This document shows, piece after piece, positions 1 through 63,968 of a stretch of DNA of 63,968 bases; within the stretch, counting starts at the first letter, position 1, and every line of letters starts with the position of its first letter. A model generated the notes under the pieces. The model was given only the letters and a program-made list of their open reading frames with translations, had not been told where the DNA came from and made no database searches. The stretch is from Candidatus Planktophila sp. (GTDB taxonomy: Bacteria > Actinomycetota > Actinomycetes > Nanopelagicales > Nanopelagicaceae), in assembly GCA_964202795.1 (NCBI GenBank), contig CAXNJS010000001.1, forward strand, positions 1-63,968, read 5' to 3'. The translations under genes and the position numbers were made by a program.

Positions 1-54
1 ATGAATACTTCTTCAGCCACACTTGAGATATATCGAAAGTTGGTTACTAAATGA
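1..54 (+). CDS. Probable 3' end of an upstream gene (partial; possibly a GT4 glycosyltransferase C-terminus)
   Basis: Open frame ...ATLEIYRKLVTK* ends in an ATGA overlap with the next start; 'tleiYrkl' resembles GT4/GlgA C-termini. Too short to be sure. Confidence 0.3.
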   Translation: MNTSSATLEIYRKLVTK

Positions 55-671
55 TCACCAAGAAAGAATTCTATAAGCGTTGGAGTGAACTTCACGGCAA
101 CGCCGAAATAGCGGGCATCGTTCATGCTTGGCTGGCAATCTCATATCGATTCGCATTGATTGCAACTTTGCTACGTATCTCACCTAATGTACTAACGCTG
201 CTCGGATTGATTTCAGCAATTGGTACCGCACTCATTCCCTTTTCATATTGGGCAATAGCCTTAGTTGTACTTTCACTACTCTTTGATGGAATTGATGGCA
301 GCGTGGCGATATTCCAACGTCGCGAGAGTGCATGGGGTGCAATCCTGGATTCAGTTGCCGATCGAATAAGTGAAGCAGCTTGGGCCTATGCGCTCTATCA
401 AGTCGGTATTCCATTGGAAATCGCAGTTGGCTTATGGCTGGCAGCCTCTGTTCAAGAATATGCCCGCGCTAGGTTGGCCGCCTTTGAAGTTAAAGATTTA
501 GGCATCGTTACTTTTGCAGAGCGCCCGATGCGGGCCAGCCTGCTATTTATAATTCTAATTGCGTGGCAGTTAGATATTCCTGGCCTGACAGCAATCGCTG
601 GCGCTTTCTTAGTTATGCAGATTATTGGCGCGCTACAAGTAATGCGCTTTGGGTATAAACAACTTCGCTAA
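51..671 (+). CDS. CDP-alcohol phosphatidyltransferase family protein
   Basis: SPNVLT plus DGIDGSVA...GAILDSVADR signature (DGxxAR-GxxxDxxxD-like); multiple TM helices. Confidence 0.9.
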   Translation: MITKKEFYKRWSELHGNAEIAGIVHAWLAISYRFALIATLLRISPNVLTLLGLISAIGTALIPFSYWAIALVVLSLLFDGIDGSVAIFQRRESAWGAILDSVADRISEAAWAYALYQVGIPLEIAVGLWLAASVQEYARARLAAFEVKDLGIVTFAERPMRASLLFIILIAWQLDIPGLTAIAGAFLVMQIIGALQVMRFGYKQLR

Positions 672-2173
672 CGCGCACGCCCAATTGCATTTGCCACAAT
701 TTCGGCACTGATTCCAACTAACGGTAATCCACCGCCTGGGTGAGTTGAACCACCCACGCAGAATAGATTTTTAATTGGCGAACGATTCTTGGTGCGCAAG
801 AACGCAGCGGACGCGCTGTTGCTTGATGTGCCATAGATCGAACCACCAGGTGCCATGACAGATTCTTGCAAATCTAGCGGAGTGCGAATCTCTAAGACAT
901 CTAGACGGTCGCGAATCTTGATGCCGCGCGCTTCGATTTGATCGATAATCGAATTTGCATATTTATGTTTGAAATTTTCATCGCGCCAATCAAAGCCATT
1001 CTGGCCACTCTCATCATGTCGTGGAGCATTAACCAGTACGAACCAACTTTCATGCCCAGCATCTTTGACCATTAGTGGATCAATAGGGGCGCAGATGTAA
1101 ATAGTGGGGCTTTCTACGGGCTTCTTCTGCGTGAAGATCGCTTCAAACTCGGCATCGTAATCTGCTGGGAAAAGAATTGTGTGGTGATTTAACTTTTCTG
1201 CAGATTCAGATGGCCGCAAACCTAGAAGTAGCGAGAAGCCAGCCAGCGACTTTTGTGTCTTAGCTAAGTTCTTACGCTCGCCCTTAGCTCTTTTTTCTTC
1301 TGGACTAATTAAGTGGTGATAAGTCAGGCTGGCATCGCTATTTGAAACAATGACATCAGCTGCAATTGCTGTGCCATCGCCTAAAACGATTCCAGTTGCG
1401 ACTCCGTTTTCAGTTTGAATTTTGGCAACTGGAGAATTTAAATGAATCTTTACGCCCAGATCAAGGCAACGCTTCTCGATAGCAACAGATAGCTGGCCAA
1501 TTCCGCCGGCTAAATGCCAAGCACCGAAAGCCTCTTCAACGAATGCAATGCTGAGCAATACTGCCGGCGCCTTGCGAGGATCAGAGCCGCTATAGGTGGC
1601 ATAACGATCGACTATGTAACGCAGCCGTTGGTCAGTTAATTTCTCGGCTGCTAAATCTCGTAGCGTCTTATGAGGCGCGATGACCAGTAAATCTCTTATT
1701 AGAGTCATTCGCTTAAAGAGCGCTGCTATCGAAGTAAGTTCAGATTCAATAAAAGGTTCGCGCGAAACATCCCACATCGCTTCGGCGCGCTTCATGATTT
1801 GATCCCATTGCGCAGCCGCTTCACTTCCAAATGATGTGGTGATCGCTTGTAAAGTTTGATAGCGCGAAAGGTTGGCAAACTTAACGTTAGAACCGTCTGC
1901 AAAGCGATAATCAAAAGCGGGATCAACTGGAATCTGAGTTAAGACTTCTTCCATGATCGAACCAGTCTTTAGAAAGAAATCCCGGTAAACAGCAGGCAGT
2001 GTTAGCAGTGATGGTCCGGTATCAAAGGCATAGCGACCAATCCATTCGGTGCGACATTTTCCACCCACAAAGTTCGCAGCCTCAAAAATTTCCACTTGAT
2101 GGCCGGCTTTAGCAATTCGGGCCGCGGCGCTCATGCCACCAATGCCGGCGCCAATGACAACTACTTTGCTCAT
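668..2173 (-). CDS. Phytoene desaturase family (CrtI/CrtD-like) carotenoid desaturase
   Basis: N-terminal GAGIGG FAD motif, FDTGPSLLT, C-terminal GGSTHPGGGLPLV. Start set at MSKVV (ATGA overlap with the upstream gene). Context with cruF/crtA favours a CrtD-like 3,4-desaturase. Confidence 0.88.
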   Translation of the reverse strand: MSKVVVIGAGIGGMSAAARIAKAGHQVEIFEAANFVGGKCRTEWIGRYAFDTGPSLLTLPAVYRDFFLKTGSIMEEVLTQIPVDPAFDYRFADGSNVKFANLSRYQTLQAITTSFGSEAAAQWDQIMKRAEAMWDVSREPFIESELTSIAALFKRMTLIRDLLVIAPHKTLRDLAAEKLTDQRLRYIVDRYATYSGSDPRKAPAVLLSIAFVEEAFGAWHLAGGIGQLSVAIEKRCLDLGVKIHLNSPVAKIQTENGVATGIVLGDGTAIAADVIVSNSDASLTYHHLISPEEKRAKGERKNLAKTQKSLAGFSLLLGLRPSESAEKLNHHTILFPADYDAEFEAIFTQKKPVESPTIYICAPIDPLMVKDAGHESWFVLVNAPRHDESGQNGFDWRDENFKHKYANSIIDQIEARGIKIRDRLDVLEIRTPLDLQESVMAPGGSIYGTSSNSASAAFLRTKNRSPIKNLFCVGGSTHPGGGLPLVGISAEIVANAIGRAR

Positions 2174-3243
2174 ATCGTGCGCCCCTTCCACTGCACTTTA
2201 CCGCGAGCGCTCCAAGAATAAGCAATTAAGTAAATCAAGATCAGGGTTGAGATCGGATGTAAGAATGAATCCAGAAATCGAGCACCAGAGACGCGCGCAG
2301 CAATAATGCGCGAAATGATTACAAACTCCAAGGCGTAGAAGCCGGCGGTAAAGCCAGCGATCACACCCAAAAGGGGGAGAATTCCAGTTATAAATAAGAA
2401 AGCAATCGCAATGAACGAACCAAGCCTAGATCCAAATGCCGCCCAGAGTGATTTACCGTAGCCAGCCTTAACTTCTGCCCATGAGTTATACATGTGGCAA
2501 ATAGCAATATGTGAACCGTCTGCAACGCAGCCTTTGAATCCATTTCGCAGCAAGGTGCGTGCAAGTTCCATATCATCTAAGACAGCTCTCTTTGACGCTG
2601 AATATCCAGAAACAGCCATAAGAGCACTTTCACGCACTGCAAAAAATTGTCCATTTGCTACCGCAAGAGAAGCTCGACCTGATTTTTCGGCAATCCGAAG
2701 TGGCACTGTCGATAACCAAGACCATTGAAGTAAAGGTTGCACCATTCGTTCGCCAAAAGATTTTGCGATCTGCTTTGGATATGGTGATACAAAATCGAGG
2801 TTTTTATCAATTAGCAAATTTATAGTTGCACAAATGGCTTTTGGTAATAAGCGCACATCAGCATCAATATTTACGATGTAGTCAGCTTTGGCTTTAGAGC
2901 GTAATTGCTCGAGCGCCCATGGCTTTCCGAGCCAACCTTCAGGTAACTGTTGGCCACTTGAGACGGAGAATCTTTTATCATCAGCAATTTCGCGCTTTAA
3001 CAACTCAAGTGTTTCATCCTCAGAGTTATCATCGAGAAAGTAAAACTTTAGATCTAAGATCCCAGTTTGAGCTTTAAGCGAATCAACTAGGTCCACGATA
3101 TTGGCAGCCTCATTGCGAACTGGTAGAAGCACAGCAACGGATGCGGATAAATCTCGACCATTGCGGGGGATACGAATTGATTGAGCATTAATAAAGGTAA
3201 GCAAAAACATTGCTAACGTTAAAAAGAGAGAAACATTTAACAT
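2170..3243 (-). CDS. Family 2 glycosyltransferase, carotenoid glycosyltransferase type (CruC/CrtQ-like)
   Basis: LPVRNE, DDNSED, LPEGWLGKPWA, DAD and ANGQ motifs; located in the carotenoid operon. Confidence 0.85.
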   Translation of the reverse strand: MLNVSLFLTLAMFLLTFINAQSIRIPRNGRDLSASVAVLLPVRNEAANIVDLVDSLKAQTGILDLKFYFLDDNSEDETLELLKREIADDKRFSVSSGQQLPEGWLGKPWALEQLRSKAKADYIVNIDADVRLLPKAICATINLLIDKNLDFVSPYPKQIAKSFGERMVQPLLQWSWLSTVPLRIAEKSGRASLAVANGQFFAVRESALMAVSGYSASKRAVLDDMELARTLLRNGFKGCVADGSHIAICHMYNSWAEVKAGYGKSLWAAFGSRLGSFIAIAFLFITGILPLLGVIAGFTAGFYALEFVIISRIIAARVSGARFLDSFLHPISTLILIYLIAYSWSARGKVQWKGRTI

Positions 3244-3252
3244 ATTAAGTAT

Positions 3253-4053
3253 TTATGGACGACCGAGCCAGCGGGCGAAAAAGTATGGCGCTAGCGCCAA
3301 GGTGTAGAAGAAGCCTCCAAATAGCGCAACACCAGGTCGGCCAAAGAAGAAGAGATTCGAAATAATTCCACCAAACAAACTCCAGGCCAAAAAGATATCT
3401 ACGGCGATAAGTGAGGAACCATATTTTCGTTGCTCTTTAGGTAATGAAACATTAAGAATTGCCATTAATGCGATTCCGGCTAGTAACCAGCCGAACATGT
3501 TTGATAGCGGAATATCTGGTTGAAACGGAACATGTGAGCCAGTAACTTCCCATTTCCAACGACCAGCACCAACCATCTGTGGATCAAGAAATAGATCCCA
3601 TGCCATAAGTGCAAAGCCACCGTAGAGAAATGTCCAAGTCTTTGACATGCGTCGAGCCACAATAAGTAACGGGTGAGCCATCATTGCCCACGCAAACGGA
3701 ACAACCAGCGGAATCCCAATTAACTGCGGGCCGAGGGATGGGTCATAAGAGTACGTTCCGAATGGCCAGCCAGTATTTTCACCAATAAGTTCAATTAAAA
3801 ATGCAAATGGCAAAGTGATTAGTAAATATCGGCCGGTGTATTTCCAGCCATAAGCAAGTCGGGCATGCACAAACATGGCAGCTGCACCGAAATAAACTGT
3901 GGCAATGGTTACGACTCGAAGTGCTTCACCAGATAACAGGGGATAGGTAATTTGCAAGAAAAGGGCGGCGACCATAGTGCCCACTTGGATGCCATTTGCA
4001 AACGCTGAAACGCCACGGCGCCGACGGCGAGGTGCGTAGTTGCGAATGGACAT
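3253..4053 (-). CDS. cruF: Carotenoid 1,2-hydratase CruF family membrane protein
   Basis: ELIGENTGWPFGTYSY, VPFAW, WDLFLDPQMV and PLSNMFGW motifs. Confidence 0.85.
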   Translation of the reverse strand: MSIRNYAPRRRRRGVSAFANGIQVGTMVAALFLQITYPLLSGEALRVVTIATVYFGAAAMFVHARLAYGWKYTGRYLLITLPFAFLIELIGENTGWPFGTYSYDPSLGPQLIGIPLVVPFAWAMMAHPLLIVARRMSKTWTFLYGGFALMAWDLFLDPQMVGAGRWKWEVTGSHVPFQPDIPLSNMFGWLLAGIALMAILNVSLPKEQRKYGSSLIAVDIFLAWSLFGGIISNLFFFGRPGVALFGGFFYTLALAPYFFARWLGRP

Positions 4054-4080
4054 GTGCTTAGTCTGCCCTATTTAGGCAAG

Positions 4081-4743
4081 TTAAATCGTGCCCCGTATCT
4101 CGCGCACGGCGAATCGGGCAAATAGCTCCTCGGCATACCAATCAAATTCAGCAGTTTGGGCAATTGCCTGTTGATGCGCAGCGCCCTTATAAGCAAATTC
4201 TTTGATTGCCTGCATCGACTCCCAGAGTGAGAAAGTGCCTTGTAATCCAATCGGTGCCTCACCGATACCGATAGTTGAAATCAAGCCAGGGCTAGAGTGC
4301 AAACTTGCAGTTACCGGTGGCACTGATTTAAAAAATCTCATTGTCTGGCTGGCTTTGATGCGAGCACGAGTAATGGCAACAACTTGACCATCAAAAGCAG
4401 CTGATGCACTTGGCTCAAATGGTTTGCGCTTTGACCACATTCCAGTTGCTGCAATTGGATCAAGTACTACTCGAAATTCAGAAACGCAACTTTTGCGCCA
4501 TGCTCGAATAGTCGATGAACTATCGAGCGCCGCTAATTGGTTTTCCGGAATTACTACCAGGCAACCCCAGCGAGATGGGTCAGCATCACTTGGTGTGAAA
4601 GTTTCACCTTTACCGCAACCTAACATTTTCGCAAATGTCACACCATTAGTTCGTCGTAGTAGTGTGCGATCAATTGCCATACGAAATAGCGCAAATGGAA
4701 TATTAACTCGCGTTATCTTCCAGAAATAAATAACGGTAATCAT
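4081..4743 (-). CDS. crtA: Spheroidene monooxygenase-like (CrtA) carotenoid hydroxylase/ketolase
   Basis: FAKMLGCGKGETF, GIGEAPIGLQGTFSLW and WYAEELFARF motifs typical of CrtA. Confidence 0.85.
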   Translation of the reverse strand: MITVIYFWKITRVNIPFALFRMAIDRTLLRRTNGVTFAKMLGCGKGETFTPSDADPSRWGCLVVIPENQLAALDSSSTIRAWRKSCVSEFRVVLDPIAATGMWSKRKPFEPSASAAFDGQVVAITRARIKASQTMRFFKSVPPVTASLHSSPGLISTIGIGEAPIGLQGTFSLWESMQAIKEFAYKGAAHQQAIAQTAEFDWYAEELFARFAVREIRGTI

Positions 4744-5528
4744 TTAGCTAACTTTGCAACTTCAGCAACTACACGTTCTGGGTAATCCCACATTGGCGCA
4801 TGTCCGCAACTTTCCCAATTAAGCCAAGTTGCATGTTTTGGGGCTAATGATTTTTCTTGACAAGAACTAGCCGGCAAAGTTTTATCGCTATCGCCAAAGA
4901 CAATAGTGATTGGCACAGTTGGTGAAACCTGCTCGTCGAAGCGCTTTTTTAACATTGCATCCCAAGCAGGAAAATAACCAGCTGCATTAGCTAGCGCTAA
5001 AGTGGCATCCAAACAAAGTTGGTATGAAAATTTACGCCATTGTGGACTTACGTCAGCAAAGCCAAGTTTGCGGCCCCACTCATATTTAAGTCCAAAGGGG
5101 GACACAACTTTCAAACTGCTTGCCAAGTTTCGCGCAATTGCCGTGCCTGGGTAGCGCACATTAAATGGTGCTAACCAAAGCCCGGCTGGCGCTAAGCCCA
5201 GGATGCTTTCAACGCGCTCAGGTTGAATTGCGGCAAGTTCTAGCGCAGTCCAACCACCTAATGAATTGCCCACTAAATGAGCTTTACTGATATTTAGTGA
5301 ATCCATAGTTTCTAAAACATATTCTGCAAAAGATTTAGGACTCATATCTAGGCCCGCTGGCAATTCGGTATCACCATGGCCAGGCAGATCAACAGTTATG
5401 ACTCGGTAACTCTTTGCTAGTTCGGGTACAACTAACTGCCAAGCAGTAGCTGCTGAACCCATACCGTGAATCAGGATTAGGGGCAGGCCAGAATTTGCAG
5501 CTCCGTATTCTTTAGATGCAAGAATCAA
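4740..5528 (-). CDS. Alpha/beta-fold hydrolase
   Basis: HGMG, DLPGHG, GNSLGG nucleophile elbow and CGHAP His motif; TTG start abuts the ybaK stop. Confidence 0.88.
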   Translation of the reverse strand: MILASKEYGAANSGLPLILIHGMGSAATAWQLVVPELAKSYRVITVDLPGHGDTELPAGLDMSPKSFAEYVLETMDSLNISKAHLVGNSLGGWTALELAAIQPERVESILGLAPAGLWLAPFNVRYPGTAIARNLASSLKVVSPFGLKYEWGRKLGFADVSPQWRKFSYQLCLDATLALANAAGYFPAWDAMLKKRFDEQVSPTVPITIVFGDSDKTLPASSCQEKSLAPKHATWLNWESCGHAPMWDYPERVVAEVAKLAK

Positions 5529-6014
5529 TTATTCGCCAACCACCATTGGTTTAGCTGAAGTAATTTTTAACAGTTCAGCAAAAGAAGTCGGATAAACTGC
5601 ATGCGGGTGACCGGCCGCTGCCCATACGACGTCATAATCATTGAGTGCCTCATCGATCAGAATTGTCGCAGGGGAGACCCAACCAACTGGCGCCACTCCA
5701 CCAATTGAAAAGCCAGACTGTTCCTTTACGTAGTCGGCATCAACTCGACCAAGTTTTTCAATTCCTAAATTATTTGCCACTAAATCGGTATCAACGCGAT
5801 GTCGGCCACTGGTAATAACTAAAAGTGGTGAGCCATCAGGTAGTTTGAAGATTAGCGATGATGCAATTTGGCCAACTTCAATACCCAGAGCGGCTGCTGC
5901 TTCGGCTGCAGTTCGGGCGCTATCGGATAGAACTTTAATTTGGCCAGCGCAGCCATGTTCGGCGAGAGCGGCAGCTACCCGCTTTACTGCCGCCTTCTCA
6001 AGTACGCCATCCAT
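5529..6014 (-). CDS. YbaK/EbsC family aminoacyl-tRNA deacylase
   Basis: RTAAEAAAALG, QIASSL, GFSIGGVAP and WAAAGHP motifs. Confidence 0.88.
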   Translation of the reverse strand: MDGVLEKAAVKRVAAALAEHGCAGQIKVLSDSARTAAEAAAALGIEVGQIASSLIFKLPDGSPLLVITSGRHRVDTDLVANNLGIEKLGRVDADYVKEQSGFSIGGVAPVGWVSPATILIDEALNDYDVVWAAAGHPHAVYPTSFAELLKITSAKPMVVGE

Positions 6015-6032
6015 GGCTATAAAATACCTGCT

Positions 6033-6779
6033 TTAGATGACCCACGCATTTAATAGCGTGATCGCTGAGATAGTGAAGAGTAATACTGCGAAGGCACGCT
6101 TAAGAATAGTTGGCGAAACTCCAGCACTCTTGCCTGATGCTAGTTGCGCCACAATCACAGCAGAAATAGCCATTGCTATTGGCGTTGCCCAATTTACTTC
6201 AGACCAAATTTTATAGTGACCCAAGAAAGCAGTAATCGAATTAAGCGTAATTATTAGTAGCGATGTGCCTGCTGCTTTATTCTGCGGAACTTGAAAGAAG
6301 AGAACGAGCACAGGGATCGCTAGGAATCCGCCACCGATTCCAAATAATCCGGTCATTGAACCGATAACCAGAGAGACCAATACCAAGGCCCAGGCTGGCA
6401 TCTTTCGCTCAGGGCCAGAGTTAAATGGTTTGATCAGCATCGATGAGCCAGCTACTAACAGAACTAGCGAGAAACCGGTCAAGATAAAACGTTCGCTAAG
6501 CTGATTAGCAATAAGTGATGTTGAGATGTTGGTAGTCAAACCGAGTGCACAAATAATTATTGCTTCTTTGACCAGCACATCTTTGCTTTTAAATTTTGGA
6601 ATTAAACCTGATGCCGCAGCAAGTAATACAACAGCCAGCGCTGCAGTTGTTGCATGGCTAGCTGAGAAATCAAATCCGTAAATCAAAATCGGTACTGAAA
6701 GCATGGCACCGCCAGCTCCGATAAAACCTAGAACTGAACCAATTAAGGCGCCAGCAAGTAGCCCTTCGATGATTAACAC
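6033..6779 (-). CDS. TSUP family (TauE/SafE) sulfite exporter-type membrane transporter
   Basis: Duplicated GxxGxGGxxxxVP motif (GFIGAGGAMLSVP, GLFGIGGGFLAIP) and AAGTSL. Confidence 0.88.
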   Translation of the reverse strand: MLIIEGLLAGALIGSVLGFIGAGGAMLSVPILIYGFDFSASHATTAALAVVLLAAASGLIPKFKSKDVLVKEAIIICALGLTTNISTSLIANQLSERFILTGFSLVLLVAGSSMLIKPFNSGPERKMPAWALVLVSLVIGSMTGLFGIGGGFLAIPVLVLFFQVPQNKAAGTSLLIITLNSITAFLGHYKIWSEVNWATPIAMAISAVIVAQLASGKSAGVSPTILKRAFAVLLFTISAITLLNAWVI

Positions 6780-6792
6780 TGGTAGATAATGA

Positions 6793-6826
6793 CAGAACGC
6801 CCCCGGAAATATCCGAGGGCGTTCTG
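6793..6826 (-). terminator. Hairpin, probable terminator of doxX
   Basis: CAGAACGCCC...GGGCGTTCTG inverted repeat just downstream of the doxX stop; weak U-tail. Confidence 0.6.
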
Positions 6827-6854
6827 ATTACTTCTGGATTTATTTAATGAGGAA

Positions 6855-7274
6855 TTATCTAGTGAAGTTAAAGAATTCTTCTGTGAGACTAGGACCAAAA
6901 TCGGTACCTGTCGCTACAAGAGCGAAGATGATTAGGGCTGCACCAGCCATTGATAGATTCTTGAAGAAGGCGATGGTCTCGTTCTGCTTTGCAGTCGCAT
7001 CAGTTTCTTTCCAGAACGCATGCATTAGGAATGAGGTTGGAATTAGGAATAGCGCGATTAGAAGTGCGCCTAAGTCAGCATAAATTCCAAGTGCTACGTA
7101 TAGGCCGCCAATAAGAATCATTAGACCAGAAACGATTACGCCTAGCTTGGCTGCTGGAATTTTCTTGTACTTTGCATAGCCAGTCATTTCCTCAAGCTTG
7201 GTGAGGTGTGCGATACCTGAGTTGATGAAGAGCAGCGCGAAAAGTACGCGGCCGATTACTAGTACTACGTCCAT
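6855..7274 (-). CDS. DoxX family membrane protein
   Basis: IGRVLFALLFINSG, MHAFWK and FFKNLSMAGAAL motifs; AAGGAG SD. Confidence 0.88.
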   Translation of the reverse strand: MDVVLVIGRVLFALLFINSGIAHLTKLEEMTGYAKYKKIPAAKLGVIVSGLMILIGGLYVALGIYADLGALLIALFLIPTSFLMHAFWKETDATAKQNETIAFFKNLSMAGAALIIFALVATGTDFGPSLTEEFFNFTR

Positions 7275-7333
7275 GGGACTCCTTTTATGTGGGGCTTGAA
7301 TGTGTTACTTACCTAGTTATAGTAGAGCAAAAG

Positions 7334-7351
7334 TAGTTGAAAGTTAAACTA
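7334..7351. promoter_or_regulatory. 18-bp inverted repeat TAGTTGAAAGTTAAACTA upstream of doxX, RosR/MarR-type operator-like
   Basis: Near-palindrome (TAGTTgAA/TTaAACTA) resembling the 18-bp site of the Corynebacterium MarR regulator RosR. Confidence 0.5.
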
Positions 7352-7390
7352 TTTCGGGGTGTGTTGCCCCTGTAAGTAGCCACTTGCGTC

Positions 7391-7412
7391 TGTCAGTTGG
7401 GGGCGGTACTTT
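7391..7412 (+). promoter_or_regulatory. RecA-NDp/PafBC-type DNA-damage promoter motif
   Basis: TGTCAG-N10(TTGGGGGCGG)-TA-CTT-T matches TGTCRG-N10-TA-N3-T. Confidence 0.75.
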
Positions 7413-7428
7413 TCGAACATATGTTCGA
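7413..7428. promoter_or_regulatory. LexA SOS box (actinobacterial)
   Basis: Perfect palindrome TCGAACATATGTTCGA (TCGAAC-N4-GTTCGA) immediately after the -10 element. Confidence 0.93.
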
Positions 7429-7460
7429 ATATCCACAGGAAAACCAGGAGCACTAGCAAA

Positions 7461-7751
7461 ATGTCAGCCAACACCGCACCCATCGTCGTCGCCGGCCCAG
7501 AAGTTATGACCGATGGCGCAGCAACGCCAATTGAATTTACCTATCGCGGTCGACGCTTTCGAATTCACGCAGTGCTTACTAGATGGTGCGAAGCAGGCGG
7601 TTGGTGGAACCGAATTAGTGATGGCATCTATCGCCCCGATGACCAAGCTCGCGCACTTTGGCGCGTTGAAGCAGCACCGATTGGGGCGCTAACTACCTTC
7701 GAACTCGAACGCGATGAGATCTCGGGGCAATGGATTATTCGTAGCGTTTAG
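7461..7751 (+). CDS. Small DUF6504-like protein resembling a stand-alone ImuB C-terminal domain
   Basis: AGGAG SD; pattern PxxFxYRGR...RW...WW...WRVE...FELxR...W resembles the ImuB-C tail; first gene of the SOS operon. Confidence 0.75.
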   Translation: MSANTAPIVVAGPEVMTDGAATPIEFTYRGRRFRIHAVLTRWCEAGGWWNRISDGIYRPDDQARALWRVEAAPIGALTTFELERDEISGQWIIRSV

Positions 7752-7765
7752 CTGCGCTTACCTTT

Positions 7766-10700
7766 ATGAGTTTTATTCACTTACATGTTGCTAGCGCGTA
7801 CTCACTTAAGTACGGCACAACGCAACCTGCCAACTTAGTTGCTCGCGCCCGCGAATTTAATATGCCGGCGCTAGCAGTGACTGATCGCGATGGTTTGGCC
7901 GGTGCAATTCGTTTTGCCCAAAGTTGTGTTGCCGAAGGAATCGCACCAATCATTGGCGTTGATCTAGCAATTAAGTTGCCGGGCTTTACGGGCAAGAAAT
8001 TGCCGCGGCTAACACTGCTGGCAAATGGCGATGGTGGTTGGCGATCACTCTGTCGTTTCATGACTAGCTTGAATTTAACTGCAACTGATCGCAAGCCAGT
8101 AATTACCTTAGAGCTACTTGAAAGATTTAGTGAATACAGTTTAGGGTTACAAGTTTTGCACGGCCCCGAATCACCAGTTAGTTATGCCATCGCCGATAAG
8201 CGGCCAGATTTAGCAATTGAAGTTTTTAATAAAACTCGTGATCTCTTTGGTGATCATGCGATTGAAATCGTTTCGCATTTAGTCGCTGGCAGTGGCCCAC
8301 GATCAACGCCACATGCTGCACGATCGCTAATCTTTGCCCGCGATCATGATCTAGATGCTGTGCTAACGAACGCGGTGCGCATGCGCGATCGTGAAGATGG
8401 CCCAATTGCTGACATTCTCGATGCTGCTAGACAGTTAGTACCGCTGCATCCACGTCATGTCGAAAGACGCAATGCCGAAGCATTTTTAAAATCAACTGCT
8501 GCGATGGCAACCCTGGCTTCTGAAATTGCGTTAGCTGCCGGCGAGCGAACCCCGCGCTATTTGTTAAAGACCACTCGCAAATGGGCCGAACGCGCACTGC
8601 TTTCACCAACTCGCGATATTGGCTTAGGTGGCATTCATTTACCTGAAGCTCAAGTAGTAGGCGCCGCTAACCAGCAAGAGATGCGCACTTTGTTGCGTAG
8701 CCGTTGTGAATTAGGGCTTAACTGGCGATATGGCGATAGCGCCACGATTGCTAAAGCAAAGCAACGGTTAGATGACGAACTCGCAACTGTGGCAACGCTT
8801 GGTTACGAGTCATACTTTTTAACCGTTGCCGACATCACCGATATGGCGCGCGAACGTTCAATTCGTGTTGCAGCTCGTGGTTCAGGTGCTGGCTCGCTGA
8901 TCTGTCATCTACTTGGCATCTCTGGGGTTGAGCCAATGACCCATGGTTTATTAATGGAGCGCTTTTGTTCACCACTTCGTCGGGCGCTGCCAGATATTGA
9001 TATCGATGTTGAATCTGATCGTCGCTTAGAAATTTACGATTTAGTTTTCAAACGTTACGGCGATAGCAACTGGAGTAAACCCGGCAATACTTCGCGGTGT
9101 GCAACTGTGGCAATGGTTGATACCTATCGGGCTCGACATGCCATTCGCGATACTGGCGCTGCCATGGGAATGTCGCTGGGTGAGATTGATCTAATTGCCA
9201 AGTCCTTGCCACATGTGAGGGCACGCCATATTTCACAGGCCCTAGCAAATTTGCCTGAATTAAAAAGCTTAAATTTATCAGCGCCTCTTACCGCTATGAC
9301 TATTTCGTTAGCCGAACGACTCGATGGCTTGCCGCGCCATTTAGCGATGCATCCATGCGCAGTGGTGCTATCTGATGGTGGTTTATTAGATCGAGCGCCG
9401 TTAACCTTAAATGCTGGTGGCTACCCGATGGTGGAATTTGATAAAGATGATGTCGAAGCAGTTGGGTTATTGAAGTTAGATATCTTGGGCGTGCGCATGC
9501 AATCGAGTATTTCATTTGCATTATCGGAAATTGAACGTACCGAAGCTAAAAGTATTGATATCGATGCAGTCGTACTAGATGATGCGAAAACTTTCGAACT
9601 GATTAAATCGACTAAGACACTCGGGATATTTCAAATTGAAAGTCCAGGGCAGCGTGAACTAGTTGGCAAACTTGAGCCAAATACTTTTAACGATTTAATT
9701 ATCGAGATTTCACTCTTTCGCCCCGGGCCAGTTAAAAGCGACATGATCACGCCATTTCTAAAAGCGCGGCATGGTTGGTCGGCAGCGAAATTAATTCATC
9801 CTCGGCTGCACGGTATTTTGGCCGAAACCGAAGGCGTCGTGGTCTTTCACGAACAGGTAATCCGCATCATTGCCGAAATGGCCGGTGTCTCATTGGCCCA
9901 AGCTGATGAGAAGCGGCGCGCACTCGGTGATCGCGATGGTCAGCAAGAGGTCTGCGACTGGTTCTTTCCGGCTGCTACCGAAGCTGGTTTTGAGCTGCCG
10001 GTAATTAGCGAAGTCTGGGAAGTCTTGCGCGCTTTTGCATCCTTTGGTTTTTGTAAAGCACATGCTGCAGCCTTTGCGCTGCCCACTTATCAATCAGCTT
10101 GGCTGAAAACTCATTACCCAGCGGCTTTCTTAGCTGGTGTTTTAACCCATGACCCAGGCATGTATCCGAAGCGGTTAATTCTCGATGAGGTGCGCCAATT
10201 AGGTCTAACTATTGCCCCGCTTGATATTAATTACTCTGACCGGGTTTATCGGGTTGAAGATAAGGGCAGCGCAATTCGCATTTCACTATCAACGGTTGGT
10301 GGCATTAGCGATCGCGAAATCGACAGCATTATTGCAGCCCGACCATATGTTGATCTCGCTGATTTCTTCCGTCGTTCAGGGGCAGCGATGCCAACTATTG
10401 AATCACTAATTCTTACTGGTGCTTTTGATGCGATACATAACTTAGCTAGCATCAAACTTAATCGACGTGATCTATTACTGCACTTAAGTGATCTACAACA
10501 AGGGCCAGCGCAAGTGATTTCTGGTTCACAATTAACTTTTGGTTTTGCACCCCCTGCGCTAATTCCAAGTGGGTTACCCGAACTGCGAGCTAACGAGAAA
10601 GTACAACACGAAATAGAGCGACTCGGTATGGATGTAACGCACCACATGATTGAGTTCTACGGCGAATTTTTAAATGCAATTGGTGCAGTGCGTTCATGCG

Positions 10701-11029
10701 AACTTTTGAAGCAACGTTCGCGTACCGCGATCTTGGTTGCTGGTGTAAAAGTCATGCTACAGACACCGCCAGTTCGATCAGGTAAACGAGTAATTTTCTT
10801 AACGCTAGACGATGGTTATGGCTGCAGCGATGCGACCTTCTTTCCGGATGCCCAAACTAATTACGCCAGCACACTTTATAACTCGCAATTGTTGTTAGTG
10901 CGGGGCGAAGTTCGCCGTACTGGCGCTAGGGGAGTATCACTACGTGCTGATGCAGCTTGGTCTTTACCTGATCTTTACGCCCAATGGTTAGCAAATAAAG
11001 CAGATACATCTAATAAGGTGGCGATATGA
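7766..11029 (+). CDS. dnaE2: Error-prone DNA polymerase III alpha subunit (DnaE2-type)
   Basis: PHP domain (HLHVASAYS), RGSGAGS, catalytic PDIDID and KLDILG, FGFCKAHA, OB fold; SOS-regulated and distinct from the replicative dnaE at 35414. Confidence 0.9.
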   Translation: MSFIHLHVASAYSLKYGTTQPANLVARAREFNMPALAVTDRDGLAGAIRFAQSCVAEGIAPIIGVDLAIKLPGFTGKKLPRLTLLANGDGGWRSLCRFMTSLNLTATDRKPVITLELLERFSEYSLGLQVLHGPESPVSYAIADKRPDLAIEVFNKTRDLFGDHAIEIVSHLVAGSGPRSTPHAARSLIFARDHDLDAVLTNAVRMRDREDGPIADILDAARQLVPLHPRHVERRNAEAFLKSTAAMATLASEIALAAGERTPRYLLKTTRKWAERALLSPTRDIGLGGIHLPEAQVVGAANQQEMRTLLRSRCELGLNWRYGDSATIAKAKQRLDDELATVATLGYESYFLTVADITDMARERSIRVAARGSGAGSLICHLLGISGVEPMTHGLLMERFCSPLRRALPDIDIDVESDRRLEIYDLVFKRYGDSNWSKPGNTSRCATVAMVDTYRARHAIRDTGAAMGMSLGEIDLIAKSLPHVRARHISQALANLPELKSLNLSAPLTAMTISLAERLDGLPRHLAMHPCAVVLSDGGLLDRAPLTLNAGGYPMVEFDKDDVEAVGLLKLDILGVRMQSSISFALSEIERTEAKSIDIDAVVLDDAKTFELIKSTKTLGIFQIESPGQRELVGKLEPNTFNDLIIEISLFRPGPVKSDMITPFLKARHGWSAAKLIHPRLHGILAETEGVVVFHEQVIRIIAEMAGVSLAQADEKRRALGDRDGQQEVCDWFFPAATEAGFELPVISEVWEVLRAFASFGFCKAHAAAFALPTYQSAWLKTHYPAAFLAGVLTHDPGMYPKRLILDEVRQLGLTIAPLDINYSDRVYRVEDKGSAIRISLSTVGGISDREIDSIIAARPYVDLADFFRRSGAAMPTIESLILTGAFDAIHNLASIKLNRRDLLLHLSDLQQGPAQVISGSQLTFGFAPPALIPSGLPELRANEKVQHEIERLGMDVTHHMIEFYGEFLNAIGAVRSCELLKQRSRTAILVAGVKVMLQTPPVRSGKRVIFLTLDDGYGCSDATFFPDAQTNYASTLYNSQLLLVRGEVRRTGARGVSLRADAAWSLPDLYAQWLANKADTSNKVAI

Positions 11030-12246
11030 GCAGCGAGCCAACCGAGGCAACGGCGACAATTTTGCATGTTGATATGGATGCTTTCTATGCCTCAGTTGCT
11101 GAACGAGATGACCCATCGCTGCGTGGGAAAGCAGTAGTAGTTGGGGTAGGGGCGCGTGGCGTGGTGCTGTCAGCAAATTACGCAGCACGTAAATATGGAA
11201 TCAGGGCCGCGATGCCAGTTGGTCGCGCAAAGCGAATGGCGCCGCATGCAATTTTCGTAACTCCGGATCATCAGCGATACTCCGAAGTTTCAGCAAAAGT
11301 AATGGAAATCTTTGAATCATTTACCCCACTGGTCGAACCAATCTCACTCGATGAAGCTTTCCTTGATGTGACAGGTGCTCGCAAATTACTTGGTACTGGA
11401 CGAGAAATTGCAGTTGAGATCCGTCGCCAAGTTGAAGCCAGTGAAGGCATTACTTGCTCAGTAGGTATTGCACCTTCAAAGTTCATTGCCAAGTTAGCAT
11501 CTGGTCACTGCAAGCCAAACGGCATCTTAGAAATTCCAGCAGATCGAATTCTAAACTTTTTACATCCCTTGCCAGTAAATGCAATTTGGGGCGTGGGACC
11601 AAAGACCGCTGAAACCCTCGAGCGGTTAGGTTTGCGCACCGTTGCCGACATTGCTAATTTGCCTCGCACAACTTTGATTCGAGCTCTTGGTCAAGCAAGT
11701 GGCGCGTCACTATATGAGCTAGCTTGGGGTCGCGACTATCGCGATGTAACACCGAATGAACCAGATAAAAGTATTTCGGCAGCTGAAACTTTTGCCCAAG
11801 ATTTAGATGACCCCGAAGAAATTCTGCAGGAGTTCTTACGGCTTACCGAAAAAGCAGCAGCCCGATTACGTGAAAATAATTACTATGCCAAAACAATTTC
11901 GATCAAAGTTCGCTTCGCTGATTTCTCAACTATCTCGCGTTCAAAAACTTTGCCACTGCCAATTGATAGCACTCACGATATTTATGAAATTGCTAAATCG
12001 CTTTACTTAGCGCTCAACCTTGATCGAGCTCGCTTGCGTCTAGTTGGCATTTCACTCGATAACTTAAGTGAGGCGGCCCCAGAGCAATTGCTTTTAGGAG
12101 CTCGCGAAAAAGGCTGGCGCGAGGCTGATACGGCGATAGATCGGGCCAAATTACGCTTCGGTGGGGGTAGCGTGCGGCCAGGACGGCTGATTAAGAAATC
12201 CTCAGCAGATCCCAAGGCGCTAGATGACGAAAAAGGTAGCGAGTAA
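11026..12246 (+). CDS. dinB: DNA polymerase IV (Y-family)
   Basis: HVDMDAFYASV and SLDEAFLD catalytic motifs intact; little-finger domain; QLLL clamp motif; ATGA overlap with dnaE2. Confidence 0.93.
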   Translation: MSSEPTEATATILHVDMDAFYASVAERDDPSLRGKAVVVGVGARGVVLSANYAARKYGIRAAMPVGRAKRMAPHAIFVTPDHQRYSEVSAKVMEIFESFTPLVEPISLDEAFLDVTGARKLLGTGREIAVEIRRQVEASEGITCSVGIAPSKFIAKLASGHCKPNGILEIPADRILNFLHPLPVNAIWGVGPKTAETLERLGLRTVADIANLPRTTLIRALGQASGASLYELAWGRDYRDVTPNEPDKSISAAETFAQDLDDPEEILQEFLRLTEKAAARLRENNYYAKTISIKVRFADFSTISRSKTLPLPIDSTHDIYEIAKSLYLALNLDRARLRLVGISLDNLSEAAPEQLLLGAREKGWREADTAIDRAKLRFGGGSVRPGRLIKKSSADPKALDDEKGSE

Positions 12247-12271
12247 CGCGCACATGTTCTATTGTGGCCTT

Positions 12272-12643
12272 ATGCCACTTTCGGAGCGTGAAGAGAAGCT
12301 ACTGGCCCAGATGGAAAAGGCCATGTTGGTCGACGATCCACGCCTAGTTTCTACGCTAACTGGTGCTCCAACAAAATCTAGTCGCCGCAATTTAGGTCTA
12401 GCCGTGGTCCTATTTTTCGCAGGGTTTGGCGCAGTTTTTGGTGGCCTATTTAGCAAGATCTATCCAATTAGTTGGGTTGGATTTTTGATTTGCTTGACTG
12501 GTTTATCGATTCTAGCTGCCGGACTTAAGGGCAAAGTAGAAGCACTTGCCCAGGGCCAGCGCCCCGCAAAGCCAGTTAAAAGGGGCTTTAAAGAGCGTAT
12601 GGATGATCGCTGGGATAATCGTGGACCAAATCCAATCGATTAA
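12272..12643 (+). CDS. DUF3040 family membrane protein
   Basis: MPLSEREEKLLAQMEKAML-DDP N-terminus, two TMs, C-terminal RMDDRW; usual position upstream of mraZ. Start set to the ATG at 12272. Confidence 0.8.
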   Translation: MPLSEREEKLLAQMEKAMLVDDPRLVSTLTGAPTKSSRRNLGLAVVLFFAGFGAVFGGLFSKIYPISWVGFLICLTGLSILAAGLKGKVEALAQGQRPAKPVKRGFKERMDDRWDNRGPNPID

Positions 12644-12663
12644 TTCCCAGGCGTAATCAAATC

Positions 12664-12688
12664 AGGCCCCTAACCGGGGTCTTTTTTT
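12664..12688 (+). terminator. Rho-independent terminator
   Basis: AGGCCCC-TAACC-GGGGTCT hairpin followed by a T run. Confidence 0.8.
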
Positions 12689-12736
12689 ATGCCTGAAATC
12701 AGCTTGGGGTGGGAGTGGAGCGATCTGCCTTTTTAA

Positions 12737-12801
12737 AGGGGGGATTAGGGAAATAAGTGGCGAAGGGTGGTTGTAAATGGAGTGAAAGGGAGTAAAGTGG
12801 G
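12737..12801 (+). promoter_or_regulatory. MraZ-binding direct repeats
   Basis: Seven GTGG-like units (AGGG, AGGG, GTGG, GTGG, ATGG, AGGG, GTGG) at exact 10-bp period upstream of mraZ. Confidence 0.8.
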
Positions 12802-12838
12802 GAACTAGAGCATTCACACCTTGGGGAAGGGGGAGCTC

Positions 12839-13270
12839 ATGTTTCTCGGCACTCACGAGCCTCGCCTTGATGAAAAGGGCCGCTTAATCCTTCCTGCCAA
12901 GTTCCGCGAAGATCTTTCTGCCGGCCTAGTAATTACTAAAGGCCAAGAGCGTTGTCTTTATGTATTTCCATCAGCTGAATTTGCAACTCTTACTGAACAA
13001 CTTCGTCAAGCACCAGTAACTGTTAAAGGTGCACGTGACTACATGCGTGTGATGTTTGCTGGCGCGCACGATGAAATTCCTGATCGTCAAGGTCGCATAA
13101 CTATTCCGCAAGCACTTCGTACCTATGCCGGCCTTGATCGCGATTGCGTTGTTATCGGCGCAAATACTCGTGTCGAGATTTGGGATTCAACTTCTTGGAA
13201 CCAATACCTAAGCGATCGCGAAAAGGGATTCGCTGAAGTTTCCGAGGAGGTGTTCCCAGGTCTCTTTTGA
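12839..13270 (+). CDS. mraZ: Division/cell wall cluster transcriptional repressor MraZ
   Basis: [16 protein letters not shown] and DRQGRI duplicated DxxGR motifs. Confidence 0.96.
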
Positions 13271-13278
13271 TCTAACCA

Positions 13279-13375
13279 CTATCTCTTTTGGCCACCGCCG
13301 ACCCTACGAAAACGGCGCCCCTTCCCCGGTGCCGTTTATGAAACTCCGTCGGCCGGCGGTGACCAGAAGAGATAG
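13279..13375 (+). ncRNA. mraW RNA motif (cis-regulatory hairpin with CUUCCCC loop)
   Basis: Long nested stem (CTATCTCTTTTGG/CCAGAAGAGATAG, CACCGCCG/CGGCGGTG, AAACGGCGCC/GGTGCCGTTT) closed by a CCTTCCCC loop, between mraZ and rsmH as in actinobacteria. Confidence 0.85.
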
Positions 13376-13446
13376 CGATAAATACAAATGAAACAAGGGC
13401 ACTAGTTCGAAAGTAGTAAAGCAGTAATCAACGAAAGGGGGAATTG

Positions 13447-14391
13447 ATGCTAGAACATATTTCAGTAATGCGAGATACCTGCATTGATCTGCTAACCCCC
13501 GCAATTAATAAATCAGAAACCCCAATTGTTGTTGATGCAACCTTGGGCCTCGGTGGACATAGTGAAGCGCTACTTGAATCAAATCCAAATTTAGTTTTAA
13601 TCGGAATCGATCGTGACCTAGATGCGATTGTTAAAGCAAAGAACCGATTAGCTAAGTATGAAAATCGCACAAAACTAAATCATGCGATCTTCGATGAAAT
13701 TACCGATGTAGTAAATAGTTTTGGATTTGAACAAGTTGATGGAATTCTTTTTGATCTAGGCGTTTCATCAATGCAGCTTGACCAGAGTGATCGTGGATTT
13801 TCGTATTCTCAAGATGCGCCCCTTGATATGCGCATGGATCGATCAACTGGAATTACAGCTAGCGAAATCATCAACACTTACGCACCGGGTGAATTAGTGC
13901 GAATTCTGCGTACCTACGGCGAGGAAAAATTTGCCACACGTATCGTTGAAAACATTGTTAAAGAGCGGGCTAAGGCGCCACTTAATTCAACTGCCCAGCT
14001 TGCTACTTTGGTCAAAGAGAGCATTCCAGCGGCAACTCGTCGCACTGGCGGCAATCCAGCTAAACGTACTTTCCAAGCACTACGTATTGAAACTAATGAT
14101 GAACTCGGCGCCGTTAACCGCGCCATTCCTCAAGCTCTTGAGCTACTGAAAGTTGGTGGCCGTCTAGTAGTGATGTCATTCCAGTCACTTGAAGATCGCA
14201 TTGTTAAAGAGATTTTTACGCAAGCTACAACTTCAGGTACGCCACGTGACCTGCCAATTGATCTGCCTGAATTCGCTGCGAAATTTGCACTAGTAGTTCG
14301 CGGTTCAGTTTTACCAAGTGAAGCAGAGATTGCCGCGAACTCGCGTGCGCAATCTGTTCGTCTACGTGCAATAGAACGGTTGGCCGCATAA
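13447..14391 (+). CDS. rsmH: 16S rRNA m4C1402 methyltransferase
   Basis: HISVM, DATLGLGGHS, DLGVSSMQLD, RGFSY and PLDMRMD motifs. Confidence 0.96.
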   Translation: MLEHISVMRDTCIDLLTPAINKSETPIVVDATLGLGGHSEALLESNPNLVLIGIDRDLDAIVKAKNRLAKYENRTKLNHAIFDEITDVVNSFGFEQVDGILFDLGVSSMQLDQSDRGFSYSQDAPLDMRMDRSTGITASEIINTYAPGELVRILRTYGEEKFATRIVENIVKERAKAPLNSTAQLATLVKESIPAATRRTGGNPAKRTFQALRIETNDELGAVNRAIPQALELLKVGGRLVVMSFQSLEDRIVKEIFTQATTSGTPRDLPIDLPEFAAKFALVVRGSVLPSEAEIAANSRAQSVRLRAIERLAA

Positions 14392-14810
14392 TGGCAATTA
14401 CAGCACTCGCTCCTGCAATTAGTCGATCAAAACGGAAAGTAATTGAGCGATCTTCGGAAGTTGCCCTTCGCCTAGTACCTAAGATCGATATTGATAAGCG
14501 AGCCGACCAGAAAGTCTTCATTCTTTTCTTAACCGCTATCGGAGCACTGGGTCTAGTAGCACTTCTCTTTATCAATACGCTACTAGCTCAAGATGCCTTT
14601 AAACTTTCAAAGTTACAACTTGAATCACGTTTACTTACTGATCAACGAGAAGCGTATATTCGTCAGTTAGATCGAATCTCATCACCAATGGCACTTGCTG
14701 CCGCGGCAACTGAAATGGGCATGAAACCTTCTGCCACTCCTGCATTTCTAACTCTTGACGAACCATTAGTCCCTACAGCTGAAGCAGTTGCTGGAGGGTC
14801 AATTGGGTAA
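14391..14810 (+). CDS. ftsL: Cell division protein FtsL-like
   Basis: Single TM plus leucine-zipper coil and LAAAATEMGM; lies between rsmH and ftsI. Confidence 0.75.
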   Translation: MAITALAPAISRSKRKVIERSSEVALRLVPKIDIDKRADQKVFILFLTAIGALGLVALLFINTLLAQDAFKLSKLQLESRLLTDQREAYIRQLDRISSPMALAAAATEMGMKPSATPAFLTLDEPLVPTAEAVAGGSIG

Positions 14811-16629
14811 TTTTGCTCTAGTTCGCAAGCGCATTCAAGTTTTAATTGTGCTGACCTTTATCGTCATGACGATATTTGTTGTCAAAGTAATTTGGGTGCA
14901 GGTTATAACTGCGAACTCAATTAGAACTTGGGCAGTTAATGAGATGGAGAACGTAGCGACGCTTCAGGCGCCTCGTGGCACGATTACTGATGTAAACGGC
15001 GTTGCCCTGGCAAAGAGCGTAAATGCCATTAATATCGTGGTTGATCAAAGTGCGATTTCAAACCCAGCATTCACGGCCAAGTTCACCTCTCCTATTTTGG
15101 CAATGCCAGTTGCAGAACTTCAAAGACTATATACCGGTGAATTGAAGTGGAAATTGATCTACCGCAATGCCAAACCTGCGGTGTGGACTGCTTTAAAGAA
15201 GGCAATTGCCGAACATAACAGTTCACTAGATCCAAAAGAATTCGATCAACGCATCACAGCTTTCTATCCAGAGCGCGCCTATATCCGCGAATATCCATCT
15301 GGCTCTTTAGTTGCTTCGTTAATTGGCTTTGTGAATCAAGAAGGTGTTGGCGCAACTGGCTTGGAATCGAGCATGAATTCGATTATCACTGGCACAAATG
15401 GCAAGTACTCATATGCTAATGGTTATGGTGCAGAAATTCCTGGTTCGCAATCCGAAATAATTGCAGCCAAAGCTGGAACCTCAATTCGATTAACTATTGA
15501 TCGCGATATTCAGTGGGTTGCATCTCAAGCTATTGCTGATGCGGTCAAGTCAGCTAATGCAAGTAGTGGAACTGTAATTGTGATGGATCCAAAGACTGGC
15601 GCAATTCTGGCTCATGCGACAGCGCCGACTTTTAATCTAAATAATCGTGACAGTGTTTCACTTGCAGCAATGCGTAACCCTTCAGTGCAAGATGTTTATG
15701 AACCAGGTTCAACTGGAAAAATTATGACTGTGGCTGCCGCACTTGAAGAAAATAAAGTCACACCAACGACGGTTTTCACAGTTCCTGATTCAATAAGGCG
15801 TGGCGGTTCAAAATTCAATGATCATAAAAATCACGCAGACTGGCGACTAACAACATCAGGCATTTTGGCTGTATCTAGCAACACCGGTACAATTCAGATC
15901 GGCGAGAAGCTAACTAATAATCAGTTACACGATTACTTAAGTAAGTTTGGAATCGGCTCCAGCACTGGTTCAGGGCTACCAGGTGAATCAAGAGGCATTC
16001 TCCGTCCAGTTTCAGATTGGTCGGGCACTTCAGCGCCGACAATTGCCTTCGGCCAGGGGTACTCAGTTACAGCAATGCAAGCAACGAGTGTATTTGCCAC
16101 GATTGCAAATAATGGAGTTCGCGTATCTCCAACTGTTATTGCCGGCACAAATGAAGCCAATGGAAATTTCACACCTTCAAAACCTCGCACAACTGTGCGT
16201 GTAGTTAGCGCTGAAACTGCTACCAAAGTACGCCTCATGATGGAGAGCGTGGTATCTGCAAACGGAACTGCTCCATCTGCAGCTATTCCTGGCTACCGAG
16301 TGGCTGGTAAAACTGCAACTGCTAACCGATATAACGACATTTGTGGTTGCTATAGCGGCTTCACAGCTTCGTTCATTGGCTTTGCTCCATCTGATGCACC
16401 TAGATACGTAATTTCAGTAACCATCCAAGATCCTAAGGGAATGCACTGGGGTGGATACCTAGGTGGGCCAGTATTTAAGAAAGTAATGTCATTTGTCCTT
16501 GAGTCAAAGCACATTCCACCTACAGGTACAAAGATAGTGCCAGTAGCCCTAGATGAAAAACAATTAATCAAGGCAATAGCTAAAGCTAAGGCAGAAGCCA
16601 AAACTACCTCTGCGAGCGGCGCTCTCTAA
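14803..16629 (+). CDS. ftsI: Class B penicillin-binding protein FtsI/PBP3
   Basis: PRGTITD, REYP, GLE, SxxK (EPGSTGK) and SxN (SSN) motifs, KTA in place of KTG; TTG start after GGAGG. Confidence 0.92.
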   Translation: MGNFALVRKRIQVLIVLTFIVMTIFVVKVIWVQVITANSIRTWAVNEMENVATLQAPRGTITDVNGVALAKSVNAINIVVDQSAISNPAFTAKFTSPILAMPVAELQRLYTGELKWKLIYRNAKPAVWTALKKAIAEHNSSLDPKEFDQRITAFYPERAYIREYPSGSLVASLIGFVNQEGVGATGLESSMNSIITGTNGKYSYANGYGAEIPGSQSEIIAAKAGTSIRLTIDRDIQWVASQAIADAVKSANASSGTVIVMDPKTGAILAHATAPTFNLNNRDSVSLAAMRNPSVQDVYEPGSTGKIMTVAAALEENKVTPTTVFTVPDSIRRGGSKFNDHKNHADWRLTTSGILAVSSNTGTIQIGEKLTNNQLHDYLSKFGIGSSTGSGLPGESRGILRPVSDWSGTSAPTIAFGQGYSVTAMQATSVFATIANNGVRVSPTVIAGTNEANGNFTPSKPRTTVRVVSAETATKVRLMMESVVSANGTAPSAAIPGYRVAGKTATANRYNDICGCYSGFTASFIGFAPSDAPRYVISVTIQDPKGMHWGGYLGGPVFKKVMSFVLESKHIPPTGTKIVPVALDEKQLIKAIAKAKAEAKTTSASGAL

Positions 16630-16630
16630 A

Positions 16631-18124
16631 ATGTTGCGACCACACGATACAATTTCTGGAAGAACTCTTCGTGCGGTCGGTGAACTTACTTCAGCACTTT
16701 CAAAGTATTCAGAGCTAGAAAATATCACGATCACGGGAGTTTCAATTGATTCACATCAAATTGAGGCTGGTGATTTATTTGTCGCAGTTGCTGGCGCTAA
16801 AGTTCACGGGGCAACTTATGCAGGTAATGCAAAACTAAATGGTGCCATTGCAGTTCTCACTGATGATGTGGGCGCTGCCTTAATTACTGATATGCCAGTT
16901 TTAGTAGTTGCTGATCCTCGAGCAAGTGCAGGCGTGATTGCAGCTTGGTTACATAATGAACCAATGCGTGACATGTTTAGCGTTGGCGTAACAGGCACTA
17001 ATGGTAAAACCACGATAACGACACTGCTTCACCAAATCGCAATGGCCGCTAGCCGGCAAAGTGGCTTAGTCGGAACCGTGGAAACTCGAATTGGTGCTGA
17101 AATTGTTGAATCACTTCGTACTACCCCTGAGGCTCCGGAACTGCAATCTTTAGCCGCCGTAATGCGTGAGCGGCACATGCGTAATTTATTTGTGGAAGTT
17201 TCTAGCCACGCGGTTTCGCTAAATCGGATCGGTGGTTCACATTTTGATATTGCTGCCTTTACTAATTTGTCCCAAGATCACTTGGATTTTCATGCCGATA
17301 TGGATTCATATTTTGCCGCAAAAGCTGCGCTATTTACCTATAAATATGCCGATACTGCCTATATAAACATTGACTCCGCATGGGCAGTGAAGCTATTAGA
17401 AATTCAAGAACTGCCAGTAGTTTCAATTTCACGCAATACGAAGTCTGCAGATTGGTATTTTGAGCGAATTGAAGTTGGGGTTCACGATACGGCGATTGCA
17501 ATTAGAGGGACTGGCGGAATATTGATTGAAACTACTACAAAATTAGTGGGTGATTTCAATTTAGATAATTTGTTAATGGCGATAGCAATTTCTGTCGCAA
17601 GCGGCATTGACCCAATCGATATTGCAGCTATTACGCCATCGCTAACCGGAGCTGAAGGACGGCTCGAGAAAGTTGATTTGGGCCAGTCATTTACAGCGCT
17701 AGTTGACTATGCGCACTCGCCAGATTCAGTAATTCGAGTCTTAGAATCTTTGCGGGAAAGTGCTGCCGGAAAAGTTATTGCAGTTCTAGGATGCGGTGGT
17801 GACCGTGATAAGAGCAAGCGACCTTTAATGGGTGCTGCACTATTAGCAGGCGCTGATGTTGCAATATTTACCAGTGATAATCCACGGAGTGAAGATCCAG
17901 CCCAAATCATAAAAGAGATGGTTTCTGGTTTAACTCTGCCAGCTACAAGCTCAATCGAACTTGATCGTAAACGAGCAATTGAAATAGCAGTAGCTGCCGC
18001 AAAAACTGGTGATGTCGTTGTAATACTTGGAAAAGGACATGAACCGGGCCAAGAGATTGCCGGCATAAAACATAACTTTGATGATCGCCTAGTACTAGCG
18101 GCTGCAATAGAGGCAACACCATGA
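16631..18124 (+). CDS. murE: UDP-MurNAc-Ala-Glu--meso-DAP ligase
   Basis: GVTGTNGKTT, TTPE, EVSSH, DYAH, DNPR (DAP-type) and GKGHE motifs. Confidence 0.95.
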   Translation: MLRPHDTISGRTLRAVGELTSALSKYSELENITITGVSIDSHQIEAGDLFVAVAGAKVHGATYAGNAKLNGAIAVLTDDVGAALITDMPVLVVADPRASAGVIAAWLHNEPMRDMFSVGVTGTNGKTTITTLLHQIAMAASRQSGLVGTVETRIGAEIVESLRTTPEAPELQSLAAVMRERHMRNLFVEVSSHAVSLNRIGGSHFDIAAFTNLSQDHLDFHADMDSYFAAKAALFTYKYADTAYINIDSAWAVKLLEIQELPVVSISRNTKSADWYFERIEVGVHDTAIAIRGTGGILIETTTKLVGDFNLDNLLMAIAISVASGIDPIDIAAITPSLTGAEGRLEKVDLGQSFTALVDYAHSPDSVIRVLESLRESAAGKVIAVLGCGGDRDKSKRPLMGAALLAGADVAIFTSDNPRSEDPAQIIKEMVSGLTLPATSSIELDRKRAIEIAVAAAKTGDVVVILGKGHEPGQEIAGIKHNFDDRLVLAAAIEATP

Positions 18125-19512
18125 TCAAATTATCAGCCCGCGAAATATCACTAATTGTTAGTGGCTCACTTCATGGTGATGAAAACATTATGGTCACGCA
18201 TGCACCAGTTTTTGACTCTCGTAGAGCTAAAGTCGGGTCACTCTTTCTGGCTTTAGTTGGCGAAACTGCCGATGGTCATAATTTTTGCGCTGATGCCTAC
18301 GCAAATGGAGCAGTATTGGCACTAACTACCAAAGTAGTTGATCAACCTTGCGTAGTCGTCTCAGACGTTATGCAGGCGGTGGCCGATCTAGCCAAATTTG
18401 CCCGTGTGCAGTTAGAAAATTTAACCGTTATCGGAATCACTGGTTCTCAAGGTAAAACCACCACCAAAGATCTGCTGAATTATATTCTTTCCTCGGTCGG
18501 TGAAACTGTTGCACCAGTTGGTTCATTCAATAATGAATTAGGTGTACCTCTGACGATATTGGAATGCAATGAGCAAACTAAGTACTGCATTGTCGAAATG
18601 GGTGCTCGTCATATTGGGGATATTTCAGCACTTTGCGAAATCGCTAAGCCAAGCATTGGCGCAGTTCTAAAAGTTGGCAACGCCCACATAGGCGAATTTG
18701 GCTCTCGCGAAGCAATTGCGCAAGCTAAATCAGAGTTAATAACATCGCTGGTCAGCGGCGGTACGGCGATCCTGGGAACTTACGATCAATTTACACCTGC
18801 CATGAAAGTTGCCGATGGGGTAGCAGTTCTTACTTTTGGTGAGCGCAGTGATTGCAATGTGCGGGCAGCAGATGTTGAGATTCGTGAAGGTCGTCCGCAC
18901 TTTGATCTAGTTACAAAATCTGGTCGAGCAGCCGTTGGCATGCGTCTTGTCGGATTACATCAAATTCCTAATGCGTTAGCGGCAGCAGCAATCTCAAGTG
19001 CGCTGGGCTTATCTGCAGATCAGATTGCTGGTGCTCTTTCAATGGCAGAACTTGCCAGTAAGTGGCGAATGGAAATTTTTGAATTAGAAGGTCGATTGAT
19101 GATTAATGATTCATACAACGCTAACCCAGAATCAATGGCTGCTGCGCTAAGAACCCTGGCTCTTTTTGCCCAGGAACGTGGTGGATCAGCTTGGGCAGTT
19201 TTAGGAAAAATGCATGAATTAGGAACATCTGAGAAATCAGACCATGCCGATATCGGAAAATTGGTTAACGATTTAGCTATTGATCATCTACTTACCGTTT
19301 CAGCACCTTCTTATGGCCAAGGAGTTCCAAGTAATAGCGAAACTAAGGTGCATGAGTTCCTTGATAAAAATTCAGTAGTTTTACTTTTAAATGAGATGCA
19401 ATCTGGTGATGTGCTGCTGGTGAAAGCTTCCAGAGCCGAACATTTTGAGGAAATAGCCCAAGAAGTAGCAGTGAACTGGCAAACTGAGGCAGGAAAGAAG
19501 GATGACGAATAA
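18121..19512 (+). CDS. murF: UDP-MurNAc-tripeptide--D-Ala-D-Ala ligase
   Basis: GITGSQGKTTTKD, NNELGVP, NDSYNANPES and KASR motifs. Confidence 0.95.
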   Translation: MIKLSAREISLIVSGSLHGDENIMVTHAPVFDSRRAKVGSLFLALVGETADGHNFCADAYANGAVLALTTKVVDQPCVVVSDVMQAVADLAKFARVQLENLTVIGITGSQGKTTTKDLLNYILSSVGETVAPVGSFNNELGVPLTILECNEQTKYCIVEMGARHIGDISALCEIAKPSIGAVLKVGNAHIGEFGSREAIAQAKSELITSLVSGGTAILGTYDQFTPAMKVADGVAVLTFGERSDCNVRAADVEIREGRPHFDLVTKSGRAAVGMRLVGLHQIPNALAAAAISSALGLSADQIAGALSMAELASKWRMEIFELEGRLMINDSYNANPESMAAALRTLALFAQERGGSAWAVLGKMHELGTSEKSDHADIGKLVNDLAIDHLLTVSAPSYGQGVPSNSETKVHEFLDKNSVVLLLNEMQSGDVLLVKASRAEHFEEIAQEVAVNWQTEAGKKDDE

Positions 19513-20583
19513 ATGAGACAGATCCTAATCTCGGGTGCGGTAGCGCTCTTCTTTGCTTTATTCGGCACCCCAGTGTTGATTCGTCTGTTGGCTAAGCGCG
19601 GTTATGGTCAAATCATTCGAGATGACGGCCCAAGTTCACACCACACCAAGCGCGGTACTCCAACCATGGGTGGCTTAATAATTATTTTCGCTGCTATAGC
19701 TGGATATTTATTAAGTCACGGAATAACTCAGACAGCAATGACTGTGTCGGCGCTATTAGTTATTGCTTTGGTAATTGGGCTTGGCTTCATAGGCTTGTTA
19801 GATGACTGGCTAAAAGTTTCTCGAGAAAAATCTTCGGGGCTAAAAGGGCGATATAAAATTGTTGGGCAAGTAGTAATTGCAGCTATTTTCGGATATTTCG
19901 GAATTCAATTTGCTGATAGTGAAGGCTTAACACCAATCTCATTGAATCTATCAGCAGTTCGCGATACGAGTATTGTGCTAGGCGCTGTAGTGGTAATTAT
20001 TTGGATTTCCTTAATGGTTACCGCCACAAGTAATGGCGTTAATTTAACTGATGGTCTTGATGGTTTAGCAACCGGCGCTTCAGTGATGACTTTCTTGGCA
20101 TTTATTTTGATCGGAATATGGGAGTTTGGTCAAGGCTGTGCAATTGCAGCTGATGTAGCTAGCGGATGCTATTTAGTTCGGGATCCGTTGGACTTAGCGG
20201 TTTTGTCTGCCGCCCTTGCTGGCGCGTGTACCGGATTTCTTTGGTGGAATGCCTCGCCAGCTAAAATATTTATGGGTGACACTGGATCATTGGCACTCGG
20301 TGGCGCATTAGCTGGCCTAGCTTGCACATTGAGAGTTCAACTTCTCCTAATTCCACTCGGTGGACTTTTCGTAATTATTACGATGTCGGTAATTATTCAG
20401 ACGCTATATTTCAAAGCCACGGGTGGGAAAAGAATTTTTCGAATGGCGCCACTTCACCATCACTTTGAACTAAAAGGTTGGGGCGAAGTAACAATCGTGC
20501 TGCGCTTCTGGATCATTTCGGGCTTGTGTGTTGCCCTTGGTTTGGGCCTCTTCTATGCCCAATGGCTGAGCCTTGAGAGTTAA
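19513..20583 (+). CDS. mraY: Phospho-MurNAc-pentapeptide transferase
   Basis: [24 protein letters not shown] and APLHHHFE motifs. Confidence 0.96.
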
Positions 20584-20586
20584 AAC

Positions 20587-22035
20587 ATGTCTATTACTAC
20601 GCCAATGTCATCATTTAAGGTAACAACACTTTGCGGCGTAGCACTTGCTCAAGCGCGGCTGTTGGTACTTGGCGGTGGAGTCACTGGCCGATCGGTAGCT
20701 CAAGTTCTAAGCAATCTGGGTGCAGAAGTTTCAATTTATGATGAAAACGAGAGTGGCGAGTTCGAGTTTCCTCGAGTAACTCTTAATGAGTTATCCAATA
20801 TCAACTGGGTAGCTGCCGTTGTTTCACCAGGTTGGCGCCCTAGTCACCCGGTAATTGCTGATCTTAGAAACCGCGAAATCCCACTACTAAATGAAATTGA
20901 TCTAGCTTGGGAAATCAAGCAACAGGTGGCTCCGGAGCAAAAGTGGTTAGCGGTAACCGGTACTAACGGAAAAACTTCAACCGTCGAACTTGTCGAATCA
21001 ATTCTTAAGGCTGCTGGCATAAACGCTTTTGCCTGTGGCAATGTTGGAACACCAGTCATTGATGCGGTCGTATCTGAGCAAAAGTATGACTACTTGATTC
21101 TAGAATTTTCCTCGTTTCAGCTTCATTGGTCTGAATCCGCTGAATTTGTGGTGAGCTTGATTCTAAATATTGCGCTAGATCATATTGATTGGCATGGTTC
21201 TTTTTCTGAGTATGCAAAAGCGAAACTAGATTTACTGAGTCGTTCAGTCACTGCGATCCTAAATGGCGATGATGCAATGGTGGTTGAAGGCAGCCAACAC
21301 TGGCAGGGCCGAAAAGTTTTCTACACTCTGCAAACTCCTAAGCCAGGAGAAATTGGGTTGGTTGAAGATCTATTAGTTGATCGAGCCTTTGTATCAGATC
21401 CCATGGAAGCTGCCATGTTTTGTGAGTTAAATGAAGTGCAACCAACTGCGCCACATGCGGTTTCCAATGTATTAGCTGCCGCCGGATTATCGCGCGCTAT
21501 TGGAATCGACTATGAAGTAATACGTGGGGCAATAAAGAAATTTCGACCAGGGCGTCATCGCATCGAGTTAGTTTTAGAGCAGAACGGAATTCGTTGGATT
21601 GATGATTCCAAAGCAACTAACCCACATGCTGCCCAAGCTTCAGTAATGTCAGAGTTAAGCGTGGTGTGGATAGCTGGGGGACTAGCTAAAGGCGCCGAAA
21701 TGAGTGAACTGATTACTCAAGTGGGTTCACGTTTACGTGGCGTTGTACTGATTGGCGCCGATCGAGAATTAATCGCCCACGAATTGCAAAGCAAATTCCC
21801 GAACGTTGCCTTAATCCGAGTGGATCCAAAGCCTGGCCATGATAGATCCAGCGCGGATAATGATTTTATGAATCAAATAGTTACTGAGGCCAAACTTCTT
21901 GCTCAGGATGGTGACGCAGTACTTCTAGCGCCTGCCTGCGCGTCGATGGACCAGTTTGTTTCATACGGTGATCGCGGTGATCGCTTTGTTAAATCAGTTC
22001 GAGAAATAGTGGGTAAAAATGACAACGCAAGTTAA
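20587..22035 (+). CDS. murD: UDP-MurNAc-L-Ala--D-Glu ligase
   Basis: SPG, AVTGTNGKT, SSFQL, DDSKATN and APACASMDQF motifs. Confidence 0.95.
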   Translation: MSITTPMSSFKVTTLCGVALAQARLLVLGGGVTGRSVAQVLSNLGAEVSIYDENESGEFEFPRVTLNELSNINWVAAVVSPGWRPSHPVIADLRNREIPLLNEIDLAWEIKQQVAPEQKWLAVTGTNGKTSTVELVESILKAAGINAFACGNVGTPVIDAVVSEQKYDYLILEFSSFQLHWSESAEFVVSLILNIALDHIDWHGSFSEYAKAKLDLLSRSVTAILNGDDAMVVEGSQHWQGRKVFYTLQTPKPGEIGLVEDLLVDRAFVSDPMEAAMFCELNEVQPTAPHAVSNVLAAAGLSRAIGIDYEVIRGAIKKFRPGRHRIELVLEQNGIRWIDDSKATNPHAAQASVMSELSVVWIAGGLAKGAEMSELITQVGSRLRGVVLIGADRELIAHELQSKFPNVALIRVDPKPGHDRSSADNDFMNQIVTEAKLLAQDGDAVLLAPACASMDQFVSYGDRGDRFVKSVREIVGKNDNAS

Positions 22036-23191
22036 GCGCAGCAAGCTCCTTCAACCATTTAATACTTTTGCGCTCTTTGCCATCTGCGTAACAGCCTTAA
22101 GTATCTTAGGTTTGGTAATGGTTTTTTCGGCCTCGACTATTTATTCGACCAAAGTAAATGGAAATACTTACGGAACATTCGTCAGACAACTTGTATTTCT
22201 TATTTTGGCACTACCGATTGGTTGGGTAGCAGCTAAGTTACGCCTTAATTTATGGCGAGCGATTGGACGTATTTCACTGCTTGTTTCAATCGGCATGTTG
22301 GCTGTTTTACTAATTCCAGGTATTGGTCATGCTGTTAATGGAAACCGAAATTGGATTGGCATCGGACCTTTTGTGGTTCAGCCTTCGGAGTTTGCTAAGT
22401 TTCTGATGATTCTCTGGGCTGCGACCATGTTGGCACAGTATGAAAATGCCGGAGTCGTGCGAACAAATGTGTTGAAGCTAATTGTGCCTGGCTATTTTGG
22501 TGTTCTGGTATTTGTATTAGCTGGTAAAGATTTAGGAACTGCTGCAGTAATCGGTGCAACTATGGCTGGCTTACTTTTTGTTTCCGGAATCCCACTTCGA
22601 TTATTTGGCACGATCTCGGCTCTAGGTATGGCGGGCGTGAGTGTTCTCATTCTGAGTGCTCCATATCGAGCAGCACGATTCCTAGTTGTTTTTAATCCGT
22701 TCGCTGAAGGTGACTACAAGAATTTTGGTTGGCAACCGGCGCACAGTTTGATGGGTTTGGCTACTGGGGGGCTATTAGGTGTTGGCCTCGGAGCTAGTCG
22801 GCAAAAGTGGGGTTATTTAGCGGAAGCTCATACCGATTTTATTTTCTCAGTAATTGGTGAGGAACTAGGACTACTTGGAACTATCGGAACAATATTGCTT
22901 TTCTGTGGTTTGATTTTTGCCATTTTCCGAATTGCAATGCGCGCAAATGATCCAATGGTTAGATTTACTTGTGCTGGTATTGGTGTTTGGATCTCGATTC
23001 AATGCTTCTTTAATATTGGGTCAGCTATCAGTTTGGTGCCAGTTGTGGGCGTAACGTTGCCGTTGATTTCATATGGAGGCTCATCACTTATTTCTACTTA
23101 TTTGGCATTGGGCTTTGTCTTAGGTGCAGCTCTTCGTGATCCTGAGGTTGCTCGCGGAATTCGAGAATTTAGAAAGTCAAGTTCTAAATGA
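22019..23191 (+). CDS. ftsW: SEDS peptidoglycan polymerase FtsW
   Basis: QPSEFAK, EAHTDFIFSVIGEELG and GVTLPLISYGGSS motifs. Confidence 0.95.
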   Translation: MTTQVKRSKLLQPFNTFALFAICVTALSILGLVMVFSASTIYSTKVNGNTYGTFVRQLVFLILALPIGWVAAKLRLNLWRAIGRISLLVSIGMLAVLLIPGIGHAVNGNRNWIGIGPFVVQPSEFAKFLMILWAATMLAQYENAGVVRTNVLKLIVPGYFGVLVFVLAGKDLGTAAVIGATMAGLLFVSGIPLRLFGTISALGMAGVSVLILSAPYRAARFLVVFNPFAEGDYKNFGWQPAHSLMGLATGGLLGVGLGASRQKWGYLAEAHTDFIFSVIGEELGLLGTIGTILLFCGLIFAIFRIAMRANDPMVRFTCAGIGVWISIQCFFNIGSAISLVPVVGVTLPLISYGGSSLISTYLALGFVLGAALRDPEVARGIREFRKSSSK

Positions 23192-24258
23192 AGATAGTCC
23201 TAGCGGGGGCGGGCACAGCTGGACACATCGAGCCGGCTTTAGCTGTTGCCGACGCATGGCGACAAAAATTTCCTAAAAGTGAATTCGAGTTCGTTGGAAC
23301 GATGGCAGGTTTAGAAAACATTTTAGTCACTGGCGCTGGATACAAATTGACCACGATCCCAAAAGTAACTCTGCCTCGATCGCTAAGTCCTGCTGGACTC
23401 TTGGTACCTCTTAGGTTTGCTCAGGCGCTCTCAAAGTCGCTGCAGATAGTAAATGGCGCTGACTGTGTAGTTGGCTTTGGTGGATATGTATCGGCGCCTA
23501 TCTATCTAGCTGCTGCATTACGCAGAATTCCATTTGTGATACATGAAGCAAATGCCATCCCTGGTTGGGCTAATAAATTCGGAGCTTTTTTAGGCGGGGC
23601 AATGGCGGTGGGCAAGTCAGCCAAAACTGGGAAATTTAAAGGCGCAGAAGTTGTTGGATTGCCGCTAAAACCTGCAATTAGTGCTGCTTTGGACTTAGCA
23701 AAGAGTGATTGGCCGGCCGCACGAAGTTCTGCCAAAGCGAAACTAGGAATTAAATCCGGCAAACCTTTGATCCTGATAATGGGTGGCTCACAAGGCTCAG
23801 CTGCTATCAATTCAGTTGTGGCTAGCTCGCTATCAAATTTACTTACCGACTTCGAACTCCTGCATTCAGTCGGCGGCAAGAACCAACTGCCACTCGCAAG
23901 TGCTGGGTATCAACCAGTTTCCTATATTGAAGATATGGCTACTGCCTACTTGGCCGCTGATCTAATCATTGGGCGCAGCGGTGCGATAACTTGTGCCGAA
24001 ATTAACGCCTTAGGAAAATATGCGATCTTTATCCCACTTGCAATTGGTAACGGTGAACAAGCTCGCAATGCTGACTTCCTCATTGAACAAGGGCGCGCAG
24101 AGATAGTTCCACAAAGTGAATTCAGCGCACAGTGGCTCATTAAGAATATCTCTTGCGCTTTGGCGAAATCCCAAGAACTTATGGCTGGAAATGAAAGTGA
24201 TCGCGACGCTGCTGCAAATATTGTTAAGTTAATGCAACGTCATGCCAGAATTGCTTAA
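23188..24258 (+). CDS. murG: Lipid II GlcNAc transferase MurG
   Basis: GTAGHIEP, GFGGYVS, HEAN and GGSQGS motifs. Confidence 0.95.
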   Translation: MKIVLAGAGTAGHIEPALAVADAWRQKFPKSEFEFVGTMAGLENILVTGAGYKLTTIPKVTLPRSLSPAGLLVPLRFAQALSKSLQIVNGADCVVGFGGYVSAPIYLAAALRRIPFVIHEANAIPGWANKFGAFLGGAMAVGKSAKTGKFKGAEVVGLPLKPAISAALDLAKSDWPAARSSAKAKLGIKSGKPLILIMGGSQGSAAINSVVASSLSNLLTDFELLHSVGGKNQLPLASAGYQPVSYIEDMATAYLAADLIIGRSGAITCAEINALGKYAIFIPLAIGNGEQARNADFLIEQGRAEIVPQSEFSAQWLIKNISCALAKSQELMAGNESDRDAAANIVKLMQRHARIA

Positions 24259-25641
24259 ATGAAGCCGCTACTAACTTTGCCAGAGTTAATTGGTAAACGT
24301 GTGCACTTCATCGGTATTGGTGGAGCTGGCATGAGCGGTTTAGCTCGGATCGCACTTTCACATGGTATTAAAGTTTCTGGCTCTGATGCCAAGGACTCAA
24401 ATGTCGTAGTCGCACTCACTGCTCTGGGAGCACTGGTTTCGGTGGGACACCAGGGTGAAAACATTGACGGCGCAGATTTGGTGGTTTTCTCAACCGCTAT
24501 CTCGGAGAATAATCCAGAACGATTACGCGCGCTTGAATTGGGACTGCCGCTAATTGCTCGAGCAACTGCATTGGCACTTTTGATGTCAGAATCCAAAAGT
24601 ATCGCAGTAGCTGGTACGCACGGAAAAACTACAACATCCTCAATGCTCACTGTGGCGCTACAAGCAACGGGGGCTGACCCCTCTTTTGCAATTGGTGGCA
24701 CGTTTACCGCATCTGGCTCAAATGCACATCGCGGAACAGGTGATTTCTTTGTTGCCGAGGCTGATGAATCTGATGGTTCTTTTGTTGCCTATCATCCATA
24801 TGGGGCAATCATTACAAATATTGAACATGATCACGTTGACTACTTTGCTAACGAGGGCGCGGTTTTTGAAGCCTTCACAGATTTCATTGCGACAATAGAT
24901 AGTGAAGGCTTTTTGATTTACTGCAATGACGATAAAGGGTCTCGTAAACTTGGCAGTGCGGTTACCAATACTCGCACCTTTACTTATGGCACCTCACCAG
25001 ATTCTGATTTAGTTATTGATCAGATAACCCTATTACCCCTTGGTTCTAGCGCTCGCGCAATCTGGCATGGCAAAGTAATTGGCAAACTTGAACTAAATGT
25101 TCCTGGTCACCATAACTTGATGAATGCAGCTGCGGCGCTTGCTGCTGGAATAGTTCTAGATCAAGCCCCGGGTGAAATGATTTCTGGTTTATCAACCTTC
25201 AAAGGCGCAGGTCGACGCTTTGAAATAAAAGGCACGGTCAATGGGATTCGCGTTATTGATGACTATGGGCATCACCCAACTGAAATTGAGGTCACCTTAA
25301 CCGCAGCGCGTAGATTTGCGGGCGATGGCCGCCTAATAGTGGTCTTCCAACCGCACCGATACTCCCGAACTCAAGCTTTTATCGATGATTTTGCTGCCAC
25401 CCTAGATCTAGCTGATGAAGTAATTGTGCTCGAGATCTACGCCGCAAGTGAAAAACCAATAGCTGGAATTAGCTCAGAAGCGATCGTTGAAAAAATGAAG
25501 CGTGGCAAGTTCATTCCTAACTTTATTGACGCGGTTGAAGCAGTTGTTAAATCAGCAAAACCTGGTGATGTAGTTATCACTCTTGGCGCTGGCGATGTGA
25601 GTTCTCTAGCACCAATCATTGTGGAAGAACTAGATAAATAA
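24259..25641 (+). CDS. murC: UDP-MurNAc--L-alanine ligase
   Basis: HFIGIGGAGMSGLA, GTHGKTTT, EADESD and DDYGHHPTE motifs. Confidence 0.96.
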   Translation: MKPLLTLPELIGKRVHFIGIGGAGMSGLARIALSHGIKVSGSDAKDSNVVVALTALGALVSVGHQGENIDGADLVVFSTAISENNPERLRALELGLPLIARATALALLMSESKSIAVAGTHGKTTTSSMLTVALQATGADPSFAIGGTFTASGSNAHRGTGDFFVAEADESDGSFVAYHPYGAIITNIEHDHVDYFANEGAVFEAFTDFIATIDSEGFLIYCNDDKGSRKLGSAVTNTRTFTYGTSPDSDLVIDQITLLPLGSSARAIWHGKVIGKLELNVPGHHNLMNAAAALAAGIVLDQAPGEMISGLSTFKGAGRRFEIKGTVNGIRVIDDYGHHPTEIEVTLTAARRFAGDGRLIVVFQPHRYSRTQAFIDDFAATLDLADEVIVLEIYAASEKPIAGISSEAIVEKMKRGKFIPNFIDAVEAVVKSAKPGDVVITLGAGDVSSLAPIIVEELDK

Positions 25642-26310
25642 ATGTTCTTGCGAAAACATCGGCTCTTAACAGTTTTTGCAATTTTGCTGACTGCTGGCTT
25701 GGCCTACCTACTTGGTTGGTCCAATGTTCTAACTGTAAAAGAAATTAGTTATACCGGTGCTCCCACAAAAAATAGTGAGGCAACCATCAAGAACTTAGTA
25801 AATTTGGAGGTTGGTGAACGACTTGCTCGAATTGAAATGCGCAAAATTGCTGGGCGTATACAAACCTTGCCTTGGATTGATAACGCAGACCTTTCGCGCA
25901 ATTGGATTTCTGGAAAAATAGTTGTAGCAATTACGCCCCGGGTGCCAATTGCAACTTTTAACGGCCAACTGATGGATGCAAAGGGTAAGAGATTTGAGTT
26001 ACCCGGTGGCTATGAATCTGAATTGCCATCAGTTTTTGCCAAAGATGCTAAAAGTGGCCTAGCTGCCATCAATCTTTTTACGAAATTACCTGAAGAATTC
26101 TCAACCCGTACTTCAGTCTTTACCGCCTTTTCACCTGAAAATATTAATTTTAAAATTATTGAAGGTGATCGCTCACTAGAGGTTATTTGGGGAGCAGATA
26201 TAGAAGTTGATCTTAAACTCAAGGTATATAAGGCTTTAGTAGCACTGCCCGAGAATTCAAAAATTAGAAGAATTGATTTAACTGAACCTCGTTCTCCAAT
26301 TGTGAAATAA
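25642..26310 (+). CDS. ftsQ: Cell division protein FtsQ/DivIB (short)
   Basis: N-terminal TM, POTRA-like domain, C-terminal IDLTEPRSP; lies between murC and ftsZ. Confidence 0.85.
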   Translation: MFLRKHRLLTVFAILLTAGLAYLLGWSNVLTVKEISYTGAPTKNSEATIKNLVNLEVGERLARIEMRKIAGRIQTLPWIDNADLSRNWISGKIVVAITPRVPIATFNGQLMDAKGKRFELPGGYESELPSVFAKDAKSGLAAINLFTKLPEEFSTRTSVFTAFSPENINFKIIEGDRSLEVIWGADIEVDLKLKVYKALVALPENSKIRRIDLTEPRSPIVK

Positions 26311-26411
26311 ATTTTCCATCTAAAATAACTCAAATAAAAAAATAAAAAAGATGCGTGGCGGTCTTTGCCTACCAGCCTGACAAAGAATAGTTTCGCCTAT
26401 ATATCAGGCAT

Positions 26412-26442
26412 AACAGTGATTCTCAACTTGAGGTTTACTGTT
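26412..26442. promoter_or_regulatory. Inverted repeat upstream of ftsZ (FtsR-type site or RNA hairpin)
   Basis: AACAGTGATTCTCAA-C-TTGAGGTTTACTGTT imperfect palindrome just before the AGGAGG SD. Confidence 0.5.
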
Positions 26443-26459
26443 CTTTAGGAGGATTAAAA

Positions 26460-27593
26460 GTGGCTTCACCACAGAATTATTTAGCGGTCATCAAAGTAGT
26501 AGGTATTGGTGGCGGTGGAGTTAATGCAATCAATCGCATGATCGATGTTGGTTTAAAAGGTGTCGAGTTCATTGCAATTAATACTGATGCACAACATTTA
26601 TTAATGAGTGATGCTGATGTGAAATTAGATATCGGTCGTAAATCAACAAAAGGTCTTGGTGCAGGTGCTGCACCCGAAAAAGGACGTGAGGCTGCCCTAG
26701 ATCACCAAGATGAGATCGAAGAAATTTTGCGCGGTGCGGATATGGTTTTCGTAACTGCGGGCGAAGGTGGCGGCACTGGTACAGGTGGCGCTCCAGTTGT
26801 TGCAAAGATTGCTCGTGATCTAGGAGCTTTAACAATTGGTGTAGTTACTCGGCCATTTAGTTTCGAGGGCAAGATTCGCCAGTCACAAGCAGATATCGGA
26901 ATTGAAGAACTTCGCAGCGAAGTAGACACTCTGATCGTTATTCCTAATGATCGCTTGCTAGCAATTAGCGATCGCAGCATTACTGCAGTAGATGCGTTTA
27001 GATCAGCGGATCAAGTTTTGCTTTCTGGTGTTCAAGGAATTACTGAAATTATCACGCAACCTGGATTAATTAACTTGGACTTCGCAGATGTTAAAACGGT
27101 TATGACTGATGCTGGATCAGCACTGATGGGTATCGGTTCTGCTCGTGGTGAAGATCGTGCTCGCCGTGCTGCTGAACTTGCGATTTCAAGTCCGCTACTT
27201 GAAACTTCAATAGATGGCGCCATGGGTGTCTTGTTATCAGTTGCCGGCGGATCAGACCTAGGTCTCTTTGAAATTAATGAGGCTTGCGAACTTGTACAAG
27301 CAGCAGCGCATCCAGATGCACGCATTATTTTCGGCACCACAATTGATGACGCACTGGGCGATGAGGTCCGTATAACTGTTATCGCAGCTGGCTTCTCTGG
27401 CGGTGAGCCAAAGAAGGTTTCAGTTCCAGTAATTAATGCTGCCGCCCTTTCAGGCAATGCCGATCCGCTTCCCACCAATGACCCAATCTCAGTAGCACTT
27501 GATCTAGATGGCGATCGTCCATTGCGCCCACGCGTAAAGTTTGAAGAGCTCGTCTCTGAAGATGATATTGATGTACCTGACTTTATGAAGTAG
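26460..27593 (+). CDS. ftsZ: Cell division protein FtsZ
   Basis: GGGTGTG tubulin signature, NLDFAD, C-terminal DIDVPDFMK; GTG start. Confidence 0.98.
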
Positions 27594-27595
27594 AA

Positions 27596-28258
27596 ATGGA
27601 TAGTTTCTTTACTAATCGCCATGGTGGTTTTAGCCATGGCGATTACTCTTCCTGGAACTTAGCTAGTCATGTAGGCGATGACCCAGCAGATGTTGAACGA
27701 AATCGAGATAAGTTACGTGAGCGAGTTGGTGAATTCGCAGTCATGTCACAAGTTCACGGTGACACAGTTGTTGTGCTCGACCAATTACCGCTGCAAGTTC
27801 CAGTCGCGGATGCGTTGATTACTGGAAAGCCAGATTTAGCTTTAGTTGTAATGGTGGCAGATTGCATCCCGCTTCTCTTGCGTAGTGAAAAACTAATTGC
27901 AGCAGTACATGTTGGTAGAGCAGGGCTAATGAATTCAATTGCGTTAAAGACAGTAACTAAGATGCGCGCTCTTGGCGCAATGCAAATTTCGGGCTCTATT
28001 GGGCCAGCAATTTGCGGTAACTGCTATGAAGTCCCGCAAGAATTACATGATCAAGTCACTGCAGCGCACCCGTTGGCAAGTAGCAAAACCAGAATCGGTA
28101 CGCCAGCGCTAGATTTACCAAAAGCCCTAATTGCCGCTCTTGCAGTAGTCGATGTGCCAGTCGAAATTTCAGCCGGTTGCACACTAGAAGATTATGATTC
28201 TTTCTCATATCGCAGAAATCAAGTTACTGGTCGCCAGGCAGGAGTCATTAAATTATGA
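27596..28258 (+). CDS. pgeF: PgeF/YfiH polyphenol-oxidase-like peptidoglycan editing factor
   Basis: NLASHVGD, QVHG, ADC-P, GPAICGNCYEV and SYRR motifs. Confidence 0.9.
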   Translation: MDSFFTNRHGGFSHGDYSSWNLASHVGDDPADVERNRDKLRERVGEFAVMSQVHGDTVVVLDQLPLQVPVADALITGKPDLALVVMVADCIPLLLRSEKLIAAVHVGRAGLMNSIALKTVTKMRALGAMQISGSIGPAICGNCYEVPQELHDQVTAAHPLASSKTRIGTPALDLPKALIAALAVVDVPVEISAGCTLEDYDSFSYRRNQVTGRQAGVIKL

Positions 28259-28926
28259 GTGATCGCAAAGCTGAAATGGCTCGCAATCTGCAAGAGGTTA
28301 AAGAGCGGATTATTGGTGCCGCTAAGTCTGTTAATAGAGATCCGAATGAGATTAAATTGATTGTGGTGACCAAGACTTTTCCAATTTCTGATATCGAGAT
28401 TCTGCGCGAATTGGGTGAATCGAATTTTGGTGAGAATCGAGATCAAGAGGCCGGGCCCAAAGTTCAAATGATCCCTGCTACCTGGCATTTTCAAGGCCAG
28501 ATTCAGAGCAATAAAATTAGATCTATCTGCCAGTGGGCTGATGTAATTCATTCGATTTCTAGCGAAAAAGAAATCCTGAAATTCGCTCAAAGCCCGCGTA
28601 AACATCAAGTCTTTTTGCAAGTTTCCTTAGATGGGCAAGAAGGTCGTGGGGGAGCCAGTCCGGCAGGGTTAGCTCAATTAGCTGGTCTGGTAAATGAGAG
28701 CAATAACCTAGAACTTTTGGGGCTGATGGCAGTTGCGCCATTAGGAGTAGAGCCGATGAAAGCATTTGCTGATTTGGCCCAGATAAATCAAGGGTTTGCG
28801 GGCCAATTCCCAAACTCGAAATATCTATCTGCTGGCATGAGTGGCGATTTCGAAGCGGCTATCAAGTACGGTGCGACACATATTCGAGTAGGTAGTTCAA
28901 TCCTCGGTTCCAGATCACCCCACTAG
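28255..28926 (+). CDS. yggS: PLP homeostasis protein YggS
   Basis: VVTKT, FGENRDQE, WHFQGQIQSNK, SAGMSGD and RVGS motifs. Confidence 0.93.
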   Translation: MSDRKAEMARNLQEVKERIIGAAKSVNRDPNEIKLIVVTKTFPISDIEILRELGESNFGENRDQEAGPKVQMIPATWHFQGQIQSNKIRSICQWADVIHSISSEKEILKFAQSPRKHQVFLQVSLDGQEGRGGASPAGLAQLAGLVNESNNLELLGLMAVAPLGVEPMKAFADLAQINQGFAGQFPNSKYLSAGMSGDFEAAIKYGATHIRVGSSILGSRSPH

Positions 28927-28938
28927 TAACCTTGTCAC

Positions 28939-29388
28939 ATGGCATTTTCAGTAGGCAAAATGGCGACCTTCTTAGGTCTAAAAGATGATCCAGAACTAAA
29001 TGAAGTTGCAGTTGTACGGGAACCAGTGCGCGTTCCTACCGGGGTATCTATTCGAGAATCTCGCGGCGTGCGACCAGTAGCTGTAGCTTTGCAACCTGAA
29101 CTTTCGACAATGGATCGCATTGTTACTTTGCACCCGCGCACCTATAGTGAAGCACGAACAGTGGGCGAGCAGTATCGCGAAGGTAATCCAGTAATCATGA
29201 ATCTCAGTGACATGGAAGAGACCGAGCGCAAGCGTTTAGTTGACTTCGCTAGTGGCTTAGTTTTTGGACTACACGGAAGCATCGAACGCGTTACTTCGAA
29301 AGTATTTTTGCTCTCACCTGAGAATGTAAGCGTCAGCAATGATGCAAAAACGGCAGCAGCACAAGCGTCCTTTTATAATCAGAGCTGA
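28939..29388 (+). CDS. sepF: Cell division protein SepF
   Basis: PVIMNL and KRLVDFASGL...VFLLSP motifs. Confidence 0.93.
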   Translation: MAFSVGKMATFLGLKDDPELNEVAVVREPVRVPTGVSIRESRGVRPVAVALQPELSTMDRIVTLHPRTYSEARTVGEQYREGNPVIMNLSDMEETERKRLVDFASGLVFGLHGSIERVTSKVFLLSPENVSVSNDAKTAAAQASFYNQS

Positions 29389-29395
29389 GTCTTAG

Positions 29396-29680
29396 ATGTT
29401 TAGTATTGGCGGTTTGATCGCCGATTTATTGCAACTATTTTTACTCTGTTTATTCCTGCGCCTAATTTTGGATTATGTCCGTATGGCCAAGGCTTCATGG
29501 CGACCGAGCGGCATCATCTTGATTGTGGCAGATTTTATTTATGCGGTAACTGATAAACCACTTCGATTTGTGCGTCGCTTTGTGAAGCCACTTCGAATCG
29601 GCGGAATCAGCATCGATCTTTCAATGTTGATTCTCTTCATTTTAATTTCGCGAGTTGCCCCGCTTCTGCGCTCGCTTTAA
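29396..29680 (+). CDS. yggT: YggT family membrane protein
   Basis: TDKPLRFVRRFVKPLRIGGISIDLS motif. Confidence 0.9.
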   Translation: MFSIGGLIADLLQLFLLCLFLRLILDYVRMAKASWRPSGIILIVADFIYAVTDKPLRFVRRFVKPLRIGGISIDLSMLILFILISRVAPLLRSL

Positions 29681-32600
29681 TTAAGCCTGTTTAACTAACT
29701 TAACTGTTAAGCCAAGTTCGTTTTCACCCAGATTAAGCGCGTTATCTGCCTGCATTTGGGTTGCCAGTACTTCGCCTTGGATATGCGACAAGTCAGAAGC
29801 GATAGCAGTCATCACATCGCTATTGGCGTTGTATGAGATGTTAACTCGATCTGAAATATCAAAGCCATTGGTTTTGCGAGCATCTTGAATAAAGCGAACA
29901 ACTTCACGCACCAGTCCAGCACTAATTAGTGCCGGGCTTAGCGCAAGATCAAGAGCAACACTCTCACCATCATGGCTGGCCACATTCCAACCACTCTTAG
30001 GGGTCTCAGTAACAACTAAGTCATCGAGTGAAATTTCCCATTCGCTAACTTGGGTTGAACTATTTGAACGTAAAGTGGCAACTAACTCAGCCGGGTTCTG
30101 AACTGAAATTGCTTTAGCAATCTCTTGGACCGCTCCACCAAATTTCGTGCCTAGAGTGCGGAAGTTTGCTTTGATGGAGATATCAACTAATTCGCCATCA
30201 GCGCTAGCGATATCTTCTAGATCAATCACATTTAACTCTTCCGCAATCTGCTCTTTCATGGCAGCTGGTAGCGCTGCCCAGCCTTTAGCTGAAATCAAAG
30301 CACGCTGCAGCGGTTGACGAATCTTGACCCCACTTTCGGCCCGAGCTGCTCGGCCTAGTTCGACGATGCGTTTAGTTAACGCAACTTGGGCAGAAAGGGT
30401 TGCATCAATCTGGGATCGATTAGCAACTGGGAAATTAGTTAAGTGAACTGAGCTAGTTGCATTTGCATCCACTGGACGAACTAGTACTTGCCAAACTTCC
30501 TCAGTGATAAATGGCACCATTGGCGACATTAATTGGGTTAGAACAACCAGTGACTCATGCAAAGTTGCCATGGCCGCAACATCACCATCCCAGAACCGGC
30601 GCCGGGATCGCCGGACGTACCAATTAGAGAGATCATCGATGAAAGCCGCCAGCGCTTTGCCTGCACGTTGTGAATCGAAATTACTAAGTGCCTCATCAAC
30701 TTCAATGATTAAAGATTGCAATTCGCTGTTGATCCAGCGATCCATCAATGGTCGCGTAGACATTTCCGGCGCTTGCGCTAGCTCAAAGTTTGCAGCTTGG
30801 GCATATAGGGCGTGGAAAGAAACGGTATTCCAGTAGGTTAATAGCGTTTTACGAATAACTTCAGTAATTGCTTCGTGCCCAACTCGACGAGCAGACCAAG
30901 GCGAACCAGCTGCCAACATGTACCAACGAATGGCATCGGCGCCATGTTGTTCCATGAGCGCCATTGGTTCTAGAACGTTACCTAGGTGCTTACTCATTTT
31001 GCGGCCATCTTTATCAAGGATGTGACCCAAGCAGAGAACAGTCTTATATGAAGATTGATCGAAAACTAGGGTTCCAATCGTCATCAGCGTGTAGAACCAG
31101 CCGCGAGTTTGATCAATTGCTTCGCAGATAAAGTCAGCTGGGTAGGCGGCGGCAAATTTCTCTTTGGAACCTTCTTTATGTGGGTAACCGAATTGCGCAA
31201 AAGGCATCGCACCAGAGTCATACCAACAGTCGATAACTTCAGGGGTGCGCGTCATTGGTTCTTTGCACTCTGCGCAATTAAAGGAAATGTCATCAACAAA
31301 TGGACGATGGGGATCAAGGTTGGAAAGTTCTTGCCCAGCTAGTTGGCCGAGTTCGGCTAATGAACCAACACAAACCTCATGTTTATTCTCGCAGCGCCAA
31401 ATTGGAAGTGGCGTACCCCAGAAACGATTACGACTCAGTGCCCAGTCAATATTATTATTTAACCAATCACCATATCTGCCGGTCTTGATTGTTTCTGGAT
31501 GCCAATCAGTCTTTTCATTCTCACGAATGAGGGCGTCCTTGATAGACGTCGTGCGGATATACCAAGAAGGTTGTGCGTAATAAATCAAAGCAGTGTGACA
31601 GCGCCAGCAATGTGGGTAGGAGTGCTCGTATTGCACGTGCTTATAGAGAACACCAAGTGATTTGAGTTCTTTAACTAACGGCTTATCCGCATCTTTAAAG
31701 AAGAGGCCGCCGACTAATTTAACTTCAGGCAAAAACTTGCCATCAGGTGCAATTGGATTAACAACTGGTAGCCCATATGAGCGACAGACCGCTAAGTCAT
31801 CAGCACCAAATGCAGGGGATTGATGGACTAAACCCGTGCCATCTTCAGTTGTTACGTAGGTTGCTAGAACTACGAAGTGGGAATCTGGAATTTCTACAAA
31901 ATCAAATGGGCGTTGGTACTTAGTATGTTCAAGTGCGCTGCCTGGCATACTCTGCAAGATTTCAATTTCGCCCTTGAGGGATGAAATTAGATTCTCGGCA
32001 ACGATTAAGACTTCGCTGCTAGAAACTTCATCTTGCACAGTTGTCACCTTTGCAACAACGTATGTCACGTCAGGATGCACCGCAATTGCAGTATTAGAGA
32101 CCAGGGTCCAAGGGGTAGTTGTCCAAACTAATAGCGCTGCACCTAGTTCTTGCAAGGGACCGCTAGTTACTGGGAAACGCACGAATACCGATGGATCAGT
32201 AACAGTTTCATAACCTTGCGCTAACTCGTGATCTGATAAACCAGTTCCACAACGAGGGCAATAAGGTGCAACGCGATGATCTTGTACTAGTAACCCTTTT
32301 TGCCAAATCTCTTTTAAGCTCCACCAAACGCTCTCGACATATTGTGGTGACATAGTCCAATAAGCTTCTTCGAAATCAACCCAGAAACCCATGCGATTAG
32401 TCATGTCAGTAAATGCGCCCACGTGACGTTGCACCGATTCGCGACACTTGTCGTTAAAGGCGGCAATTCCGAATTTTTCAATATCGCCTTTACCGGCAAA
32501 ACCAAGTTCTTTTTCTACTGCAATTTCAACCGGCAAGCCATGGCAATCCCAACCAGCATTACGAATTACTTGCTTGCCTTTCATGGTGTGAAAACGTGGG

Positions 32601-32806
32601 AAGACATCTTTAAATACGCGGGCTTCAATATGGTGCGTGCCAGGTAAGCCATTGGCAGTTGGGGGGCCTTCATAGAAAGTCCAAGTGTCAGCGCCATCTC
32701 GATTGCTAACTGACTTTTCGAAAACTGAATTTTCTTTCCAGAAAGTCAGGATGGAACGCTCCATGGCAGGCAGATCAATAGCTGCTGGGATTGCGCGAAA
32801 TGTCAT
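29681..32806 (-). CDS. ileS: Isoleucyl-tRNA synthetase (type 2)
   Basis: EGPPTANGLPGTHH, GWDCHGLP, WTTTPWT, DQTRGWF and KMSKH motifs; type-2 C-terminus. Confidence 0.96.
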   Translation of the reverse strand: MTFRAIPAAIDLPAMERSILTFWKENSVFEKSVSNRDGADTWTFYEGPPTANGLPGTHHIEARVFKDVFPRFHTMKGKQVIRNAGWDCHGLPVEIAVEKELGFAGKGDIEKFGIAAFNDKCRESVQRHVGAFTDMTNRMGFWVDFEEAYWTMSPQYVESVWWSLKEIWQKGLLVQDHRVAPYCPRCGTGLSDHELAQGYETVTDPSVFVRFPVTSGPLQELGAALLVWTTTPWTLVSNTAIAVHPDVTYVVAKVTTVQDEVSSSEVLIVAENLISSLKGEIEILQSMPGSALEHTKYQRPFDFVEIPDSHFVVLATYVTTEDGTGLVHQSPAFGADDLAVCRSYGLPVVNPIAPDGKFLPEVKLVGGLFFKDADKPLVKELKSLGVLYKHVQYEHSYPHCWRCHTALIYYAQPSWYIRTTSIKDALIRENEKTDWHPETIKTGRYGDWLNNNIDWALSRNRFWGTPLPIWRCENKHEVCVGSLAELGQLAGQELSNLDPHRPFVDDISFNCAECKEPMTRTPEVIDCWYDSGAMPFAQFGYPHKEGSKEKFAAAYPADFICEAIDQTRGWFYTLMTIGTLVFDQSSYKTVLCLGHILDKDGRKMSKHLGNVLEPMALMEQHGADAIRWYMLAAGSPWSARRVGHEAITEVIRKTLLTYWNTVSFHALYAQAANFELAQAPEMSTRPLMDRWINSELQSLIIEVDEALSNFDSQRAGKALAAFIDDLSNWYVRRSRRRFWDGDVAAMATLHESLVVLTQLMSPMVPFITEEVWQVLVRPVDANATSSVHLTNFPVANRSQIDATLSAQVALTKRIVELGRAARAESGVKIRQPLQRALISAKGWAALPAAMKEQIAEELNVIDLEDIASADGELVDISIKANFRTLGTKFGGAVQEIAKAISVQNPAELVATLRSNSSTQVSEWEISLDDLVVTETPKSGWNVASHDGESVALDLALSPALISAGLVREVVRFIQDARKTNGFDISDRVNISYNANSDVMTAIASDLSHIQGEVLATQMQADNALNLGENELGLTVKLVKQA

Positions 32807-33020
32807 TTACTTCTCCATCTTCATAACTTTCGAAAATGGAGGGACGGATTTCGCAACTTAGCGATCACCGCGGTACCACCCGCCTTACCTACCACTTAAC
32901 CGCAAACAGTCAGAGAAGCGATAGATCACTTATTCACTAGCGTCCATTTTCCAGTTCTACCGCGGCAGCTGCCGCCTCTTCTGGAACGCTCGCAGGTGAT
33001 GGCCTGGTCAATGCGCTTTG
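32807..33020 (-). ncRNA. Translational T-box riboswitch (Ile specifier)
   Basis: Minus strand: short stem I GACCAGGCC-AUC-ACC (specifier at 32998-33000), T-box GGCGGGTGGTACCGCG (32869-32884), CGTCCC, and a CTCCATTTTC/GAAGATGGAG SD-sequestering hairpin. Confidence 0.9.
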
Positions 33021-33134
33021 AACGTGTGGTAATTCTATTCCAAGCAAAGGCCGGCAACCAAAAATTGCCTCACTTTGAATGAGTCGCGGTGGCGCGAGTG
33101 GCATTTCGCGCCCATTGGGCATAAGGTGCCCCGC

Positions 33135-33956
33135 GTGCCTACCAAAAAAAGTGCTAAACCCGCTGCGAAGAAAGCCCCTGCCAAAAAGGCAGCCCCAGCG
33201 AAGAAAGCAGTAGCAAAGAAGGCTCCTGCCAAGAAAGCCGTAGCTAAAAAGGCGGCGCCGGCTAAGAAAGCAGCTCCAGTTAAAAAAGCTGCGCCAGTTA
33301 AAAAGGCCAAGACCAGTGTTGCCCGCCCAGCTGCAACTAAGCCAGCTTCGAGCAAAACAATCGGCAAACCATTTCCGGCTAAAGCAGGTTCTAAAACCAC
33401 GATTAGCGTTGATGAAAAATCACAAACTGTCAGTGTTAATACGGTTGTAATCGCACCAGTTGAAGTTGTAGTTGAAGAACGCCGCCTAGTAATGCCACCA
33501 CCACCGCGTCCTAATAAGAGTAGTAAAAAGGTGGCACCCCTTAAGCCATTGAAAGCTGCGCCATCACCATTGGTCGCTGCTGAAAATGAAGGAGCCTGGA
33601 CTGCTGCTGGACTTAAAGCTATTCGAGCTGAGATTTCCAAAGAGCTGCTTCGCTTGAAAGATGAATTAACAAAAGTTGAACTTGAGATGGATGATCTGAT
33701 TCATTCATCATCTGAAGGTGCTGGCGATGACCAGGCCGATGCAGGTACTAAGACTTTTGAGCGCGAGCATGAAATGTCACTTGTTATTAACGCGCGTGAC
33801 ATGGTGCTACAAACAGAACGTGCTCTCGAGCGAATTGATACCAAGAGTTATGGTCTTTGCGAAGAATGTGGCAACACAATTGGTAAAGCCCGCTTACAAG
33901 TTTTCCCACGCGCAACGCTCTGCATGATCTGCAAAGCTAAGGAAGAACGGCGCTAA
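33135..33956 (+). CDS. DksA/TraR C4-zinc-finger protein with N-terminal histone-H1-like PAKK repeats (DdbA-like)
   Basis: PAKKA repeats; DQADAG coiled-coil tip; CEEC...CMIC zinc finger; GTG start 7 nt after TAAGGT. Confidence 0.88.
   Translation: MPTKKSAKPAAKKAPAKKAAPAKKAVAKKAPAKKAVAKKAAPAKKAAPVKKAAPVKKAKTSVARPAATKPASSKTIGKPFPAKAGSKTTISVDEKSQTVSVNTVVIAPVEVVVEERRLVMPPPPRPNKSSKKVAPLKPLKAAPSPLVAAENEGAWTAAGLKAIRAEISKELLRLKDELTKVELEMDDLIHSSSEGAGDDQADAGTKTFEREHEMSLVINARDMVLQTERALERIDTKSYGLCEECGNTIGKARLQVFPRATLCMICKAKEERR
33153..33310 (+). repeat. Coding low-complexity (P/V)AKKA repeats
   Basis: About nine degenerate 15-18-nt repeats encoding KKAPAKKAAPAKKAVAKK... Confidence 0.85.
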
Positions 33957-33957
33957 C

Positions 33958-34425
33958 GTGCGCCGCCTCTATTTAGTTGCGGCACTGACATGGGGGCTGG
34001 ACATTGCCACCAAGATTTGGGCAGTCAATAATCTCTCCGCACGTAATCCAGTTGAACTCCTTGGCTCCTTTTTCCAATTAACTTTGGTAAGAAACCCTGG
34101 GGCAGCCTTTAGTTTTGCAACTGGGGCGACAATTGTCTTCACTTGCATTGCCGTCGCGGCAGTCATCGCAATCCTTTATTACAGCAGTAAAATAACCTCG
34201 TTAGGCTGGGCAATTACCCTTGGTTTACTCCTGGGTGGCGTTCTGGGCAATTTAACTGATCGATTATTTCGAAGCCCAGGCTTTCTAAAAGGCGAAGTAA
34301 TTGATTGGCTCGAATTAACCCATTGGCCAGTGTTTAATTTGGCTGATAGCGCGATCGTAGTTGCTGCGTTCCTAGCAATAGTTTTAACAATTAGAAATGT
34401 TGGGCCAGTAAATGTCGCACAGTAA
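33958..34425 (+). CDS. lspA: Lipoprotein signal peptidase II
   Basis: NPGAAFS, GNLTDR, VIDW and FNLAD motifs. Confidence 0.95.
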   Translation: MRRLYLVAALTWGLDIATKIWAVNNLSARNPVELLGSFFQLTLVRNPGAAFSFATGATIVFTCIAVAAVIAILYYSSKITSLGWAITLGLLLGGVLGNLTDRLFRSPGFLKGEVIDWLELTHWPVFNLADSAIVVAAFLAIVLTIRNVGPVNVAQ

Positions 34426-35380
34426 TTTTGGTCTGGAAAACAATGGACGTGAATTGCGGACTTTGGCTGTTCCTGAAGGCGTAGCTGGTGAACGAATCGA
34501 TAGTGCGTTAACTCGCGTCTTGGGTCTATCTCGTACTGCAGTTGTGCGACTTCTAGAAGATGGTGACATCACTACCGATGGTCGAGCCCTTTTAAAATCA
34601 GAACGAGTTGAGGCTGGGCAAATAATTGAAGTGCTATTGCCGGCACCACTAAATCCGGATCCAATTCCGTTGACTCCAATTGAAGGTTTAACGGTTGTTT
34701 ACGACGATGATGCAATTGTGGTTATTGATAAACCAGTTGGGTGCGCTGCGCATCCTAGCCCTGGCTGGACTGGGCCAACTGTGGTTGGTGCGCTAACTGC
34801 GGCTGGTTACACGATTACTACAACTGGGCCGGCAGAACGTGCCGGCATTGTTCATCGTCTGGATGTTGGAACGTCAGGGCTAATGGTGGTGGCAAAATCT
34901 GATCAGGCGTATCACGTATTAAAGGACGCGTTCCGTGATCGCACTGTTGAAAAGATTTATCATGCTCTTATTCAAGGACATATTGATCCTTCCAGTGGCA
35001 CCATTGATGCCCCGATTGATCGTCACCCAAAAGAAGATCATCGATTTGGCGTAGTTGCAAATGGCAAGATCAGCATTACTCACTATGAAGTTATTGAATA
35101 TTATCGATCGGTTTCACTAGTTCAAGTAGAACTCGAGACTGGTCGCACGCACCAGATTCGAGTTCACTTCTCAGCGCTTCATCATCCGTTAGTTGGCGAT
35201 ACAACTTACGGCGCAGACCCAGTATTAGCCAAAAGCTTAGGCATGGCGCGACCTTGGCTACATGCGTTAGAACTACGATTTGCCCACCCGATTACTGGGG
35301 CACCAATGTCGTTTAAGGCACCTTATCCAAGTGACCTGCAAGCATCATTGGGGCTGCTCAGCGACGCGGTTCTTCCATAA
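34412..35380 (+). CDS. rluD: RluA/RluD family pseudouridine synthase with S4 domain
   Basis: GIVHRLDVGTSG, LETGRTHQIRVH and LHA motifs. Confidence 0.9.
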   Translation: MSHSNFGLENNGRELRTLAVPEGVAGERIDSALTRVLGLSRTAVVRLLEDGDITTDGRALLKSERVEAGQIIEVLLPAPLNPDPIPLTPIEGLTVVYDDDAIVVIDKPVGCAAHPSPGWTGPTVVGALTAAGYTITTTGPAERAGIVHRLDVGTSGLMVVAKSDQAYHVLKDAFRDRTVEKIYHALIQGHIDPSSGTIDAPIDRHPKEDHRFGVVANGKISITHYEVIEYYRSVSLVQVELETGRTHQIRVHFSALHHPLVGDTTYGADPVLAKSLGMARPWLHALELRFAHPITGAPMSFKAPYPSDLQASLGLLSDAVLP

Positions 35381-35413
35381 TTATCGGCTCCCAGAAAGTA
35401 GATCTCTAGCTAA

Positions 35414-38400
35414 ATGTCTGACTCATTCGTTCACTTACACGTACACACCGAGTACTCGATGCTCGATGGTGCGGCGCGCGTTGGCGAATTAGTTCAAGCA
35501 GCAGCCCAGCTAGAAATGCCAGCAATTGCAATGACCGATCATGGAAATGTTTTCGGCGCTTTCGATTTTTATAAGCAAGCAACTAAAGCCGGCATTAAGC
35601 CAATCATCGGAATTGAAGCCTACGTGGCACCTGAATCTAGATTCAATAAGAGTCGGGTTAAGTGGGCCGATGGTGGCGAAGATGATGTTTCAGGTGGTGG
35701 CTCATATACGCACATGACCATGCTGGCTGAAAATAACGTTGGGCTAGCAAATCTTTTCCGGTTATCTTCGCTGGCATCACTTGAGGGTTTTTATTACAAA
35801 CCACGGATGGATCGTGAGCTACTTTCTAAATATGCTGAAGGAATTATTGCAACCACTGGTTGCCCGGGTGGCGAGATTCAAACTCGGTTACGTATGGGTG
35901 CTTACAAAGAGGCGCTACGTGCTGCCAGTGATTATCGCGATATTTTTGGCGCCAATAACTTCTACCTCGAATTAATGGATCATGGAATTGAAATTGAAAC
36001 TCGAGTTAAAGCCGATCTTTTGAAGTTAGCTAAAGATCTAAAGTTGCCGCTACTAGCAACTAACGATCTGCACTACACCGCTAAAGCTGATGCCAAATCA
36101 CACGAAGCGCTGCTCTGCGTGCAATCAGGTTCAACACTGGCTGATCCAAAACGCTTTAAGTTTGATAACGATGAATTTTATTTAAAGACCCCAGCTGAGA
36201 TGCGCGAACTCTTCAAAGAGTTGCCCGAAGCCTGCGATAACACTTTGCTGATCGCCTCACGTTGTGATGTTAAATTGCGGGAGAACGAAAATTTGATGCC
36301 AGTCTTCCCAGTTCCGGCTGGAGAAACTGAAGTGACTTGGCTGATAAAAGAGTCCCAAGCTGGTTTATTGCGTCGGCTAAATGGCGATGTGCCTGCTGCG
36401 TATTCCGAACGTTTAAATTATGAACTTGAAGTTATGAACAAAATGGGTTTTCCAGGCTACTTCTTAGTGGTTGCCGACTTAGTTTCACATGCGCAAAGCC
36501 AAGGAATTCGAGTGGGCCCTGGTCGCGGTTCAGCGGCTGGCTCATTAGTTGCATATGCCTTAGGAATTACCGGGCTTGACCCAATTGAACATGGTCTGTT
36601 GTTTGAGCGATTCCTAAATCCAGAACGTATCTCAATGCCTGATATCGATCTGGACTTCGATGAACGTCGTCGCAGCGAGATGATTCGTTATGCCACAACT
36701 AAATACGGCGAAGATCGCGTTGCCCAGATCATCACTTACGGCACCATCAAGTCGAAGCAGGCAATTAAAGATTCAACCCGAGTCCTTGGTTATCCGTATG
36801 CAATCGGTGAGCGGTTAACTAAAGCTCTGCCGCCTGCTGTGATGGGTAAAGATATTTCATTAGGCGGCATCTTTAATCCGCAAGATGAACGCTATGGCGA
36901 GGCTAATGAATTTCGTCAACTTTATGAAACTGATCCAGATAGCAAAGTGGTAGTTGATACTGCTCGTGGCCTGGAAGGGCTCAAGCGACAGTGGGGAGTC
37001 CACGCAGCAGGTGTGATTCTTTCAGCCCAACCGTTACTTGATGTGATTCCAATTCATCGCCGCGAAGCTGATGGCGCAATCATCACGCAATTCGATATGG
37101 GCGCTTGCGAAGCCACTGGTTTGTTAAAGATGGACTTCTTAGGACTACGAAACCTTTCCGTCCTTGATGACTGCTTACTAAACATAAAAGCTAACCGAGG
37201 CGAAGAAGTTGTACTGGAAACTTTAAAACTCGATGATAAGAAAACCTATGAATTACTTTCCCGTGGAGACACTCTGGGTGTGTTTCAACTCGATGGTGGG
37301 CCAATGCGCGCACTACTTAAGAGTTTGGCGCCAGATTCATTTGCCGATATTTCAGCAGTAATTGCGTTATATCGCCCTGGCCCAATGGGTGAAAACGCGC
37401 ATAACAACTACGCCGACCGTAAAAATAAACGTAAGCCGGTTGAGCCAATTCATGCTGAACTGGAAAAACCACTCGAAGAAATTCTGGGTGATACCTATGG
37501 GCTAATTGTTTATCAAGAACAGGTTATGGCAATAGCCCAGAAAGTTGCAGGGTTCTCACTTGGTCGCGCGGATCTTTTGCGTAAGGCAATGGGTAAGAAA
37601 AATCGTGACGTGCTAGATAAAGAGTATGTTCACTTCGAAAGTGGCATGCGTGGAAACGGCTTCTCAGCGCCAGCAATTAAGCGTCTTTGGGATGTTCTGA
37701 TTCCGTTCTCAGATTACGCATTCAACCGAGCGCATAGTGCAGGCTATGGCATGGTCTCGTATTGGACCGGATATCTAAAGGCTAATTATCCAGCCGAATA
37801 TATGGCAGCACTTTTAACGAGTGTTCGTGACGACAAAGATAAATCGGCGCTTTATCTATCGGAATGCCGCCGCATGGGCAGCAAAGTCTTGCCGCCAGAT
37901 GTTAATGAATCTGACGCCGAGTACACCCCGCGCGGAATCGATATCCGTTTCGGTCTAGCTGCTATTCGCAATGTTGGTGAAGGTGTGGTTGCTTCCATTA
38001 AGGCAGCGCGTGAAGCTAAAGGTCGCTTCACTTCATTCGGTGATTTCTTAGCCAAAGTTGATGCCCAAGTTTGCAACAAGAAGACCATTGAATCTTTAAT
38101 TAAAGCTGGCGCTTTTGACTCACTGGGCGAATCTCGTAAAGGTTTGATGAGCATTCATCTTGAAGCCATTGACTCAGTAATTGAAAGTAAGCGCGCTGAA
38201 GCTATTGGCCAATTCGATCTATTCGGTGGCGAGGGCACAACTGCAGTTGCCACCATGGAAGTAGAAGTGCCAACTGGTGAATGGGAAAAAGCGCTGCTCT
38301 TGAGCTACGAGCGCGAAATGTTAGGACTATACGTTTCCGATCATCCACTTCTTGGCGTTGAACATATTCTGCGAGCCAGCGTTTCCAAATCAATTTCCGA

Positions 38401-38914
38401 GTTAATTGATGAAGGCGGAGATCACGAACAGATTGTGACGATCGGTGGATTGATCACTGGCATTACTCGTAAAATAACTAAGACTGGTTCGAACTGGGCA
38501 GTCGTAAATATCGAAGATCTAGAAGGCGCTCTAGAAGTATTATTCTTCTCAAATACTTACAATCAATACGCACTTACCTTAACGACTGATCGAGTGGCAC
38601 TTATTCGCGGTCGAGTAGATCGACGCGAAGATAAACTTCGCTTCACCGCTCTCGAAGTTACTTTTCCAGATATCTCGCAAGGCCCAGCAGGACCATTAGT
38701 AATTTCGATGCCAGTGGCCCAATGCACACCACCGATCGTTGATCGATTGAAAGAGATCTTGCGCACTCATCCTGGACAGCGTGAAGTCCATCTGCAATTA
38801 GAGGAACTCAGCGGTAACACAGTCATGAAGCTGGAATTTAAGGTCACATCTTCGCCAAGTTTGAGTGCTGATCTCAAAGCGATCCTCGGGGCTAATTGTC
38901 TGCAGAACGTATAG
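35414..38914 (+). CDS. dnaE: Replicative DNA polymerase III alpha subunit
   Basis: HLHVHTEYSMLDG intact PHP, PDIDLD, KMDFLG, QFDLF clamp motif, C-terminal tau-binding region. Confidence 0.96.
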   Translation: MSDSFVHLHVHTEYSMLDGAARVGELVQAAAQLEMPAIAMTDHGNVFGAFDFYKQATKAGIKPIIGIEAYVAPESRFNKSRVKWADGGEDDVSGGGSYTHMTMLAENNVGLANLFRLSSLASLEGFYYKPRMDRELLSKYAEGIIATTGCPGGEIQTRLRMGAYKEALRAASDYRDIFGANNFYLELMDHGIEIETRVKADLLKLAKDLKLPLLATNDLHYTAKADAKSHEALLCVQSGSTLADPKRFKFDNDEFYLKTPAEMRELFKELPEACDNTLLIASRCDVKLRENENLMPVFPVPAGETEVTWLIKESQAGLLRRLNGDVPAAYSERLNYELEVMNKMGFPGYFLVVADLVSHAQSQGIRVGPGRGSAAGSLVAYALGITGLDPIEHGLLFERFLNPERISMPDIDLDFDERRRSEMIRYATTKYGEDRVAQIITYGTIKSKQAIKDSTRVLGYPYAIGERLTKALPPAVMGKDISLGGIFNPQDERYGEANEFRQLYETDPDSKVVVDTARGLEGLKRQWGVHAAGVILSAQPLLDVIPIHRREADGAIITQFDMGACEATGLLKMDFLGLRNLSVLDDCLLNIKANRGEEVVLETLKLDDKKTYELLSRGDTLGVFQLDGGPMRALLKSLAPDSFADISAVIALYRPGPMGENAHNNYADRKNKRKPVEPIHAELEKPLEEILGDTYGLIVYQEQVMAIAQKVAGFSLGRADLLRKAMGKKNRDVLDKEYVHFESGMRGNGFSAPAIKRLWDVLIPFSDYAFNRAHSAGYGMVSYWTGYLKANYPAEYMAALLTSVRDDKDKSALYLSECRRMGSKVLPPDVNESDAEYTPRGIDIRFGLAAIRNVGEGVVASIKAAREAKGRFTSFGDFLAKVDAQVCNKKTIESLIKAGAFDSLGESRKGLMSIHLEAIDSVIESKRAEAIGQFDLFGGEGTTAVATMEVEVPTGEWEKALLLSYEREMLGLYVSDHPLLGVEHILRASVSKSISELIDEGGDHEQIVTIGGLITGITRKITKTGSNWAVVNIEDLEGALEVLFFSNTYNQYALTLTTDRVALIRGRVDRREDKLRFTALEVTFPDISQGPAGPLVISMPVAQCTPPIVDRLKEILRTHPGQREVHLQLEELSGNTVMKLEFKVTSSPSLSADLKAILGANCLQNV

Positions 38915-38936
38915 CTCTTATAAGTAGAATAGGGGA

Positions 38937-40244
38937 GTGATTCGAACCCTTGACCTGCGTGGTCGCACATTAACTAAAGCGGAAATTAACCGCGAGATTC
39001 CGCGTGCTCGGTTGGATGTCGAAACCGCCATGGCTGCGATTGCACCGATTCTTGAGCGTGTTAAGAATGGCTCTGAAGAAACTCTGCGTGAGTTAGCTCA
39101 AGAATTCGATGGCGTAAAACCGGCCCAGATTCGAGTTCCACAAACAGCACTTGATCAAGCCCTTGCCGAACTAGATCCAGCAATTCGCACAGCGCTCGAG
39201 CTATCAATTTCGCGAATCCGCAAAGTTCACGAAGATCAAGTGCGCAGCGTTAAGACTGTGCAAGTTGTTGATGGTGGCACCGTTACTGAGAAATGGATTC
39301 CGGTTGATCGCGTTGGGCTATATGTTCCAGGTGGTCGCGCGGTTTATCCAAGTAGTGTCATGATGAATGTAGTTCCGGCGCAAATTGCAAAAGTGTCGAG
39401 TATTGCCGTTGCATCGCCGCCTCAAAAAGAATTTGGCGGTCTGCCACACCCAACTATTTTGGCAACTTGTGCGCTACTTGGGATCACTGAAGTTTATGCA
39501 GTTGGGGGAGCCCAAGCGATAGCGCTATTTGCTTATGGAATCGATGGCTTCTCTGAAAAGTGCGATTTAGTAACTGGGCCCGGAAATATTTATGTGGCTG
39601 CTGCTAAGCGCGCACTTCGTGGTGTGATTGGAATTGACTCTGAAGCTGGCCCAACTGAAATTGCAATTTTGGCCGATGAAAGTGCATTTGCTAGCGACGT
39701 TGCAGCAGATCTAATTAGCCAGGCTGAGCACGATCCAATTGCAGCTGCAGTGCTGGTTACAACTTCAAGTGAACTAGCAACTGCGGTTCAAGGCGAACTA
39801 AAGAATCGTGTTGCGGCAACGAAACATAGTGATCGCATTACCATAGCGCTTTCTGGCATCCAGTCGGCAATAGTTCTAGTTGATTCAATTGCGCAAGGCC
39901 TAGATGTGGTTAACGCATATGCAGCTGAACACTTAGAGATTCAAACTAAAAATGCAGCAAGGGATGCCGAACTAATTCGCAATGCCGGCGCAGTTTTCAT
40001 AGGTCGATTCACGCCAGTCTCATTAGGTGACTACGCAGCTGGCTCTAACCATGTTCTACCAACTGGCGGTTGCGCCTGTCATTCCAGTGGTTTATCAGTG
40101 CAAACATTCTTACGTGGCTTGCACTTTGTTTCCTACAATCAAGAATCCTTCCTTGATCTGGTTCCAACTGTTGTGACCCTAGCTAATTCTGAAGATTTAC
40201 CTGCGCACGGTGAAGCGATGACTGCTCGTCTGGAAAAACTATGA
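38937..40244 (+). CDS. hisD: Histidinol dehydrogenase
   Basis: [25 protein letters not shown] and GSNHVLPT motifs. Confidence 0.96.
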
Positions 40245-41353
40245 GTAATTCAAATAATTGGCCGACATGGCTGCCGCTGCGCGAACCACTTAAGCCAATG
40301 TCGCCATATGGAGCGCCCCAAGTTGTGGCAAGTGCTCAACTAAATACCAATGAGAATCCCTTTGCACCATCTACTGAGCTAGTTGCTGCAATTATCAAAC
40401 GCGTAGCTGAAGTTAGTGCGACTCTTAATCGATATCCAGATCGTGATGCGATCGCATTGCGCGCCAGATTAGCTAAATACATAACGGCTCAGACTGGCGT
40501 TTCTTTTGACGTTGCTAATCTTTGGGCGGCAAATGGCAGCAACGAAATCATCCAATCTATTTTTCTAGCATTTGGTTGCGAAAGCGCACTTGGTTTCACG
40601 CCTTCCTACTCAATGCACCCATTGATTGCCAAAGTAACTTCAGTTAATTGGTTAGATGGAAAGCGCCGTGATGATCATTCCCTCGATGTTGCCGTTGCAG
40701 CCCAGCAAGTTGCAACTGCCAAGCCAACACTTACCTTTATTACCACTCCAAATAATCCAACTGGTTCAGTAGTAGAGATTTCTGAGATCATCGAGTTGGC
40801 AAAGGCTGCTGCGTCAGTTGGTGGCTTACTCGTTGTAGATGAGGCCTACGCCGAATTCTCGAGCCAGGCTTCGGCAGTTACTTTAATTGCGCAATATCCG
40901 AATGTGATTGTTATTCGCACCATGAGTAAAGCATTCGCTTTTGCTGGCGCTCGATTAGGTTATTTAATCGCAGATCCTGCCGTGATCGATGCGCTACAAC
41001 TGGTTCGCTTGCCGTATCACTTAAGTGCAATCACCCAAGCAGTTGCTGAAGTCGCACTTTCTTTTGCAGATGAACTCTTAGCTGGCGTTGATACCTTAAT
41101 TGCCCAGCGCGAGGTCGTGCAGGCTGGGTTAACGAAGTTAGGTTTAACTATTACGCCGAGTGCGGCCAACTTCTTGCTCTTTGGTGGCTTTAGCCAACCG
41201 GCAGATCAGATCTGGCAGAAGTTGCTAGATCGCGGCATCTTGATTCGAGATGTGGGATTATTGGGTCAACTTCGCGTAACCATCGGCACTGCTGCCGAAA
41301 ATCAAGCATTTCTATCGGCCCTAACCGAAGTTCTAGCAGAAGGAGATAAGTGA
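40241..41353 (+). CDS. hisC: Histidinol-phosphate aminotransferase
   Basis: NTNENP, NRYPD, PNNPTG, DEAY and RTMSKAF motifs. Confidence 0.95.
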
Positions 41354-41938
41354 ATGAGAACTGCCCGCGTCGAGCGAAAGACTAAGGAATCTCATGTCCT
41401 CGTCGAATTAAATTTAGATGGCGATGGCTCAATCAACGTTGAGACGGGGGTGCCATTTTTCGATCATATGCTCTCGCAACTGGGCAAGCACTCCGGTTTT
41501 AATTTAACAGTCAAGACCACAGGCGATATTGATGTTGATTCACACCACACAGTTGAAGATACCTCACTTGCTTTTGGCCAAGCACTGCGTGAAGCACTGG
41601 GCGATAAAGCTGGCATCCGCCGCTTCGGTGATGCCATGGTTCCACTTGATGAAGTGTTGGTTCAAGCAGCTGTTGATCTATCGGGGCGACCATATTTGGT
41701 GCATCGCCAACCAGAGATCGTAGAGTTAATCGGCACTTTTGATACCACGCTTGGAAAACATATTTGGGAATCGATTGTGGCTGAGGCACACATCGCACTT
41801 CACATCCGAGTTCTCGAAGGGCGCAATGCGCACCACGTTTTCGAAGCACAATTTAAAGCTGTAGCGCGTGCCTTGCGTGATGCAGTTTCACTAGATGGTC
41901 GCGTCTCTGGAATTCCATCAACTAAGGGTTCGTTGTAG
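41354..41938 (+). CDS. hisB: Imidazoleglycerol-phosphate dehydratase
   Basis: DSHHTVED and [12 protein letters not shown] motifs. Confidence 0.96.
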
Positions 41939-41945
41939 GTCATCA

Positions 41946-42548
41946 TTGATTGCAATTCTTGATTATGGCTCTGGAAATCTACGTTCAGCAGAACGTGCAT
42001 TTGCGACCTCTGATCACGATGTAGTTGTAACTGCTGATCGCAAAATTGCCCTCGAAGCAAGTGGCTTAGTTATTCCTGGTGTTGGTGCATTCGCTGCCTG
42101 CATGAGTGGACTTAAAAGTGTGGCGGGTGATGAGATTGCGCGCGAACGTATCGCACTCGGTCGACCAACACTCGGAATTTGTATCGGTATGCAAATTCTC
42201 TTCGAGAGCGGATTAGAGCACGCTGAAAATGGCGCTCACCAAGGTGTCGGAATATGGCCAGGAATGGTTAAAAAATTAAATGCCCCGATCTTGCCGCACA
42301 TGGGTTGGAATACCGTTTCAACAACTCCGGGCTCAACAATTTTTGCCGGAGTAGAAAATGAAAGTTTTTATTTTGTGCATTCTTATGCAGCAACTGCGCC
42401 GATAGGGCAATATCAAGCCTGGTCTGAGTATGGCGAACCATTTTTAGCAGCAGTCGAAGACGGCGCACTAACGGCTACGCAGTTCCATCCGGAAAAATCT
42501 GGCACCGCCGGACTTAAATTGATTTCGAACTGGAGTAAGAGCCTGTGA
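41946..42548 (+). CDS. hisH: Imidazole glycerol phosphate synthase, glutaminase subunit
   Basis: [20 protein letters not shown] and QFHPEKS motifs; TTG start inferred at 41946. Confidence 0.93.
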
Positions 42549-43276
42549 AAAAACTAGAACTTCTGCCTGCCGTCGATGTTAAAGATGGTCGCGCAGTTCG
42601 CTTGGTTCAAGGCGCACTTGATAAAGAAAGCATTTATGGCGCACCACTTGAAGTTGCACTGGAGTTTCAAGCAGCTGGCGCTGAATGGTTGCACTTGGTT
42701 GATCTCGATGCAGCATTTGGTCGGGGGAGTAATGCCACGCTTTTGGCCGAAGTTGTTGCGGCCTTAGACATTAAAGTCGAACTTTCGGGCGGTATTCGTG
42801 ATGATGAATCCTTAAAGCGCGCATTAGCTACTGGCTGCACGCGAATTAATTTAGGAACTGCCGCTCTTGAAAATCCCGAGTGGACAGCTAAAGTAATTAA
42901 GCAATATGGCGATCGCATCGCAGTTGGTCTCGATGTGCGTGGCACAACTCTGGCTGCTCGTGGCTGGACTAAGGAGGGCGGCGAGCTATTCGAAACTATT
43001 GAACGGCTTGATCGAGATGGTTGCTCTCGTTACATCGTTACTGATGTGGCAAGAGATGGCACCTTGACTGGGCCAAATCTAGAGCTATTGAAATCAGTTT
43101 GTGCTGCAACCAATGCGCCAATTGTTGCAAGCGGTGGTGTTTCATCCTTGGCCGACATTGCCGCAATTGCAGAGCTAGTTGAGATTGGCGTCGAGGGTTC
43201 GATTGTTGGTAAAGCTCTCTACGCTGGTGCTTTCACTCTGCCCGAAGCGTTGGCAATTGCAAATGGAAAGTTTTAA
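42545..43276 (+). CDS. priA: Bifunctional HisA/TrpF isomerase PriA
   Basis: [24 protein letters not shown] and RGWT motifs; actinobacterial PriA type. Confidence 0.92.
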
Positions 43277-43279
43277 GAA

Positions 43280-44053
43280 ATGACACTAGCCAGTCGAGTT
43301 ATTGCGTGCCTCGATGTAACTGATGGTCGAGTTGTAAAGGGTGTCAACTTCACCGATTTAGTAGATGCTGGCGATCCAGTTGAGATGGCAAAAGTTTATA
43401 ACTTAGAAGGTGTTGACGAACTAACTTTCTTAGATATTTCAGCGAGCAACATGAATCGTTCGACGACTCTTGATGTGGTGGCTCGTACTGCTGAGCAAGT
43501 TTTTATTCCGCTAACTGTCGGTGGCGGAATTCGAAGTGTGGCTGATGTAAATAATTTGCTACGAGCAGGTGCGGATAAAATTTCAATAAATACTGCTGCG
43601 ATCACTCGGCCTGAATTAATTTCCGAAATTGTTGATCGGTTTGGTTCGCAAGTTTTAGTTTTGTCAGTTGATGCTCGTCGCGCAAATACCCCTTCTGGTT
43701 TTGAAGTTACAACACATGGCGGTCGCGAGAGCGCTGGCCTGGATGCTTTAGCTTGGGTAGAAAAAGCTTGCGCACTTGGGATTGGCGAAATTTTGCTAAA
43801 TTCAATGGATGCCGACGGCACTCGGGCTGGGTATGACATTGGCATGATCAAAGCTGTCCGCCAAGTTGCAAATGTGCCATTGATTGCAAGTGGTGGGGCA
43901 GGGACGTTATCTGATTTCGCAGCAGCTCTCGATGCTGGTGCCGACGCGTTATTGGCAGCTAGTGTTTTTCACTTTGGGATTCATCGCATCGGTGATGTTA
44001 AGCGTTATTTGAGCCAGCAAGGCTATTCGGTTCGCACCAGCGCACTTACGTAG
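43280..44053 (+). CDS. hisF: Imidazole glycerol phosphate synthase, cyclase subunit
   Basis: CLDV, GDPVE, PLTVGGG, SMDADG and IASGG motifs. Confidence 0.96.
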
Positions 44054-44067
44054 GGCAGAATTGACCA

Positions 44068-44412
44068 ATGAGCGCAATCGAATTTCCGGCTGAGTTAATG
44101 GCTCGGTTTAGTGATCCCAGCGCCTTAATTCCAGCGATTGCTCAAGATGCGGTAACTGGTGAAGTTTTGATGCTTGCCTATATGAATCATGCAGCGCTGA
44201 CTCAAACTTTAGAAACAAAAGCTGCCACTTACTGGTCTCGTTCGCGTAATGAACTTTGGGTTAAAGGGGCTACTTCAGGCCACACCCAGAAGGTAATTTC
44301 AGTTTCGCTAGATTGCGATAGTGATGCAATTTTAATCAAAGTCGAACAAGTTGGCCCAGCCTGTCATACCGGTGATCGCACCTGTTTTCATAATGAATTG
44401 ATCGGTGAGTAG
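44068..44412 (+). CDS. hisI: Phosphoribosyl-AMP cyclohydrolase
   Basis: [20 protein letters not shown] and ACHTG motifs. Confidence 0.95.
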
Positions 44413-44417
44413 CCAGG

Positions 44418-45902
44418 ATGCAGTTAGCCGAATTTCGTGAGTACGCCCGCGACTTCAATGTAGTTCCGGTTTCGCGCAAATTACTAGCCGATGGCGAAAC
44501 TCCGCTAGCTGTTTATCGCAAACTCGGAGCTAACCGACCAGCTACTTTTCTATTGGAGTCAGCCGAACATGGTGGCGCTTGGTCGAGGTATTCATTCATC
44601 GGCGTAAATTGCGAAGCAACTTTGACGGCCGAAAATGGTTTAGCTACTTGGCTAGGTAAACCACCGGCAGGTGCACCAACTGGCATTGATCCGTTGGCAG
44701 CACTTCGACTAAGTGCTAATCATTTGAAATCACCAAAAATTGCTGGGCTTCCACCACTAACTGGCGGTTTAGTTGGCTACCTTGGTTATGACAGTGTGCG
44801 CAGATTAGAGAAACTGCCCAACTTAGCTATTGATGATTTACTAATTCCTGAATTAGCTTTTATGTTAACTACAGATCTTGCCGTACTTGATCACAGCGAT
44901 GGCACGATTACTTTGATCGCTAATGCAATCAACTGGGATGGTAGCGATGAGCGAGTTGATGAGGCTTATCATGCAGCTGTTGCCCGGTTAGATCAAATGG
45001 CAAAAGACTTAGCGTCGCCACTACCTGGATATCTTTCAGAGTTAAGTAAGCCAGCAAGTGGTGAGATAGCTTCGAATATTTCAACCCCAGAGTTTCTAGT
45101 TAAAGTTGCCGCGATCAAAGAAGAAATTTTGGCAGGTGAAGCATTTCAAGTAGTGCTTTCACAGCGTTTTGAGATTGAATGCAAAGCTGAACCAATCGAT
45201 GTTTACCGCATGCTGCGCTTGCATAACCCAAGTCCTTATATGTATTTATTCCACTTTGCAGATGGTGTTTCCGTAGTTGGTTCCAGCCCTGAAGCATTAG
45301 TCAAAGTCACCGATGGCGAAGTAATGGTTCATCCGATTGCTGGCACTCGCAAGCGCTCTGATTCACCTGAAGAAGATGCTCGTCTGGCAACTGAATTGTT
45401 AGCAGATCCCAAAGAGCGAGCCGAACATTTAATGTTAGTTGATTTAGGGCGCAATGATTTAGGACGTATCTGCTCTGCCGGAAGCGTTGAAGTTGTGGAT
45501 TTCATGCACATCGAGCGCTACTCGCATGTCATGCACATTGTTTCAACAGTGACTGGAAAACTGGCAAGTGATGCACTTCCAGTTGATGCTCTCTTTGCGA
45601 CTTTCCCAGCCGGCACGTTATCTGGTGCTCCAAAGCCGCGGGCAATGGAAATTATTGAAGAACTAGAGCCAACTAGACGTGGGCTTTATGGTGGCGCAAT
45701 TGGCTACATCGATTTCACCGGAAATATTGATACTTGTATCGCAATTCGAACTGCACTGATCAAAGATGGCAAAGCTTATGTGCAAGCGGGTGCTGGCGTC
45801 GTAGCTGATTCAGATGCCGAATCTGAAAATCAAGAGTGTCATAACAAAGCAGCTGCAGTGTTAGGTGCAATTAGTGCCGCAAATGATTTGGTTAGCAAAT
45901 GA
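44418..45902 (+). CDS. trpE: Anthranilate synthase component I
   Basis: [28 protein letters not shown] and GAPK motifs. Confidence 0.94.
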
Positions 45903-46075
45903 GTAATGCGGTGGAAATATTGATTTCAGTAGTTATCGTGGTAGCACTTACATTGATACTGAGTCGCTCAATGAAGCTATCTGCAAGATATGAACGTAAG
46001 CCACACCAACTCTCTGATTGGAATGCGCAAGATCAGGGGTTTGACCCAACTCAAGATATCGAGTCTGATCGATGA
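45899..46075 (+). CDS. 58-aa minimal Trp biosynthesis-associated membrane protein (not in the ORF track)
   Basis: [58 protein letters not shown]; ATGA overlaps at both ends; RYER and WxAxDxGxDPT motifs. Confidence 0.8.
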
Positions 46076-46845
46076 GTGTTCTAGAGGAAATAATTGCTGG
46101 CGTTAAAGAAGATCTTGCCGATCGCAAAATTCCGCGCAGTGAAATTGAAGCAGCAGCCTATGGGGCAGCACCAGTAATTGATTGCTTGCCAATTATGCGT
46201 GCTCAAGAGATGGCGGTTATCGCCGAAGTAAAACGCTCATCCCCAAGTAAAGGTGCGCTAGCAACTATTGCCGATCCCGCAGCACTTGCTGAGCAATACC
46301 AAGAAGCTGGTGCCAGTGCGATTAGCGTTCTAACTGAGCGACGTAGATTTAGTGGTTCATTGGCAGATCTTGATGCAGTTCGTAAGCGCGTTACATTGCC
46401 AATTTTGCGGAAAGATTTTATGGTCGATGAATATCAGTTCTTCGAAGCCCGGGCCCATGGCGCCGACTTGGTTTTATTAATTGTGGCCGGCCTTAGCGAC
46501 AGCCAATTAAATGAATTCGCAGCGCTAACAAATGAGTTAGGAATGCGAGCGCTAGTTGAGGTTCATACTCATCAAGAATTAGAGCGTGCACTTGGAATTA
46601 AACCTGAACTAATTGGAATTAACTCGCGAAACCTTAAGACCCTAGATGTTGATCAGAAAGCATTTGCCGAACTATTGCCCCAGATTCCGGCTGAGTTAAT
46701 CCGGGTTGCTGAATCAGGAATTTCCCAGCGTAGTGATGTGGAATTCGCCCAAAAGTTTGGCGCGAACGCGATTTTGGTTGGCGAAGCCTTGGTTAAAGCG
46801 GGAGATCCGAATTTGGCGATGCGCGAACTATTGGGCCAAAGGTAG
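46072..46845 (+). CDS. trpC: Indole-3-glycerol phosphate synthase
   Basis: IAEVKRSSPSKG, LRKDF, GINSRNL and AESGI motifs. Confidence 0.95.
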   Translation: MSVLEEIIAGVKEDLADRKIPRSEIEAAAYGAAPVIDCLPIMRAQEMAVIAEVKRSSPSKGALATIADPAALAEQYQEAGASAISVLTERRRFSGSLADLDAVRKRVTLPILRKDFMVDEYQFFEARAHGADLVLLIVAGLSDSQLNEFAALTNELGMRALVEVHTHQELERALGIKPELIGINSRNLKTLDVDQKAFAELLPQIPAELIRVAESGISQRSDVEFAQKFGANAILVGEALVKAGDPNLAMRELLGQR

Positions 46846-46854
46846 GCTTACCCC

Positions 46855-48057
46855 ATGTTAGATTCGAAATTGGTTATCGATGGCCTGGGTCATTTTGGTC
46901 CCTATGGCGGCCGTTTCGTACCTGAAGCGTTGATCGGTGCTCTTGAAGAGCTTGAAGCCGCACATACTTCAGCTTTGTTAGATCCAATTTTTCAGGCCGA
47001 ACTAACTGAGCTGCATCGCAGTTATAGCGGTCGTCCAAGCATCATTACTGAAGCAAAGCGTTTTGCCGAGCATGCCGGTGGCGCGCGCATTATTTTAAAG
47101 CGCGAAGATTTAAATCACACGGGTAGCCATAAAATAAATAATGTTTTAGGACAAGCTCTTCTAACTAAGCGCATGGGCAAGTCTCGCATTATTGCCGAAA
47201 CTGGCGCAGGTCAACATGGTGTCGCATCTGCAACAGCGGCGGCGTTAATGGGCCTTGAGTGCGTGGTTTATATGGGCGAAGAAGATACTAAGCGTCAGTC
47301 GCTAAATGTGGCACGCATGAAATTGTTGGGCGCCAAGGTTGTGCCAGTGACTTCAGGTTCGCGCACGCTAAAGGACGCAATCAACGAAGCGATGCGCGAT
47401 TGGGTTACCAATGTTGAAAATACCCATTACTTATTGGGCACAGTTGCTGGCCCGCATCCGTTTCCAACCATGGTGCGCGATTTCCATAAAATTATTGGTC
47501 AAGAAGCTCGCGCTCAAGTAATCGAATTAACTGGAAAACTTCCAGACGCAATTCTTGCTTGTGTTGGTGGCGGTTCAAATGCAATCGGTATCTTCCATGA
47601 TTTTATTAAAGATGAAAACGTTCGTTTAATTGGCCTCGAAGCAGGTGGTGATGGTGTTGAAACTGGTCGCCATGCCGCAACAATCACTGGTGGAACTCGA
47701 GGAGTTCTTCACGGCACTCGCTCATACGTTTTGCAGGATGAAAATGGTCAGACCGTTGAGTCTCATTCAATTTCAGCTGGTTTAGATTATCCAGGTGTTG
47801 GCCCAGAACATGCATATCTTCATGACATCGGTCGCGCTGAATATCGCGCGATTACCGATGCGCAAGCAATGGCAGCATTCGCGCTGCTTTGCCAGACCGA
47901 AGGAATTATTCCGGCAATTGAAACAGCGCACGCGTTGGCTGGTGCAATCCAAGTCGGTAATGAACTTGGCCCTGATGCAACACTGCTAATCAATCTTTCG
48001 GGTCGGGGCGACAAAGATGTACAGACTGCAGCGGATTACTTTGGAATTCCACTGTAG
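46855..48057 (+). CDS. trpB: Tryptophan synthase beta chain
   Basis: [17 protein letters not shown] and [11 protein letters not shown] motifs. Confidence 0.97.
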
Positions 48058-48866
48058 TGAGCACGAATACCGCTCTTGATCAACTATTTGTAAAAACTCG
48101 CGCCGAAAATCGCGCAGCGCTAATTGCCTACATTCCAGCCGGGTTTCCCTCACAAGCAGGCTGTCACAAAGTAATTGAAACACTGGCAAAAGCTGGGGTA
48201 GATGCGATTGAAATTGGTTACCCATATAGCGACCCAGTTATGGATGGCCCAACTATTCAGGCAGCGGCAACACAGGCACTGGAAAACGGAACTGGCGTTA
48301 CCGAAGTTTTTGCGGCGTTAAAGCATGCAACTGATCAAGGTGTTGCAGCAGTAGTAATGACTTACTGGAATCCAATTGAAAAATATGGCGCAGCAAAATT
48401 TGCCCAAGCAATCGCCGACAATGGCGGATCGGGTGTGATCACGCCCGATCTAACCATTGAAGAATCCGATGAATGGCGCGCTGCGGTAAAAACCAGTTCA
48501 ATAAATCCAATCTACGTTGTGGCACCGAGTACTAAGCCAGAGCGTTTAGTAAAAGTTACCGACCAATGTGGTGGATTTATTTATGCAGCAAGCTTGATGG
48601 GTGTAACAGGGGCCCGATCTGGAATCTCAAGTGGCGCTGGCGAATTAGTTGCGCGCTTACGCAAAGTTAGCGATAAACCAATCAGTGTTGGTCTTGGTGT
48701 TTCTAACCGTGAGCAAGCTAGAGAAGTTGCCGCATTTGCCGATGGCGTAATAGTTGGATCAGCATTTATTAAAGCAATTCAAGACGCTCCTGATGAGCAG
48801 AGTGGTCTTGCTGCAGTTGCGCATCTAGCGAGTGAGTTAGCTAAAGGAGTGCGTGAAGCAAGATGA
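48057..48866 (+). CDS. trpA: Tryptophan synthase alpha chain
   Basis: EIGYPYSDPVMDGP, GVTG and DGVIVGSA motifs. Confidence 0.96.
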   Translation: MSTNTALDQLFVKTRAENRAALIAYIPAGFPSQAGCHKVIETLAKAGVDAIEIGYPYSDPVMDGPTIQAAATQALENGTGVTEVFAALKHATDQGVAAVVMTYWNPIEKYGAAKFAQAIADNGGSGVITPDLTIEESDEWRAAVKTSSINPIYVVAPSTKPERLVKVTDQCGGFIYAASLMGVTGARSGISSGAGELVARLRKVSDKPISVGLGVSNREQAREVAAFADGVIVGSAFIKAIQDAPDEQSGLAAVAHLASELAKGVREAR

Positions 48867-49360
48867 TTCTTAATTTGATTGATAAATTTGCATGGGGTAA
48901 ATACGGCAAATGGTTTGGACTTCTAAGTCGCCTAACTTTAGGTGGCGTGCTTTTTGCAGCCGGTTGGTTGAAAGTTTTCACACCTGCTAAATCACAGATG
49001 GCAGTTCGTGCTTATGAAGTACTGCCAATTTCAGTAGCAAATTTTTTCGGTATTGCCTTGCCTTGGTTTGAAGTTGGCTTAGGAATTCTTCTTATTCTGG
49101 GGATCGCGGTAAGACTCTCGGCGCTGCTTGGTGGGGCGCTAATGGTGCTCTTCATCGCAGCAATTTCTCAGGCTTGGGCTCGCGGCCTTTCGATCGATTG
49201 CGGATGTTTCGGTGGTGGCGGCACCGTGGAGCCAGGCCAAACGAAGTATTTAAGCGAAATCTTGCGAGATAGTGGCTTGGCATTGTTGGCTTTATATTTA
49301 GTTCGCTACCCTTTGACTCGATTTGCAGTAGAAAAAATGACGAAAACCGAAGGAGAGTAA
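48863..49360 (+). CDS. MauE/DoxX family redox membrane protein
   Basis: LPWFE and ARGLSIDCGCFG motifs. Confidence 0.85.
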   Translation: MILNLIDKFAWGKYGKWFGLLSRLTLGGVLFAAGWLKVFTPAKSQMAVRAYEVLPISVANFFGIALPWFEVGLGILLILGIAVRLSALLGGALMVLFIAAISQAWARGLSIDCGCFGGGGTVEPGQTKYLSEILRDSGLALLALYLVRYPLTRFAVEKMTKTEGE

Positions 49361-49364
49361 GTAC

Positions 49365-50033
49365 ATGGCAACTGGTTCATCTGGTGGAGATAAGTTCACC
49401 CGCAATTTAGTTATCGGAATGGTTGCCTTAGTCGTTGTCGTTGGCGCTTCGTTCTCATACTTCGGTTCAAAAGGTTCGACAACTGCAGCCATACCTTCAA
49501 GTGTTTCTAAAGAAGATGGATACGGAATCGTCTTTAACGCAGATGTACCAAATGTTCCAACAATTGATATTTATGAAGATTTCCAGTGCCCAGTTTGCGC
49601 GCGCTTCGAAGCTATAAATGGCATCACTCTTGAGAAAGCCATTGAAGAGAAGAAAGCCAAAGTTGTTTATCACGTTCTTTCCTTCCTCGGCACCGAATCA
49701 ATTTTGGCCGCTAACGCATCAGCATGTGCAGCCGATGAGAATAAGTTCTTAGCTTTCCACAAAGCGTTCTATGCCAATCAGCCAGCTGAAAATGCCGGCG
49801 CGATCGATGCCACATTCTTGAAGAGCATTGGCGCGGCAATCGGAATCAATTCACCTAAATTTGCCGCTTGCGTTGATAACGGTGGATATTCTGACTGGGT
49901 TAAGAATGTTGCCGAAGCTGGCGCAAAAGCAAATGTTAATTCGACACCAACAGTATTTGTAAACGGTAAAGAGATTGACCGTAATACCGAATACTTCAAT
50001 GTCGAGGCATTTGCTAAAGCTATTGCAGGCTAA
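49365..50033 (+). CDS. Membrane-anchored DsbA-like thiol-disulfide oxidoreductase
   Basis: N-terminal TM, EDFQCPVC active site and STPTVFVNG cis-Pro loop. Confidence 0.88.
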   Translation: MATGSSGGDKFTRNLVIGMVALVVVVGASFSYFGSKGSTTAAIPSSVSKEDGYGIVFNADVPNVPTIDIYEDFQCPVCARFEAINGITLEKAIEEKKAKVVYHVLSFLGTESILAANASACAADENKFLAFHKAFYANQPAENAGAIDATFLKSIGAAIGINSPKFAACVDNGGYSDWVKNVAEAGAKANVNSTPTVFVNGKEIDRNTEYFNVEAFAKAIAG

Positions 50034-50036
50034 TTA

Positions 50037-50864
50037 ATGCTTTCTTCAATTCCTACGCCAACTAATTCGGCGATCGGAATTGGGCCTCTTACTGTTCATT
50101 ACTACGCCTTATGCATAATCGTTGGCGTTGCTGTTGCTATTTGGCTAGGCAACAAGCGTTACCGTGCATATGCAAATAACAGCGAGCAATCAATCGGGGT
50201 CGTTGCCGATGTAGCAATTTACGCGGTTCCAGCTGGCATCATCGGTGGGCGTATTTATCACGTGATTACATCACCTGCGCAATACTTTGGTGAAAACGGT
50301 AGACCACTTGATGCGCTTAAAATTTACGAAGGTGGCTTAGGCATCTGGGGTGCCATATCACTGGGGGCAGTGGCTGCCTGGTTTGCCTATCGCAAGCGTG
50401 CCCAGAGTTTGGATTTACCTAGTTTTCGCTTATTTCTAGATGCTTTGGCGCCTGGGATTTTGATTGCGCAAGCAATTGGGCGAATCGGAAATTGGTTTAA
50501 TGGTGAACTTTTTGGCCGGCCATTTTCCGGGCCTTGGGCACTTGAAATACCGCTATCTAAACGTCCGATTGGCTATCTGCAATACGAAAGTTTTCATCCG
50601 ACCTTCCTGTATGAAGCAATTTGGTGCTTATCAGTTGCGGCGCTACTTATCTGGCTGACGCCAAAGCTAAAGGCCGGTCAAGGCTTTGCAATCTATGTGG
50701 CGCTTTATTGTGTGGGCAGATTTGCCATTGAATCAATACGCATTGATGATGCAAACACGATCTTCGGTCTGCGAGTTAATTTATGGACGGCGCTGGTCGT
50801 TGGGGTATTAGCGTGCGCAGTAGCACTCCGTTTCACACGGCCTAAATCAGATGAGATCGGGTAG
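50037..50864 (+). CDS. lgt: Prolipoprotein diacylglyceryl transferase
   Basis: GGLGIWGA, QAIGRIGNWFNGELFG and HPTFLYE motifs. Confidence 0.95.
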   Translation: MLSSIPTPTNSAIGIGPLTVHYYALCIIVGVAVAIWLGNKRYRAYANNSEQSIGVVADVAIYAVPAGIIGGRIYHVITSPAQYFGENGRPLDALKIYEGGLGIWGAISLGAVAAWFAYRKRAQSLDLPSFRLFLDALAPGILIAQAIGRIGNWFNGELFGRPFSGPWALEIPLSKRPIGYLQYESFHPTFLYEAIWCLSVAALLIWLTPKLKAGQGFAIYVALYCVGRFAIESIRIDDANTIFGLRVNLWTALVVGVLACAVALRFTRPKSDEIG

Positions 50865-50873
50865 TATCTAAAT

Positions 50874-51584
50874 ATGGCGCTTGACGATGTTTATCAACGA
50901 AATCTGCATCACCGCACCCATCGTGCTGGTTGGTTGCGCGCTGCGGTTTTAGGTGCCAATGATGGCTTAGTCTCGACAGCTTCATTGATGATCGGTGTTG
51001 CCGCTGCCCGTGTTAGCGATAGTTTTTTAATCACAGCTGGTATTGCTGGAATTTCAGCGGGTGCGATGTCGATGGCAGTCGGTGAATATGTTTCGGTGCG
51101 CGCGCAAAATGATGTTGAGGAATCTGATCGCTTACTTGAAATGGAGCATTTAGCCGCAGACCCCGAAGGTGAATTTTTAGAATTAGTTGAAATCTATGTA
51201 CACCGTGGCCTAACCCGAGAGCTGGCCCGCCAAGTTGTTGAACAGATGCATGCCAAAGATCCATTGGAAGCGCACTTGCGAGATGAGCTAGGACAATTTG
51301 AAAGTACTAGAGCGCGCCCGGTTCAAGCAGCCGTTGCGTCGGCGCTAAGTTTTACAATGGGTGGTCTAATTCCATTTGCCGGAGCATTTGCACCGATGGC
51401 AGGGTCGGTAGGGGTAAGCATCGTTGGCTTCACGCTATTTGGACTATTGGCCACTGGCATCATCAGCGCTCGCTCATCAGGTGCCTCTGTTTTCAAACCC
51501 ACCGTGCGAGTGATGATTGGCGGCTGCTTAGGTATGGCAATTACCGCTGGCATTGGCCATTTCGCTCATCTAAGCGGCATCTAA
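50874..51584 (+). CDS. VIT1/CCC1 family Fe/Mn transporter
   Basis: LRAAVLGANDGLVS and AGAMSMAVGEYVSV motifs. Confidence 0.92.
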   Translation: MALDDVYQRNLHHRTHRAGWLRAAVLGANDGLVSTASLMIGVAAARVSDSFLITAGIAGISAGAMSMAVGEYVSVRAQNDVEESDRLLEMEHLAADPEGEFLELVEIYVHRGLTRELARQVVEQMHAKDPLEAHLRDELGQFESTRARPVQAAVASALSFTMGGLIPFAGAFAPMAGSVGVSIVGFTLFGLLATGIISARSSGASVFKPTVRVMIGGCLGMAITAGIGHFAHLSGI

Positions 51585-51796
51585 CTCGTAAGTAGGTTTT
51601 CTCGCCCGGTTTGGCAGGGTGTAGATCACATGGATTATTGTAAATAACTAGCGTATTCGACTTACCTTTCCCCACTCTAGATTGCTACCCTTATCTATCG
51701 CGCAGGCGATGCGTAAAAAGTAAGTCCAGGGCCAAAGTTGTCCCGTGAATTAAGCGGCACAAGACAACTAGTAGCAAAGGATCTTGCGACAACCTA

Positions 51797-54700
51797 ATGG
51801 CTATCCCAAAAGAGTTTCCACCAGCACAAGGTCTTTATGACCCAGCAAACGAGCATGATGCATGCGGCGTTGCAATGGTTGCTACTCTAAATAAAGTTGC
51901 CACTCACGAAATTGTTGCTCAAGCGTTAACTGCACTTCGTAATCTTGAACATCGCGGCGCATCAGGTGCTGAACCAGATAGCGGTGATGGTGCTGGAATA
52001 TTAATTCGCGTGCCTGATGAATTTTATCAAGCAGTTGCTGGATTTAAGTTACCTGTGGCCGGAAGTTATGCAACGGGTATTGCCTTTGTTGGTCAAAGTT
52101 TTGATTTCCAAAATGAAATTGCAGCGATCGCAGCTGAAGAAGGTTTAGTTGTCTTAGGTTGGCGTGAACTTCCGATTAACTCATCAGCTCTTGGCAAGAC
52201 AGCCCTTGGCGTTATGCCAAAGTTTGAACAATTGTTCTTAGCTGGCGCCAATGGTGAATCTGGCATCGCGCTAGACCGCTTGGCATTTTGTCTGCGTAAG
52301 CGAGTTGAACATTCGATGGATATCTATTTTCCTTCACTTTCTGCGCAGACTATTGTTTATAAAGGCATGCTCACAACCGGTCAGCTAGAAGAATTCTTCC
52401 CAGATTTAAGTGATGAGCGCGTTAAATCTCCACTGGCACTTGTTCACTCTCGTTTTTCTACAAATACCTTCCCGTCATGGCCGCTAGCCCACCCATACCG
52501 ATTCATTGCGCATAACGGTGAAATCAATACGGTTAAGGGAAACCGTAACTGGATGCGTGCTCGTGAATCACTCCTTGAATCTGATGTGATTCCTGGTGAC
52601 TTCAAGCGCTTATTCCCAATTGTTGAAATGTCTGGCTCTGATTCAGCTTCCTTTGATGAAGTACTCGAATTGCTCTACTTAGGTGGGCGTTCTTTGCCAC
52701 ATTCAGTTTTGATGATGATTCCGGAAGCTTGGGAGAATCATGCCACGATGTCGCAAAAACGCCGTGACTTCTATGCCTTCCATGCCTCCCTTATGGAACC
52801 TTGGGATGGACCGGCCTGTGTAACTTTCACTGATGGAAACCAAGTTGGCGCAGTGCTCGATCGCAATGGTTTGCGACCATCTCGTTATTGGGTTACTAAA
52901 GATGGTTTAGTTGTTTTGGCTAGCGAAGTAGGCGTTCTAGATTTCGCACCTGAAGACATTGTTCGTAAAGGTCGCTTACAGCCAGGCAAGATGTTCTTAG
53001 TTGATATCGCTGCTGGCCGCATAATCGAAGATGATGAAATTAAAGATTCACTGGCAGCTGCTGAGAGCTATGGCCAGTGGCTACAAGATGGCATCGTTAA
53101 GTTAGCTGATCTGCCATCTCGCGAACATATTGTTTACCCACACTCATCAGTTGTTCGTCGTCAACGCGCATTTGGATACACCGAAGAAGATCTGAAAATT
53201 TTAATTACGCCCATGGCGCGCAGTGGCGGTGAGCCACTTGGTTCGATGGGTAGCGATTCACCTATTGCTGCTATCTCTGCCAAGCCACGTTTGCTCTTTG
53301 ATTATTTCTCACAACTTTTTGCCCAAGTTACTAACCCGCCACTAGATGCGATCCGTGAAGAGTTAGTTACTTCCCTCGGCGGCTCTATTGGCCCAGAACA
53401 TAACTTGCTTGATCCAGGTCCTGCTTCGTGCCGACAGATTTCACTAGCTTTCCCAGTTATCGATAATGATGAGTTAGCCAAAATCATTCACGTTAACGCC
53501 GACGATGAGTATCCAGAATTAGCGGCATATGTTGTTCGTGGACTTTTCCCAGTAAATGGCGATGGTCAAGCACTTCGCAAGCGAATCGATGAAATTAAGC
53601 ACGAAGTTTCCAAAGCAATTGATGATGGCGCTCACTTAATCGTGCTTTCTGATCGCGATGGCGATGCCGAAGACGCACCTATTCCATCTTTATTACTTAC
53701 ATCTGCAGTTCACCACCATTTAATTCGTGAGAAGAAGCGCACCCAAGTTGGCTTAGTTGTTGAAGCCGGCGATGTGCGCGAAGTGCACCATGTGGCATTG
53801 CTAATTGGATATGGCGCAGCAGCGGTAAACCCATACCTAGCTATGGAAACTGCGGAAGATTTAGTTCGCCAAGGCGTTATAACTGGCATCGCACCTGAAA
53901 AGGCAGTGCGTAATTTAATTAAGGCGCTAGGTAAAGGCGTGCTTAAAGTTATGTCAAAGATGGGTATTTCAACCATCGCTTCTTACACCGGTGCTCAAGT
54001 ATTTGAAGCGATTGGTATTAGCCAAGAAGTTGTCGATGAATTCTTCGTAGGTACTACTTCTCGCTTAGGTGGAATTAGCCTAGACATCATTGCGCAAGAA
54101 ACTATTGCGCGTCATCACATTGCCTATCCGCCAGGGGGAGAAGTTCCTGGTTCTAAACGTCTGCCTACTGGTGGCGAGTACTCATGGCGTCGCGATGGCG
54201 AACCACACTTATTTGATCCAGAAACTGTATTTGCGCTGCAGCATTCAACTCGCAATAAGCGGTTTGATATTTTCCAGCGTTATACCAATCGAGTAGATGA
54301 GCAAAGCCATCGCTTGATGACACTTCGTGGCCTCTTCAAATTTGCTGACGGTGTGCGCCAACCTATTTCAATTGATGAAGTTGAACCGGTTTCGCAAATC
54401 GTAAAGCGTTTCTCAACTGGCGCGATGTCATATGGCTCGATTTCGCAAGAGGCGCACGAGACGCTAGCTGTTGCAATGAACCGGTTAGGTGCTAAATCAA
54501 ATACTGGTGAAGGTGGCGAGGATCCTTCTCGTTACGTTAAAGAGAGTAATGGTGATTCAAAGCGATCTGCCATTAAGCAGGTTGCATCTGGTCGATTCGG
54601 CGTAACATCGGATTACTTAGTCAATTCCGATGACATTCAGATCAAGATCGCCCAAGGCGCTAAGCCAGGCGAAGGTGGTCAACTACCTGGTAACAAGGTT

Positions 54701-56314
54701 TATCCGTGGATTGCCAAGGTGCGTTATTCAACTCCTGGCGTTGGTCTGATTTCTCCACCACCACATCACGACATTTATTCAATTGAAGATTTAGCGCAAC
54801 TAATTCACGATCTAAAGAATGCGAATAAAGATGCTCGTGTTCACGTGAAATTAGTAGCCGAGGTAGGCGTTGGCACAGTTGCTGCTGGCGTTTCTAAAGC
54901 GCACGCAGACGTTGTTCTTATCTCCGGTCATGATGGCGGTACTGGTGCTTCACCACTTACTTCACTCAAGCATGCTGGTGCGCCGTGGGAACTCGGTTTA
55001 GCTGAAACTCAACAGACGCTGCTGCTTAACAATTTGCGCGATCGCATTGTGGTTCAGGCAGATGGTCAGTTAAAAACTGGTCGCGATGTAGTTATTGCAA
55101 CACTTCTCGGTGCTGAAGAATTTGGTTTTGCAACTGCACCGCTAGTTGTTTCAGGTTGCATCATGATGCGCGTCTGTCATCTTGATACTTGCCCAGTTGG
55201 TGTTGCTACGCAGAATCCAGAGTTGCGCAAAAACTTTAGTGGTAAGCCAGAATTCGTAGAAACTTTCTTTGAATATATTGCCGAAGAAGTTCGCGCACTA
55301 TTAGCTCAACTTGGATACCGCACGCTTCTTGAAGCAGTTGGCCATGTGGAATCTCTTGATACCCGCGATGCAGTCAATCACTGGAAAGCAGCCGGTCTAG
55401 ATTTAGCTCCACTATTAGTGCGACCAGATGTTCAAACCCCACTTCATAATACGACTACTCAAGATCATGGCTTAGCTGCAGCTCTTGATAACAAGCTAAT
55501 TGAACTAGCCGACGTTGCACTTACTAATGGTGAGCCGGTAAAGATTGATCTGCCAGTTCGAAATGTTAACCGCACTGTCGGAACTATGTTGGGCGCTGAA
55601 ATCACTCGTCGTTATGGCGGCAATGGTTTACCTGCCGGCACCATCGATCTCACCCTGCATGGCTCGGCTGGTCAATCACTGGGCGCATTTATTCCAAGTG
55701 GTCTGAAAATTCGCCTATATGGTGATTCCAATGACTACGTGGCAAAGGGTATTTCTGGTGGCACTGTTGTAGTGCGCCCTGATGAGAAAGCTTCCTTTAA
55801 ATCAGATGAAAATGTAATTGCCGGAAACGTTATTGGTTATGGCGCCACCTCAGGCAAAATCTATGTGCGCGGCAAGGTGGGTGAGCGCTTCTGTGTTCGC
55901 AACTCTGGTGCAATTGCGATTGTTGAAGGTATTGGCGATCATGGTTGCGAATACATGACTGGTGGCACTGTCGTAGTTCTTGGTGCAACTGGCCGAAACT
56001 TTGCAGCTGGCATGTCTGGCGGTCGTGCATTTATGCTCGATATTGATAGTGCCAATGTAAATACCGAAATGGTTGATCTAATGGCAGTACCGGAAGATCA
56101 GAAAGAGACTCTAAAAACATTGGTCTCAGATTTCCAAGTTGAAACTGGTTCCGAAATTGCTGCAGGGCTATTAGCAAATTGGCCAGCAGCGCTGACTCGT
56201 TTCACTTTAGTTATGCCACGTGATTACGCGCGAGTGCTAGCTGCAATTGAACGGGCCACTCGCGAAGGTTTGCCAGTTGATCAAGTCGTAATGGAGGTAG
56301 CAGCAAATGGCTGA
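51797..56314 (+). CDS. gltB: Glutamate synthase large subunit
   Basis: EHDACGV N-terminal nucleophile, [21 protein letters not shown], CxxxRxCHxxxC cluster. Confidence 0.97.
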
Positions 56315-57761
56315 TCCAAAAGGATTTTTAACTACTGATCGCGCTGTACCAACACGACGCCCAGTAGATGTGCGGATTAAAGATTGGAAAGAAGTCTACG
56401 AGGAGCAAGCTTTTCCTGATTTGCAGAAGCAAGCTGGTCGTTGCATGGATTGCGGAATTCCGTTCTGCCATTCAGGTTGCCCACTTGGTAATTTGATTCC
56501 AGAATGGAATGACTTAATTTGGCAAGGTGACAAAAATGAGGCAATTGATCGTTTGCACGCAACAAATAACTTCCCTGAATTCACGGGGCGACTATGTCCA
56601 GCACCTTGCGAAACCGCATGCGTTGTTGCGATTAACACAACTGCGGTAACTATCAAGCAAATTGAATTGCGCACCATTGAAGAAGCTTTTAAAGATGGCA
56701 GCGTCGTTCCTTTGATTGCTGACCGCCTAACTGGCAAAACTGTTGCCGTAGTTGGTTCTGGCCCAGCTGGCTTAGCTGCTGCGCAACAATTAACTAGAGC
56801 TGGACACACAGTCGCGGTTTATGATCGTGCCGACAAAATCGGTGGCCTGCTTCGTTACGGAATTCCAGAGTTTAAAATGGAGAAAGCAATTCTCGATCGT
56901 CGGTTAGATCAGATGACTAAAGAGGGAACTCGTTTTCGCCCCGGCGTTAATGTCGGTGTGGAACTAACTGGTTCACAATTGCGCACTAAGTACGATGCGA
57001 TTGTTTTAGCAGTTGGTGCGACACAGTGGCGTGATCTAAATGTTCCTGGCCGCGATCTTAAAGGCGTCTATCAAGCGATGGAGTTTTTACCTTGGGGTAA
57101 TCTCCAAGGCTTAGGCGAAATCGAAAATCCAGAAATTAATGTGGCTGGTAAAAATGTAGTAATTCTTGGTGGCGGCGACACTGGTGCTGACTGCTTAGGT
57201 ACCTCAATTCGCCAAGGCGCAGCAAATGTTACCCAGCTTGAAATCATGCCGCGTCCAACGGAGGAACGTCCAGCCGATCAACCTTGGCCAACGTACCCAA
57301 TGATTTATCGAGTATCTAGTGCTCATGAAGAATTAGATAATCGCATGTTCGCAGTTAGTACCGAAGAGTTCCTAGGCGATGGAAATGGCAATCTACGAGC
57401 GATTAAACTCGTTGAAACTAAATTTGAAAATGGTAAGTTCGAGCCAGTTCCAGGTACCGAGCAAGAATTACCAACTGATTTTGTTTTCTTAGCGTTGGGA
57501 TTTACTGGACCAGAAAAAACCGCGCTAATCGAGCAACTCGAAGTTGAACTTGATGAACGTGGAAACATCAAACGTGGGTTGGATTACCAAAGCAGCCAAG
57601 ATGGAATTTTCGTGGCCGGCGATGCTGGTCGTGGACAATCGCTCATTGTTTGGGCGATCGCAGAAGGTCGCAGCGCAGCGGCTGAGGTAGATAAGTACTT
57701 AACTGGCGATACGCAATTGCCAGCACCAATACTTCCTACCGCTCGACCAATGATGGTCTAG
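56307..57761 (+). CDS. gltD: Glutamate synthase small subunit
   Basis: [22 protein letters not shown] and [10 protein letters not shown] motifs. Confidence 0.96.
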
Positions 57762-57782
57762 TTAAAGAACACTAACTAGACC
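57755..57782 (+). terminator. Hairpin overlapping the gltD stop codon
   Basis: GGTCTAGTTA-N8-TAACTAGACC perfect 10-bp stem; no strong U-tail. Confidence 0.45.
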
Positions 57783-57814
57783 TTAAATAGAAACTAACTA
57801 GATAGGCTATAGAT

Positions 57815-59254
57815 ATGCGCCGCGCTAAAATTGTATGCACGATGGGTCCAGCTGTTGATTCTTCCGAGAAGGTTCATGAGCTAATTGCAGCTGGCATGAA
57901 CATGGCTCGGCTAAACCTGTCACACGGGGGACACGACGAGCACCAAAGCCGCCTTGATTTAGTTCGCTCTGTTGCGGCTGAGACAAATCAACCTGTTGCT
58001 ATCTTGGTCGATTTACAAGGTCCCAAGATTCGTTTGGCTCGTTTCGCTAACGGACCACATGATTTAGCACGAGGCGATATTTTCACCATCACAGCTGATG
58101 AAGTTGAAGGCACTAAAGAGCGCGTTGGAACTACCTATAAAGGCCTGCCTGGTGATTGCAAGCCAGGGGACCGAATTTTAATTGATGATGGAAAAGTTAC
58201 TGTTGAAGTTGTTGAAGTTAACGGCAACGATGTTGTAACTAAAGTTATTGAGCCAGGCGCTGTTAGTAACAATAAAGGTATTAACCTGCCTGGTGTTGCT
58301 GTCTCAGTTCCCGCGCTATCTGAAAAAGATAAAGAAGATCTTCGTTGGGGCTTAGTAGCGGGTGCAGATTTTATTGCGCTCTCATTTGTTCGTAGCGCCT
58401 CTGATATTGAAGATGTTCACGCGATCATGGATGAAGTTGGAATTCGCCGCCCAGTAATTGCCAAGATTGAAAAACCACAAGCTGTTGAGAATTTGCAAGA
58501 AATTGTCGATGCCTTTGATGGCATCATGGTTGCCCGTGGTGATCTCGGGGTAGAGCTACCGATTGAAGATGTGCCGTTGGTGCAAAAGCGTTGTATCGAA
58601 CTTGCTCGCGAAGCGGCAAAACCAGTAATCGTGGCAACCCAAATGCTTGATTCAATGATTACTAATTCAACGCCAACTCGCGCTGAAGCAACTGACTGTG
58701 CAAACGCAGTTCTAGATGGCGCAGACGCGCTGATGCTCTCTGGTGAAACTAGCGTTGGCGCATTTGCGATAGAAGCGGTGCAGGTTATGTCTCGCATCAT
58801 TGTTAAAACTGAGCAGGACATGATGGATCGAATTCGCCCAATGCGTACTCAGCCTAAAACAAAGGGTGGCGCAATAACTAAGGCAGCTGCCGAAGTTGGC
58901 AAGATTGTCGATGCTAAATTCTTAATTGCATTTACCAAGAGTGGTGACTCGGCTCGTCGCATGTCTCGTCTTCGTTCACCAATTCAGATTTTGGCACTGA
59001 CGCCAGATCCGGCGACCTTTAACCAATTAGCTCTTTCTTGGGGCGTTGAGTCGATGATCATGCCGATGGTTAGCCACACTGATGAGATGGTTAAGCAAGT
59101 AGATACCTTGCTCGTTGAAAGTGGCCGTGGTGTAGTGGGCGAGAATGTAATGATCGTGGCTGGCTCGCCTCCCGGAATTCCAGGATCAACAAATGCGATG
59201 CGTGTTCACCGAATCGGTGATGCGATCTCTGGCGCTGCGCCTGCGTATCGCTAG
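57815..59254 (+). CDS. pyk: Pyruvate kinase
   Basis: RLNLSHG, DLQGPKIR, IAKIEK, MVARGDLG and ATQML motifs. Confidence 0.97.
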   Translation: MRRAKIVCTMGPAVDSSEKVHELIAAGMNMARLNLSHGGHDEHQSRLDLVRSVAAETNQPVAILVDLQGPKIRLARFANGPHDLARGDIFTITADEVEGTKERVGTTYKGLPGDCKPGDRILIDDGKVTVEVVEVNGNDVVTKVIEPGAVSNNKGINLPGVAVSVPALSEKDKEDLRWGLVAGADFIALSFVRSASDIEDVHAIMDEVGIRRPVIAKIEKPQAVENLQEIVDAFDGIMVARGDLGVELPIEDVPLVQKRCIELAREAAKPVIVATQMLDSMITNSTPTRAEATDCANAVLDGADALMLSGETSVGAFAIEAVQVMSRIIVKTEQDMMDRIRPMRTQPKTKGGAITKAAAEVGKIVDAKFLIAFTKSGDSARRMSRLRSPIQILALTPDPATFNQLALSWGVESMIMPMVSHTDEMVKQVDTLLVESGRGVVGENVMIVAGSPPGIPGSTNAMRVHRIGDAISGAAPAYR

Positions 59255-59299
59255 CTGCGTTTCGTAGCCAATTTTCTTACCGCTACAATTGCCCTTCCA

Positions 59300-59372
59300 G
59301 CCTCGGTACTCCAACGGTAGAGAGGGCAGTCTCAAACACTGCATAGTGTCGGTTCGAATCCGACTCGAGGCA
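59300..59372 (+). tRNA. tRNA-Leu(CAA), type I (short variable loop), CCA not encoded
   Basis: Acceptor GCCTCGG/TCGAGGC+A, anticodon arm GCAGT-CTCAAAC-ACTGC, 5-nt variable loop, T arm GTCGG-TTCGAAT-CCGAC; TACAAT -10 element at 59284. Confidence 0.93.
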
Positions 59373-59373
59373 C

Positions 59374-59985
59374 ATGAATTCACAGAGCACTAGCAAGAGC
59401 TCTACTTCACCTGCCACCCGCATTCTGGTCGCCGAAGATGAAACTTTAATTCGCATGGATTTAGTTGAAATGCTCACCGAAGCTGGTTATGAAGTTATTG
59501 CCCAAGCTACAAATGGTGAAGAAGCAATCGCATTAGCAAATGAACATAAACCCGATCTAGCAATTTTAGATGTGCAGATGCCAGTTCTTGATGGAATTTC
59601 GGCGGCGGAAAAAATTATTGCAATCGCCCCAGTTCTAATGTTGACGGCATTTAGTCAGCGAGAGTTAGTTGATCGCGCGCGTGATGCTGGCGTTATGGCA
59701 TACGTGGTCAAACCATTTACGATCTCTGATTTAGTGCCAGCGATTGAAATTGCAATCAGCCGACATACTCAGATGCGCTCACTTGCAGATGAAGTGGCAG
59801 TTCTTCATGATCGACTAGAGACTCGCAAAGTAATTGATCGCGCTAAAGGTATTTTGATGAAGGCGCTAAATCTCACTGAGCCCGAGGCATTTTCTTGGAT
59901 ACAACGAGCTGCCATGGATCGCCGAATCACCATGAAAGAGGTTGCTGAAGCGGTAATTTCACCTTCGGCCGTTCCAGATAAGTAA
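59374..59985 (+). CDS. pdtaR: ANTAR-domain response regulator (PdtaR-like)
   Basis: Receiver domain (AEDE, LDVQMP, LTAF, KPF) plus ANTAR domain (RKVIDRAKGILM...EAF...AMDRR). Confidence 0.88.
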   Translation: MNSQSTSKSSTSPATRILVAEDETLIRMDLVEMLTEAGYEVIAQATNGEEAIALANEHKPDLAILDVQMPVLDGISAAEKIIAIAPVLMLTAFSQRELVDRARDAGVMAYVVKPFTISDLVPAIEIAISRHTQMRSLADEVAVLHDRLETRKVIDRAKGILMKALNLTEPEAFSWIQRAAMDRRITMKEVAEAVISPSAVPDK

Positions 59986-60039
59986 GGTGCAAGTGCTTCG
60001 CAAATGGATGGCAACTTAGGCGGGAAATTCTGCTAAATC

Positions 60040-60055
60040 GTTACATGGATGTAAT
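60040..60055. promoter_or_regulatory. Candidate operator upstream of the liv operon (GlnR-like / palindrome)
   Basis: GTTAC-N6-GTAAT, which also forms the inverted repeat TTACAT-GG-ATGTAA. Confidence 0.4.
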
Positions 60056-60169
60056 TTATTAAGCGTATTTTTGCCGAGATTTTTGCCATCTGGGCTTGTC
60101 CAATCATCACCCCTGCCGTTACGCTCATCTCCTCCCTGTCCCGGGACACAAGAACAGGAAAGGCAATAA

Positions 60170-61324
60170 ATGAACCAGAAGATCCAGCGTTCACTTGCCG
60201 TTGTTTCAGCAGCAGCACTCGTATTTGGAGTTGCAGCAGCACAGACATCAGCAAACGCAGCACCAAAGACTGTTTATATTGCATACCAGGGTCCACTATC
60301 TGGTGGCGAAGCATCAACTGGTACTGACGAGCAGAATGCAGTTAAGTATGCAATCAAGCTTTTCAATGCAAAGAACAAAGCAACTTACAACGTAAAGCTA
60401 GTTTCAGTTGACGATCAAGGCGACCCAGCAGTAGCTGGAACAGTTGCTCCAGGAATTGGCAAGAACAAGGCAATCCTTGGCGTAGTTGGACCTGCATACT
60501 CAGGCGCAACAATCGCATCACTACCTTTCTACAAGGCTGGCGGATTAGTAATGATCTCTCCATCAGCAACTCGCGTATCTCTAACAGATTCAGGTTCACC
60601 TGACTTCGGTGGTCCAGTATTCCACCGCGTAGTTGGTAAGGACGATCTACAGGGTCCAGCACTAGCTAAGTACGCAACACAGGGTGTATCGAATGCAAAG
60701 GTTTTCGTTTTCGATGACCAATCTTCATACGCTGTACCACTAGCTGGTTACGTAACAGGCGGTCTTAAGAAGGTTGCGGGAGCATCACTTGTTGGAACTG
60801 ACTCAGTTCCAAATACAACAACTGACTTCTCTCCAACAATCGCAAAGATCAAGACATCAGGTGCAACCGTTGTTATTTACACCGGTTACTACAGCCAAGC
60901 AGCAGTATTCATCAAGCAACTACGTGACTCAGGTTCAAAGGCGATCTTCGCTGGCGGCGACGGAGTCTTCAACCAGGAGTTCCCAAAGCTTGCGGGCGCT
61001 TCAGCTGAAGGTTCACGTGTTACTGGTGTAGGCGGCCTTGCTGGCGTTAGCGAAAAGCTTGAAGCCGATTACAAGAAGTCAATGGGCGTTTCATCAGGTG
61101 TGTATTCAGTTGAATCACTAGATGCAGCAAACATCCTGCTTCAAGGAATCGCAAAGGGCAACACAACCCGTGCCAAGATGCTTGCTTGGGTTAAGGCCTA
61201 TAACGGCAAGAGCATCACTGGCAACACCATTAAGTTCTCTGCAAATGGCGACATTTCATACGGACTCTTTGCTGGTTTCACCACAAAGGATGGCGTTCTA
61301 GTTAACACAGGTATCGTTAAGTAA
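60170..61324 (+). CDS. livK: Branched-chain amino acid ABC transporter substrate-binding protein (LivJ/K)
   Basis: GPLSG, DDQGDP, GVVGPAYSG, ISPSAT and TDFS motifs; signal peptide; GGAAAGG SD. Confidence 0.9.
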   Translation: MNQKIQRSLAVVSAAALVFGVAAAQTSANAAPKTVYIAYQGPLSGGEASTGTDEQNAVKYAIKLFNAKNKATYNVKLVSVDDQGDPAVAGTVAPGIGKNKAILGVVGPAYSGATIASLPFYKAGGLVMISPSATRVSLTDSGSPDFGGPVFHRVVGKDDLQGPALAKYATQGVSNAKVFVFDDQSSYAVPLAGYVTGGLKKVAGASLVGTDSVPNTTTDFSPTIAKIKTSGATVVIYTGYYSQAAVFIKQLRDSGSKAIFAGGDGVFNQEFPKLAGASAEGSRVTGVGGLAGVSEKLEADYKKSMGVSSGVYSVESLDAANILLQGIAKGNTTRAKMLAWVKAYNGKSITGNTIKFSANGDISYGLFAGFTTKDGVLVNTGIVK

Positions 61325-61343
61325 TTAACAAAGCCTAAGTAGT

Positions 61344-61398
61344 AAATGGGTGCTCTATCTCTCGAAAGAGGGGTAGAGCACCCATTTCTTTGATTTTT
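61344..61398 (+). terminator. Strong hairpin after livK (terminator or mRNA stabiliser)
   Basis: 20-bp stem AAATGGGTGCTCTATCTCTC-GAAA-GAGGGGTAGAGCACCCATTT followed by a T-rich tract. Confidence 0.8.
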
Positions 61399-61442
61399 CG
61401 ACTATCTTTGCCCAACGCGGGTTTGCGGGTAAGAGGAGATAC

Positions 61443-62393
61443 ATGTTTGAAGTACTGATTGACCAGTTCTGGTCTTTGACCATTGCTGGAGTTGCCTTGG
61501 GCTTCATCTACGTACTGGTCTCCCTTGGTTACACCATGGTTTACGGCGTTTTACGCATGATTAACTTTGCGAACTCCGAAATCTTCATGTGGGGAACATT
61601 CGGCACGATCATTACCTCGCGAGACATCTTTGGTTATACCCAAACATCAGCCCCCGCAACTGGCCCTAAATTGGCGCTAGTTCTGCTTAGCCAACTATTG
61701 ATGTCAATGGCAGTCGCTGGCTTAACTGCAGTCTTTGTGGAATATGTTGCATATCGCCGTTTGCGCGCAAAAGGCACCAACCGCCTAGCAACTTTGATTT
61801 CAGCAATCGGAATTTCAATCGTGCTGTCAGAGTTAATGCGCTTGCTGACGGATTCTCGCCCAGTGGGCTCACCACGTGTGCTTGAGAAAATAATTTTAGG
61901 CGAAGTATGGGGCGCAAATCTCCGCCTCGATACCATCGTGACAATTTTTGCAGCAGCTGGCATCTACTTCTTGCTAGAGCGATTCGTAAAGTTATCTCGT
62001 ATGGGTAAAGCTATCCGTGCAGTTTCTATGAATGAAGATGCTGCCAAGTTGATGGGTGTTAACTTAAACCGAGTTATTACAACCACCTTCCTTGTTGGTG
62101 GTTTAGCAACAGGTGCTGCGGCATTCTTCTACATCACAGTATTTGAATACACTAAATTTAATATTGGATTCACCATGGGCATGGCAGCATTTACCGCAGC
62201 TGTGCTTGGTGGAATTGGCAATATCCGAGGCGCTTTCTACGGTGGGCTATTCCTTGGCTTGCTCGAGGTTTATGCCTCCGCTGTGCTTGGCACGCAATGG
62301 AAAGCAGTGACCGTATTCGTCGTATTGGTATTAGTGCTCCTCTTTAAACCGAATGGTTTATTTGGCGAAGCTGTTCAGACGACGAGGGCGTAA
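61443..62393 (+). CDS. livH: BCAA ABC transporter permease LivH
   Basis: LGYTMVYGVLRMINFA, AFTAAVLGGIG and KPNGLFG motifs. Confidence 0.92.
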   Translation: MFEVLIDQFWSLTIAGVALGFIYVLVSLGYTMVYGVLRMINFANSEIFMWGTFGTIITSRDIFGYTQTSAPATGPKLALVLLSQLLMSMAVAGLTAVFVEYVAYRRLRAKGTNRLATLISAIGISIVLSELMRLLTDSRPVGSPRVLEKIILGEVWGANLRLDTIVTIFAAAGIYFLLERFVKLSRMGKAIRAVSMNEDAAKLMGVNLNRVITTTFLVGGLATGAAAFFYITVFEYTKFNIGFTMGMAAFTAAVLGGIGNIRGAFYGGLFLGLLEVYASAVLGTQWKAVTVFVVLVLVLLFKPNGLFGEAVQTTRA

Positions 62394-62395
62394 TT

Positions 62396-63433
62396 ATGAA
62401 AATACGTAACTACTGGAACCTTCGCGATTTTGGTGCCAATGTTTGGGAGAACGCCGGCCGCCCTGTGCGAGTAGCAATTGTTCTGATTTCAATTGTCCTA
62501 GTGGGACTTCTACCATTTATGGGTGGCAGCATTTTGGCTACGCCGATTGCTTCCTTTGATGCAGTACTTGTGTACCCAGTGGGCATGTTTGTTTTAATGT
62601 CACTTGGCTTAAATATTGTGGTGGGCAAGTCCGGCATGCTTGATCTTGGTTATGTGGCTTTCTTCGCAATCGGTGCTTACACGATGGCCATTCTAGGAAC
62701 TACAACGAAGTTAAACACTTGGGAAGTTATGCCAATCGGCATTGCCTTGTCGATGCTTGCCGGCGTCCTACTTGGAATTCCAACACTTCGTCTGCGCGGT
62801 GATTATTTAGCGATCGTAACTCTAGGCTTCGGTGAAATTGTTCGTTTAGTGTTGCTGAACTCATCTTGGTCAAAAGGACCAAACGGAATTGCAAATGTTC
62901 CGATGCCACCAAATATTGGCCCCTTAAAGTTTGAACTTGAAAATCAAAGAGTTTTCTTCTGGGTGGTTATGGCAATGATCCTATTAACGATCTGGATGAT
63001 TCGTCGCCTAACAGTGCGTCGCCCTGGTCGTGCTTGGGAAGCAATTCGCCAAGATGAAGATGCTGCTGAACTTATGGGTGTGCATACGCTTAAGTACAAG
63101 ATTTGGTCATTTACCTTAGGCGCAGCCGTTGGTGGCGCCGCAGGCGTTCTATATGCATCAAAGAATCTATACATTGCACCAGAAATGTTTACGCTTAACG
63201 TTTCGATTTTGATCTTGGCTTGCGTGGTATTTGGTGGAATCGGAAATATCTGGGGCGTAGTAATTGGTGCAACAATTTTGGGTTATTTGCCAGATCGAAT
63301 CCGATTTATCTCTGATGCTCGTCTTTTAGTATTCGGCTTAGTTCTAGTTATCGTAATGAACTTCCGCCCAGATGGCCTATTGCCTCGCAAGAAGCGCGAG
63401 AAAGCCATCGTTAAGAGAGAGGCGAACGCGTAA
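62396..63433 (+). CDS. livM: BCAA ABC transporter permease LivM
   Basis: GLNIVVG, LDLGYVAFFAIGAY and LRLRGDYLAIVTLGFGEI motifs. Confidence 0.93.
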   Translation: MKIRNYWNLRDFGANVWENAGRPVRVAIVLISIVLVGLLPFMGGSILATPIASFDAVLVYPVGMFVLMSLGLNIVVGKSGMLDLGYVAFFAIGAYTMAILGTTTKLNTWEVMPIGIALSMLAGVLLGIPTLRLRGDYLAIVTLGFGEIVRLVLLNSSWSKGPNGIANVPMPPNIGPLKFELENQRVFFWVVMAMILLTIWMIRRLTVRRPGRAWEAIRQDEDAAELMGVHTLKYKIWSFTLGAAVGGAAGVLYASKNLYIAPEMFTLNVSILILACVVFGGIGNIWGVVIGATILGYLPDRIRFISDARLLVFGLVLVIVMNFRPDGLLPRKKREKAIVKREANA

Positions 63434-63968
63434 TGGCTAGCACCGGAAAAACTTTATTAAAGCTCGATAACGTCACCATGAAGTTTGGTGGCGTAACTGC
63501 GCTAAATGGCGTAAACCTGGAAGTAAAAGAGGGCGAAATCTTGGCCCTCATCGGTCCCAACGGCGCCGGAAAGACCACAGTCTTTAACGTAATCACTGGT
63601 GTTTACAAGCAGACCAGTGGCATTGTTGATTTTGATGGCACTTCACTTGGTAACCAAAAGCGTTATCAAGTAACAGCACTCGGTGTTGCTCGCACCTTTC
63701 AGAACATTCGTCTCTGGGGCGATATGACCGCACTTGAAAATGTCATCACTGCAACTGATGTACATAAGAAGAGCGGCTTAGTCGGTGCGCTATTTGGTTT
63801 CCCACGTGCTCGTCGCGAGGAAACTGAAAACCGCGAACGTGCCATGGAAATTTTGCGCTTTATTGGTATCGATGAATATTCAGATCGCTTGGCTAAGAAC
63901 TTGCCATATGGTGTTCAGCGTCGTCTAGAGATTGCTCGCGCACTCGGAACCGGACCTAAGTTAGTTCT
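63433..63968 (+). CDS. livG: BCAA ABC transporter ATP-binding protein LivG (partial, runs off the window)
   Basis: Translated manually: MASTGKTLLKLDNVTMKFGG...GPNGAGKTT...ARTFQNIRL...LPYGVQRRLEIARAL; no stop before the window end. Confidence 0.92.
   Translation, partial: MASTGKTLLKLDNVTMKFGGVTALNGVNLEVKEGEILALIGPNGAGKTTVFNVITGVYKQTSGIVDFDGTSLGNQKRYQVTALGVARTFQNIRLWGDMTALENVITATDVHKKSGLVGALFGFPRARREETENRERAMEILRFIGIDEYSDRLAKNLPYGVQRRLEIARALGTGPKLV

What the first reader, a model, noticed from the sequence alone, without database searches (positions are those of the whole stretch)
7461..12246. Non-canonical mutasome: stand-alone ImuB-C-like protein + DnaE2 + catalytically intact DinB, no ImuA/ImuB
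Seen: three co-oriented genes (14-nt gap, then an ATGA overlap) behind one SOS promoter. The 96-aa protein carries the PxxF...W...WW...WRV...L.R...W pattern of the ImuB C-terminal domain. DinB keeps both catalytic motifs (DMDAF, SLDE). Established: canonical imuA-imuB-dnaE2 cassettes use a catalytically dead Y-family ImuB, whose C-terminus binds DnaE2 and which supplies clamp binding. Inference: here ImuB is split or replaced, with the DnaE2-binding domain as a free adaptor and an active Pol IV in the Y-family slot. That would be a two-polymerase translesion complex kept in a streamlined, UV-exposed freshwater bacterium.
Basis: partly seen in the sequence, partly recalled or inferred. Interest (0 to 1): 0.85.

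Follow-up and report, generated by a model that had tools for sequence, protein, structure and literature searches.

The report
Minimal SOS ImuB-C/DnaE2B/DinB polymerase operon
A small-genome actinobacterium, likely a freshwater Ca. Planktophila, carries a strongly conserved three-gene operon behind a damage-response (LexA-type) box, encoding two DNA polymerases that are likely error-prone and a small protein predicted to bind one of them; this kind of module was already described by computation in 2026, and this copy is a stripped-down version of it.

Summary
A perfect SOS box (7413-7428) abuts a conserved promoter-like site. It is followed by a 96-aa DUF6504 gene, dnaE2 (14-nt gap) and dinB (ATGA overlap), with polymerase catalytic motifs intact and dN/dS at or below 0.04.

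The small protein is a stand-alone ImuB-C: its family profile matches proteobacterial ImuB tails (HHalign 94.8%) and the D. deserti ImuB-C, but not actinobacterial ImuB-C. No true imuB was found here or in 22 family relatives.

It is not new. It fits the DnaE2B–ImuB-C–PolY–RecA module (PMC12926913, 2026), and this scan found it before on other genomes. It is also not a freshwater speciality: 17 of 23 other actinomycete families sampled have the gene.

What I add: this family keeps a minimal form (no HEPN in 0 of 60 genomes; no methyltransferase, long leader or DnaE2 tail in loci read). DnaE2B has its own clamp-like motif. ImuB-C, dnaE2 and the SOS box move or vanish together in three relatives while dinB stays by DUF3040–mraZ. 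The core is therefore likely ImuB-C·DnaE2B, with DinB a looser partner. Complex prediction gave only weak support.

The parts
7384..7412 (+). Putative promoter: -35-like TTGCGT (7384-7389), 17-nt spacer, -10-like TACTTT (7407-7412)
   Evidence: Read by eye from the sequence. A TTGC...TAnnnT arrangement just ahead of the box recurs in the family relatives printed. The sigma-70 consensus scan did not call it.
7413..7428 (.). SOS (LexA-type) box TCGAAC-ATAT-GTTCGA, directly abutting the -10-like element
   Evidence: A box lies upstream in 20 of 20 loci and in 17 of 17 further family loci centred on the small gene. A lexA homologue is on contig C12 (E 7e-16).
7461..7751 (+). Stand-alone ImuB-C (DUF6504), 96 aa, predicted mainly beta
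   Evidence: Pfam PF20114 E 1.8e-10. Family profile vs five ImuB1 tails: HHalign 94.8%, E 4.9e-8. Vs D. deserti ImuB-C: 39 bits, 0 of 500 shuffles. AF2 pLDDT 77 with five strands. 25 synonymous and 0 non-synonymous changes vs G070.
7766..11029 (+). DnaE2, B-type clade: PHP (metal ligands degenerate), polymerase (D410, D412, D572), finger, HhH, OB; no tau-binding C-terminal domain
   Evidence: tree; dN/dS 0.036. 28.5% identical to the replicative DnaE1 at 35414-38911.
10529..10546 (+). Putative beta-clamp motif QLTFGF of DnaE2 (aa 922-927), between HhH and OB
   Evidence: A similar motif was found by pattern in 5 of 6 genus sequences and 10 of 12 class-level sequences, 0 of 2 imuB-linked DnaE2A, and 19 of 19 further family sequences. 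Binding untested.
11026..12246 (+). DinB / PolY-core Y-family polymerase, 406 aa, catalytic motifs intact, aromatic steric-gate position (Y21) kept
   Evidence: NCBIfam PRK03858 389 bits, above cut-off 367; motifs; dN/dS 0.033. The steric-gate position is assigned from recalled E. coli DinB numbering.
12085..12189 (+). DinB tail: clamp-like QLLL (aa 354) followed by a RecA-NT-like motif (aa 363-388)
   Evidence: Tail conserved in 26 of 27 DinBs. It is the best-scoring window for the relatives' RecA N-terminus in most of them, but not significant genome-wide. A very similar stretch in Thermobifida PolY-core is listed as RecA-NT-like in the supplement of PMC6511836.
12272..12643 (+). DUF3040 / SCO2097-family membrane protein, 25 nt downstream of dinB; resident neighbour of dinB, not part of the polymerase set
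   Evidence: Linked to dinB also in genomes with canonical imuA-imuB or with no cassette.
12664..12689 (+). Intrinsic-terminator-like hairpin with T tract after DUF3040, before mraZ
   Evidence: The scan found 11 sites against 8.0 expected, so this is a lead only. No comparable T-tailed hairpin lies between dinB and DUF3040.

Best explanation
This is a likely LexA-repressed, damage-induced operon for translesion DNA synthesis, whose core is predicted to be a pair of the free ImuB-C protein and a proofreading-deficient DnaE2B polymerase, with the catalytically intact-looking DinB as a likely co-regulated but separable partner. Shown: gene order, the box abutting a promoter-like site, intact polymerase motifs, degenerate PHP ligands, ImuB-C homology, purifying selection, and absence of imuB in the relatives searched. 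Inferred steps: (1) DNA damage leads to RecA-promoted LexA cleavage and frees the promoter. (2) ImuB-C docks on the DnaE2 PHP domain as a small non-catalytic subunit. (3) DnaE2B loads on the beta clamp through its own QLTFGF motif, so it would not need an ImuB to tether it. (4) DinB binds the clamp (QLLL) and RecA (RecA-NT tail), with RecA in the place of ImuA. (5) DinB would insert opposite a lesion and DnaE2B would extend, or the two would act on different lesions. It is a member of the published DnaE2B–ImuB-C–PolY–RecA module type, in a minimal form.
For: ImuB-C homology. DnaE2 sits in a 22-row clade (SH-aLRT 100, quick tree) apart from nine imuB-linked DnaE2A and from D. deserti DnaE2. A true ImuB was found in only 4 of 46 genomes, and all four lack the stand-alone gene; 0 of 17 DUF6504-positive class-level genomes and 0 of 23 family genomes have one. 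In G087 and G091 the SOS box, ImuB-C and dnaE2 lie about 360-390 kb from dinB, which has no box within 250 nt at up to 3 mismatches; G101 lacks both ImuB-C and dnaE2 but keeps dinB. G038 and Nonomuraea show no dinB hit beside ImuB-C–dnaE2 in the stretches read, and G038's dinB is on another contig. dinB–DUF3040 linkage exists without the pair in 6 of 6 such loci (L087-L091, L096). Complex prediction of ImuB-C with DnaE2 aa 1-296: weak support, score 0.55 against best control 0.04, runs agree in at least 94% of contacts, partner pLDDT at least 68. The mark was reached by 116 of 157 solved complexes and 2 of 215 mismatches, but at 0.60 or under by only 18 solved complexes and by both mismatches. 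PMC12926913 reports mean AlphaFold-Multimer ipTM 0.89 for DnaE2B–ImuB-C and 0.84 for the four-part complex, and a PHP–ImuB-C interface in the canonical mutasome model.
Against: No experiment on this module type was found in my searches. G110 (single contig, 99% complete) has SOS box–dnaE2–dinB with no ImuB-C anywhere, so the pairing is not absolute. The complex score is in the weak range. The three genes stay together, often with overlapping or abutting frames, in most relatives (12 of 17 class-level genomes on one contig; 15 of 17 family loci), which fits a tighter DinB partnership than I assume. The RecA-NT match is not statistically significant on its own, and recA is missing from this incomplete assembly. 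In S. coelicolor, loss of dnaE2 (a different DnaE2B subgroup) did not change UV survival or mutagenesis (PMC3273824).
Confidence: 0.58

Rival explanations
1. Obligate four-part mutasome: DinB plus ImuB-C rebuild a split, catalytically active ImuB; DinB binds DnaE2B, clamp and RecA, and DnaE2B works only inside this complex.
For: Translational coupling (ATGA overlap). Operon kept in most relatives. Mutual exclusion with imuB. Published four-part AlphaFold-Multimer ipTM 0.84 ± 0.06 over 5 species. Clamp-like and RecA-NT-like motifs sit in the DinB tail where ImuB has them.
Against: dinB is separable and loses the SOS box in G087 and G091, survives loss of the pair in G101, and sits beside DUF3040 even in genomes with canonical imuA-imuB. 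DnaE2B carries its own clamp-like motif. The same paper lists a DnaE2B–ImuB-C-only group. I did not model DinB with DnaE2.
Confidence: 0.28
2. ImuB-C is mainly a damaged-DNA sensor or a DinB/RecA-side factor, not a DnaE2 subunit; the genes are merely co-regulated.
For: DNA-binding role proposed in PMC3765255. Exposed Trp and Arg residues are conserved. Stand-alone ImuB-C also occurs with PolY alone and, on one plasmid, with no polymerase among the listed neighbours. G110 keeps dnaE2 without it.
Against: ImuB-C travels with dnaE2, not with dinB, whenever the locus splits (G038, G087, G091, Nonomuraea). Weak complex support with the PHP domain.
Confidence: 0.09
3. The DnaE2B–ImuB-C pair mainly fills repair gaps or tolerates non-UV damage, and contributes little to UV mutagenesis.
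For: Streptomyces dnaE2 was induced by UV and MMS yet dispensable for UV survival and mutagenesis (PMC3273824). The operon is common in large-genome actinomycetes.
Against: The Streptomyces enzyme belongs to a different subgroup, paired with an inactive DinB2. Degenerate PHP ligands predict low fidelity.
Confidence: 0.05

Closest known systems
DnaE2B–PolY–[ImuB-C]–RecA putative mutasome of Actinobacteria (Timinskas, Kazlauskas, Timinskas, Venclovas, NAR 2026, PMC12926913; representative Tessaracoccus lapidicaptus VEP41449-VEP41451)
   Same: Same three components (consecutive accession numbers in the representative), apparently active PolY, stand-alone ImuB-C, no imuA/imuB in the genome, reported only in Actinobacteria.
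   Different: No difference in composition. This copy lacks the HEPN gene, methyltransferase gene, long leader and DnaE2 C-terminal tail seen in larger-genome relatives; the paper's main text does not mention HEPN, methyltransferase, Planktophila or streamlining. I could not compare with the T. lapidicaptus sequences; the DnaE2 rows lie beyond the part of the supplement that is held.
DnaE2B–[ImuB-C] module (Arthrobacter alpinus type, PMC12926913)
   Same: Stand-alone ImuB-C beside DnaE2B; matches the state of relatives G087, G091 and G038.
   Different: In the window dinB is in the same operon.
[quoted passage not shown]
   Same: Stand-alone ImuB-C of the same DUF6504 family directly before dnaE2; SOS control; no imuA.
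   Different: The Y-family partner ImuY is predicted inactive; that DnaE2 falls outside the window's clade; lexA is in the operon.
Canonical ImuA–ImuB–DnaE2A mutasome (Mycobacterium, Caulobacter)
   Same: SOS-type control, C-family DnaE2 and an ImuB-C domain.
   Different: ImuB-C is fused to a dead Y-family domain and ImuA is present; DnaE2A is a separate clade and lacked the clamp-like motif in the two examples checked.
Streptomyces dnaE2–dinB2 operon (PMC3273824)
   Same: ATGA overlap between dnaE2 and a dinB; SOS box; DnaE2B group.
   Different: DinB2 is classed as inactive and ImuB-C as missing there.

Membership tests
DnaE2B–PolY–ImuB-C–RecA module | [quoted passage not shown] | tested here: met
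   PF20114 hit. Profile hits the 80-aa protein between imuY and dnaE2 of D. deserti (39 bits, 0 of 500 shuffles) and ImuB1 tails (HHalign 94.8%). Separate ORF.
DnaE2B–PolY–ImuB-C–RecA module | DnaE2 of group B (not A or X) | tested here: inconclusive
   A 100-support clade excludes imuB-linked DnaE2A and D. deserti DnaE2 (quick tree), which fits group B. No reference DnaE2B from the paper could be included; assignment is by exclusion and context.
DnaE2B–PolY–ImuB-C–RecA module | DnaE2 polymerase active site (three aspartates) intact | tested here: met
   D410, D412, D572; kept in 18 of 18 cassette DnaE2 sequences.
DnaE2B–PolY–ImuB-C–RecA module | Associated PolY with intact catalytic residues | tested here: met
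   DMDAF and SLDE; PRK03858 above cut-off; ATGA overlap.
DnaE2B–PolY–ImuB-C–RecA module | RecA-NT motif in the PolY tail | tested here: inconclusive
   Right position, after the clamp motif; 8 of 17 identities by eye to relatives' RecA N-terminus; very like the stretch the 2019 supplement lists for Thermobifida. HMM and ungapped scores were not significant genome-wide.
DnaE2B–PolY–ImuB-C–RecA module | No imuA or imuB in the genome; recA present | tested here: met
   No ImuB in G000 or 22 family genomes. One Y-family gene over cut-off and one recA in 5 of 5 complete congeners. imuA was searched only in G000 (none) and by the RecA family scan. recA itself is missing from the 76%-complete G000 assembly.
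DnaE2B–PolY–ImuB-C–RecA module | Actinobacterial host | tested here: met
   A 76%-identical homologue is named from a Ca. Nanopelagicaceae bacterium (P0046). The window's DnaE1 N-terminus resembles the Ca. Planktophila sequences in the 2026 supplement (by eye). GC 45.8%.
DnaE2B–PolY–ImuB-C–RecA module | Physical complex and mutagenic activity | not testable with these tools
   Only a weak-support prediction for ImuB-C with the PHP domain.
Canonical ImuA–ImuB–DnaE2A mutasome | ImuB: inactive Y-family domain fused to ImuB-C, plus ImuA | tested here: not met
   DinB is intact and has no ImuB-C; no imuA or imuB found.
DnaE2X–iPolY–ImuB-C–RecA (Deinococcus type) | Inactive Y-family partner and DnaE2X | tested here: not met
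   Catalytic motifs are present; D. deserti DnaE2 lies outside the clade (long branch, placement unsure).
Streptomyces DnaE2B–scDinB2 | Inactive DinB2 partner, no ImuB-C | tested here: not met
   Active-type motifs in DinB, and ImuB-C is present.

The most novel reading that the evidence does not exclude
Genome streamlining has pared the actinomycete SOS polymerase operon to its working core: a self-sufficient ImuB-C·DnaE2B mutasome that loads on the clamp through its own motif and needs no ImuA, ImuB, HEPN, methyltransferase or C-terminal tail, and that trades places on the clamp with an active, RecA-bound DinB. This would be the smallest C-family mutasome, a reconstitutable two- to three-protein system for finding out what ImuB-C does, and a standing inducible mutator in abundant freshwater bacteria.
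Probability: 0.35. Interest if true: 0.5.

Novelty: new member of a known kind. Interest (0 to 1): 0.27.

Why it matters
The architecture is catalogued but, as far as my searches show, untested at the bench, and the job of the ImuB-C domain is still open even in the well-studied canonical mutasome. This compact version has a free 96-aa ImuB-C and a DnaE2 without extra tail or passenger genes, so it is a practical system for structure and reconstitution. The small gene is kept in 57 of 60 near-complete genomes of 1.2-2.2 Mb, and the three genes show strong purifying selection in the one pair tested. That suggests inducible lesion bypass survives genome reduction in this family. As a discovery it is ordinary.

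Tried and rejected
1. Direct homology to actinobacterial ImuB2-C was not significant. HHalign probability was 0.7% with 4 sequences and 1.0% with 165 vs 120 sequences, score 15.1 against shuffled mean 12.3 and maximum 22.7; no ImuB2 reached 10 bits. One of five ImuB1 tails (Thalassospira) also failed, and one (Sulfitobacter) was marginal.

2. Fused forms. The search of longer proteins returned 21 hits, none with an IMS (Y-polymerase) domain; several single-contig hits join DUF6504 to HEPN or PHP domains and were not checked. The representative search listed 150 of 1403 hits, nearly all small proteins.

3. Fold searches gave nothing clear: no Foldseek hit at E ≤ 0.001 and best VIA Z 5.8 (cystatin-like sheets). 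This neither supports nor excludes a new fold. The Atlas returned only DUF6504 clusters.

4. RecA-NT significance: the HMM of DinB tails scored RecA at about 2 bits, and the ungapped score of 25 was below at least 12 chance windows in the genome.

5. Expression or co-transcription: public runs hold only small shares of the stretch and are contigs, which may include DNA. Short RNA-library contigs cross both gene junctions but show no single transcript, so nothing is concluded.

6. The promoter scan did not call the SOS promoter.

7. A freshwater or UV adaptation was rejected because the operon is class-wide.

8. G108's lack of DUF6504 is uninformative: there is an N gap at the site.

9. The careful tree did not finish; the quick tree is reported.

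11. The script stopped at L049, so L049-L052 were not scored for inserted genes there.
Full report
Observation. A perfect palindrome TCGAAC-ATAT-GTTCGA at 7413-7428 is the only such box in the window (0.10 expected; 10 of 100 shuffles have one) and the only perfect one in the assembly. It directly follows a TTGCGT-17 nt-TACTTT promoter-like site that recurs in family relatives (by eye). A lexA homologue lies on contig C12. That this palindrome is the actinobacterial LexA box is recalled knowledge, consistent with the GAAC-N4-RTTY box cited in PMC3273824. Against the close relative G070, the small gene has 25 synonymous and no non-synonymous differences; dN/dS is 0.036 for dnaE2 and 0.033 for dinB.

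Host. The genome is 1.21 Mb in 85 contigs, 45.8% GC and 76% complete. A 76%-identical homologue of the small protein is named from a Ca. Nanopelagicaceae bacterium. The window's DnaE1 N-terminus resembles the Ca. Planktophila DnaE1 sequences printed in the supplement of PMC12926913 (by eye). I infer the acI lineage, likely Ca. Planktophila.

The small protein. It is Pfam DUF6504, a term that my full-text search found in no paper. A class-level homologue found, in the plasmid collection, the 80-aa DUF6504 gene between imuY and dnaE2 of D. deserti. By gene order and length this is the stand-alone ImuB-C of PMC8072749 (passages). A 165-sequence profile scores it at 39 bits (0 of 500 shuffles). 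The same profile scores three of five proteobacterial ImuB tails at 12-16 bits (0 of 500 each), one marginally and one not at all; profile against profile gives 94.8%, E 4.9e-8 over 81 columns. DUF6504 also rings once in the Caulobacter control genome (locus not inspected). Against actinobacterial ImuB2 tails the match was not significant. AF2 gives a mainly beta domain, pLDDT 77, with no clear PDB match. PMC12926913 likewise calls ImuB-C a beta-barrel without close PDB relatives.

The polymerases. DnaE2 has PHP, polymerase, finger, HhH and OB domains and ends soon after the OB fold. D410, D412 and D572 are intact. Several PHP metal-ligand positions listed for DnaE1 in the 2026 supplement are replaced (HxH to HVA, TDH to TDR, NDLH to NAVR), which predicts no proofreading. 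In a quick tree of 34 sequences it lies in a 22-row actinomycete clade (support 100), apart from nine imuB-linked DnaE2A and D. deserti DnaE2. It carries QLTFGF at aa 922, at about the place of QFDLF in the window's DnaE1 (aa 933). A like motif occurs in 5 of 6 genus, 10 of 12 class-level and 19 of 19 further family sequences, and in 0 of 2 actinobacterial DnaE2A. DinB passes the PRK03858 cut-off and keeps both catalytic motifs. It ends in QLLL plus a RecA-NT-like stretch that closely resembles the one listed for Thermobifida PolY-core in the supplement of PMC6511836, though my own significance tests on it failed.

Absence of imuA/imuB. G000 has one Y-family gene and no ImuA or ImuB hit, but it also lacks recA, so this alone is weak. 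Five complete congeners each have one Y-family gene over cut-off and one recA. A full-length ImuB profile run over 46 genomes found true ImuB (over 400 bits) only in G037, G055, G056 and G058; all other hits are under 90 bits, cover only the polymerase region and mostly coincide with DinB genes. Those four are among the six class-level genomes without stand-alone DUF6504; none of the 17 with it has ImuB. These genomes are a sample, and kin are not independent.

Distribution. DUF6504 is in 32 of 36 congeners of mixed completeness and 17 of 23 other actinomycete families, and in 57 of 60 near-complete family genomes. Twelve of the 17 class-level genomes show small gene, dnaE2 and dinB on one contig; four are cut by contig ends but have dnaE2–dinB–DUF3040 adjacent; one (G038) has dinB elsewhere. 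The operon is thus class-wide and sits upstream of DUF3040, with mraZ next in this family. It is not a freshwater invention.

Minimal form. Following a lead from earlier notes of this scan, I looked for extra parts. In 10 of 11 class-level loci scored, a HEPN-like ORF lies between the small gene and dnaE2 (4 of 4 checked are PF18726). A methyltransferase lies between dnaE2 and dinB in 5 of 10 (3 of 3 checked). The box-to-start distance is 88-245 nt in those loci. All 12 class-level DnaE2 end in a tail with an LWHxS-type motif. The window and five congeners have gaps of 0-14 nt, box-to-start distances under 50 nt and no tail. HEPN was found in 0 of 60 family genomes, and none of 19 further family DnaE2 has the tail. 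G045, a 1.4-Mb genome of another family, also lacks HEPN and the tail. I did not test the leader hairpin of the relatives.

Which parts belong together. In G087 and G091 the box, ImuB-C and dnaE2 lie 360-390 kb from dinB, which stays between doxX and DUF3040 with no box. G101 has lost the pair and kept dinB. dinB–DUF3040 linkage also holds in genomes with canonical imuA-imuB. So ImuB-C follows dnaE2, and dinB is the resident gene. Against this, G110 keeps box–dnaE2–dinB with no ImuB-C, and most relatives keep all three genes tightly packed. The complex prediction for ImuB-C with DnaE2 aa 1-296 gave weak support: 0.55 against best control 0.04, at least 94% contact agreement, partner pLDDT at least 68. 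The mark was reached by 116 of 157 solved complexes and 2 of 215 mismatches, but at 0.60 or under by only 18 solved ones and both mismatches. The prior from published models makes a true contact more likely than the score alone.

Mechanism. Most likely LexA represses the promoter until damage. ImuB-C then binds the dead PHP domain of DnaE2B, DnaE2B loads on the clamp by its own motif and synthesises without proofreading, and DinB, bound to clamp and RecA, acts beside it or hands over to it. Anatomy, conservation and homology are shown; induction, all contacts and the division of labour are inferred.

What is known. [quoted passage not shown] Its genome set includes six Ca. Planktophila and three Ca. 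Nanopelagicus genomes, but the DnaE2 rows lie beyond the held part of the supplement, so I could not see how they were classed. PMC6511836 (passages, section 12, supplement searches) and PMC3765255 (passages) had already described stand-alone ImuB-C with PolY or DnaE2. PMC3273824 (passages) gives the Streptomyces genetics. Searches combining Planktophila or Nanopelagicales with these polymerases listed no paper naming those taxa among the 20 and 10 shown. This scan has reported the same module on at least 24 other genomes, including freshwater relatives; these are AI notes, not support.

Verdict. Real, functional-looking, and a new member of a computationally described, experimentally untested kind. 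The minimal form, the DnaE2B clamp-like motif and the separability of dinB are modest additions. Interest 0.27.

Noticed in passing
window 12272-12643 and 12664-12689: The DUF3040/SCO2097-family gene starts 25 nt after dinB, and the first T-tailed hairpin comes after it, so SOS transcription could run into this membrane-protein gene just upstream of the division cluster.
   Followed up: partly
L088, L089, L096, L087 (G056, G037, G058, G055): In genomes with canonical imuA-imuB an SOS-like box still lies about 0.5-2 kb upstream of the resident dinB, where ImuB-C and dnaE2B would be. This may be a remnant of the longer operon.
   Followed up: no
L038-L048, L051 DnaE2 C-termini: A conserved C-terminal tail (SPYAD...LWHSSPGSS-type) in class-level DnaE2B that is absent from the Nanopelagicaceae-type sequences read and from G045; partner unknown.
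   Followed up: partly
L140 (G110) around 7600-7800: SOS box about 80 nt from dnaE2 with short tandem repeats in place of the ImuB-C gene; no ImuB-C elsewhere in this complete genome; its PHP motifs are more altered.
   Followed up: partly
L049:3068-3070 (G045): dnaE2 is interrupted by an in-frame stop, giving two ORFs of 471 and 688 codons; assembly error or early pseudogene.
   Followed up: no
L117:4450-4701 (Thermaerobacter plasmid): A DUF6504 gene with no polymerase among the listed neighbours, beside toxin-antitoxin and integrase genes.
   Followed up: no
G000 C12:2931 and C41:6418: Only two further near-perfect SOS boxes in the assembly under the strict pattern; the neighbouring genes were not identified. 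recA is missing from the assembly.
   Followed up: partly
P0128, P0132, P0135, P0136, P0139: Single-contig proteins in which DUF6504 appears joined to HEPN_SAV_6107 (and once also PHP); may be frameshift artefacts or true fusions.
   Followed up: no
window 35414-38911: Replicative DnaE1 with a QFDLF clamp motif lies in the same window, 24 kb downstream.
   Followed up: yes
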